Source: Octopus vulgaris (taxonomy: Eukaryota). From it: 64,000 bases of DNA. Within the stretch, counting starts at the first letter, position 1. Each line of letters opens with the position of its first letter. A program made the position numbers and the translations under genes. The stretch is taken from positions 146,630,001 to 146,694,000 of the forward strand of contig OX597815.1 of the NCBI GenBank assembly GCA_951406725.2. The letters are read 5' to 3'. The notes beneath the pieces are model-generated. The model saw only the letters and a list, made by a program, of their open reading frames with translations, searched no databases and had not been told where the DNA came from. Positions 1-64,000 of the stretch are shown here, piece by piece.

Positions 1-43
<43 letters not shown>

Positions 44-119
44 TTATCGTTTAAATTTGCTTATGGTAACGTTTTGAATATGCAAATTAATCTCCTATTC
101 CATTATGACAGGCACAGTT

Positions 120-1075
120 TAATGATACTGATTGGTGAAGCACTTTTTCGGGGTTCCATCAAAAATCATCTGAGAAACCATTTCTCATCATTTTCGAATA
201 TAAATGAGACAACCCACATTTCTATCGAACTTCGTCTGGAGACCAAGATAGCATGGAGTTAAACCTTCGACCAAATGGTCTATTATAAAAAATAGTGCAC
301 CATATAAGAGAACATCACGAGTATGCGACCTATGGCTTGAAGAAACCTTGAAAATAATCACATCCAGGGTAAACGTGATAAATAGGCACTCTGTGATGAT
401 CATATCATGTAAACGTAAGAAAAAACGTCATTCATGGAGTCTGGAAAAAATATTTTGAAACAAAATAACACCATATAGAAAAGCGAAGGAACCTAAACAA
501 ATAAACAAACCAACCACTATTTGAGATGCTATACACCATATCAGGAAACATAATCAAGAGGTCACCATAAGAAAATAGCATTTATCAATTTAGTCAACAA
601 ATCCCTCTGCATAGCAGCAGCACTTGACCACACGTTGAGATCAGAATTTATTGAAGATAGTCATGCCTTAAATGAAATTAAACAAACGAATGTACTACTC
701 ATCCCTAACATCTGCTGAATGAAGAGCAAAATACATCCAACACCACCACACGCACCTCCACACCCATACAACAACCATTCCTTTCTCTTTTCCCATCTCC
801 TTCTACTCTTCCCCGCCAAATACACACACATATGTGCACATAACTCGCTTGACCTTCATACTGGTAAAAAGAGAAAAATTTAGCTCTGTGGTTCATCCAC
901 TAATGTTATATCGCCTGAAGAAAGGAATCAGTGATTATGATGATGATCAACGGGCTGCCCACGGATACTACGGACTACAATGTAGGGAATAAGGATTTTG
1001 ATGTTAAATGCGGAATACGGACCGTGATATTAAAAGTCATGGGGTTTGTGGAAACGCGCGTAGTGTGGCATTAAA
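120..1075 (+). mobile_element. Degenerate PLE 3' portion (same EN type as 55300-55760) plus probable 3' UTR
   Basis: Reads IG...NHFSSF...; KWSIIKNSAPYKRTSRVCDLWLEE..I....IN..S....CKRKK in ~270-430; downstream CTGAAGA (915) and GAAAcgcgcgTA (1051). Confidence 0.65.
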
Positions 1076-1126
1076 TGCTTATAAATTTCATCTTACGATT
1101 ATCGTTATTATTATTATTATTATTAA

Positions 1127-1199
<73 letters not shown>

Positions 1200-1565
1200 T
1201 GCACAGCATGTAACGCTGGAGATGTATTACAGTGTCAGATCTTCGCTACTAGTAAACTAATGTAACGCCTCTTATTTTTCGAGTACCTTCCGGAGTATTT
1301 GAGCGGTTCAAATCAGTGCTGTTTTCTACAAGTGCTCCACCCTTATTGCAGTCCCTATTTGTTCCACGTACTTCTTGACATTTTTACTCACTGTTCGCAG
1401 GCCTCCGACAATGATTGGTACTACTGCAACCTTTTTCATCGACCGCAACTGCTTAACTTCCCAAGCTAACCTGTCATATCTCTCGACTTTTCTTTCTTCC
1501 TTATCGCATACCTTGTCGTCAGCTGGACATGCTATATCTATGATCCAGCTTTGTTTTCTTTCTCA
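1200..1565 (-). mobile_element. 3' fragment of Dong/R4-type non-LTR element (restriction-like endonuclease) abutting (TAA)n
   Basis: Minus strand reads WIIDIACPADDKVCDKEERKVERYDRLAWEVKQL...VVPIIVGGL. Confidence 0.8.
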
Positions 1566-2157
1566 GTTAAGAGTGTTTGGCCTCTTCTTGTTCTTCTTGT
1601 TCTTCTTGTTCTTGTTGTTGTTGTTGTTGTTGTTGTTCTTCTTCTTCTTTTTCTTATACACACATGCGCGTGCACACACACATATACAAACTTATATATA
1701 TAAATACATATACACACACGCGCGCACACACACATATAGAGAGATAGGTAGATTAATCCTAAGTTATTGATTACATGCATGTCATGAAAGGAATTGCGTA
1801 ACAAGAGACACGATATTTTGTACAAATCAAATATACTTAGATCGTCTAACATAATGCGATAATTGCGTTTAGTAATGTCATTATTTTACGATGGTATATC
1901 TAATTTCTATACAACACACGACAAACGTTTTTTAAGTAATAGTTTTGAAAATATAGGCCTGAAGTTTACAGAGGCCGAAAAGTATTCGATTCTTGGTGGG
2001 TTTTCTGGTATTTCGTGGAGAAATTTGAACAGGTACCTTTAAGTGTTATAAGATCAATATCGTCTATTGTTTAATCGGGAATTTTCGACTCACTCACTTG
2101 CCCAACTTGCTGGCGTCGTGCGAGAATTTGAAATCATTATTGTTGTTGGTGATCTTT

Positions 2158-2175
2158 TTCTTCATCATCATCATC

Positions 2176-2244
<69 letters not shown>

Positions 2245-2326
2245 GTCGTCGTCGTCGTCGTCATCATCATCATCATCATCATCATCATCACCATCTTCTT
2301 CTTCTTCTTCTTCTTCTTCTTCTTCC

Positions 2327-2357
<31 letters not shown>

Positions 2358-2409
2358 CTTCTTCTTCTTCTTCTTCTTCTTCTTCTTCTTCTTCTTCTTC
2401 TTCTTCTTT
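2158..2409. repeat. Compound (CAT)n/(CGT)n/(CTT)n microsatellite
   Basis: Direct reading. Confidence 0.98.
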
Positions 2410-2410
2410 A

Positions 2411-3010
2411 AGGTGGTGAGCTGACAACCGTTAACACGCACGGCAAGATGCTTAGCTGCATTTGGTGTTTTTTTTCTTTTTTCACTTGTTTCAGTCATTT
2501 GACTGCGGCCATGCAGGAGCACCGCCTTTAGTCGAGCAAATCGACCCCGGGACTTATTCTTTGTAAGCCCAGTACTTATTTTATCGGTCTCTTTTGCCGA
2601 ACCGCTAGGTTACGGGGACGTAAACACACCAGCATCGGTTGTCAAGCAATGCTAGGGGGACAAACACAGACACAAACACACACACACACACATATATATA
2701 CATATATACGACAGGCTTCTTTCAGTTTCCGTCTACCAAATCCACTCACAAGGTATTGGTCGGCATGGGGCTATAGCAGAAGACACTTGCCCAAGATGCC
2801 ACGCAGTGGGACTGAACCCGGAACCATGTGGTTGGTTAGCAAGCTACTTACCACACAGCCACGTTTTAAATTTAAATTCCACCGGGGCCAACTTTAATTC
2901 TCATTCTTACGGAAACGATAAAATAAGTAGCAGTAAAGCACTGGGGGGGGGGGTCCACGAAATCGGTTTAATCCCCACCCCCACAAAGTTCAGGCGTTGT
3001 ATTTTTAGCA
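2411..3010 (+). mobile_element. SINE family B copy split by the family A insertion
   Basis: Head ggtggtgagctgac..cgttaacacg..atgcttagc (2411-2470) and body aaattccaccggggccaactt...gataaaataagta (2870-3010) match other family B copies. Confidence 0.65.
2480..2863 (-). mobile_element. tRNA-derived SINE (family A), near full length
   Basis: Minus strand: A-box-like tggctgtgtgg, B-box-like ggttcagtcc, ttgggcaagtgtct body motif, internal (TG)n, LINE-like tail; several related copies in window. Confidence 0.85.
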
Positions 3011-3108
3011 GAAATGATTATTATTATTACCTCCGCCATAACGGAGGCGTAAGTACTGTTTTCAGTCGTGTTTTCCGCTGACAAGTTATCACAAGAATAT
3101 ACATACAT

Positions 3109-3168
<60 letters not shown>

Positions 3169-4642
3169 AGTGCATACATACACACTCGCACATCACATAC
3201 AGGCATGCACACATTCATACACACGCGCACACACATGCATTTGAAAATATGTGTATGCGGAGACGCATGTGTGTACTTGAGTTTATGGAAATGCATTTGT
3301 GCCTCTGCATTCTCTTTCTATCTCTCTCACTCTCTCTTTCTATCCCTCTCCCTCCTCTCCCCTCCTCTCTCTCTCTCACTGCTATTGCAGCTCTCTCTTC
3401 ACATTTCAATTTGTTTCTGTGCTACTAAGGCTACGTCTTTTAGATAAATATTAATCCGAACATCGATACTTGATTTGCAGAAAGGAAAAATCAACTTTGT
3501 TCCTTCAAATGTTCTTGTCGTGTCTGCACAATTGTTCCTAAGAAGATTTTAGATAACGCTACGCTGATAAGTTGGCACTAAATTTCAAAGAATGTAAGAA
3601 TTTCTCAAAGACAAGAGCAGCTCTTTAGTTATGTATATATTGAGATAAAAGTGTTAACAAGTAGATGTTCTCCACAAATTTAAATGAGAACTTATCGGAA
3701 GAAAAATTCTTGGACTCCAACCAAAAATTACAATTCGGTACTTATCTGGAATCTATTGACGTAAGTTAGTGATGTACATCAAATAAGGCAGTTCTGCATT
3801 TGTATTCTTTTTACTGTCGCTATTGTTTAGCACTAAATCAACTCCCGATCGAAGGGATATGTGATCAAAGCATCTTAGCCCGTCTTTTTTGTATATCAGA
3901 TATTCATACGCTATATAATATTTTCCTCTAACTTACAGGACACTGGAGGTACTGGAAGGTTTTCTAGTAAACAAACCAACCTCGCAAAAGCAGCCATTAT
4001 TGCATACTTCAGATATTCATATAAATATCCGGCAGACATACATACTTCTCAGTGGAGACGTTCCATTCATGTGAACGGGATTTGTTGTGCGATCGAACTA
4101 CACGTCACCCTCATCGAGTAACTTTTTCTGAAGCTCCCCGTTGATCAATCTGTTATAAAAGATAATTGGTGACCGGGCTGCGTGCAGAAGCGTCCCATGT
4201 ACACACAAATGAACTCCAACATTCATCGCACACGCACACACACACACACACAAACACACGCAATCACACATATGTATGTATGAGTGTATGTATGTAAATA
4301 AATATATAAATGCATATATATGTAGATGTCTGTATGTTATATGTATATATGAATACTGCAATTATTCGAGTTATTCCAGCCAGTTATCTGACCTAAATGT
4401 ATTTTTATCCACCATTCTAATAGTTCTTTATGATTGACAGTGATGTTCCACCGGTGACGAAATCAGCCGAGAAATAGATATCGATGTATCCACTATTGCA
4501 CTTAGTTGATATTCAATATTACCAACTAACAACAATTTAACTTGAAGGAAGTGTACCCTAATGGGCCTAAGTTCAGTAACTGAATATTATGTGTCGGCAT
4601 ATTTTCTTGATATTTTGTTGTTGTTATAATTATTATTATTAC

Positions 4643-4715
<73 letters not shown>

Positions 4716-4784
4716 GTTATTGTTGTTATTGTTATAATTGCTGTTGATATTATTATTATTGTTATTATTAATAATATCATTCAT

Positions 4785-4985
4785 ATGCACTCAACAGATA
4801 AGACATAGAAGGAAAAAATCCTAACATCCTTAAGAGCTCATCTGAACTGGCTTTTATGCCTATTTTCTCTATCCTACTGTTCAAATCTTTAGGAATAGTT
4901 CCCAATGCACCTACAACTACTGGGGTACAGTTTAACCGCACTTTCCATAGTCTCTATAATTCAATGGCCAGGATCTGTTTCATTA
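4785..4985 (-). mobile_element. Short Dong/R4-type RLE 3' fragment
   Basis: Minus strand LAIELYRLWKV...PVVVGALGTIPKDL; between (TTA)n and (CTA)n tracts. Confidence 0.7.
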
Positions 4986-5043
4986 CTATACTTCTTTTCT
5001 ATACCTCTCACATTGACTTTTACATCATTCGATCTGGCACTCT

Positions 5044-5096
<53 letters not shown>

Positions 5097-5220
5097 GGCC
5101 TTCTAACATCTATTACTCCATCAGTCTGAATGTTAAAGTCCCACATCTTATATTTCTTACTTTGTAGTACTTTATTATTATTATGCTGATCATTATAATA
5201 ATAACAATAATAATAATAAC

Positions 5221-5291
<71 letters not shown>

Positions 5292-5370
5292 TGATAATAA
5301 TAATAATAATAATATTCGCAGATAAACCCAAGCTTTATAAAAGTAAATGAAAACCGAACAGAGTGATGTA

Positions 5371-6280
5371 CAGAGTGTCCCAGAAAGATGTACACATTTC
5401 AAAACTCCTAAAGAATATCAGTTTAGGTGATAATATCTAAATTTTACGTAATCATTTACAGATGTCATTTGTTCATATATCTTGTTTCATTCTTCTATAA
5501 CAGGTTTCTAAACAAATATGGCATCAAAAGCAAAGCATGACCAGATTGTCGCTTTGAAAATAGCTGGGTGAACAACAGGGATATAACAAAACAGTCGAAT
5601 GTGTGTCGTTAAACTGTTCAATATATGGAAACGATATATGGAGACCGTTACTATCTCTAACAAGCCAACTACTAGTAGGAAACGATAGATTTGTGCCAAA
5701 TAAACTATTGAAGCTGTGAAGAAGCGAATGAAGCGAAATTCCCGCTGGAGTGCAAGAAAAACTGCAAAATCCCTTGATGTTTTAAAATCGTCAATGCACA
5801 GGGTTTTCAAAATGGATTTAACGCTAACTGCATATAAGAAACAATCCAGGCAGTTGATTTCAGCAGCTTCCCATAGGAAACGGTTCGACAGCGCTAAAAC
5901 CATGTTAGCTGAGATGAAGCGCACCGCTAACAAAGTGTTGATCTGGCCGGACGAGATCTTCACCGTGGGGGCAGTTACCAACAGGAAGAATGACAGGCTT
6001 TCTGCAAGTAATGTAGGAGACTTGCCCGAATGTAGTAGGAGTCGTTGATGCTGTCAGAAGCCAGCTTCAACTATGGTGTGGGTCACAGTTGCATCTGATG
6101 GATTCAAGTCACTCTTCATCTTCATACAGGCATCAACTCAACAGTGAATTTTATGTGCAAATGTTGGATGAAAAAGTGTTACCCTGTGTCGTAGAAACTT
6201 TTATTGACTATTACATCTTCATTCAAGCCCACACATCTACTTTGACACAGAGATGGTCCAGACAGCAAGATGGTATCACT
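5371..6280 (+). mobile_element. Decayed Tc1/mariner-superfamily transposon (maT-like), left end and transposase pseudogene
   Basis: TA|cagagtgtccca putative TIR; ATG at 5518; RNSRWSARKTAKSL (HTH-like), LIWPDEIFTV..VTNRKNDR; stops and frameshifts. Confidence 0.8.
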
Positions 6281-7134
6281 GACCCTTTTTTCTTCTTTGT
6301 AAAGCCACACTTAGAAAACTGATACTACCTGTGGTCTCAATACACTGAACAAAACATTACGAGAATTGATTCATTCTAGAGAGCAATCACGAGGAAATAA
6401 AATAAATAGCCTGTGCTTTGAAGTAAACTTGATTTCTATTTCTAGCTAATTGAATAGTCACAAAGTACTTTCTTACATGACCCATGCATAGACGTGCACG
6501 CGTAAACAACATAGGCGTACGTGAGGAAGAAGTTTGCTTCGCAAAAATTCGATTACAATTTCACTCTATCAACTTCAAGCCAGAAGAAAATGTATTTCAT
6601 TGCAGACTCAGATTGGCCAAATTTTTTTATCATGATTTGAAATACGGTGTGTAGCAAAAGACCTGATGGATAATTATGTTGAGTAAACACCACTTCTAAA
6701 GTCAAGGAAAAGATCTATTGATTTGATTAAGCTAATCAACTATAAAGAGTTAAAATTGAAATTCTTCATGTGAGAAAATATGAAATTGAAATAAGGTGAA
6801 GTTAATAATAATAATGCCAATTTTTACTGCGATCAAACTCAATGAGTATTTGAATATTTTATATATAAAATATCGTTCATTCTTTATTAGAATTACGAGT
6901 AAATAAGCACACTAAAGCTTAGTCTAACTATATACCAAGAATAACTGCCAAATTTCTAGTATAAAAACGTGACACCATAAAAGTGGAAGAACGTGTCAGA
7001 GAGGAAAATGCACCAGTGTCAATGTTGGGAACACTTTGATTACAGCCTTCTTGACCAGAAGTCACCGTGAGTTCAAATGATATATATAGTATTATGAAAG
7101 TATGTATGTAATTATGTATGTATCTCTCTCTCTC

Positions 7135-7191
<57 letters not shown>

Positions 7192-7854
7192 ACATTAACA
7201 AAATAAATTCATCCTACTAAGTATGTAGACATAAGAATTACTGCTAAATTATAAAATAAAATAGCTATTCGAAATTTTAAATATTACGGGTATTAGGGTA
7301 ATATATAATGTTTTCCTTACTTCAGGATGATTGACTTTGAGCTCTAGCTCAATTATTGGCCGTTTATTTCATGTTGCTCCAGCTTAGTCAGCAAATGTGT
7401 ATACAGGTAAGTGTTGTCTCTCTCCCTCGATCTCTCTATATGTCATATTCTTCCGGTAGGTGAAGAGTTTGAAGGCTCAGCGCGTGTTGTTTTCTGCTAG
7501 TATTGTGTGGACGCCCCCCCCCCCAGACGATGAAGTAGGCTAGCCCAATACGCAGATATAGAAGGAGAAGTCTAGACGTCAAGGTAGACTAGAACAGAGT
7601 AGAGTGGAGTGGAGTTGAGTAGTAGAGGCATCCAAAACGTGCGACATGACAGCTAGCGATTTCAAACACATCAATAAAAATTAACATAACCTTGATACGT
7701 ATTATGATGTCATCCTGTTTTCCGAGTGAGTGTCGTAGCTTCGGTTTATTTCTTATAGTAATTTGGGAGCGGATAGATTATATAGACGGTTTAGTTACAA
7801 ATAGAAAGACAAATTCTATCTTACCTTTAACTGCACAGTTATATGGTTAAGTAT

Positions 7855-8601
7855 TTCACTTCCCATCCATATTACATAGATGCTTTGGTACGTTAAAGTC
7901 ACAATGCATTTCCGATCTCTAATAGCTGTTATGATACATTTCAAAGCAATTTCGTATTGGTTTCAAATGTTTTATTGCTACATGACTTACATGTTTACAC
8001 TTATCCCCTTTGCTATGTATTAAATTTTAATCTCGTGCAATTTCGAATGAAAAAATTCATGTCAAATGTGGAATGTTAAGATGAAATGTTATTATCAAAA
8101 TCCTGAGAAAGTATTTAATGTTTTTCCGTGAGTAGTGAAGAAATTGGGTATGACCATCAGAATGAAGATGGGGTAGAGCCTACAAGTCAATGATTCTAAC
8201 TGAAGACAGTGGAAGCTAGAAGCTAATGTTAGAGAAGACAACTGACTAAGTCTTTTACTTCAAAACACACATCCACGGTACCACGCAATGGTTTTGAACC
8301 GAAAACTGCACAGTAATGTGGCAAAGCTTTTCATTTCCCACCCATACTTACTTGGAAGTTTTGCTACGTTAAAGTCATACTGCATTTCCGATCTTTAATG
8401 GCTGTTATGATACATTTCAAAGCCATTTCTCGTTGGTTTCAAATGTGTTATTGCTACATGACTTACACATTTACACTTACCCCTTTGCTACGTACACCAA
8501 ACCGTTAAATTTTAATCTCGTGCGATTTCGAAAGAGAAAAATTCATGTCAAATGTGAAATGTTAAGATGAAATGTTATTATCAAAATCCTGAGAAAGTAT
8601 T
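7855..8601. repeat. Local direct duplication of ~260 bp (7855-8115 and 8330-8601)
   Basis: tacgttaaagtca...aatgttaagatgaaatgttattatcaaaatcctgagaaagtatt present twice with scattered differences. Confidence 0.9.
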
Positions 8602-9464
8602 ACAACTTGAAATAATTCATATGGAAGATTTGTCTGTATAAACGTATTGGCAAATATCCATATACCCTTTAGGTTTTGGAGATAAGCCCTTAGACGTTGT
8701 CAAGGAAAGTTCACATGTTGATGTTTCCGCCGGTAAAATGAAAGCAACGTTATTACTAACACCGGAGATATTGGATCACTTGAGAAAGCGAATATTGTTT
8801 GATTTACACATCGTACAGAGTTGATAGGTTCAATGAAGTTTCACAGACCGTTATCAGTCAAAATCTCTCTCAGTACGTATTTCATTTCATCTTTCCCTTC
8901 CAGATTGTCCTCTATCACCTTTCCCCCAGATATCCGGTATAGCCTGACCACCAATAAAGCCTTCCATCTGTCCAATAAGATAAGTTATTGATTTTTCTGT
9001 CCTGTATCTTCAATTACTGGCTTCTTTCCGACTTTACGCCCAAACATAGGTTTCAGTTAAAAGTAAACTTCGACTAAACGTTTATTACATCGCAATAATT
9101 ACTTAGACCTCACAGGTCAAACTCGATGTATCTCTTCTTACATCCATGGACAGTATTGATTTCAAGTAATCAAAATATTAATAAGATTTCCCCCACCGTC
9201 ATTTTTGGCAAGGAACTAAAATATGTTAACCTTTGTAAGAATGCCCCCGGAAATTGACATTACGATATTTAAAACAAAAAATAAATAAATTAATAAATAA
9301 ATATATCTGTTCTTTTATTGCAATGATTTGCGTGAGAGTAAAATCTCAGGTATATCTTATATATTTAAATGTTCATGTAAAAAGTACATCGCAACATCAA
9401 TCGTTATATTTTTACTCCTAGAATTTTTTGCATTTCAATTGCTAACATTTTCTTTTAATTATAT

Positions 9465-10548
9465 CAAAAGAGGTTGTCACAGTTCTAGGACAGCACTCTT
9501 CGCCCTATGAGATGACATCTGGTGTGCCGCAGGGATCTGTTCTTGGCCCCCTTTTATTTGTTGCATATGTTAATGACATAGATGCCAACTTAAAGAATGC
9601 CACAGTGCTGAAATATGCAGATGACATCAAGCTGTACCTCGAAATAAAGAGGTCAAATCTTATACACTATGGATCTCTATTGCAAGCAGACCTGGACACA
9701 ATGCAGCAGTGGATCATGGACTGGCAACTCAAGCTGGCTGTGGACAAATGTACCACCATGCATTTTGGGAGGAGAAACCCAGCGTCCACCTACTCCCTCC
9801 ACAACACTAGTCTCAAAAAGTCTTCAAGTGAACGTGACCTGGGTGTTATTGTCGACAGCGATTTGCGTTGGACAAAACACATCGCTAAAATTGTCAAGAA
9901 GGCTGAGGGTGTCTTGGCATCACTCACCAAATCCTTTGTGAGCCGCTCTCCGGCTATCTATCTGCGGCTGTATATAGCTATGGTAAGACCTCACCTGGAG
10001 TTTGCATCGCCGGTCTGGAGCCCCTATATTGCCCAGGACATCAATCGTCTGGAAGCTGTTCAGCGACGTGCAACCAAAAGAATACCCTCCATCAGGCATT
10101 TGCCATATCCTGAACGCCTTACCTCTCTGGGCATGGACACATTGAAACTCCGACGTCTGGCAGCTGACTTGGCAGACACCCATAAAATTATCAACTATCG
10201 CACAAACAATAACTCTGAGCACCTCTTCAAACTCCACCCATCTAACACCCGTGGACATATTTACAAAGTAAGAAAACAGCACAGCTCCCATGACTTCAGG
10301 AAACATTTTTTCACGCTGAGAGTTGCTGAAGCGTGGAACAAACTGCCGACATCGGTTGTTAGTTGTCGGAGCACTGCTTCCTTCAAGACTTCCATGCTTC
10401 CTGAGATTCGCCAACACTACACTTGATTTTCTCCCCTCCATACACCCAGACATTTCTACACTACTGCATGTACTTTATATGCACTTTCTGACAAGTTGTG
10501 GTGCACCTGAGCACTGTATACAATAATTTCATTATTATTATTATTATT
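9465..10548 (+). mobile_element. 5'-truncated CR1/L2-group LINE (RT C-terminal part, ORF 9512-10426) with (ATT)n tail
   Basis: SGVPQGSVLGPLLF, YADD, ERDLGV, VRPHLEFASPVWSP, LEAVQRRATK, TRGH, FFTLRV..WN.LP; frame open back to ~9465; short 3' UTR then (att)n. Confidence 0.93.
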
Positions 10549-10635
10549 AAATATAATTAAATATAATTAAATGTCTTAAATATAATTAAAAGAAAATGTT
10601 AGCAATTGAAATGCAATATATATATATATATACAT

Positions 10636-10687
<52 letters not shown>

Positions 10688-10934
10688 ATTATTTCTACTT
10701 CCTTTTTGAAATCACTTAATTCTAATTAAATATTTTAAATGACCCAATATGGCTACATACATTGGTTTTGTTTTTCTTTTCCTTTAATATATTCCTGCTG
10801 ACTCGGAGGCCTACTACGGTTCACTAGCTCTAGCCTAAGTTTTGAACTTGGACCCTAACAAATGACCAATTATATCACTTACGCAGCGTACCTGTTCGTT
10901 TAGATCATCAGTGAACTAAACCCCTCATATTCTT

Positions 10935-10982
<48 letters not shown>

Positions 10983-11087
10983 TATATGTATACATATATA
11001 TATACAAACATATATAATATACATACACACACACGCAGCTATATATATATATATATATATATGTGCGTGTGTGTATGTGTGCATGTA

Positions 11088-11131
<44 letters not shown>

Positions 11132-11348
11132 GCTGTGAATGCAAATTACAAAATCGGATAAATACCTATCGGAAAGAAACTGTACAGCAAACCTGTGTAC
11201 CCACCTTACGTTCGAGAATTCCTTTATCTTTTGTAGAATACCGACTCACTCTAGGACTCTAATATTGTTTACAAAATGTTCTCACATGTATATTATGTAT
11301 GCATGAATGTATGCATGTATGTATGTGCGTATATACATATGTTTGTGT

Positions 11349-11388
<40 letters not shown>

Positions 11389-12894
11389 GAAAAGTTTGTA
11401 AAATATATAGATTACAGTGAAATAAATACATTCGTATGATATAAAATACGATGTTGCTGTATGTCTATTTTATGTAGAAAGCTTTAATTCGATATGATTT
11501 TATTTGCTGGATGTGTATGATTAGATGCTTTGTTGTAACAATAGGTTGTAAATGAGGCAAAGAATCTCATGAGCGTTGGACAAATCCTCGAGTCTTTGAA
11601 CTGTTCTCAATTGTCAGTTGGTAATTGTATCGGATCTTCTATAGGCGGTGATAATGTTAATCAATGAAGATTCCATTTTATATTATCTGGTATTTGATAT
11701 ACCTGTATTCTTCTGTTGTGCATAACTGTGCAATGGCCACTCTGGGTTATTTTTAAGCTGAGAAAATTATTTTTGTTTCATTTGTCCTAAACACACCTCA
11801 GTAATTATTTTTAAGGTTGTTTCTATAAATATTCTATAGAAACTTCTATAGAATATCTGTAGACACGACCTTAAAAATAATGTAAGAATCACTGTTGACG
11901 TAGTGGGACGTGTTACCGACTTATAAAAACATTTAATATATTTATAGCATATTGTGTTTGCATAGCGAAGTGTCACGTACCTACAGACCTTTAATACCTC
12001 ACTAAAATAAGGAATTTTCGTGAATGCCACAAACATGGGTAAATGGACCAACCAAATGCTCTTCAGCATAGCAATATCAGTGTTCATTGTGGGTATCCAG
12101 AGAATTTTAATGTATCATATAAGGAGACCTACGCGTACGAGAGTCAGCTATATAACTGGCACATTGAATACGCAGGTTTTGCTAATATTAGCAAATCCAT
12201 ACACTAAAGGTAACTTTACGATGTCGATTTCCGTTTATTTTATGAGTTAGCTTTTAACACATAGTTCGCATCTATATGAAGCATACTTGAATGCAACTGA
12301 CTTCAACTCTTTTCAGCTGACGTAGCTGAAAGTATAGAATGTGTAGTCTAGAACAGCCCCTCTAAAAGGTTGATGGTTTATTGCTTTGTAAGAAATTTGG
12401 AGTTTGGTCAATAAAAACGGAGAAAGCTAAGCTAAAGGATCAATCCATTCGGTATTAAATCACTAGCGGGTTCACACCATATTCACGAAACAGCCTTTAT
12501 GGTTCATTAATAACAAGCAAAAAACAGACTGTTAATAAGTAAGAACGCAATAGAAAGTAGTGACAATGTTGATGACGATGACGATGACAACGATAACGAA
12601 GCTAGCAATCACGATGTCGACGACGACGAACGGCAAAGTTGAGGAAGATGACAAGGATGATAAATAAGACAGAGGAAGAAAACTAGGCAAGAAAATGGAG
12701 AAAGAGATAAAAGAGGAAGGGGAGAAATATGAAAGAGGAGGAGAAAGATATTGAAAGCAAATGAAAGCAGAGAAAGAAAAGAAAAGATGGGAAATAGGAA
12801 AAAGAGATTAAAAAATGAAAAGAAAAACATATAATTTAAAATGGAAGCAGTAAAATACATCAAACTGTGGTAGAGTTGACACAGACTACTAAAG

Positions 12895-12927
<33 letters not shown>

Positions 12928-13934
12928 AAAAGAAAACGCAGAAAAAAAGAAGTATCTGAACAACAGGTTTTGAAATAAGGAGAAGAAACGTTAAAAATCG
13001 CCGTGGGAAATGTTCCGATAATAATACTCTTCAAAGTATCCTCATTGCATTTACGTCGAGGTTTGAAACTTTCATTTTATAGCAAATGTAATGGACATCG
13101 CTACAATTACATAACAATGGATTATAAATGCACTTCAATTTGTCACGAAATTCTAATGGAGGATAAGATATGCGGGAAAGTATATAACAAAGTGTGCGTG
13201 CGTGTGTGTGTATATGGTGGTGTTGGGGCAATTGATAGACGTATTTAGTCGTAAAATATGAAAGGAAAAAAATTACTATTATTTTTTTTTTGTTTAATGT
13301 AGAAAAATCTCGTACATCATATATAAAATATATGGAAATATAATACAAATGTAAATTTGGTGGTGTTCATATATATGAATGTATGTGGAGACATCTGTGA
13401 GTGTGTGTCTGTGCGCTTGTGCGTGTGTGTGTGTATGAGTATATGTGTGTGTGTATGTGTTGAAGTGAAATAAGAATATATTTAAAGCAACGTATAAAAT
13501 ACGTTTGTAAAATTTGAAACACACGCATATACTTATGTGTCTGTGCCTGCATTATTTTTTATACGATAAGAATCCATACTATTCGCCTTAGCAAGTAGCA
13601 TTTTTTAGGAATATAATTCACAGAATTCATATTTTCTACGACGTCTCACTATTTTTCTTTCACTCTCTCTTTCTCTCAGCAGACACTTGCATGAATGCTT
13701 ACGCACAAATATATATATATATATCTATATGTACATAAACACATCCCCACGCTCTTTAATACGTTAACGATACTCAAAGTATTATATATCTGATGACATT
13801 ACCTTTGAGGTCTCGCATGTGAAGGCTCATTTAGACGATTCCAATATCACAACAGTAGCAAAACTTCAAGTCGTCTTTAACGGATTTGTAATAAATGCTA
13901 CATGTATTCGGGATTTATTCAGTCAATGTTGTTC

Positions 13935-13999
<65 letters not shown>

Positions 14000-14009
14000 A
14001 TATATATAG

Positions 14010-14209
14010 ATCTAGTGAGAATTTACCAAAAAGACCCCAAAAAAGACGAAGACGGGTGTGCAAACAACAAACAGATGTATCAGTTTAACGCTCGGGAAGT
14101 GAGAAAGACTTGCTTTTCAAACCTACGCTCTTCCACAGAAAGGAACACAGAAATAAACAGGGAGAAAAAATAGAAAAAGGTTTAGTGGCTAGTGATCTAT
14201 CATGGCGAA

Positions 14210-14212
<3 letters not shown>
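14010..14212 (-). repeat. (TA)n-embedded ~200 bp repeat (probable PLE 3' end); relatives at 50505-50660, 51205-51416, 57285-57485
   Basis: Shared agacgaagacgggtgt..aacaa..ag...tagtttaacgctc...agaaagg blocks; contains the hammerhead-like motif best kept at 51287-51322. Confidence 0.75.
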
Positions 14213-14248
<36 letters not shown>

Positions 14249-14369
14249 AATAAGGGTAGAAATTGATATTAATCAATTAAAACCAGTGGCCTAGCATATT
14301 AAAAACAATACGAAGATTAATATATTTTTACATACAAAATTTAAAGGACTGACCACTAAAAGTGGACGG

Positions 14370-14409
<40 letters not shown>

Positions 14410-16066
14410 TAGTACGCTTTAATGCAGTATACTTTTTCAGTTTATCAGATATTTCTGACATAGTGTCCGAATAAACAGTCCTCTCCTATTTTGGCCTTGT
14501 GTTATTACATTATTATTCAATGAGGGATAAGCTAGATTGTTATTAACATGAATCATGTATACTAAGAAAATCATTACAAAACGAATTATTGATATTCCGC
14601 TTGTATTTAATTCGAATGCATTAAATACGCGTTTGAAGTTGTTATCCAAACAAGTTGTTTACGTAATCACTTGAACGTAAGTATTAGATTATAAAGACAC
14701 TGTATATAGATACATACATATACATAAACATGCGTGTATGTGCTTGTGTGGGAGTGAGTGTGTATGCGTGTGTGCATGTGTCTGTGTGTGCACGAAAATT
14801 GCTATCTCGGATGAGAGAGCATAACGGTTAACCGAAGCTTAGAACTCCATGTAAATTGATGTATATCCGAATTACAATCAAGTATTGAACATAATTTGTC
14901 CACCCATTTTCTTTCGGCATTACATACATTTGAACAATTTTCGAGTGCTGTATCCTAGTGCAGAATAGACAAGGGATTTAGTTAATCGTTTTCAGAATCT
15001 GTGATGTTATAATAAAAAGATAAACTAAATCTCCTGTTTATTCTGCTTTTGGATATATATATATGTATATATATAAATGTATATATATGTATGTATATAT
15101 ATATATATACATGTGTGTGTATGTGTGCGCGTGTGTATATATATGTGTGTGTATATGTATGTAAGTATGTACGTATATGCATCTTTTTATCTATCTATTT
15201 ATATCTCTTTCTCTCTCTCTATAAATATATATGTATATGTATGTATACATACATATATACATAATATATATTTATGTATTTATGTATGTATATATGTATG
15301 CATGTATGTATGTGTGTATGTATGTATTATAAAGCAAACGTGTAACGTCTGTTCGTAGAGTGTAATGTTAGGGACTCCTTCATTTTGGTGTTCTTCTTCT
15401 ACTCAGTTTTCCTCCTCCTCCTTCTTTTTCTTCATATCCTTCCTTTTGATTCCCGTTCTGCATAATCTCCACTCCCACTTACTCATCCCATAACCGCACT
15501 TTTATTTTTTTATGTTGTTTGCTCCCATCCAATATAAGCCAAAAGACAAGATTTGTCACAATATCACAGCACACTTTTGATGCAAGTCTTATGAAGTGCC
15601 TCTCTAATGTCTAAAACTGCAAACGCTACGTAAATGTCACTTCCAATGTTTGCGTTAAGGGACGTTGCAAATAGTGTTGATACAGAGACAATAGTATTGA
15701 ATCATTAAAGATGTGTTAAGGATGTGGTATACGAGTGTTGCCTCCGATATACGAGTGTTGCCTCCGTTAGTTTAAGGTTGTTAATTCAAGGCCAGCTCCT
15801 ATCTTCGTCGTGGATTGAATTTGGTTGCCGCTGATAGACCCATGGCATGTGCCGCGAGAGTGCGTTTGTCGGACTGCTATGAATGGTAGTATATGTTACT
15901 GGCAGGCATTTAAATGCGATTGGTCTTCTATTTCTTTGTGTCTTTGATCTGTTCGTCATGGTTGGCTACACATTTGAATTTCTTAAGAAGACCTTTAGTC
16001 TTCAGTAGTTGGCTACATACTCACATACACACTACAGAGCCTCATATATACACTCTGACGCACAAA

Positions 16067-16130
<64 letters not shown>

Positions 16131-16525
16131 AGCACTTACGTATACATTCATACATACAAATATATACATCCCCGTACATACGAGTATATATATACCCACA
16201 TACTCATAGATAAGTAAACCTAATGCACTCCTACTCTCTCACACACGCATATACACAAACAAATAGACACTTTCATAGACTGCAGACACGTGTGTGGGCA
16301 CCTATACCTCATACATATAAATAGAGAGACGTGCACAATCGGATTGAGAGTTTACTGAATTATTATTACTTATTATTTATAATACTAAAATTTTCACCTG
16401 AGGAAACAAAAACAAGTTCTCATTATGCAAACAGTTGCAATATCAAATACTTCTATTTTTGGAGATCTACGTTGCCTCAAAACAATTACACCGGTCTCCT
16501 TCTTCTTGACTCCAATTTCTTCAAT

Positions 16526-16588
<63 letters not shown>

Positions 16589-19294
16589 GGGTGTCTGGGT
16601 GGGTGTAAATGTGTTTGTGACTAAATAGTTAACTTTTACGTCAAACAATATTTACCATTGTCCTGGCTGACCCACGCCTTAGTATTAAAGCTAGTTTGAC
16701 AGAACCTGTGTAGAGCCCATCAGATGGATTGTGCTTTTATATCAAAGTTATAGCTTTATGTCACGCAATGGGTTGCAATGAATCTATATAAAATTTAAGG
16801 ATACTCATATCTCTGGAACATTCAGCCACATGTATGCTAATTCATTGAACATCTAGTTCATTTCATCGAACGATTGAATTTACCACGCGGAAACCGATGG
16901 TTGATCATTTTTAGGTTGTTTGGATTTTTTTTTTATTTATAAATCGGTGGACTATATTATCATCAGCCAAAAAACCTGAAGACTCGGCTTTTTCCGAATG
17001 CAGTTCCTTAAAATATTTGTTTGGCATCGATCTAGACACACCTTTGTCAGAGTGACTGTCAGGAATGCAGTGAACCAGTGACTGAAATCCTGTAAATAAC
17101 GAGGCTTTTGTTCTCTAACTGCGATAAAGAGATAAAAATAAATCATTAAACAGAATAAAATATCTATTCAATGCTTGAAACTATAGAACGCAGGAAAATT
17201 AGATTTTTGTTCCCTAAATAATTACCTAAAGTAATTAATCAAACATCATTATTTCAGTATTAGAATAACAACAAGAGCGTTCTTTTTGTTTTGTTATTTT
17301 AATGTTTTTGCTTGTGTGATGCAATCTGTCGTATCATTTAAAAACTAATAGAAAAAAGAACCGCAAACAAATGCAAATATAAATAGTTTGACATATTAAA
17401 CTGACATATTGATTTACGTTTTACGATACTTTAGGCACCAGGCTTAGAAAAGTAGGTAAATGGGATGTTCTATACCGCATGCCTTTCTATATTTCATTAA
17501 AGTGTTTAGACTCTGTACGCTAGGTTTATAGCACTACGGCTACAATTCTCATATAGTTCTGCATAAAATAAATATAAATAATTGATAGTCTGGTGGTATT
17601 CAAATGAAACAGAATATATGTATGATGTTTGATTACTCTAACATCTTATTGACTTAATCTCAAATATTGTTCCAGTTCGTCGTTCTTTTGGGAGTTGCCG
17701 GAGTCTGGAATGCATCGTAAATGAAGCAATAAAATGTATGCTACATATCTACGTGGTTTATGTGACGTCTGTCTGCTTACTGGAATAAATGGCTCCGTGT
17801 GTTATTGCTAATGCGTGCCCGCCGCTCCGGTTTTATAACAATCTCTTAATAGGTCTCGCGTGCGTCTATGTATTTCAGTATATATGAATCGTATCCTTAC
17901 CTAGATGTTATTGATGTTGTTCATTAAATATATCAATTATACGCACAAGTTCTAATACTAGCCATTATGTGATGTCAGTTAATGAACATCTAAATTAACA
18001 AGAGTAGAGAGAGACTTCTCTCTCAGATTCTCTGGAAATATATCTGATAGCAGTTATATTTTCCGTTGACATACAATTGATAGTACAATACAATTGAATT
18101 TCAATGCAGATATATGCACTATTTTCATATACATAGCATTTGAAATTGTGTGATATCATTTTCTAGTATCAGCCTCGCAGGGGCTTTTGATGAAGTTATT
18201 AAGTCGTAGACTTTGTAATATGCCGTTGTTGAGTCTTTAATGTCTAAACTCGCTATTCATCAACATCATTGAATTATTGCCTTAGTCTATCAGGCATGTG
18301 TTCAAGAACAAGTTATAAGATAATTTAATCGTAATTACCTTCACTTAATGAAATCAATGCCTCAAGAATGCAATTAAATTTCATTATATAAAAAATCAAT
18401 GTAAAGAATATGTTGCACGTGAGTATAGCCAAACTCGGTGGTTCATAGGGAGACTCTAGAAATTCAAGTGATTTTATACTTTTGATAGAATAAGTTATAT
18501 ATCAAGTGAACACTGAACGGAAGTAGATTACATATCACGTCCGAGTCCACGTCTTTCTTACTCACACAAAGGACATATGTTAGTTATTAGGGCTGATTTA
18601 TATGTCTGGCAAATCGCATTTCGAGATACTTCGAAGTATGTGGCGATGGAAATTAAAACTGAAGTTCGAGACATACAAGGGTGAACATCATAAAATATGA
18701 TCATTATATCTATTATTAGAATGACTAAATTTTATTTCGGTCTTGGGAAGGCAACATGAATGCATTTGGGAAATGGTAAATATATATTCACAAAATACAT
18801 ACAGATACACACATAAACACTGATGCATACATGTATGTATGTACTTGGTTATTTTCATATATGTCTGTATTTTATATATTCATCTGCCATGTGCTCCACA
18901 ATAACATTAGAAACTTACAATAACGAGGCCAAAGGTGAGTATTTCCCGACTGAATTTCCATTAGTTCTTGACTTTTTTAATATTAATATTGATTACAAGT
19001 TTTTCAGATTCCACTTTTAATATAAACTGGTTGATAATCACTATCAAACTCACCAGTAGCATTTTTTATGATATAGAAAGCTATAAATGATAATGGTATA
19101 GATAAACATTCCAAACATTCTATGTAAACTTGCCTTTTTAATCTCTACCCCTCTGTCTCACTCTCTGTGTATGTGTTTATATCCATATACACATGTTTCT
19201 ATGTATGTATGTATGTATGTATGTATGTATGTATTAAACCACAGTAGACACTTTTACAATGTTTTCTCAAACTTTTCAAAAATGTTAAAAGAAA

Positions 19295-19760
19295 TTATAA
19301 GATAAAGCAGATCAGTTACTAGAAATTACAGGCCTATCTCTCTAACCTCACAAGTTAGGAAGGTCTCAGAACTCATAGTCAGAAGGAGAGTGTTCACGTT
19401 CCTGAAGGAAAATAACTTACTCACAAACATGTAACGTGGCTTCTGCTAAGCTGCTTCACTCAACTACTACAGCATTCAGCATTTTGACTTTGACAAAGTT
19501 GATCATAGGAAGGTGTCACAAACTGCATGACGTTCGTATCGCTAGGTAACGTGGAGAGTTGTTGCATGACTTTTTAATTGACAGAATTTAGACAGTTGCA
19601 GTCAATAGCGCTCTCTCTCTCTCTCAGGATATATCAGTTCACAGCGGGGTCCCTGTACTGGGAACATTATTTTGAGTGGTGGCTCGCCTCCTGATTTCAG
19701 CACGACGTGTATTTATAGTGAGTGTATAATGATATGTGGAAATTGACGACTTAAAGTCTG
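19295..19760 (+). pseudogene. Highly decayed CR1/L2-group RT fragment
   Basis: NYRPISLTSQVRKVSE..., FDKVDH and SGVP..VLG remnants in correct order. Confidence 0.75.
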
Positions 19761-19783
19761 TTATCACCATATTGGAATGGAAA

Positions 19784-19852
<69 letters not shown>

Positions 19853-19854
<2 letters not shown>

Positions 19855-20010
19855 GGTGAGCTTCTTTCCGTTTACGCCTACTAATTCACTTGCAAGGCTT
19901 TGGTTGGCCCGATTGTATATTAGTAGACACTTGCCCAAGGTGCCACCCAGTTGGACTGAACCTGGAATCACGTGGTTGGGAAGTAAGCGTCTTACCACAT
20001 AGCCACGCCT
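19853..20010 (-). mobile_element. SINE family A, 5' half
   Basis: Similar to 2710-2863. Confidence 0.8.
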
Positions 20011-20779
20011 GGGCTTCTATTTGTTTAATTAATACAAGTCTAATTTCTTAACATATGCTAAATAGTTTCATGCTATGTATTTGTATATCTGAAAACAAAA
20101 ATATGAAAATACGTTTTTACAAAAAAAAATCTTTTCGAATTATAGTTTAAACAAAAAATATTGATGGACATTTTCATAAGGCGAGTGTGACATATATAAC
20201 ACAAGTAGAAAAGAGGGAAGAAGCTAATGGGATCACATGTTACTTCTAATCTTTTGCACAGAAAAACTGCTTTAATATATGTATTTGTTGCGCGTTGCAG
20301 CTAAAATTTAAAAAATCATCATGTATATGTAACCTAATGAAGTTCATAAGATAATTGTTTATTCTTTTGTTATCCTCTTTCTTATCTACACACACACACA
20401 CATACATACACAAACACATACACATGTACACATCTATACAAACACTCCTCCATTCATGAATATAAATATATACATACATGCTTCCACTATGCATACAGGA
20501 GACAGGGTACGTCAGCATACATTTATTTACAAAATAATACACAAGAAAGACAGCATAAATATATTAACTGCTATATTTTTTTTTATCCAGTCAGATCAGT
20601 TGTTGGTATTCATTACACTTTTGTTATTATTTAGTAAACAATTGTTTTGATGTCACCGACTGCAAGAATACTATGCGTATATTGCCAGTGTGCAGAGTTA
20701 ACTGAAGCATATTGCATTGAGCGTTGCTTTATATTTGTTAATAAAAGTTATTTCTTTATTGTTCTGTTGCTGTTCCGTC

Positions 20780-22420
20780 GTTCACTCGTTACACTGGTAG
20801 AAACGGAAGACCTGTCCTCTACAATTATCTCTATGTTCACTCATCTGCTTGTCCGGTGTAGTGTTCTCAGCAAAAGTTATATTTTATAATGTAGGTTAAG
20901 TTGTCCGAATCGCAGCAAAATTTGTTTTTATTTGTGAAGAGCCCTCTTTGAAGTAGAATTCAAGAACTGCCAATTGGTATCTACGCGCTCTGCAGTTTGT
21001 TCGGTTACATTTAATTACTTTAGAGTCTACCATTTCTATATGTAGACCAGCATTGGTCAGTTTATATTCAATTGATTTTGTTTGCCTCTTACTTTTTATA
21101 ATTGAATGTATGTCCAAAACTTTTCTCATTTTTCTTTTCACTCTGTAGTAATATTGGTAAATATTAGACAGGTATTCGTAAAAATTTCGGGATTTTTGAG
21201 ATTAAAATTTGAAATATAAGGAATAGTATATTTTATTCCTTTTCAGATTCTGTTGCTCTAAGGTGTTAAATTGTTTAGCTCTCTTATTTCCGAATTAAAT
21301 CATTTTATGTGGGTTTTTTCTCTCTTCAGAATGTTTTCATTTCGTCTAATTTTTGGTTCCCTGTTTCAAGTTTTGAAACAATTGAGCATATTCGTTTCAA
21401 AAGTTTGAACGAAATGTTACTTTGAATGCTCTTACGGTGACATAGTGTAAAGAGGAAGAAGTGTTTTGAAAAGTATATGACCGTTTGCATGAAACTAAGA
21501 AACCTTTTCTAGTTGTCTTTAAACAAAGACCAGACCCTTCACCAAATCTTCAGAGATTTGTAGTTTATTTTCCATTCATGGTATCCCTTAACCAAGTTGG
21601 CATATGTCAGAGCAACTTTACATTGCATAACCTGCTATGACTTTTGCCGATAGGCTTTCTACGAACATAATGAATTAGAGATTAACTAATGAAAATGAAT
21701 TAGAGACTAACTATAATAAATTCTTTACCTATGCATTCTGGTATTTAATAAGAACATGAGTCTCATTACTATTCTGTTGCTTGGATTCTATAATTATGAG
21801 GATTGTTGTTTTGGAGGTTTACAACGTCAGGTTTTACATGTGGGTGTTTTTGTTTAATGTAATCCGTACATGGTTGAGTATATCCAAATCATGTATAAAT
21901 CTCTGTATATACTTGCGAAAATGCTTTAGTAGAATGTCTAGGAAATTACCACAATTATGTATTTCGCACGGCCGACCTGCTGTAATGAGTCTCAGTTCAT
22001 GATTCGTTGGCAGTGAGCTATTCACAGAATTGGTATTGTTCTTTCACATATTTCTTTATTAGTTTATTCCTTTGTCTTTTATATAGTCCACAGAAGTTGC
22101 TTGTTCTATATTTGAAGTTTGTGAGATAATCCAGTTCTTATCGGTCAAAGAATTTTCGTATGCGTGTAGTCCGCAGATAAGTACATTCATTATGTTCGTA
22201 GGCTTGTTATCTTTGTTTTCTTCATAGTAAATATTATCTTGTAGCTTATCCAATACTAAATACTGTATTTCTGTATCCATAATATCAACTGAACTTTCTT
22301 TGTCAGTTTCCTTAATAATCGCATTTTTGTTAAATTGCAGAACTGCTAACTGGGTCCATTGTTGTCTACTGAAGTTAGATTTTATTTGTCTTGTTTTCTG
22401 TTCTTCTATGGGGATGTTTG
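20780..22420 (-). pseudogene. Degenerate Neptune-type PLE RT-EN
   Basis: Fragments LRLITAGRPCEIHNCGNFLDILLK..DLDILNH and HSIIKSKRQTKSI..LTNA..KCNRTNC align by eye, colinearly, to the 46815-49091 protein; many stops and frameshifts. Confidence 0.85.
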
Positions 22421-23412
22421 AAATACGCTCGCAGAATTCATATATGTGTGTGTGTGGGTGGGTGCGTGAGTGCGTGTGTGTGTACCTAGATGCATATATA
22501 CATATGACTCTGATAAATCTTTATTTTATTCCTATTATCGCACCCAGTGCATGTCACCCTATTCATATCAGTGCTTTTATTTGTATGCGTTTGTGTGCTA
22601 ACGTATTTATTTTCAAAATGTCTTTTCCTTTCTTTATTTGTTCGATAACAAAACTTCTTAAGTATCTTTTTTTTCTATCAGTCTTGATAGATTACATCAC
22701 TTTCTTCTCTGGAAATTGTGTCAAGTAAATAGATGCTGCCTCAAGTCAGCAACACAATAGCAATGCAAAAATCCATTGGTAATGGTGAATAGAAATTACA
22801 TTTCTATTTACAAAATATACAAAGTTCTACTGTCTCTGCACAATAGTGATGTAATGTCATAGCAAGAAAACTCCACGGATGTATTGAGTCAATGGTGAGA
22901 AAATTTGATTAAAACTACCAACAAGGAAATGAGTTGAAAAGACCCGTGATATATAGAACGAGTGACTTACATATTTTCATAATACGAAGCCTACGGTTAG
23001 ATTTTTTGCAGACATACATGTCGAGAGAGAAATGATGGAACTATTGTCTTAATAGTAAGAATTTATATCATAGTTGCCTTGATTATCCTCGTCGTCACCA
23101 TCATCATGATCATCATCATCATCATTATGACCATCATCTTCACTATTTTCTGTATCAGCAAAGACAGCGACAGCAGAAGTGTCCTTATTACCATCATCAT
23201 CATAACCCTCATCATAATCATCATCATCTATTATTTACTTTCTGAATGCAAATAACACCAAGGGCAATTTTACCCTTCATCTTTCCAATATCTATAAAAT
23301 ATAATGCCAGTTAAATGCTAGGATCTAGGAAATCGGCTGTTCCCAGTGAAAGTGTTGGCCTTGTACCAACATATAAAACTGTTATTATTATTATTATTAT
23401 TGTTATTATTAC

Positions 23413-23847
23413 TTTTTTTTCTTCTTTCAAATTTGCTTCCATTTCTTGCCGAGTGTCTTCCCGACTCCTAGGGCAAAGAAACTCATAGTAGTCATTGGTA
23501 GGCCATTAAACCAAACTCAATAGTTCGTTCATTTTTTTTTTTTTAAGTTAAATTAAAATACATGAGCAGCAACAGTTCTCACATCGACAATGCTCTTCTC
23601 AATACGTGTGATGTACCAGTTATGACAATCTTTTGCACTTCTTTCAGGGATGGTAAGCCAGGGATCATTCTCATATAATTTTCGGTTCCCTTCTTGATCA
23701 TTCCTAGTGCTCCTGCGATCACTGGTATTGTAACCGCCTTGAGATGCCACATTTTCTCAATTTCAATGAGTAGGTCTTTATATTTTCTGAGCTTGTCAAA
23801 CTCTTTCGCTGAGATATTATGATCACAGGGGATGCTCATGTCGATCA

Positions 23848-23848
<1 letters not shown>
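23413..23848 (-). mobile_element. 5'-truncated Dong/R4-type element (RLE C-terminus + 3' UTR) in (TAA)n
   Basis: IDMSIPCDHNISAKEFDKLRKYKDLLIEIEKMW...PVIAGALG; (TTA)n on both sides; near-identical 3' end at 63705-63914. Confidence 0.88.
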
Positions 23849-23910
<62 letters not shown>

Positions 23911-24061
23911 TGCTGTTATGTACATTTAAAAATACTTTTGATAATATTCTCGAATCAAAATGTTTTTGGAATTTCATATTTTTCTTAGATGAGCAGTTCC
24001 CATGAGCACAATTATTATAATTATTATCATTTTTATTATTATTGTTGTTGTTGTTGTTACT

Positions 24062-25194
24062 ATTAGTATATGTTTGACTTCTGCTTTGTATTTGTACAAG
24101 TTGACTCGAAGTCTCACCCAGAGACCACAAGAGACATGTTAGAAGTTCATGTTGGTGTTATGCCAAGGGTATCATATATTTGGTTTTGTACATAGTGTTG
24201 TTCTAGAGAATGTTTAAGAAACCATTAGAAAATTTCTTTTGTTTAATTTGAGATTACACAGACAGTATTTCACTTAGGATGTGGGCAGTTCTCATGAGCT
24301 CTATCTTTTGAATTTCTGCTATTTTGAGATTTCCTGGAATCTGAGACAGGTAGGACTCAGTCCCTTTTGCTATCATTCCTAAGGCTCTTATGACAACAGG
24401 TATTGTTTTAGTCTTGAGGTTCCACATTTTGCCAATTTCTATTTCAGGATCTTTTTAGTGGGTCTTGACAGATACAATTATATCGATTGAAACAGTCATA
24501 TCCCTGAGGAGGCATGATTTTTGTCTGAAGTCTTTCAATATAATGTCTGGCCTATTCGCATCAATCTTTCTATCAATTTGAATGGTGAAGTTCCAGAGGA
24601 GTGAGATGTGATAATTTTCAAACACTGGAAGTGGTTTGTGTTCCCACCGGTTTTTATCATGGGGCAGGTCCAGGTTTTTGCAAGTGAATATATTGTAGTT
24701 TCTTGTAGGTAGGCATTGAACCGGGGCTGCTATGATAAACACCTCTGTTTCTGATTTTAAGCCAGAAGTCATTAACCATTGATGGGTAAGGGCTTTGTCA
24801 ACATCGGCACTATTAGTTCTCTTTAAGTATTTGACATTGAGAGGTTTTTCTTGCCATTTATCAATAAGTTTTAGCAGTTTTAGCACGGGTCTTCATACGC
24901 TTAGACTCTCCTGTGCCTGTTTCCAGCACGTCTAATTTTTGGAACTTGTTGTATTTGGAATTCCCTTAGATTTTCTTTTGCCTGTTTTGTTGCTGAGTAT
25001 GATGCTTTCTTATTTTCATGCTTTGAGACAAGTTTTTAACAATTAGTGTCTAGGCCAGTTGTTGTAATCTTCATTGTCAATTCCAGGTGTAAAAATTTAC
25101 GGCCACCCTCCTTTCTTGGCAGGTAAAATCGTTCTATATCTGCCTTACGGTGGTACATTCTATACAATATCAACAATTTTCGTATTTTTCTGTC

Positions 25195-25198
<4 letters not shown>
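24062..25198 (-). mobile_element. Degenerate Dong/R4-type element 3' region
   Basis: DRKIRKLL...HRKAD..R.YLPRKEGGR; LKSETE.FIIAA; LLWNFTIQIDRKIDANRPDIILKD; starts at a long (TAA)n. Confidence 0.88.
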
Positions 25199-25281
<83 letters not shown>

Positions 25282-25286
25282 CATCA

Positions 25287-25365
<79 letters not shown>

Positions 25366-25372
25366 AATTATT
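25198..25372. repeat. (TTA)n microsatellite (other large ones at 1105-1199, 4625-4775, 5195-5312, 23849-23909, 36546-36610, 43765-43825)
   Basis: Direct reading. Confidence 0.98.
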
Positions 25373-26005
25373 ATTCGTTCTGTTGCTCACTGATGATGTT
25401 CTTAACAGCCGATCCTTTAACTGAGTACCTATCTAGTTATGTGGCACTAGCCAGTACATTCTGCAGGATATTTGCCACGTTTTTAATTTTTCTTCTCTTA
25501 AGGCTGCTGCTGCTGTGGTTGTTGTTGTTGTTGTTAAGGTGCTGCGATAGTAGAATCGTCAGCTCGTTAGATAAAAAGCTTTGCCATATTTCTTCCAGCT
25601 CTCAAGGTATGTGTGCGTATGTGCATTTTATGTGTGCTAGACATATACCTGAGGGCTGTGTTTTTTTATGACTAATATTGGTTATACGATTTGATATGGG
25701 AATTAGACTTTCCACTCTCCTGGTTCGGTAAAATAAATAGCAATCAAAATTCTAAATTAATAATCGATATTATTGAGAAATGTCAGTAAGGCAAAGTGCA
25801 ATTCGAACGTAAAGGTGAAGCATTAACCTACTTAGTTTAGAAATCTATTCCAAAAGCTGCTCATTCCTACGATTTACTCTGCAATTCGTCAGTTGATATG
25901 GTGTTTATTGAATTTTCTTCGTCATTCCAGAGAAAAACTTATTCGCACGTCGCATGAATGTGAGTATATAAGTGCATGCATATATATATATGTGTGTGCG
26001 TGTAA

Positions 26006-26075
<70 letters not shown>

Positions 26076-26198
26076 ATATAGATGTATACATCTACATACA
26101 TGCGAAAACACGCATGCACACACACGCTCACAAACACATACACACACAAAAACATAATTTAATTTTTGCGAATTTTTATTGCTTGGAAATTCATTACT

Positions 26199-26891
26199 AA
26201 ATTACTTAACTGTATAGTATTTCAATTCTTACACCACTTCGATTTTATATAATAATAAAGTTAAACAAATCGGTAAATTAAATGCCAAAACGTTATTAAT
26301 ACTCTTTTAGAAGGTATTAATAATATAAAGTATTTTTACTTGATTTGCATCTTGTTTGTATTTTTATGTTATATTAAAAATGGCGGTTGTTGGTGCAGTG
26401 ACTTCTAATTATTTTTCAACTGATTGTTAACCAAATACATTACAGTAAGGATAATTTGCAGGAATTTAATTTGTAAAGTCGAATGTATTATAATAACGAT
26501 TGCACTAAAGAATTATTTGCTTTTCTAGTACAGAATATCATAAAGAAATTCATAAAAGTGATATATACGGGACTGTATAAGTACATCAAGTTGCACACAT
26601 CATTACTATTCTCTTTCATCTTTGTCTACGCTATTATATATTAACACAAAATAATAAATACGAATCTCTAGCAATCACATGAAAGCTAACAAAATGGTTG
26701 AAGTCATTTTTAGAAATCATTCCAATCATTTTCAACATGTATACGCACGTATAGTAGCACTCTTTGACATGTAAGAACACGTGTGGAAGTATACATGTGA
26801 ATATGTATAATTGTATATATGCATATATGTATAAATTTATGTACATCACCTCATATATATATATATATATATATATATTGAGAGAGAGAGA

Positions 26892-26945
<54 letters not shown>

Positions 26946-27580
26946 AGTATATGTACATAAATACGCGCGTATATTATATATGTATATAAATTATATTTTA
27001 TATATGTGTCTATATATATATGTATACTTTTTCAGAATTTCAACGATTTATAATCTATTTTTTTCAAATGGTATTGAACATTGTATTAGCTTTGATGTGA
27101 TTGCTGGAGAATGGTACTTGTTTGTTTTAATCTATGATAGTGTAGCTTACATGAAACAGAATACCAATGAGTTTTGATACTACAAGTATGTCTTATGATT
27201 TGATATTTCGTATTTCAGTGTTTCTATCAGATAATATATAGATTTCATTAGAAGTAAATACTTAATTCTCAAGTGCATTGATAATTATGATGCATTCGAT
27301 TTTCGAAATTGAATTCTCTGAATTTATACTTGCTTTAACATATTTGGCTAACAATGACATGATAAATACTGTAAGTCACTGCACCAACTAGCATCGATTT
27401 AAATATATCGCGGAATGCTAACAGGTGATTAATGAAGTTAGTAAAAGTACTTTATATTATTAATAGATACAAAAATAGAATTAATAACGTTTTGGTATTC
27501 AGTTTACAACTCTATTTAACATTATTACAGTTTGAAATGGAAGTAATGTGGAAACAGAAAGACTTGAAAGTTAAATAATT
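26199..27580. repeat. Old long inverted repeat (arms ~26199-26725 and ~27050-27580)
   Basis: ccaaaacgttattaat / attaataacgttttgg, tattaataatataaagta / tactttatattattaata, agcaatcacat.aaagctaa / ttagcttt.atgtgattgct in mirrored order. Confidence 0.8.
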
Positions 27581-27665
27581 CATTCATTATTTGGCTCTAA
27601 TACAGTTACATTTATTAGATTAGAAATACATGATACATGCGCATACATGCATTTTTCTGTATATG

Positions 27666-27701
<36 letters not shown>

Positions 27702-28364
27702 TGTAAATGTGTATTATACAAATATAGATACACACACACACACATATATATATATATTTATATATATATATGAGTGTGCATATAAATGTACAAGTGTCAT
27801 ATAGTTATATATATATATGTAAATACTCACATGTATGTATATAATTTAAAAATAGAAGAGTATAAAGTTCATATAATGTAATTATTGCTATGCATGTATA
27901 AATTGGTGTGTTTGTGTAATTGTGTGAAACATTGATGATTGGTTGGATGTTCCTGTCCAATAGGCAGATATCCTTAGACGTACACTGGGTACGAAAAATA
28001 CACTTCTTTTAAAAATGTATCATGTTGCAGAACATGCAAGAACACAAGAACAAACCCCAGTTCTTTAAAATGTTTGTAAATGAGAAATTAAAATATGCCG
28101 TTATCATTATAATTCACGGGTACTGAAAATTAATGAATAAAATGGTGGGGTTGATTATCGCAAATTTTTACGGTATCTTAAATTAATACAGTAGAAATGT
28201 ATACGGGTATTTAGAAACAAAAATTGGGTAACTAACAATCTTCTCTGACTCGATCTCTCGCGCGTAAATTGCTTGACAGAAGTAATACAACTGAAAATGT
28301 GAGAAGACACATTACATTTAAGATTTTAAAATAATTTGACATTCCGTTTCTCGTTCTTCACTGT

Positions 28365-28818
28365 TTTCTTCTTCTTCTTCTTCTTCTTCTTCTTCTTCTT
28401 CTTCTTCTTCTTCTTCTTCTTCTTCTTCTTCTTCTTCTTCTTCTTCTTCTTCTTCTTCTTCTTCTTCTTCTTCTTCTTCTTCTTCTTCTTCTTCTTCTTC
28501 TTCTTCTTCTTCTTCTTCTCCTTTTTCTTCTTCTTCTTCTTTTCTTCTTCTTCTTCTTCTTCTTCTTCTTCTTTTTCTTCTTCTTCTTCTTTTCTTCTTC
28601 TTCTTCTTCTTCTTCTTCTTCTTCTTCTTCTTCTTCTTCTTCTTCTTCTTCTTCTTCTTCTTCTTCTTCTTCTTCTTCTTCTTCTTCTTCTTCTTCTTCT
28701 TCTTCTTCTTCTTCTTCTTCTCCTTCTCCTTCTTCTTCTTCTTCTTCTTCTTCTTCTTCTTCTTCTCCTCCTTCTCCTCCTCCTCCCCCTCCCCCTCCAC
28801 CGTCTTCTTCTTCTTCTT

Positions 28819-28895
<77 letters not shown>
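28365..28895. repeat. ~480 bp (CTT)n polypyrimidine microsatellite followed by (ATT)n
   Basis: Direct reading. Confidence 0.98.
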
Positions 28896-28896
<1 letters not shown>

Positions 28897-30196
28897 TCAA
28901 CCGGTAGTATGGAAATATCAATAATATATTCTGAAAATTCGCTAGCATAATAGAAGCAGGTTTAACTGACCTTCAGTTTCCTGTAATTCTTTTTTAATGT
29001 TTGATGAGATAATGGACCAAACAAACATTCTTTTTTAACCAACTACAAATAGATTAAAAAGGAAAGAATGCTTTAAATACGTCACTCATATAAATATTTT
29101 ATTTATCTTATACTTTATAGAGCCATCCTATTGTTAATGATGTTTTCAAGAAATCAACGTAGCTTCTTTCAAGAAATACAAGTTATGTATAATACATTTT
29201 TCCCCTTTATGTTTAAGTTATTTTCTATATATAGCAGCTGAATTCTGTAAGTTGTAAGCTTATCAGTTTTGGTTCTTCATGTTATCCTATGCTTACATTG
29301 TTTGTTTATTTTAACTCCAATGAAGAATTCTTAAATACACAAGAGGCAAACATACACGTCATTTCTACTTATTCTAAAATCTCTTAGACAGAATAGATCG
29401 TTCTCTCTCTCTCCCCCTCTCTATGGATCTCCGAAGTAAAAATTAGGCAGCTGCTCTTAAAATTTAGTGATTATGAATCAGCGAAATGTCAAGTTCCGTA
29501 GTCTTCTCAAATCTTTGTGTAAATCCAGTCATGTGTTTAAAAACGATAAAAGAGAAATGGGCAGTAGTTTTGACACTGGAAAGATATAAATTCGACTACT
29601 GCCCAGAGTAACGTAAGTATTCCCAGTAAGCACTTAATAGATAATTAGAATTGAAAGCTGAAGTTAATTTAAATAGATTTACCATACATTTGTTAAAAGT
29701 TATGGTGGCCTAACTGTGCAGCAATGGCGTGGCTGATACAAAATCTGTTTGCAACAAAACATCTAAGTAGTCCAATATAATTATCTTTATTTCATAAGTA
29801 GTCTAACCTTATGATCACATTAACACTTCTAATCTACACTTTGAGCATTTAAGCTGCTTAATCTCACCTATTCGTAATTTCTATGCTTCTCTTTTGAGCA
29901 AACATTTGATGTTTGAAAGATTTATCCGATTCCTTGACGCAGAGTTGTCTTCTCTGATCAATCAATTCATTCATGTTACTTTAAAGAAACAGAACCGTTT
30001 GCTTTATATAGTATCAACATGTATGTTATAAATTGTTGTTACTCCTTACTGATTTGGTAAGCTAGATTTTGATAGAAGAAATAACATCGCACTCGTTAAA
30101 ATAATGAATATCCCATGATATCCAGGCTATGATTTTCTAAAGTCCTTCTACCTTTTGTACATGCGCACAGAATACTGTATAAAAATTAATATATAT

Positions 30197-30245
<49 letters not shown>

Positions 30246-30363
30246 TACATACATACAGGGACAGATAGATAGATAAACGTCGGCAAGACCGCTTTTCAAA
30301 CACGTCGCTTCGGGTTTAGTCCAATAAGTGAAAGATTTAAATGATAAAAGTCAAAAGCATAAA

Positions 30364-30419
<56 letters not shown>

Positions 30420-30877
30420 TTATACATATATGTGTGTGTATGTGAGTGCGTGTGTGCGTTTGCGTGTGTGAGTTTGTGCGTGTTTGTGTTCAGTTAGCTG
30501 AAAGATTTAAGCCGCGATTCACTTGAAAGCTATCCTCTGACTGATTGTTATTCGAATCTATCACAAGTATTTAGAAAGTATTCGGGTTTCATGACGGGAT
30601 ATCGCCATGTATTCCTTGACTTTCCAAACGAAACCCCCACAAAAATTGTTACATTTATGTCTCCAGATATACACACACACACACTTTCGTATACACAGGC
30701 AGAGTTATTCATGTTACAACCATGGCGAGAGTCACAGATGGATATTAGCTATTAAATACATGCATTAGAAGTACTATTATTACTGTTTAAAGAGTGTCAA
30801 TCCTGATCGCTGCTATTTTACTCTTTTACTGAAGCCCACAACACCCTTTCCTCTCATTCCTACTCAATAAATCATCG

Positions 30878-30952
<75 letters not shown>

Positions 30953-31355
30953 TCAATTGAAATCCTGAAGAAAAGTTGTTTTTTACACGATGTAATTGTT
31001 TCGCTTATCAACAAAGAACACATCTGAAACAGCTGTTATGAACATCAGGCCATCAGTGTTATTGTTTATGCTTCACCACACTCGGAACCTTTCATGCGAT
31101 GGAGCTTGTGCCTATTGTGGATCGGGAAATACATGCCGGTATATACTCCTGTATGACTTCACATGCACACTTTGTATTTGGTCAATACTTGTGAATCTGT
31201 GCGTAACTAGAAAGACAATCTCCATATTCAATTTAGGAAGTGCGTGAGTGTCTGTACACATTGTTAGTGCACTGGTGCGCTGTCGCTGACTTTACCTTGG
31301 CACCTTTGTTATTTAAAACGCTGATTCCATCGAATCCTGGAAATTATATATATAT

Positions 31356-31592
31356 GGAAAAATGTCAAGGTAGAAAATGCTTAAATAATTTTATAGAAAA
31401 CGTTTCAGTACCGGTTTTAGTGATTAAGACTTTTTCAACTGTAAGTATGTAAAACAATGAAATTTTGGAAAAATTAAATGAAAATTTATTTTAAAAGAAT
31501 ATTTGCATATAGTGTTCAAATTCAAGTAACATTTCCTTGTTTCTGCCTGTTTCTGTCTCTCTTGTTTACCCCTGTGGGTTCGAGGTCGTTGT
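31356..31592 (-). mobile_element. Solo diverged 3'-terminal fragment of the Neptune-type PLE family, with decayed HHR at 31406-31441
   Basis: Colinear similarity to 45461-45690 (tttcagtaccggttt...ttttcaactgtaa...ttaaaagaatattt...gttcgagg); between TA tracts. Confidence 0.8.
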
Positions 31593-31597
31593 ATATA

Positions 31598-31685
<88 letters not shown>

Positions 31686-34489
31686 CAATGAAGAAATTAT
31701 TATTAGGTAATATTAATTATGAATTCTATCAAATCCAAGTTTTCATATGAAATTTGTCGACCATGTTCTCGACTCAACTTACAATTTCAAGGAGCATATT
31801 TCATCATTCCTAAAATATTCTTAGAAATATTACTATAATAAAGCTGGTAAATAATTGTTGTCTAACAATGTGTATATTCTATAAAATACTGATTACGTTA
31901 TATTAATTATCCGTTGTTTTTTCTTCGTGTCTAATCTCAGATCAGCTCGAAACTGGGAGGTTAGTTTTCACTATATTATGTAGAAATATCTATGACACGA
32001 CCACATGATGAGTCATTTCCATTTTCACGACAACAACAGGGATTTCAAGAAATGGCTTGAACTTAAAGTCCATCTTATTGACGATACGAAATATTAAATA
32101 TTTTGGAGTAAACAAAACCCATATTTTGTTCAAAGTAAAACCACCAACTTGGTTGATATTAGTACTTGATTCATAGTAATGTATTTTATACAGTGGTTGA
32201 GATTGTAAGAGAAATTAAGCGATGACTGCAACTATATTGGACTTGTCTTTTAATTGATTTCATAGAAATAGTACTGCCACTGTTTTAGGAAAAGCTTGTT
32301 CATCACAGAGCAAACTTTTCTTCCGGGCAAATATAAAGATTTTTGTATTCAGTTATAAGCAAATCGATATTATTTATTATTCGAAGATAATTTATTTACT
32401 TTCATAGGTAGTGAATGAAAATAAATTACTTTAGTGGCAAATATATCACCTAAATCGTATAAACCTGTCATGAGAGAAATACCTAGGAGCTATTAAACTG
32501 CAGTTCAACTTTTACTGTTTGAATACTGTAATCTTGTAGAACGCTAAGATATTAAGAAACACAGAAACATAAGTGCTTTATCACTGAGTTAATGCAGTCC
32601 TTATTATCAATTTAGGAACATACATCCCGAATTCGTAACATGTAAACTCTATGATTTTGAACTAGGAAATAAAAGCAATGTACCCTGGCATGTACGTGTT
32701 TGATGGTGTTCATTCACAGCAGTAAGCGACTTGTTTCATAAACACACACACACACAGACAAACACGCAAACACACACAGGGACATACACGCGCACACACA
32801 CATGGACACATGCACATGCACACACAACACACACACACACACACACACACACTGGTATACTTTTTGGAATAGAATACAATTTAGTAAGGAGGTCATTGAA
32901 ATTACAATAATTAATATAATTGTTTTGTAATTAATTCTTTTTGTTATCTTCAGAGACTCTGTGGTCTTATTACGTTAAATATCTTAAAATAAAATTAAAA
33001 GAAAAAACCTTAATTTTTTAAACTTATCCCCACCTCAAGCAGATTTTCCAATGTCAGTTAGAGCCACTCCCAAGATTTATGAAAGAGACAGGCTTAACTT
33101 ATGGATATAATTGTTGTGACTATGTGCTTGCATGTATACAAGAGCTATATACAAATATACAAACAAATATAAACATGTGTTTATAGGTATATATATGTGT
33201 ATGTTTATATAAACACATGTATATATGTATATTTATACACACACACACATATATATGGGTTGGCGCTTGGTGTAGTGCACAATTTGTTGCACTAACGATC
33301 GGAAAATCGTGGTGTCTGTTCCTGGAACCAGTGGTGCGTTGTCCTCTTGAGGAAACAGTTCATGTTAAACTGTTCTGCAGTCACTTTGACACCTCCTGAT
33401 GTGTGGTTCATTTGTTCAGGCAACATCGATTTAATGGAAATGATGAGCTAATTTACAGCTCATATATTTGGTCAACATATAACAAATAATTTATGCAGGT
33501 TGTTTATCAAGAAATTGTACAACCGTCTTGTGTACGTACGCGCACACACACACACACATATCATATGAAGCAACTCTCACTTCTTTGTCATTCGTGTTGT
33601 TGAAACTTACTTTCGATTGATGGCATCTGTACAGAGGTATACGCTGTAAATTCATTAAGCAGTCTTGTTGCGGAATTCACGAAGAGTCGGCATAGTTCAA
33701 AATATATAATAGTCTGATGTAATATTTTGAAGACGAACAACAATGTAGCCCTGAACAGAACTGTAAATTCGTACAACAATTGCCGAATAAGTGACATCAT
33801 GTGAATACCATTTCGCGACATCATGTGAATACCATTTCGCGACATCAAATAGTTATGCTATAAATCGTTGTGGAAATGTTTTGTATGTCTGTGTATGTAT
33901 CCATAAAAGAATAGATGACAGATGCACGTGTGTTTCAGTACGTCTGTGCGTGTGCGTGTGTGTGTGTGTGCGCGCGAGCATCTGTCGGCACGTGTGTTCT
34001 GAGAATACAAAAGCTCCGTTACTCAGATGAGTGTTAAATATCCTTCTATAAATTATGACATATTCTACTCCAGATAATTAAACAGACACGACTTTGAATA
34101 GATTCAGCAGCTAATAAATAATGACAGTAATCTCTAAAAATACTAAAAATAATAACAAAAATAAAGACGTGCGCTTTATAATTTGTATTTAAGAAAGAAA
34201 TGTTCAGTGAGTTATTTGGTCCGATAATAGGAGTGGGGTATTAAATAAAAGATCAATGAATGTTCCTCGACTATAGTAAACTTGCTTTTCAAAGGAAGCA
34301 TAGCTGCAGACTGCGATCGATGCTGTCTCGTTAGTAATACATAATTCATCTAAATTCTCTCAGTAGATGTAATAAATAAACAAAACAAATCAATTAATGC
34401 ATCAAAAACTTGTTTCTCAATAGAATTTTTTAGGTGATAAAGTGATATATTTCACTGGATTAAAATGTCGGCCGGTATCTTCTCTTAGC

Positions 34490-35330
34490 TTTAGTCGTGA
34501 TCATAGCTATAGCCTAGATCTGAGGTATGTCTTAACGTATAGTCAAAATTCCAACTAAAGTTAAGACTTTTTGCTGTTGATAAGAGTACAGATCTTGTCT
34601 TGGGATAGGATAAAGATTTTAGCTATAGTAAAAAATCTGAAGTATAGTTTGAATACATGATAAAGTTCTTAAATATCATTTTTAGCATGGATATGATCAT
34701 AGATATAGCCTTAGGATACAATAAAGAACTTAGCTACAGTTAAGATCTGTTGTATAACCTTAATAAAACTTAATTACTGGTAACATCTTAATATCGAGAC
34801 GTTGTAAATTAAAAGGATATTAGAAGTGTATAAGTAAAGATTTTATCCATAGTTAAGATCTGAGCTATAATTTTAATTGATAGCCAGGATCTTTGCTTAA
34901 TGTCTTTAGATGAAATTAAATGTAAAGGTCTATGCAATAGTTTAGATCTGAGATAGATTCTTACTCAATAACCAAGATTGTAGCTGACATGCAGCCGGAG
35001 CTATGGATAAGAGATTGATATTAAGAGGATAAGAGATTGATCTTAAGTCTCACTTATAGTTGAGTGCTTAAGCATCTTTGAGATCATAACTACAATATTA
35101 GGTCTACTTATTATGTAGATTCTTAGGTAAGAGATTTTAACTGTATTCTAACATATTGTTGAGAACTTAGTTTAGATAATAGGTGTAGAAGAGGTCCTAA
35201 GTTACAAGCTTCGGACAGTCTTATGTATAGGTTATAATATGATATAACTGATGTCTAAGATGCAGTGTTAAATATAACAGCGATGTTATTTATAGTCGAA
35301 ATCCCATGTGGAGTCTTAAGATTGAAGGTG
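34490..35330. repeat. Ancient degenerate minisatellite
   Basis: Recurring variants of taaagatcttagctatagttaagatctg (e.g. 34611, 34722, 34834). Confidence 0.6.
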
Positions 35331-36249
35331 TTTGATCTGCAGTTGTAATTTCCTTTGTTAAATTACTGGACTGAGCACTTGGGCCTTGAGTTATGGTCGT
35401 GAGAAAATCATTACTTTTCATGTTGTGTTAGTACCGATCGGCGACTGAAGCATTCTGGATGTAAGGTTGGATCATATAAAAGTGGGCCAAGAAAGTGTCT
35501 CTATCTTCCTGTAACTACACAGAAATATAAAACAATTAGCCACAACATAGTACCCATTAATAAACCATACTCGCTCACGTGTGATAATTCGTTGTACTTT
35601 CATAATATCGCTATTTTCAGTCTAGTTTAACTATACTATTAGATACAGTGTTAAGAAGATTTTAGGTATTGTCTTAGGTAGCATAGGTAAAGACTTACAT
35701 ATATAATACGATTCAATCTGCTTCAATATGTTTTCCAATATTACAAATGTAACACGAGTGAATCATAATGTATCTAAGAAGTGGAAAAAATGCCGTAAGT
35801 GACTTCAAAACTCCAAGCTTTGTAATAACTCTGCAGTACTCTAATAACGTTATTTCACATTATCACGCAACTATATTCGAAAGGCTCGGTTAATGGTATC
35901 GATCTAGGATAGCTCCTAGTAAAATATTCTATGGAACGTAGAAGGAAAAATTGAATGTTGATTTAAGTGGAGTTTTTACAAAGGAAACATAGAAAGACAG
36001 TATAGAAAAAAGGTATCGATCGGTAGTCTACCGATATTTTCAATTTCAATTTTGGGTGACGGCATTAATAATAACGACATCTCAAAGTAGTGCACTTTTT
36101 GAGTTGTGGCTACAGTCAATTATATTGATCTATTGTGTACCATTGATGATGGGGATTTGAAATCAGAAGATAAAGGGTTGTATCGAGATACTGCAAGGCA
36201 TTTTATCCTGCTCTCGATAATTTCGAACAATCCTGTCTATAATCATAAT

Positions 36250-36465
36250 CAATTCAAATTTCGGCACAAGGCCTGAAATTTGGGGAAGGGGATTAGTCTA
36301 TTACTTCGATACCAGTGCTCTACAGGTTATCATTTCGTCGACACCGAGAGATGATGGGCAAAATTACTTCATTGAAATTTGAACACAGAATGGGGAAGCA
36401 GACTAAAATGTCGCTAAGCATTTTGATGGGCGTGCTAACGATTCTCTCAGCTTGATGTCTTGCCC
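36250..36465 (-). mobile_element. SINE family B
   Basis: Reverse complement agctgagagaatcgttagcacgccc..aaatgcttagcgacattt...gttcaaattt...ggccttgtgcc. Confidence 0.7.
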
Positions 36466-36544
36466 TTTGAAGCAGTAACAACAACAAGAAAAGCAGCAAC
36501 AATAATAGCAATAACAACAAGCACAAAAATAATAACGAAAACTG

Positions 36545-36613
<69 letters not shown>

Positions 36614-37596
36614 TCTCGGTCATATTGCCCTTAGATAATGTTTCTTTAAGGATATTGAAAGAACACCCATGTTTCTAGAGGTGGGTTATCCAAAGCCCAA
36701 AGTCTTCCACTCGGCACATGATTATGATGCTCCCCGCCCACTACTTCTGCTCCTAAGAGATGCATATATTGTTTGTCACCAAATGATATGTTCAAATGTT
36801 TAAGGTCAAGCATCATATAAGCAGCAGCTGCTACGTATTTTATCGATTCTAGATTATAAAAGCATATTTGATGACGCAGGTTTTCAAATGTGAGCCAAAG
36901 GGGAAACAACTCGGCAGAGCAAAAATTTTCTTTAAGTTCTTGTGTAGCTTCAAACCAATCTTCTTTAATTACGTCACTAAAGTTAATGACAAGGTCATAA
37001 ATAGAGAATTCCTTTCATTTCTAATATAACATTGACCTCTGTTGCTTGGTTTTATTTATAAAACTGGTGGTGGTAGTGATTTTAAAATTCCTTATCTGAG
37101 TAGGAAATTTGGAATCTACACATCAGGAGGCATCTTGTTAAATATAAAACGAAAACTATTATTTATTCGATAAGTAATAAGCTATATTAGTTTCCAAGAA
37201 ATTTCAACCGTCTTTTCTTCTTAAAGCTGAATCTAAGCCAGCATATAGAATATTTTAATGATTGCTGGATTGAGAAATCACTTTCATGTAGAGCAAACAT
37301 ATATACATACATTAGCTGGCCAGAACAAACAGCATAGAATAAAGATGAAAAGAAGCGGATTACACCGTTACAACTGTAATTTAGAAGACATTTTCTCCTT
37401 CACTTACATTCACATTGAAAAGCTGAATGGTTGCAGAACTCAAATTGTTCGCATACACCTTACCTATGAGGCTATTTAAACGGTTCTTCAAAGAAATTTA
37501 AATCTCATTAGATATTTAATAAATCTGACGATTAAAGATTCTGATGCAGTCAACGTTGGATTTTAGTTTTCCTATTCATTTCCGTATAGAAAGACT

Positions 37597-38030
37597 GGTT
37601 GTTGTCCGCAGTGGTAATGGTGCAGCTAATAGTGCAGCTGTCGCTGTTGTTGTTGTTATTGGTAATGGTTGTAGTGGTGGTGGAGGTGCTACTAGTGCAG
37701 CTGTCGTTGTTGTTATTGGTGATGATAGAAGTAGTGGTGTTAGCGCTGCTATCATTGTTGTTGTTGCTGTTAATGATGTTGGTGACATTCGTGCAGCTGT
37801 TAAGGCTGCCGTCATCGCTATTGTTTATTTTTTAAAATTTTGCTAACCGTGATGCTGTTGTTGAATGTTGTTGGTAGTGATGATAGTGATGTTGATGATG
37901 TTGCTGGTATTGCTGTTAGTGGTGATGCTGTTAGCTTTGTCTATGATATTACTGTGGTTGTAACTGTTGTTGTTATTGTTGTTGGTTGTATAGTCGTTGT
38001 CGTTGTTGATGCTGGTGGTGTTTGCAGTGG
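37597..38030. repeat. Degenerate (GNT)n trinucleotide low-complexity tract
   Basis: gtt/gct/ggt/gat periodicity with a short internal duplication (tagtgcagctgtcg). Confidence 0.85.
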
Positions 38031-39419
38031 TTTTCTTGCTGTTTTTATAGTTTAACTTAATAATTTAGTCCCTGGCAAATAAAAAAAAATGGCATGTTCA
38101 AGTTGGAATATATTTAAGTCCAAAGTCTACTTTGTCTTCGCATCATTCGTAGTCATAAGTTCCCCTGGCAAGTTTTAGATAAATTCTCAAATTAAAATAT
38201 TAATATTAATCCAAAATCTTAAATTCATTTCCTATTAAGTAATTGTATCGCTGGAATATAGAAGCAACGTTTCCATGTGTCAAATCAATCATTTACAAAT
38301 AGTGCTTGGATGCAACCAACAGCTACTACATACATTCCAATACTCAAGCTTACACTGACTAGTCAAACAAGACGCAAGCTTCGCAGTATAGTTAAAAAAT
38401 TTATTTATTTATATTTATTTATTATAAGTCATTTGAGTGTGATTTGATCTGATAGTGCGGCACATTAGCAAAGGCTTCTATTACTGATGTATGTCGGCTA
38501 AAGTAATTTCAGTAGTATTTAGTAGATAAAATTTTGAGAAAGATATCTGAAGACTGGTAAATATTCTTGGATAATAGATTAAGTTCCAACCTAGGATTAA
38601 CGCCGTAACTTAGCCATTGAGCGGTTTTAGTAGATATGAAACTGACGTAAGCTTAGAGGTCATGAGTTCAGCCTACAAACAAATATATCTATCCCACAAA
38701 CTCGTCGCGGATGTCAGAGATTCATCATTGTCTGTGCTCTTCTTCATTCGGTAAAGCCATTTGCAAAATTTTAAAAGTACATTGAACATATACACAAATC
38801 AAGAAGCTGTAACCATATGTGAACAGACAAAGTAGCTATAACGAAATTTAAATTTTTAAAATGAGATCAATAAACAAGACATATAAATGTCAGGAATTTG
38901 AAACTGTGTGAAACAAAATTTTATTAAATATACGAAAAAAAATGTAATTATATTTATTGAGAAAATTTAATTATAAATACTGAAATAAGAAATAAAATGT
39001 AAATTGACCTTTTAAGAAGTTTTGAACACCACAGAAGTAGATGGTGTAATGTTCGTGAAAACTTCCCGTTACATTATAAAATGTTGCACTTATTTGCGGG
39101 TTTTTTTACGCAATATGGTAGTATGTTTACTGAGTTAACTTCGTAATTATGAATGCTCCAATTCAATTTCACTGGCATCTTAAGCAAGTGTATTTACTGT
39201 AGCCTTGTGTTGACCCAACCCTTATGAGTAAGGCTCAGTTCACGGAAATTGTATCGAAGTCCTTCAAATTGAGTTTACCGGGTAATTGCACAACACACCT
39301 TGTCTGAGTGTGTCACAGTGATGTCAGTTACACCAAGGGCACAGGTGTCTGTGCTATACTCAACCATATACACACTAAGACACACATACGTAGATATACG
39401 TACGAATGTTTTCCTTTAC

Positions 39420-39545
39420 CTACTTCACTCACAATGTATTGATTGGCCAGGAGCTATAATAGAACACACTTGCCAAAGGTTCCAAGTAGTGGGGCTGAAC
39501 CTGCAACTACGTGATTGAAAAGAAAGTCTTAACCTCAAAGCCATG
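39420..39545 (-). mobile_element. SINE family A head fragment
   Basis: gctataatagaacacacttgccaaagg...gggctgaacc similar to 2770-2860. Confidence 0.6.
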
Positions 39546-40992
39546 TCTATTTCATATAGGAATTTTGTTGTACGATGTATTATAAATAAATGTTCGAATT
39601 TTACTTCATTCGTATCTGTTTTCTCATACCCGTTGTTATTCACGTAGATGTATGAAACTTTACCAACCGTGAATGAAAATGTCTTTGAGGGCTAAATTTT
39701 TCATAGAGAGTAGATACGTAAAAGCGTGTCCCATATATTTGATTATAACGCGAATATTGTCTAACTATGACGTCTAATAGAGCTCTGGATAGTGTGGTAG
39801 CTCGTACTTGAATACATGACCTGAGAAAACCGCATTAAAGAATTATCATGGAGTAGCTTAATCCAAGAAAATATCCTTTTGATCGTGACTGGAGTGTCCT
39901 TGATCCAAGGAATTTGTTATTGGAAATAGCATGGAATTTAACAAAGACAACAGTAGAATTCCATATAGGCTGGATAGAACGGTGCAATTACAATGTGATA
40001 GTCACAGAACAGCGCACTTTATGATTATCAGCAATCAGAAACTGAGAACAATTAGATTACAGTGAGAAGGCCGAAACATCTAACGGTTCGCACGGTACAT
40101 TTCATAACAGCTTGGTTTTCCAGATCAGTGATGATATCGAACATGGAGATAGATAATCGAGAGACAGAGAACAGAAAGAAAACGAACAAATTTCGTTCTT
40201 CTAATTTTCCCAACCGATCTATTCAGAGGCATTAGAAGACAATCTGACGAACGCTTCAGTTTGAAACAACTGTACCTCATACCAAATTGTTCTCGCGTGA
40301 AGAATGGAAAACGACTAATGTTTGTACTGTTTTGACATTATTCTTGAATTCTCGACTTATACCATCCCTAATTTTGTTGGAATGGTACTGTCATTCTCCA
40401 TGATCGCTTGACATCTTGTTTCTGCTTCACTGATTGACGTATACTGCTGCGCCAGTGAAATTTTAAGTAAAATGTAATGGACTTTCGCAGTTGGATATAT
40501 TTGGAAACGTTACAAGACATCACATTCTGACAAACATCAGCGGTCGAAATATTGTTACCCGACTGAAATCAACGAAATTGCTACGTTTTTGTCTCAAAGC
40601 AATCCTCGTTACCAATCAGCTACGCTGCATTAAATTCTTTTTCTGTCTCTCATCTTTTTATTTGTTTCATTCATTCGAATACGGTCATACTGGATCACTA
40701 TCTTTAAAGGACTATTAAAATACAACGAATCTGGTATATATTTCTAAGTCAGCTGTTTATTCTGTTACATTTTTTTGACGAGCCAGTAAGTTATGGTGAC
40801 ATAAACAAAGGAAAAGTGGCATAACACACTTAGTCACGTTTACAAAGGGATTGTATGCCCCTTTATTAGACTAATGTCTTTAGTCATTGCATGGTGATCG
40901 CCATAAGTTTTAAGATTATATAGAAATATCATTATTATCATATACAGGATTGTAAAACACGGGACCGTATAAAAGAACCATTTCGCACCGAA

Positions 40993-41048
<56 letters not shown>

Positions 41049-41166
41049 CGCGCACACACGCACATATATGATTTTCTTTCTATTATGACTGAAACAAGTA
41101 AGATAATAAAAGTATAGAAGATTATATGCGATTATGTGTAAGTACTTTGTCATTTGTCTGTGCGAG

Positions 41167-41740
<574 letters not shown>

Positions 41741-42248
41741 AATAAAAAAATATATATACATATACATATACATATGTAGAGAGTGAGATAGATAAAAATG
41801 CATGTAACTTGTATGAATGAGTGTCTGTGTGCACTTAATATGATTTGAAGATTAATCAACGGAAAAATCTAACTTGAAATTTCACTGTGCCGATAAGCAA
41901 AAATTATCCTACAAAAAAATCTTTAAAGTATGTAGTCAATTTATGGAGACATTCTGAAAAAAACTTTCAATAGCTTAATATATTAAAAACTACAAATTTC
42001 AGCATTAAACTTTTTTCTAATGTTTTATTTTTCAAGAAAGCATTTGATATATTATAAAATAATCTCTTTAAACTGTCTGCCTGTTTGTTTAACACATAAC
42101 ACGAAATATTATTTGATAAATAGGCGACGAAAAACTTTAAAGTACAAAAACAAATAGCGTAATATTTCATTGTATATACACACACAGGCACATAGTGTGT
42201 ACATGCGTGTGTGTTTGTGTGTGTTTGTTTGTGTGTGTGTGTGTGTGT

Positions 42249-42279
<31 letters not shown>

Positions 42280-43204
42280 ATTCCCGATATTCAAGTGTTC
42301 TACTTAAAATTACCGCAGTCTGTGTCCAGTTGTTCATTCGAACCCGATCCGAAATGGAAATCGACTGCCATTACTTTTATGTAAACGATTAGAACATTGC
42401 AAATTATAACGCATGAAATCTAGGCTAAATTTGGAAATCCAAGAATGTAGAAAGAATTTATCCACCAATGCTGTGTTGAGTGCTCATTCTCGTGTGTGTG
42501 TGTGCGTGTGTGTGTGTGTGCGAGTGGAAAAATAATACTTGATATGATACAAGACAGTGTGTGGAAAAAGAATTAATTATAGCGTGGAAGAGGCATATTA
42601 GGCAACAACCAACACAAAGTCAGGTAACTTACATTCAGCAAAGATCAATGGAAATTTCTCATTGACCAGGTCGCAACTGGCGCGACGAAAATTTTGATTC
42701 TGAATAACAAATGTTTTAGTGAAGTCAATAGTTTAAGTTTTTTCATTGGTAAATATGTCTTTCCACTCTTTAATAGTGATATATGTGTGTGTATGTGCTT
42801 GTGTATGTATGTGTGTCTATACACATCTAAATCTTTGTACGTGTATATTAAGTCAGGACTGTTCATTGGTGCATGGTAATCTTTAATGAGGAAGTACTGC
42901 ACTCATATGTGGTGCGTACCTTTCCTCACATGGTGAAACATATATATAAGCTTAGTGTCCGGTGCGCTAGTGATTCTACCTGCTCATCACCATTCACAGT
43001 AATAAGAATAATAAGTTCAACTTTAAGTACAAGTGTGCAATTTTGGGCTTAGTTGATTATATCGACCCAAGTGATACTCATTTAATTGACATTGAAAGAT
43101 GACATGCAAAGTCGGCCACTAAATGTTTTGACAAGCGTAGTAACGGTTCCTCCAGGTCCTTAGCAAATAAAAACATCAACAAGAACAACAACAATAATAA
43201 TGAT

Positions 43205-43765
43205 GATGAATGCCCTGATGCAGTACCAGACATTGGCTTTCATGGCTCCTGATGTTAACTGGAAGTGTTATCATATACATTGTTTTGTCTTGACATAAAA
43301 GATGGGCTACGGCAAATATTCTGCTCAATACCACAGATTTGCTTGTCAGTTGTTTAACCTTAACAAGTTGACTATGTCTCTTAGTGGCTGACGATATGTG
43401 CATCTCTGATCACGAGCAGAAGTAGTGGGGGTGCATCATAGACGTGTGTTGAAATGAATTCTTAGAGGTTTGGATAATTCACCTTTGGAAACATGAGTGG
43501 TCCGTTCAACATCCTTAAACAATCCTTATTCAGTGATCTTTTGAGCGGGATGGGCTACTCGACCAGAAGAAAACTCAACTGTGACCTACCTGCAAGGTCA
43601 TGTGCTGTTTATCTTGATATGAGATCACCATATCGCGCACATATGTTTGTGATGCATGTGCCTGGTGTACCCTTATGAGACGGGTAGTCATGATGGGTAT
43701 ACTTGGATTCGTATATTTTATCCCAGTGTCACTTTGATGGCATGCACTGCTCTCTCACTCACTCA
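43205..43765. repeat. Unclassified interspersed repeat next to (AAT)n; partial inverted copy at ~36640-36812
   Basis: gagcagaagtagtggg...tggataa..cacct.tggaaacatg...atccttaaa matches the reverse complement of 36640-36812. Confidence 0.7.
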
Positions 43766-43779
43766 ATAATAATAATAAT

Positions 43780-43829
<50 letters not shown>

Positions 43830-43891
43830 CAAGAAAATAATATTACGAGGAAAAAAACAAGAAGCATTGTAATGCTTGTATTTTTAAGAGT

Positions 43892-43928
<37 letters not shown>

Positions 43929-43976
43929 TATTTATGCACATTAGACATATACATAGATACATACATGCATATACAT

Positions 43977-44051
<75 letters not shown>

Positions 44052-44230
44052 TAGTTGAATGAATTATCTTGTTTTGGATAATTCGGTTAACCGATACCTG
44101 GGTAGCAAATTCACATCAGAGAAGACACGGTTGAAGTTACGTGCTTTCGTGTGGAAATTTTTATGTTTTTTTTTTAAATATAAATATATGAGAGAATGGA
44201 GTTGAACGAGGAATTAACAAAATTCCTTTA

Positions 44231-44313
44231 TTTTCTACATATGTTTCGAAGGCTGCATATACCTAATTGCGAAGGAGTAAGGAGTATATTATGCCGCTTT
44301 CTCATCAGGAAAA
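44231..44313 (-). ncRNA. Type I hammerhead ribozyme, canonical core, extended stem II (opposite strand)
   Basis: Reverse complement reads ttttc-CTGATGA-...-GAAA-catatg-TA-gaaaa (GUA site). Confidence 0.85.
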
Positions 44314-44427
44314 GCAAGGAACTTATGTCCACATCAAGATGCACAAAAAATAATTATCGCTATGGGCTCCGTGTGAGCAGTCATCTAAAAGTTTTTGTGC
44401 ATCTCGATGTTGACATAAGTTCCTTGC

Positions 44428-44510
44428 TTTTCCTGATGAGAAAGCGGCATAATATACTCCTTATTCCTTCGCAATTAGGAATATGCAGCCTTCGAAACAT
44501 ATGTCGAAAA
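44428..44510 (+). ncRNA. Type I hammerhead ribozyme, canonical core, extended stem II
   Basis: ttttc-CTGATGA-gaaagcggcata...tatgcagccttc-GAAA-catatg-TC-gaaaa; 5 bp stem I, palindromic stem III ACATATGT, GUC site (predicted cut after 44505). Confidence 0.85.
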
Positions 44511-44547
44511 TAAAGGAATTTTGTTAATTCATCGTTCAACTCCATTC

Positions 44548-44584
<37 letters not shown>

Positions 44585-44733
44585 GCAGCAGTGCGTGAAC
44601 ATGTGGATATATAACTCCGTGGAAATTCAGAGAAAATATTCACTCTATCACAATCATTGTAATGATCACCCGTGCAAACAATAACAAAAAACATGAATGA
44701 TGTAACTGATATATTGAATAGTGTCTACACACA

Positions 44734-44777
<44 letters not shown>

Positions 44778-44844
44778 AGGATGCACACACACAGACACAC
44801 ATATATCTGTAGGCTCACACAGAAAAACATATATGAATAAATAA

Positions 44845-44936
<92 letters not shown>

Positions 44937-45408
44937 GAATAAAACTGTAAAATTATTTCTCTCGCCTCTAATGTCTTTCCTTTCTAAAAGCCAAACAAAT
45001 TTTATTCTTAGATCGATAAAATATGAAGTGTTGCTGGAATATATTTGAAATATTGCTAACACATTAGCGTATACCGTCTTTCCGCCTGCAGTTAATAACA
45101 ATATTGTTGAGATGGAGTAGTTCGAGTCTTTGTGCAAGTAATTCACCTCGATTGATCGGGAGATATGTCGATTGTTTATTTGTCTGGCACGCCCCACATA
45201 TCATGGTAAGCGTACGTATCAATTGTGATGTATCTTGGTTAAATTATACACATGAACACCAGCGCATATATAGTTTTATATATATGTATATCTAATGTAT
45301 TGTAATGCCTATGTAGACATTTAGATTCACAAATACATACACACACACACGAGTGTGTGAGTGTGTGTATACAAATATATATATATATATATGTATTTAT
45401 CTATATGC

Positions 45409-45460
<52 letters not shown>

Positions 45461-45464
<4 letters not shown>

Positions 45465-46818
45465 AAACAAGTAAAAAATAGAAAATGCTAAAATAATTTA
45501 ATAGTGAACATTTCAGTACCGGTTTCGGTCATTTTGAGACCTTTTCAACTGTAACGATTAAATAATTAAATTTAGAAAAATTAGAAGAAAAGTTTTTTTA
45601 AAAGAATATTTCTATAGTAGTGTTCAGATTTAAGTGGCATTCTGCCTTTCTCTGACTCCCTTGTTTGCACTTGTGTGTTCGAGGTAGTTGTGAGTTCTTG
45701 GTAGGGTAGTAGAGGGAAGGCTGGTGAGGAAAGGGGGTGGGAGAATCTGGGAGTGCCCTGATGGTCGTATTTTGAATGGTCAGTGGCGGCTGGCAGTCTC
45801 AGTTCAATTCAGGATTGTTTATAGAATTAGCGTAGGTGTTATACTAAAAAACATTAGTGACAAACTTAAGGGGTAGGGGGTGGAGAAGAAGAAGAAGAAG
45901 AAGAAGAAGAAGAAGAAGAAGAAGGAGAAGGAGAAGATGATGGTGATGGTGGTGATGATTATGACGACGATGATGATGATAACGATGATGAAGAAGAAGA
46001 AGAAGAAGAAGAAGAAGAAGAAGAAGAAGAAGAAGAAGAAGGAGAAGGAGAAGATGGTGGTGATGATGATGACGCCGATGATGATGATAACGATGATGAT
46101 GAAGAAGAAGAAGAAGAAAAAAACAGAGAAGGGAGAATATGAATGGGTGTAAATATAGCTATGAAGGGGCTGATTAGTAATGGATTCTATGGAGTGTAGT
46201 ATTTGTGTGTGTATATATATTTTTTTTTTTATTCTAAAGTTGAGGTATATTAATTGTTTGTCGTAGACCCGTTAAGAAGTGGCTTGTATTTTGTAATAAA
46301 GAGATTTTCTTTACTTATTCTTTGTCTCGAGGTTGTATCGTCCCTAAATTGGTAGAGGGGGAAAATTCTGAAGTTTGGTGTTTTTTTGTTGGCGCAAGTA
46401 TCTATGTGTTGGCTAAAAGCTATTTTTCTGTTTTGGGGAATTTTTATCTGGGATCTGTGCAGGGCCATTCGTTTACGCAAACCATTTTTTGTTTGGCCTA
46501 TGTACTGCTCTTGACACCCGGAGCAGGTTAGTGAGTATATTAGGTTCTCCGAAGCACATGTGAAGTTGCTTTTCACTGTAAACCGTTGTCCCTGTTTGAA
46601 GGAGAACTCCGAACCCTCGATTAGATAGTCGCATATCCCGCAATTGGGTCTTCCACATTTTTTTACTGTCGGCTTCTGTGTTGAAGAGTGAATTCGGGCT
46701 TGTGTAAGGAGACTTTTCATGGATCTAGGCTGTCTTTTGCTTTTTATGATCGTGTGTGTTTGGAGGATTGTGTTCATTCTGTGGTCTTTTTTTATGAGGG
46801 GTATGTTGTGGAGGATGG
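45461..46818 (-). repeat. Inverted pseudo-LTR arm (3' part of ORF incl. GIY-YIG + 3' UTR) of the PLE
   Basis: ORF 46250-46777(-) is identical to the last 175 aa of the + ORF. Only a few differences seen versus 48523-49878. Confidence 0.95.
45514..45551 (-). ncRNA. Minimal type I hammerhead ribozyme, U3-A8 core variant (inverted copy)
   Basis: Exact reverse complement of 49788-49825. Confidence 0.8.
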
Positions 46819-49091
46819 AACCAAAAGTAATAAAAATTATTAATCTAACTCACAAGGAACTAACAGCAAACCAAATAAACATACTTTCCAAAGGACTCAA
46901 GTTTACACCCACCCCACAACACCCCAACTACAATGAAATGAAAGAAGACATCGCAGAATTCTGCAGAAAATTAAGACTTACTGAGGAGCTATACGATAAA
47001 TACAACGAGGACGAATCGTTAGCCAGAAATAGGAGTAACTACACCCCCTCGAAAGGTAAGAATAAAACACTTGATGATTTCTGTGACCACATATCAAATT
47101 ACCCATATCAACATATGCACAAACAAAAACACAAACCAAACTTCAGCAAAAAAGAATGGGCTGAGTTGAACAAATTAAAACTAGATAAAACAATAACAAT
47201 CAAAGAGGCCGATAAAGGGAGTGCTGTTGTCTTAATGGATACGACATTTTACATAACTTTGGTACTTTCTATGCTGGAAGACACAAGATACTATGAAAAG
47301 GCACAAAACTACAGTCAACAAAAAATAATGAGGGAACTAAAATCCATATTAAACCCATACAAAGCAGGGCTCACCGACAAAGAATATGATTATATGACCA
47401 ATTTCACAAGTAAAACTAGCCAATTCTACGGTATACCTAAGATCCACAAAAGTGAAAAAATAAGCAACGCATGCAAGATAGCTACAGACAAAATAATTAA
47501 AGTCCCTAATCCTAATGACCTCAAATTGAGACCCATAATAGCAGGTCCCGCATGCGAAACCCACCGCCTCAGTAACTTTTTAGACACCCTGTTAAAACCA
47601 CTCCTCAAACATGTCAAAAGCTATATAAGGGACGACTTAGATATGCTCAATCACCTACCGAATACTATAAACAAAAACACCATACTGGTATCCTTCGATG
47701 TAGTCAACCTCTACTCCAATATCCCCCACAACCTAGGACTAGAAGCAATCCAATTCTGGCTAGAGAATCACGCCAACGAACTACCACACCGCATCAAAAA
47801 AGAATTTGTGATAGAAGGGGTTAAATTCATCCTGGAAAATAACTTCTTCGCCTTCAATGACAACTTCTACCGACAAAAATCGGGGACTGCGATGGGTACA
47901 CGAATGGCCCCCTCCTTTGCCAACCTAGTCATAGGATACCTAGAGATCAGTCTGTATCGTAAGGTTCTAGAAAGATATGGCAGCCCTTTCTCCATCTACA
48001 TAGAAAACAACTGGAAGAGATATCTAGATGACTGTTTCATCCTTTGGCATAAAAATATAGAAAAACTCATAGAATTCCAGAAAATTTTAAACGGACTGGA
48101 CGTAAACATCCAATTCACGATGGAATATAGCCAACAACAACTCCCCTTCCTCGATATCCTCATTAAGAAAGCTAATAATATAATAGAAACAGACATATAC
48201 TATAAGCCTACAGACTCTAAGCAATATCTTCCATTCAATTCATGCCACCCCAGACACACCAGGATGAATATCCCCTTCAATCTAGCAAAAAGGATATGCA
48301 CTATAGTCTCTAACGCAAACACCAGAGACACACGACTACAAGAACTAAAAGATACCCTAATCACCAGGAACTATCCACCTTCACTTATTGACAAGTGCAT
48401 TCAACGTGCCCTTCAACTTAACATCAAGGAACTGAGACATCCCAAATCAAAGAAAAACTTACAACCAAAAGCCTTACCATACATCTCCACACACAACCCT
48501 CTCAATAACGAAGCCTTCGACACCATCCTCCACAACATACCCCTCCTAAAAAAAGACCACAGAATGAACACAATCCTCCAAACACACACGATCATAAAAA
48601 GCAAAAGACAGCCTAGATCCATGAAAAGTCTCCTTACACAAGCCCGAATTCACTCTTCAACACAGAAGCCGACAGTAAAAAAATGTGGAAGACCCAATTG
48701 CGGGATATGCGACTATCTAATCGAGGGTTCGGAGTTCTCCTTCAAACAGGGACAACGGTTTACAGTGAAAAGCAACTTCACATGTGCTTCGGAGAACCTA
48801 ATATACTCACTAACCTGCTCCGGGTGTCAAGAGCAGTACATAGGCCAAACAAAAAATGGTTTGCGTAAACGAATGGCCCTGCACAGATCCCAGATAAAAA
48901 TTCCCCAAAACAGAAAAATAGCTTTTAGCCAACACATAGATACTTGCGCCAACAAAAAAACACCAAACTTCAGAATTTTCCCCCTCTACCAATTTAGGGA
49001 CGATACAACCTCGAGACAAAGAATAAGTAAAGAAAATCTCTTTATTACAAAATACAAGCCACTTCTTAACGGGTCTACGACAAACAATTAA
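46815..49091 (+). CDS. PLE reverse transcriptase + C-terminal GIY-YIG endonuclease (ORF track start 46719; residues up to the Met at 46815 are antisense sequence from the inverted arm)
   Basis: PLE motifs: INLT..LSKGLKFTP, ADKG, LRPII, FDVVNLYSNIP, GTAMGTRMAPSFANL, RYLDD, LPFLD, YYKPT, FNSCHP. Cys-rich linker CGRPNCGIC..C, then LIYSLTCSGCQEQYIG...H...H...E...LN. No stops or frameshifts. Confidence 0.95.
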   Translation: MEPKVIKIINLTHKELTANQINILSKGLKFTPTPQHPNYNEMKEDIAEFCRKLRLTEELYDKYNEDESLARNRSNYTPSKGKNKTLDDFCDHISNYPYQHMHKQKHKPNFSKKEWAELNKLKLDKTITIKEADKGSAVVLMDTTFYITLVLSMLEDTRYYEKAQNYSQQKIMRELKSILNPYKAGLTDKEYDYMTNFTSKTSQFYGIPKIHKSEKISNACKIATDKIIKVPNPNDLKLRPIIAGPACETHRLSNFLDTLLKPLLKHVKSYIRDDLDMLNHLPNTINKNTILVSFDVVNLYSNIPHNLGLEAIQFWLENHANELPHRIKKEFVIEGVKFILENNFFAFNDNFYRQKSGTAMGTRMAPSFANLVIGYLEISLYRKVLERYGSPFSIYIENNWKRYLDDCFILWHKNIEKLIEFQKILNGLDVNIQFTMEYSQQQLPFLDILIKKANNIIETDIYYKPTDSKQYLPFNSCHPRHTRMNIPFNLAKRICTIVSNANTRDTRLQELKDTLITRNYPPSLIDKCIQRALQLNIKELRHPKSKKNLQPKALPYISTHNPLNNEAFDTILHNIPLLKKDHRMNTILQTHTIIKSKRQPRSMKSLLTQARIHSSTQKPTVKKCGRPNCGICDYLIEGSEFSFKQGQRFTVKSNFTCASENLIYSLTCSGCQEQYIGQTKNGLRKRMALHRSQIKIPQNRKIAFSQHIDTCANKKTPNFRIFPLYQFRDDTTSRQRISKENLFITKYKPLLNGSTTNN

Positions 49092-49787
49092 TATACCTCA
49101 ACTTTAGAATAAAAGAAAAAAATATATATACACACACAAATACTACACTCCATAGAATCCATTACTAATCAGCCCCTTCATAGCTATATTTACACCCATT
49201 CATATTCTCCCTTCTCTGTTTTTTTCTTCTTCTTCTTCATCATCATCGTTATCATCATCATCGGCGTCATCATCATCACCACCATCTTCTCCTTCTCCTT
49301 CTTCTTCTTCTTCTTCTTCTTCTTCTTCTTCTTCTTCTTCTTCTTCTTCATCATCGTTATCATCATCATCGTCGTCATAATCATCACCACCATCACCATC
49401 ATCTTCTCCTTCTCCTTCTTCTTCTTCTTCTTCTTCTTCTTCTTCTTCTTCTTCTCCACCCCCTACCCCTTAAGTTTGTCACTAATGTTTTTTAGTATAA
49501 CACCTACGCTAATTCTATAAACAATCCTGAATTGAACTGAGACTGCCAGCCGCCACTGACCATTCAAAATACGACCATCAGGGCACTCCCAGATTCTCCC
49601 ACCCCCTTTCCTCACCAGCCTTCCCTCTACTACCCTACCAAGAACTCACAACTACCTCGAACACACAAGTGCAAACAAGGGAGTCAGAGAAAGGCAGAAT
49701 GCCACTTAAATCTGAACACTACTATAGAAATATTCTTTTAAAAAAACTTTTCTTCTAATTTTTCTAAATTTAATTATTTAATCGTTA

Positions 49788-49825
49788 CAGTTGAAAAGGT
49801 CTCAAAATGACCGAAACCGGTACTG
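49788..49825 (+). ncRNA. Minimal type I hammerhead ribozyme, U3-A8 core variant
   Basis: cag-TTGAAAA-ggtc(tcaaaat)gacc-GAAA-ccgg-TA-ctg: stem I cag/ctg, stem II ggtc/gacc, palindromic stem III ACCGGT, GUA cleavage triplet; located in the PLE 3' UTR. Confidence 0.8.
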
Positions 49826-49911
49826 AAATGTTCACTATTAAATTATTTTAGCATTTTCTATTTTTTACTTGTTTTTTCATATATATCAACTCGTGTGTTC
49901 CTTTTCACCCT

Positions 49912-49942
<31 letters not shown>

Positions 49943-50450
49943 CTATCTATCTATCTATATAGATATATAGACAGATAGATTGATCTGTATGCATGTGATT
50001 CTATATGTCTCTTATGTGTAACTATATGTGTGTGTGTGAGCGTTTGTAAATATATAACATAAAATGTGTGTGACACTGTTTCTATGCGAGTGTATCTTTT
50101 ATCTGCTTGGAGCGACGCATGCCGATCTGTATATTTAACCTGTCTTTCACGTGTGCTAAGTGAATTATTACACATTTTACAGCTGTCTTTGTTGACAGTT
50201 ACTAAGTTCAACCGGTAAGAATATGAATATGTTCGTACCAGACGTGTTATGCTGAAAATTACGACCTCAGTGAATGTTTCCATTGAACGTTAGTTGTTAG
50301 TTGACTTTCCAGGGCCACTAAATCATATATATTGGTGAAATGTAGTTTCTTTCTATCTCTCTTTCACGTACACGATGCCTCACTCTTAATTACTTTCAGT
50401 CTTTCAGGTAGCAGTTCTGGCATGGTTTAGATCACAGACACATTTATGTC

Positions 50451-50506
<56 letters not shown>

Positions 50507-51286
50507 ATAAAAGAGGAAGACAGGTGTACTAACAACAAGCTGGTTTATAAGTTTGACGCTCTAGATGAATGAATATTTGACATCACGATCCTACTGTCTT
50601 CGACAGAAAGTATTAAGAGGAAAAACTGGAGAATGATCGAACAAAACGGAGAGAGAAGTAATGAATACCCAAATTTATATATTTCTGTTTGTCGTTAATT
50701 AATCTCTAAATATTTCCTTGATAATGAAATGTGAATTAGAACTGAAGTAAATTTATGTAAAATCTCTGCCCATGAAGAAAGAATGGTCATTATATTTTTA
50801 GTGTTTCTGATTTATGGCATGATGTGCAGAAAACAGATATTGTTCTATCGAGCAGACGTAACAAAAAATATATAAATTATCTTATCCGCTAATGTTTTTC
50901 CTGATTGCATGACTGGTTTACATAGTAGTTGACCTGTGTTTCTGATTCGGGAACGCATCAAAATAGCTCTCTGTGTTGCGGTCAAGACTTCGTAAAACTG
51001 GTTGTCAGGTTAATCCATCCCTACTTTTCCCCAGCGCATCAATAACTGAAAGAAAATGTTTATATAATTTCGTTCTTTGTACATTTAAATTAATTTCAGC
51101 GTTCATCTGATTTAAGCGCTGCATATTATTTATGCACGTACACACACGCATACATACACACGCAGAGAAGGTATACACTCTAACATTCACATACTTATAC
51201 ACACCGAGTCAGACGTCGTGATAGACCGTTAGACACTACCCACATTACTTTCTCTCCTTGTTTCTCTCCGTGTTTTTTCTGTGTAC

Positions 51287-51322
51287 CTTTCTATAGAAGA
51301 GCGTAGGCTCGAAACGTAAAAG
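51287..51322 (+). ncRNA. Hammerhead-like motif with atypical core
   Basis: cttt-CTATAGAA-gagc(gtag)gctc-GAAA-cg-TA-aaag; stems I and II pair and stem III is palindromic ACGT, but the 5' core deviates from CUGANGA. Confidence 0.5.
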
Positions 51323-51412
51323 ACTTTTTCTATTCCTGAGCACTATACTAATACATCTGTTTGTTTTGTACACCACCTGTCTTCGTCTTTTGTTTCTTTT
51401 TTCGTAAACTTT

Positions 51413-51449
<37 letters not shown>

Positions 51450-53658
51450 AGAAACAAGAGATGAAGAAATATTCTTGCCTCTCCTAAACAGCTTTACCAT
51501 ATATATATATATATATAACACCTAGTTAGAGGAAACTATATCCCAGTTCCGAATCCCTGCTTAATATCTTTCTCGCTATTCCCAATGGTAAAGCTGTTTA
51601 GGAGAGGCAAGAATATTTCTTCATCTTTTCTTGTTTCTTAATAAATATAAAAGATTTATAGAAATCTATAATAGTGGCGTGATTGGCATGAATATTTTGT
51701 ATAAATATAGTTTCTTGTATGCATTCATTTCTTTTATATTCGTGTAACACTCACGTGAGACAAGACTGACAGATATTTCTTTAAAATGATTTTTTTGGTT
51801 ATTTTACTGAAACTTTGAAGAAAAGAATGCCGTGTAGCAAGATAGATTCACACAGCGTCGTTAGAAAATAACTATGCATTCATAATATTTAAATGTTGAT
51901 ACATACACACCTCTACGCAACCATGTACTTACATTCGTATATTCACATATAGATACATAAGAACTAGGTGCCACATTATCAACATAATTATCATTAAGAA
52001 GTAAACCCACAATAATACACAAAAACAGTAACACTTAGCAATATTGTGGCGTATTCTGATGAGGCTATTTATCAGTAGTATACACCGATGATCGGTTTTC
52101 CTCCCAAACTTCGTCCTAGACCTCAGGGACCCAACTGCGTATTGTCTAACAGCAGATATTCTTTCGCAGAGAACAATGCGCTTATTCATTAACACTGTGC
52201 TTCCAAACTCCAACTTGTTGGTACCTAGATACCACACGAATATTCTGCAACAACTGTGGAAGCTGGTGAGTGGAAACCTCTTCCAATTGACTCATGAAAA
52301 TTTTATTTACTTGAACTGCGAAAAAATTGCCCGAACTTGCTCTTCCCCATAAATACAAACCTCAGATGGTTTCAAATGCTATGCCTACACTGTCTCTGAT
52401 GATCTTCCCCCTGTCGAACGCACATCCTCAACAAAGAAAAGGTTGTAGCCAAAAAAAGCTTACTTATCTAAAACTTGAAAAACCTTTCATCAGAGAGCTT
52501 GAGTTGCTGCATTTATGATAATAGACTTCAGCAGGTTTAATTAATTTAATATCATCTCCTTTTTGCGAAATAGTCGTAGAATTCAATATATAGATTATAT
52601 ATTGATATATTGGTATTTCAGGTATATTGGTTCCATATACCTGAAAGGTTTTAGCTCATTCTGGAAGAAAGAAATCCGTGGTAAAAAGCTCCATGTTGTC
52701 ATCATCAGTCCATCGATAAACAAAAAGCATTTTAAGTTTGATTTCACTTCTTTTAAAAACTTAGACGGTGGTTTGACAGAGATTTACCTGCTGTTTCTGG
52801 AAGGCAGCCTGAAGAAGTTTAGGTGTAAATGCTTTAGTCGTTTCTCGGGGCAGCAATTTTGAAAAGAATGTGTTAGTCTCCATCAAACCCCACAATCTTT
52901 AGAGCTACCTAATTATACTGATCCAAGAGGTATAAAAGAAAAATATCCCCTCGAAGGGATTTGAACTGGCAGCTTAAGAAACAGCTTAAGGAACAAATTC
53001 GCAAGTAAATTCTGACTTTGCTCTAGCGATGTAACTAGTTGGCCAACATGACGACGTAATTAGCAGGATGTGCATTGTGGTTAGACCTGTCGTATACGAC
53101 TGTAGTTTCAAACCACACTGATTTCCATTTTGGACTTGCAGATAGATAATCTATTATCATCGCTATGTTGTTCAAGTATACAGTCAATATAGAAGTTAAT
53201 ATTAAGTATTTATAAAACTTGCAGCTTATATATATTGATTTGTGTAATTTCCAATAATATATTTGATCAGTAAACCACTAAGAAGTGTCACATTACTACA
53301 GAGAATTATCATGCCAACGACATCAATAGAATTTTATTAAACATTGAAAGCTCGGGTTATAATTAGAAAACTTTAACGTCTTTCCGAGTCTGCATGCAAT
53401 GAAGTTTAATCATAGATTTAGTTTAATCATAGATTTAGTATTAATGTGCATCGCTAACATTATACATGAATATCATATCATGACTCTATTTGGTATTTAG
53501 TTAGCAGTTTCAGCATCAGATGTTCTACGAAATATCTGACCGGATATACATATAGAAAATAATATTTATACAATACAAACAGTTAATCACTTTCAAAAGC
53601 CCTACCAAAACGAAAATGTATGGATGGATGAATAAATCACTGAAAATTTGATGTGATA

Positions 53659-53720
<62 letters not shown>

Positions 53721-53829
53721 ATGTATATCTATATTTATGTATACATACATATATACAGATGTATGTGTATGTGTACGGACGTGTGTATGAATATACTTAT
53801 GTGTATATATGATTATGCATATGTATATA

Positions 53830-54548
53830 AATGAAGGTGTACTTTTTCAATAGACTCTTAAACAAACGGAAAATCCTACAGAAGATGATTTGCTTTAATT
53901 TTTCTCAAACGAGAAATACATCGACCAAGATAAAAAAAGTAACAGAAGAAATGACAGATGGTTATGTGCAGACCCTTCTGAAATTCCAAGTGTTATGCGT
54001 CCAAAATTTCCTACAACTGTCATGGTTTTAGGGGTTTTCAGCAATGAAAGATATGTGATGCCTCCTTACTACTTTCCACAAGGCCTTAGAGTTAAATCTG
54101 CCGCCTAAACCGAGGTCCTGGAAATAATTGTTAGATAGTGTATGCAATGGAAGGCCATATGTGATTCAGTAAGACTCTGCACTATCACACATGGCTCTAG
54201 TAACGCAGGAGTGGATGGCTGATGATTTTCATGATCATATAACCCCTAACATTTGGCCTCTTAATTCCCCAGATCTCAATACATTAGACTATTACATGTG
54301 AAGCGTTGTTGAGAGATGTCAATGAACGCGGCCATAACACCAAAGATTCTATGAAAGCTGCCATAGTCATAGTAATGGCCAAAATGAACCAGGGCCACTT
54401 GATTCGAGCATGTAGATGATATAGAAGCATTTGCCCAAGCTGACGGTGGCTTTCTTGAATAACATTATAGAAAAGAAGGTTTATTTTTATTCACAAAGCA
54501 GGTTTTGTAAATAAAGTTATCTGTCCCAAAATATCTTACGTACCCTAT
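53830..54548 (+). mobile_element. Decayed maT (DD37D) transposon, catalytic region and right end
   Basis: FSNEK..Q...NRRNDRWL; YVIQ*DSALSH...WPLNSPDLNTLDYY with 37 residues between the last two Asp; ends ...cttacgtacccta|TA. Confidence 0.85.
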
Positions 54549-55107
54549 ATATATATATATATAATATTTTTAATTAAACGGACAATGCACATTCTTATAT
54601 TTATTTCATTTGCCAACATTACAAAGAGGGTAGATATATAGACGGAGAGGTTAATTTCATCATTAAGAACATGGTGGCAGTATGTTCTTCTCCGGTTGTA
54701 AATTTTTTATCACTGAGTTCACTTTGTTATTTAGATCTATCAGTGGGAAGGTTGGTTTCTATTCTTGGTTGAATGGAGACAAACAAGAACTTTTTCTATT
54801 TATAGATAGAGGAAGGGGTAGTACAAATGTCAAAGCCATAAATCCATCCTCATTTTGAGGAATTTAGTTAAGGCATAATTGAATGTATTATAGCAAAAGC
54901 TAGTAGGCTGAATTTAGTGGGGTAGGAATAATAGAGATTACTAATGCTCTCGAGGTTTTCAATGCCCCTTACCATTTAACAGCCATAATTCTCTATTGTG
55001 AATTTTAAATAAATATATTTTATATAATTTTCCAAAGGATTCCAATAAATATTAGTATCTTATATAGGGATAGAAAATATAGAAATCATTTCATATTTAT
55101 ATAAATA

Positions 55108-55177
<70 letters not shown>

Positions 55178-55299
55178 CATTTCTATTAACATAGAGCCAT
55201 AGGTAGTTAGTAAATAGTGATTTATTTTATTAATGAGTTAAATTAAAAGAATATGCTAGACATAGTATTTACTAACTGTGGAAAAAAATTAATAGAAAT

Positions 55300-56290
55300 G
55301 GAGTTCATAGTTGTAAATGTTACAAAATCATAGTTTTGGTCTCTGAGGATAACCCCAAAAGAATTAAATGTATGTCTAATAATTCTATATACCAATTAAG
55401 AATTCTATATACCAATTAAAATTTCTTGCGGTACCGATGTCTTCTTATACATTGGCGCATCATCTTCCCAGTTATCTAAAAGAAATTTCCAATCATTATT
55501 CTTCATTTAGGGATAGCAGTAAACGTTATAGCACAGGACTAAGTAAATTGGTTTGGCATCTTAAAGACAAGAATAATGATTTTAAGTTAGATTGGTTCAT
55601 CCTGTCCATATCATTCCCATATGACAAGGGCAAAGGGTTTTGTAACATTTGCAACTCTGAACTCTTTCATATTCTCTTCTCTAAGAATCACCTTCTTAAC
55701 ACACTTATAGAGCGATCTTACAAATGTAAGCACTGGCAGAAATATACCTTTAGCTCATAAAAGTGATTTATAGCAGTCTTTTTAGTTTGAACATTTAGTT
55801 AAACTTGCACATTACTTCAATAGAGAAATCTACTTCCATATCTTCGAACATTTTTTCAACCAATATATCCCTATTTATTTGTACTTATTATTTCTTTACC
55901 CCTTCTCTTCCTGGGGTCTGCCTTTGACATCGGATCTACTAACGGTTTTTCAAATACTTAATAGCGTTTTGTTTATGCAGTCATCGAAATTATTATAACG
56001 TCCTGTTGTTAAGTTAGGTTCTCTTTCTTTCCTTTGAGAAGATTGCATTTTCCACCGTTTATTCCTTTGGAATAAACCCAATGTTGTCTTAGAAACATAT
56101 GTCGAAAGTAAAAGAATTTGAATAGCATCTGCGTTCAACTCCATTTATTTACTTATACTATACAAATTACTGCACATTAACCCGGAGTTTCTACCTTTGA
56201 ATAGGTCGCTATATCCTTGTTACTTGTGTGAATTTTGCTACTCTGGTAACTGTTTATTGAATTTTCCATGTTAACCGTAAACATAGGATA
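55300..56290 (+). mobile_element. Degenerate PLE 3' portion of a second clade (Naiad-like EN): GIY-YIG remnant + 3' UTR with decayed HHR (56028-56107)
   Basis: SIYQLKISCGTDVFLYIG, then (frameshift) NHYSSF...STGLSKLVWHLK...W.IL...PY...CNIC..E...LLN...KCKH; downstream GAAAcatatgTCgaaa. Confidence 0.8.
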
Positions 56291-56440
56291 ATTCATTCAT
56301 CCATTTACATATGTACATATATATATATATATATATATATTGGTAAAAACGGTAAGATAACAAATGAAAGAGACCTCAATATTATGTAAATAGAGGAAAT
56401 TTATCTGTAAAATAGTATGTGACAATTATTCAATAGCCAA

Positions 56441-56501
56441 GATAAAACTCTGAGTTTTGGATGCCGAGGTGGAAATACACAACACCATCTCTTCGGTTAT
56501 C
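56441..56501 (-). ncRNA. Degenerate hammerhead-like motif (CCGAAGA core)
   Basis: Reverse complement: gataa-CCGAAGA-gatg...catc-caaaa-ctcagag-TT-ttatc; GAAA is mutated; same ctcagag stem III as 57217-57254. Confidence 0.5.
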
Positions 56502-56678
56502 TGGCCATCTGGAATAGAATTATGGATTGTCATACGAGAGTGAAAGATTTCATTATTAATAATATAAGGGTAAATAATTATTAATTTCAAAATCAACAAT
56601 TATTTCCGGGTAGATTTCGGTATGGAAATATAACCATTATCGGTAGGAACCTTTTCAAGAAGTTCTCTCTCAATATAT

Positions 56679-56713
<35 letters not shown>

Positions 56714-57108
56714 TAAAAAGGGAGCAAGAGGTATGTAAATTAACATTTGCAAATCTATCTAAAGAAATGTTATGCTGATTGGGGAATGGATTTCTTTTTA
56801 ATTCTAACCAAGAAACGCGTCCGTAACTAACCGCAGACTTTGTTTTCGTTATTTTTCATCCTGTTTTACATATGTGATTACATGTATATGTTATATGCGG
56901 AGTTATATTTGTAGAAAATAGAAATAAGCGGTATTTGACTGCTATGTCTACTTTTTCGGTATGTGGCTAAGCAACCTGTTGCTTACCCTTTATATATATG
57001 CATAACTTTTTTAAAAGGTTTCTACCGATAATGTTTATATTTCCATACCAAAATCTACCCGGAAATAATTGTTGATTTTGAAATTAATAATTATTTACCC
57101 TTATATTA

Positions 57109-57183
<75 letters not shown>

Positions 57184-57216
57184 TTTATTTAAAAGCAGCA
57201 GAAAATTCAACAAAAC

Positions 57217-57254
57217 CTGTTACTCTGAGTTTCACGTTCCCGTTCGTCGGACAG
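57217..57254 (-). ncRNA. Minimal hammerhead ribozyme, U4C core variant
   Basis: Reverse complement: ctgt-CCGACGA-acg(ggaa)cgt-GAAA-ctc(a)gag-TA-acag; all three stems pair; sits in a ~80 bp island next to (TA)n. Confidence 0.75.
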
Positions 57255-57499
57255 TTTTTGCTATAATATATTTATATATATAATTCAAATTTGCAGAAAT
57301 CAATAGACGAAGACGGGTGTAGGAACAAAAAACAGGTTTATTAGTTTAACGCTCGTCAAGAATGGAAAACTATCTTACATTTTGGGTCAACGGTCTCATA
57401 TAGAAAGGATTAAGAGGTAAAATTGGAGATAGAAAAATCATTTTTGGATCGATTAACTCGATTAACAGTTCAACATGGCGAAATTATATATATATTTAA

Positions 57500-58820
57500 A
57501 AAATTTTTTTTATTTATTTATCTAGTTTCGGCTCACAAGCTGTGGCCATGCTACACGATTTTACTTCACGAATGCTTTTTAGCAATTGCCATTTGGTGCA
57601 TGAGAGAGTTCGATGCAGCTGCCCTCATCTGCACCTCCTGCTGTGAAGTTGGTTCATCTGGGATACCTGACAAGAAGAGATCCAGTTTCATTTTAAAGAC
57701 ATCTGCATCCACCCCATGCAGGTCTCTTAGGTTCTTCGGGAGGATATTGAAGAGCTGTGCGCCTCGGAAGCCCAGGCTATCACAATATCTTGTCCTACAT
57801 CTTGATGGCAAATTTGGAGTCCTTGGCACTATGCGGTGGCGCCCAGTTCTGGCATTTGTGTAACTCTCGATGCCAAAGTTTGGGACAAGTCCTGCTGGGA
57901 TCTTCCAGATGTATATTATGGCATATATTTCTCGCCTACGCTCTAAGGAATAGAGTGTCAATCTCTTGAGTCTTTCTCAATAGCTTATATGCTGCACAGA
58001 GGCTATCTTCTTCGTGTAGCTTTGTTGGATCGCCTCAAGTTCTGTGATTAACTTGACACTGGATGGTGACCATAGCTGAGAGCAATAGTCAAATTGGCTT
58101 AGGACAAGTGTCCTCCAGAGGACCATCATGGTTTCCTGGTCTCTTGTTCTGAAGGTTCTAAGAATCCATCCGGTCAGCCGCCTACATTTCAGTACCAATT
58201 TAGCAACATGCACATGAAAGGTTGTATCATCACTCATGTAAATACCCAGGTCTCGCACTGATTGTGCCTCTGGGAATGCAGGCCCTCCAGGTCCAGTGTA
58301 TTTATTGGGTATTGCATTTAATTTTGCGTGCTGATTGCATAGAGCTTGAAACTTTTCAGCATTGAACTGCATGCTATTCTTTTCAGCCCACTTGTATATT
58401 TTGTCCAGCTCACATTGCAGGTGCTTAGTGTCTTCAGGGTTCTGTATTGCCTGTGAAACTTTTGTATCATCTCCATAACTTGTGATCGTGGTTCTCTGCG
58501 TGGCTGAGGGCATGTCTGAGAGGACCATTATGAACAGTAGTGGTCCCAAAACAGTGCCCTGCGGAACACCACTCACTATTTGCATGTTAGTGGAAGCTAC
58601 TACCACCTGACTTCTATCCTTCAGAAAGTCATGAAGCCATTCTCCCAATTTTCCTACTATGCCAAGATCACGCAGTTTATGACATAGCATTCCATGATCG
58701 ACTTTATCAAAGGCCTTTGCAAAGTCGAGATATATGACTTCCACATTTGAGTGGTTGAGTAGTCGTTTCAGCACCCAGTCATAGTGTTGTAGGAGCTGAG
58801 TTAAGCAGCTTCTTCCTGTG
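57500..58820 (-). mobile_element. 5'-truncated CR1/L2-group LINE RT, frameshifted near 57970
   Basis: GRSCLTQLL, YLDFAKAFDKVDH, SGVPQGTVLGPLLF, YGDD, VRDLGI, DYCSQLWSP, LYSLERRRE, LFNILP. Confidence 0.92.
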
Positions 58821-58834
58821 TATATATATATACA

Positions 58835-58884
58835 CAGTAGTTCCTCGGTTTTCGAACAAATCTGATCGCGAATAAATCGTGCTT

Positions 58885-58929
<45 letters not shown>

Positions 58930-58976
58930 CAGGATTTGTTCGTGATCAGAGTTGTTTGAAAACCGAGGTTCTACTT
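58835..58976. mobile_element. Tigger/pogo-like MITE remnant
   Basis: Imperfect ~25 bp TIRs cagtagttcctcggttttcgaacaa / ttgtttgaaaaccgaggttctactt; internal (TA)n. Confidence 0.65.
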
Positions 58977-59021
58977 TATACACACACACGCACACACACA
59001 CAGACACACGCACACACATAA

Positions 59022-59059
<38 letters not shown>

Positions 59060-59060
<1 letters not shown>

Positions 59061-59517
59061 CTCTTTTACTCTTTTACTCTTTTACTTGTTTCAGCCATCC
59101 GGCTGAGGCCATGCTGGGGCACCGCCCTTGTTGCTACCCTCTCTAAGTCCAGTTTGCCGTGGCTGGCCACTGATCTAAGAGAGAGTTTGTAGCTGCTGCC
59201 CTTAGGTTACCTTCGTACCTTGCAGTGGGTTCATCTGGGATCCCGGAAAGCAGCTTGTCTAGATGTTTTTTGAAAATGTCCACATCCGCATCATGTAGAT
59301 CTCTTAGTTTTCTTGGCAGTTTGTTGAACAGCTGAGGGCCCCTGAACCCCAGGCTATTACAGTATCTGCTCCTTACCCTGGATGTGGAAGACGGGACCTT
59401 TGGCACCACACAGTGACGACCTGTACGGGGATTGGAACAGCTCTCAATTCCAAAATTTGGTGCTAGTCCCTCCAGGATTTTCCATATGTATATCACTGCA
59501 TATCTCTCTCGTCTTCG
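59060..59517 (-). mobile_element. 3' end of a related LINE with 3' UTR and (GTAAAAGA)n tail
   Basis: RRRERYAVIYIWKILEGLAPN...RGPQLFNKLP...IPDEP..AAATNSL is paralogous to 57566-57961; octamer tail repeats at 59060-59085. Confidence 0.88.
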
Positions 59518-59580
59518 TATATATATATATATACACTTTATTAAAAGCAGCACAAACATCACAGAAACTATTACTCTCAG

Positions 59581-59617
<37 letters not shown>

Positions 59618-59724
59618 TATTAGAGTAAATATTGAGTAAAAGGACGACAATGGAGCCCTCAAAAAATCACGAGGGACTTGAATATACTTATCCGTCATGA
59701 AAATTTAAGTTTATATTTATGGCT

Positions 59725-60687
59725 GCATGTATGCAACTTATGATATGTATGCATATATAGTTGTGGGAATGTATGTGAATTTCTACCTATATTTGCGAGT
59801 ATATAGATTTGCATATGCCTACATACATATCAGTAAATTTCAATTGTTTCAGTCATTAGACTCTAGACATGATGGGACACCGCCTTGAAGAAATTTTTGG
59901 CCGACTAAAATGTATTTAAGGGAGAAAGGGAGGGAGAAAATGAGAAAGAAATATAGAGAGAGAGAAAAAGAGAGAGAGAGAAAGAAAGAGAGAGAGAAAG
60001 AGAGAGAAAATATTTCCTTTTTGTTATAAATAACGGTATTTGTTATTTAGTTATAATATATACATGATAGACACATCTTACGAAATACCTATTCATCGGT
60101 TTTGGGGGGATATATTTTGTATTCTGTCCCGCTATGTTTTATATGCTAATTGTATAAGCATTTGATGGACATCCTAACATTTTAGACATCCTCAGACATC
60201 TTCTGATGTTCGTTAACTTCTGTAGATATTCTATGTGTCTTTAGAATTTGAACAAATGATGTTTTATGCCTCCTAAGTCTTTCAATAAAAAAAAATCTAT
60301 ATATTGACCCGAGTTATCTTTGCTATTTTGAAAAGAAACATAAGATTCTGGAGACGTTGGTAATGGTATAGAAAATATTCTAAACTATAGCATACTATAG
60401 TGCATTCACATACTTGAGATTTAATCTGTGAATAGGAAGTTGGTTCCATACCTTGGAGTAGATAAGTAAGATACAATCTATTAAGATTGCAAAAATTGTC
60501 TAACACTACGCGCCATACAGTCCGCATGTGGTGTGTATATATGTATATATATACAGAGTACGGTAGTTTGGAACATTTTAGTTTACGTTCATGGATGCAT
60601 TTATGCAAGTATGGATGGATATGCATATATAGTTTTGCGAATGTATGTGAATTTCTGTCTATATTTGCGAGTATATAGATTTGCATA

Positions 60688-60690
<3 letters not shown>
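59725..60690. repeat. Direct repeat of ~95 bp (59725-59818 and 60597-60690)
   Basis: gaatgtatgtgaatttct..ctatatttgcgagtatatagatttgcatatgc twice. Confidence 0.8.
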
Positions 60691-60785
<95 letters not shown>

Positions 60786-62149
60786 TGTGAGTGTATACTC
60801 ATACCATTTCTGATAAAGATAGAAGATCCTTCTGCCAATACCTTTCATTCTTTCGGGATCGATGAAAAAAGTAGCTGCTACGTATTGAGGTCGATGTAAT
60901 CGACTCATACCATGCCCCAAATTACTGATCTTGTGCCAAAATTTGAAGCCATTATTTTCGGAGAAATAACTGCCAACATCCAGCAAAAACCGCTACGTTT
61001 CTGATTTAAAATAGGAAGAGCCCATCGACTTACCGTGTTTGAATACATATTCCGTAGCAACAAAAACGAGATGGTAACGAAATACTTTCACCAACAGTTT
61101 TGGTGGATAAATGGTTCTTCTACAATACCTGCATACTTTGAGGTACCTGATATTTCCACAAAATAAGGTGACCACTCCGATACTTTCAAATGTGTTCTAA
61201 TATCTCAAGGAATATATGTATGTATGTATGTGTGTGTGTGTATTCCAATACTCTTGGTTTATTACCGACTTTTATAAGATAGGTAAAGTCCAATACATCA
61301 TTAGAAAACAAAGTTATACAAACATCGATATGTCTGTGCCTGTGTGTGTAAACTTGTGTGCATGTGTATTTTGTATATGAAACACTTTACATATATATAT
61401 ATATGTATATATACATGCGTGTGCGTGTGTGTGTGTGTGTATTTGCTATCTTAATGGCTGTGATATGCCGCAGGTTATTGATATGAGATCAAACATCAAT
61501 TTTTGTTCAGAAAATGATACGCTGGCAAACCAAAGCGACAATTGCTTGGAATACCCTCCCTTTTCTTTTACTCTCATATACCTAACGTTATTCATCTATT
61601 TTTTCTTCTAACAGCTCTATCACTTTCTCTCACGGTCTCTCCCTCTCTCACTCCCCCTCTCCCTCGTTCCCTCTCTTTTCCTTTCTCATTCTTTTTTACT
61701 CTCTTGCTGTTCTAGTGATTTCGATATTCTGTTTCGTATAAATCTTTTCTACTTCATATCAACATGACTAAAACTGAAATGAATAAAACAGGGTGACATT
61801 AACTTCCAAGGGTTATCGCCTATTGATAAACTTAGCCAAAACCCCATATAACCAACAATCCTTAAAAACAGCCATAGATGACTTCAAAGAATATATTTAG
61901 TAGAGTGTCACACACTTCGTGTTGAAGCTATTCCTGTTTTTAATACCAGAGCCTCTCTGCTTTTCTGTGGCAATATGTGAAGAATAAATCCGAATAGAAT
62001 TCACAAATCATATATCACTACTAATTTTATTTAGTTTCATTTACAATCTCAATATCATTAGGAAATATTTTATATCTCTATTTATCTTTCAGATGAAAAG
62101 AAATGGCATTTAAAGTTGAAGTATTAAACATATATGGATGTTATTATTG

Positions 62150-62243
62150 TTGTCATCACTACCACCACCACCACCACCACTACTACTACCAACACCAACA
62201 CTACCACTACCACCACCACCACCACCACCACTACCACCACCAT

Positions 62244-62294
<51 letters not shown>

Positions 62295-62295
62295 C
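62150..62295. repeat. Compound (CAC)n/(CAT)n/(CAG)n microsatellite
   Basis: Direct reading. Confidence 0.95.
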
Positions 62296-62789
62296 ATTTG
62301 TACCATTATTGTCATCTTCGGCGCCATCATTGTAGCTGTCGTCGACATCGTCGTTGCGATCGTCACAGCTGCCTTCGTCATAGTTCTGTGTTGAAATTCC
62401 GCCGAGGTCGACTTTGCCTTTCATCCATTTTGAGATCGATAAATTTAGTACCAGTTGCGTACTGATGTCGATCTAATCCACCAAAATTTCAGGCCTTGTG
62501 CCAGGTGTAGGAAAGATCTTGAATATTATTATTATTTGATGAAACTCTCAGCATATTTTGTTGGTTATGATGGAAAGTATTAGCTGCCTACGGCCAGCAA
62601 ACTAAGGTGACACTTCTTTACTGATCATGCCTCAAAAAACCTGCAAAGAACTCTTCCACCTCCAAACAATGACGATGTTCGTAGTGTTTCATATTTACAT
62701 TTGTAGCAATCTTTTTGAACCACGTTGGTAGTTAAGCGCTGATGCTTCCAAGGGAGCCAATCACTATTGGCATCACGTCCACTCTTTTC

Positions 62790-62975
62790 ATTACCCAAAA
62801 CCTGCGTATTTCCCACTTCGATTCATCATAGTTGTTCAACTCATCATAGTTGTTCACTTTTTCCTTCTTTCTCTTCGATCCTGTTGTCACTAGGACATGC
62901 CATGTCAATTATCAGGCATGACTTTTTTTCTTTTCTGTTCACTACTATAATATCAATTTTCTTTTTATTTTTCTG
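62790..62975 (-). mobile_element. Dong/R4-type RLE fragment
   Basis: DIIVVNRKEKKSCLIIDMACPSDNRIEEKE.K. Confidence 0.7.
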
Positions 62976-62991
62976 TTCAAAACATTGTCGA

Positions 62992-63150
62992 AGGAGGTGA
63001 ACTGGCAGAATGGTTAGCACACCGAGCCAAATGCTTAGCGTTATTTCGTCCGAGTCGATAAAATAAGTACCAATTGAACACTGGATCGTTGTTTTCGACC
63101 TACCCCGCTTCCCCGAGATTACACGGTGTGTGCTAAAATTAGGAAACGTT
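62992..63150 (+). mobile_element. SINE family B (internally deleted); related pieces at 62390-62515(+), 60835-60955(-), 25545-25605(+)
   Basis: aggaggtgaactggcagaatggttagcacaccgagccaaatgcttagcgttatttcgtcc...gataaaataagtacca. Confidence 0.7.
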
Positions 63151-63566
63151 ATGTGTATGTGTTTGTGTGTGTGTATACATGGATGGGGATATAGTGGTGC
63201 GTTGATCCAGTAGAGGTAGTGCTTACTTTGTTGCACAGTATAGTATATATATTTATCTATATATATGTATAATATATATACGTGTGTATATGTATGTATG
63301 TATATATGTGTGATTTACATATATGGATATGAGTATATATGTGTGTGTATAATATATATGCGTTTATGTATAATAGCTATATGAGTATGTATAATAACAT
63401 TTATATGTCTGTGTGTGTGTGTATGTGTAATATACATATATATATGTATAGTATATGTATATATGTGTGTGTGTGTATGTGTGTATACAGTTCTATATAT
63501 AAGAATTATGTACATTATTTATATTATTTACATTTGACGGATATTTGTCCTCATCTTGTTTGTAGT

Positions 63567-63610
63567 TTACACGTTTCGGCTGATATACTCGCCAGCTTTC
63601 ATCAGGTGTC
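63567..63610 (-). ncRNA. Degenerate hammerhead motif in a short repeat (~63505-63660)
   Basis: Reverse complement: gacac-CTGATGA-aagctg(gcgagtatat)cagcc-GAAA-cgtgt; cores intact, 3' strand of stem I appears partly deleted. Confidence 0.55.
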
Positions 63611-63704
63611 TTGTGGAAAATTCGAACCTGGATTCTCATTCCTAAGGTATTTTCCGATGTTATTATTATCATTACTATCATTATTATTATTATTATTATT
63701 ATTT

Positions 63705-63914
63705 TTTTTTTTTTCTTCTTTCAAATTTTCTTCCATTTCTTGCCGAGTGTCTTCCCGACTCCTAGGGCAAAGAAACTCATAGTGTATATTGGTAGGCCAT
63801 TAAACCAAACTCAGTAGTTCGTTCATTTTTTTTTTTTTTTTTAAAGTTAAATTAAAATACATGAGCAGCAACAGTTCTCACATCGACAATGCTCTTCTCA
63901 ATACGTGTGATGTA
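63705..63914 (-). mobile_element. Dong/R4-type 3' terminal fragment, same family as 23413-23848
   Basis: Near identity to 23413-23615; (TTA)n on both sides. Confidence 0.85.
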
Positions 63915-63999
<85 letters not shown>

Positions 64000-64000
64000 A

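Follow-up and report, generated by a model that had tools for sequence, protein, structure and literature searches.

Two hammerhead ribozyme motifs, one on each strand of a short ORF-less inverted repeat, raise the question of what kind of genetic object the octopus genome carries at this locus. The repeat lies within a 64,000-nt stretch of Octopus vulgaris DNA (contig OX597815.1, positions 146,630,001 to 146,694,000), hereafter the window, and a sequence-only reading had left two answers, namely a one-off abortive insertion of a Penelope-like element (PLE) or a minimal non-autonomous ribozyme hairpin element. Our analysis identifies the unit as Penelope-like debris of a familiar type, real and explained, and no new self-replicating RNA. 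With good confidence, we interpret it as the terminal repeat of a Hydra-like PLE, inserted head-to-head and without an ORF into a (TA)n microsatellite. Its likely origin is reverse transcription of a single uncut element RNA, primed at two fixed internal sites by the two nicked strands of the target and copied back to the predicted start.

Structure of the unit

Inverted-repeat comparison within the window recovered arms of 175 nt (44175-44349 and 44392-44566) that are 95% complementary and separated by a 42-nt spacer, and RNA folding of the arm hairpin gave -272.6 kcal/mol (z = -35). Comparison and fold thus bore out the initial description of inverted arms with one outward-pointing hammerhead motif per strand. 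The symmetry of that description and its limits of 44186 to 44555 did not stand, as the whole unit (44049-44563) is lopsided, with a left, minus-strand arm that is longer by 126 nt and a tail on one side only (Table 1). In full-length copies, the region of this tail continues into the beginning of the ORF. The unit is adjoined by (TA)n at both ends, and its short arm is without the upstream TATA and CRE-like motifs that long copies have; the stub is probably a dead end.

Table 1. Coordinates of the unit and its flanks within the window
Feature	Position	Strand	Description
Left target flank	43895..44048	.	(TA)n-rich
Long arm	44049..44350	-	Pseudo-LTR +40 to +360 (positions relative to the predicted start); ends at fixed site B
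One-sided tail	44049..44174	-	126 nt, sites A to B; beyond the coordinates of the sequence-only reading
Long-arm hammerhead motif	44220..44324	-	Core 44308-44302, GUA, predicted cut after 44236
Head-to-head junction	44351..44352	.	Two extra bases; single occurrence genome-wide
Short arm	44353..44563	+	Pseudo-LTR +1 to about +212; ends at fixed site A
Predicted transcription start (Inr-like)	44353	+	First base of short arm
Short-arm hammerhead motif	44417..44521	+	Core 44433-44439, GAAA 44494-44497, palindromic stem III 44497-44504, GUC, predicted cut after 44505
Right target flank	44552..44581	.	(TA)n; overlaps AT-rich site A

Hammerhead motifs

Both arms follow a type I hammerhead layout, in which stem I measures 5 bp + 9 bp, the long stem II carries an insert of 32 nt and stem III is formed by 2 bp around an 8-nt palindrome; the conserved core, three stems and NUH site are all present. 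The loose core motif matched four times in the window, compared to a mean of 0.25 (maximum 2) over 100 local shuffles. The earlier assignment of GUC to the plus and GUA to the minus strand was confirmed, GUA being a change private to the window copy (GUC in 159 of 165 arms, GUA in 1 of 165). A covariance-model search, which had been put forward as a check, did not recover the ribozyme: no Rfam hammerhead model was found among 141 matches at E <= 1, and matches at the locus were microRNA-type hairpin noise only. The motif probably went unscored because of the insert in stem II. Energies of the hammerhead fold and the MFE structure were -20.4 and -24.6 for the right arm and -16.1 and -20.7 for the left, with an approximate dimer energy close to that of two MFE monomers.

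Relative to a sister family described below, core and palindrome are conserved while three pairs differ on both sides, and these compensatory changes support the fold. In this alignment, 95.2% of cells were paired, a level reached by 0 of 500 shuffles, while slid controls gave 39-50%. Drawn from two lineages only, the covariation is modest evidence that favours a functional ribozyme in the parent element. Two of the 11 subfamily-diagnostic sites disrupt or occupy paired or core positions. Lower core mutation among copies was discarded as evidence, being confounded by the search pattern.

In read-through of either strand the antisense arm is made first, and in folding the core was fully paired in every prefix tested. 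Since the antisense arm is always transcribed first, the ribozymes in the stub are predicted to be masked by their own antisense in read-through RNA and would be passengers. The antisense off-switch suggested previously is therefore supported as to masking, which follows from the geometry of the insertion and shows no sign of a selected switch, and nothing points to a viroid-like life cycle.

A recurrent class of stubs with individual junctions

A search of the 2.8-Gb, microsatellite-rich genome with the unit yielded 1996 candidates, and all 40 of those scored match nearly the full unit, whilst an exact ribozyme-core pattern gave 471 genome matches against 0 for the control. The first 100 of these 471 matches in genome order provided a position-ordered sample of 81 loci, each with the exact core in at least one arm, such that loci without an exact core fall outside it. 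A head-to-head junction was detected in 58 of the 81 loci and none in the other 23. ORF-less fold-backs with two whole ribozymes made up 15 of the 81 (14 once a segmental duplicate is merged), which extrapolates to roughly 70 such stubs among core-intact loci as a lower bound. With near-whole matches in every scored candidate and similar structures at 15 of 81 loci, a one-off abortive insertion is rejected.

Junction positions were taken from BLAST ends, with an accuracy of a few bases. At up to two mismatches the window junction has its one genome occurrence, and none of 13 looser matches has its sequence; three of the 13 belong to an unrelated 161-bp (2 x 81) tandem array (L162:1069-1648), a chance match to the loose junction pattern. 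Over all examined loci, 80 of the 82 position pairs at junctions are distinct; the repeats involve L061 and L062, which share flanks as a segmental duplicate, and L009 and L011, which differ by a 9-nt insert. A 770-bp palindrome in L055 was likewise rejected as a family feature, being that locus's own junction. A junction found in no other copy had been named as the mark of a one-off insertion; no other copy does share the window junction, yet the stub type itself is recurrent.

Four subfamilies were distinguished, each with stubs. Both arms of a locus follow one subfamily pattern, L053 being mixed at three sites; same-subfamily arms could also mean different activity periods or gene conversion. 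Taken together, the individual junctions, the shared subfamily within each locus and the four stub-making subfamilies indicate neither a one-off event nor a self-propagating hairpin, and we conclude that the stubs are recurrent by-products of an autonomous element. The many similar units, along with the predicted rod-like fold and core masking, are what might be expected of a minimal hairpin that is transcribed and re-inserted whole in retrozyme- or viroid-like fashion under an antisense off-switch. This second answer of the sequence-only reading is nonetheless largely refuted, and we consider it very improbable: the window junction is unique with all 13 looser matches different, nearly all junction position pairs differ, stubs arose in each of four subfamilies, arm lengths vary continuously up to full length, same-strand core pairs closer than 2.7 kb were absent among the first 100 of the 471 matches, and the stub is without upstream promoter motifs.

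Parent element and classification

Longer copies run upstream through the 3' UTR into a GIY-YIG end and a reverse transcriptase (RT) with DKT and YRDD, so that the suggested link to PLEs held, the unit belonging to an RT/GIY-YIG family by way of its long copies. A chance hammerhead motif in a MITE or fold-back DNA transposon that duplicates its TA target, for which the long inverted arms and TA flanks could be cited, is refuted by this continuity with the RT ORF and is given next to no weight; the arms are unequal, the centre is variable, and the sequence corresponds to the 3' repeat of an element that encodes an RT. The parent is about 3.55 kb in length, with a single ORF for a PLE-type RT and GIY-YIG endonuclease (EN), and its long copies are 2-9% off the family majority. 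L080 is laid out as inverted pseudo-LTR (pLTR), partial pLTR, ORF, pLTR and tail, and pLTRs, a partial tandem plus inverted 5' copy and a one-sided tail were seen in L080, L079 and L090. The sense hammerhead sits in the pLTR.

A Pfam search of the parent protein returned no RT or EN match, whilst HTH_animal, RVT_1 and GIY-YIG are found in some of the members of its Atlas neighbours. In the parent RT, DKT replaces DKG and RWL stands at the aligned place of the RWK motif; CCHH is absent, and the endonuclease has CxxC and CxH. The CxCX5C linker was absent from all 27 translated segments, which count some loci twice, but present in 105 of 120 homologues, where the remaining 15 are short or partial sequences. 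A quick tree built from 45 of 122 proteins, to which named Hydra proteins did not belong, placed the RT among linker-bearing homologues (SH-aLRT 97-99). Judged on these sequence features, the parent is filed as an EN+ PLE, Hydra-like.

Two Asn-rich inserts were observed in the ORF (L092:4251-6437, L081:5034-6434), one in place of the CxCX5C linker, and are reminiscent of inserts rich in N that Adineta Penelopes carry (Arkhipova et al. 2013, PMC3846280). A possible 66-nt GT-AG intron (L080:3739-3804), positioned a short way upstream of the ORF start, spans the end of the tail, and no matching joint was present among those seen in assembled contigs. Across the assembled contigs of four runs, three of them guessed to be RNA, the DNA-like run showed A>G and T>C counts comparable to the rest, so that the counts carry no indication of editing. 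An intact PLE located 2 kb from the unit was ruled out as its parent (23% over 105 aa).

Two fixed ends and a predicted start

Of the 81 loci, 52 are A+B pairs, in which an arm ending at site A stands head-to-head with an arm ending at site B; the other six head-to-head loci comprise one B+B pair and a remainder that includes broken copies, with no A+A pair. Site A falls at +199 to +230, mostly +212, and site B at +350 to +360, about 150 nt away. A TA run follows 52 of 57 B ends, and the element sequence beyond both sites is AT-rich and resembles the target, a similarity suggesting that priming occurs by pairing.

At their 5' ends, 36 of the 104 arms start at a TATA/Inr-like site. Among the 63 starts between -100 and +62, these 36 lie within -5 to +15 (binomial p 1e-16), and in 29 of the 52 pairs at least one arm begins at the predicted start. 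TATAAA at -28 and a CRE-like motif are positioned upstream of the Inr-like pile-up site. From motif and pile-up together we infer that +1 is the putative transcription start, where copying would run off the 5' end of the transcript. None of the 104 5' ends and none of the 180 outer ends coincides with the ribozyme cut site, which both arms of the window unit span; a single one of the 104 starts lies at +62 to +81. Because starts pile up at the TATA/Inr-like site and none at the ribozyme cut, we conclude that the copied RNA was uncut.

The A arm has the further 5' reach in 31 pairs and the B arm in 17, with four ties, whilst the tail occurs in the B arm only. Arms overlap in 41 of the 52 pairs, and neither contains the other in 31. 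Junctions comprised 29 with microhomology, four blunt and 19 with inserts. In LINE-1 twin priming, a 5' inversion results from two primers on one RNA. The classic, non-overlapping shape of that process is seen in 11 of the 52 pairs, whereas the other 41 duplicate the overlap, and here the internal priming site is fixed. A simple fold-back, in which one cDNA or antisense RNA primes itself at its end and the hairpin is later trimmed by the endonuclease at A on one arm and at B on the other, would also suit the microhomology at 29 junctions, and self-priming from palindromes at inverted junctions has been proposed (PMC3846280). When primed at B, however, it requires an A arm that lies wholly within the B arm, contrary to the 31 non-nested pairs, and the 11 have no overlap at all; only an extra trimming step rescues it, and strict A+B pairing stays unexplained. 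Given the non-nested pairs, we favour twin priming on one RNA and consider simple fold-back unlikely.

Proposed mechanism

Under twin priming, both target strands would be nicked and both (TA)n ends would prime reverse transcription on one uncut element RNA, with pairing between the AT-rich sequence at A and B and the (TA)n ends presumably aiding the priming. The cDNAs would be copied back to the predicted transcription start. Where arms overlap, the second cDNA would displace the first, or else a second RNA would be needed, and the two cDNA 3' ends may then be joined via short microhomology or a few added bases. To our knowledge, the RT of PLEs has no RNase H.

As a tentative extension in which our confidence is limited, the stub family might be a genomic record of unresolved PLE integration, where one uncut RNA is primed by both (TA)n ends at two fixed AT-rich sites 150 nt apart, followed by displacement and run-off at the start. 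On this proposal, (TA)n targeting might proceed by RNA-DNA pairing rather than through the Zn-finger linker, lost in this lineage, and the hammerhead, instead of serving maturation, might be a brake by which templates are removed.

Comparison with known systems

Inverted 5' copies, tails and the Hydra clade are described in Craig et al. (2021, PMC8557442). EN+ PLEs (PMC8557442, PMC3846280) share with the octopus element a pLTR hammerhead, a head-to-head inverted copy, a one-sided tail, TATA/Inr-like motifs within the pLTR and N-rich ORF inserts; their tail is 30-40 nt, compared to about 126-150 nt here, and start-bounded ORF-less stubs are a large class here (29 of 52 pairs). Hydra-clade PLEs such as Hydra-1_Obim, itself a different family from the octopus element, share DKT, YRDD, the absence of CCHH, a CxxC + CxH endonuclease, a sense hammerhead with palindromic stem III and (TA)n targets (PMC8557442), whereas the octopus element has no CxCX5C, RWL for RWK, a length of ~3.55 kb versus <3 kb and a stem II that is far longer.

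Pairs of hammerheads on opposite strands, derived from truncated PLEs, have been published before: in Schistosoma mansoni, minimal hammerheads 100-700 bp apart on opposite strands were ascribed to such copies, with weak, dimer-dependent cleavage (Cervera and De la Pena 2014, PMC4209133). The octopus pairs share the opposite strands, the truncated-PLE origin and a palindromic helix III suited to dimers, and differ in that parent, fixed ends and junction statistics are mapped and stems I and II are long. In vitro, the Poseidon PAc system cuts and extends both strands, uses two internal RNA start sites that set the tail and copies an uncut RNA template (Frangieh et al. 2024, PMC11167929). The AT-rich target is shared by the octopus element, for which we also propose two internal start sites, extension of both strands and an uncut template, although here the sites are 150 nt apart, AT-rich, target-like and used as a strict A+B pair. 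For PAc, no start-site difference between strands and priming at non-homologous sites were reported (PMC11167929), so that neither strict A+B pairing nor AT pairing follows from those results by themselves.

Animal non-LTR retrozymes (PMC7229834; bioRxiv 10.64898/2026.07.22.740005) are likewise ORF-less, PLE-related and equipped with a type I hammerhead. Their tandem units of 150-450 bp are arranged head-to-tail with ribozyme-cut bounds, whereas the stubs are head-to-head and ignore the cut site. A literature search, mostly of papers outside subscription, found nothing on start-bounded double-ribozyme stubs or PLE twin priming.

Sister family and other window features

A 5'-truncated copy of a sister Hydra-like family was observed at 55333-56304 (+), with a GIY-YIG end and a pLTR with damaged hammerhead core, terminating in (TA)n. 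This family, at about 69-70% identity, has 2828 candidates and 920 exact core matches genome-wide, and keeps the Inr-like and CRE-like motifs without a clean TATAAA; by eye, 6 of 27 of its loci start at the Inr-like motif. A different PLE, which we take to be Neptune-like and which is possibly young, occupies about 45840-49900 with an uninterrupted ORF of 761 aa (46806-49091, +; RVT_1 E 3.3e-8, GIY-YIG E 3.7e-4), DKG and CxxxxCxxC motifs and an inverted copy of its own 3' end upstream. Hammerhead-like core motifs also occur at 30965-31037 and 40244-40274 (+), the former having a palindromic stem III and weak stems just past a (TA)n run; a genome search with 30950-31590 drew its matches mostly from an adjacent 240-bp repeat. 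The window further contains a short inverted repeat with a (TA)n run at its centre (58846-58965) and LINE-type RT fragments, on translations judged by eye, at 9446-10426 and 57977-58945.

Implications

If read through, the stubs would be a source of long double-stranded RNA. Their statistics bear on questions raised by Craig et al. (PMC8557442), namely the origin of the inverted structure and tail, the drive behind microsatellite targeting and the role of the hammerhead. Ultimately, A+B pairing, non-nested arms, cut-free ends and linker-less (TA)n targeting make both twin priming and linker-independent targeting directly testable.
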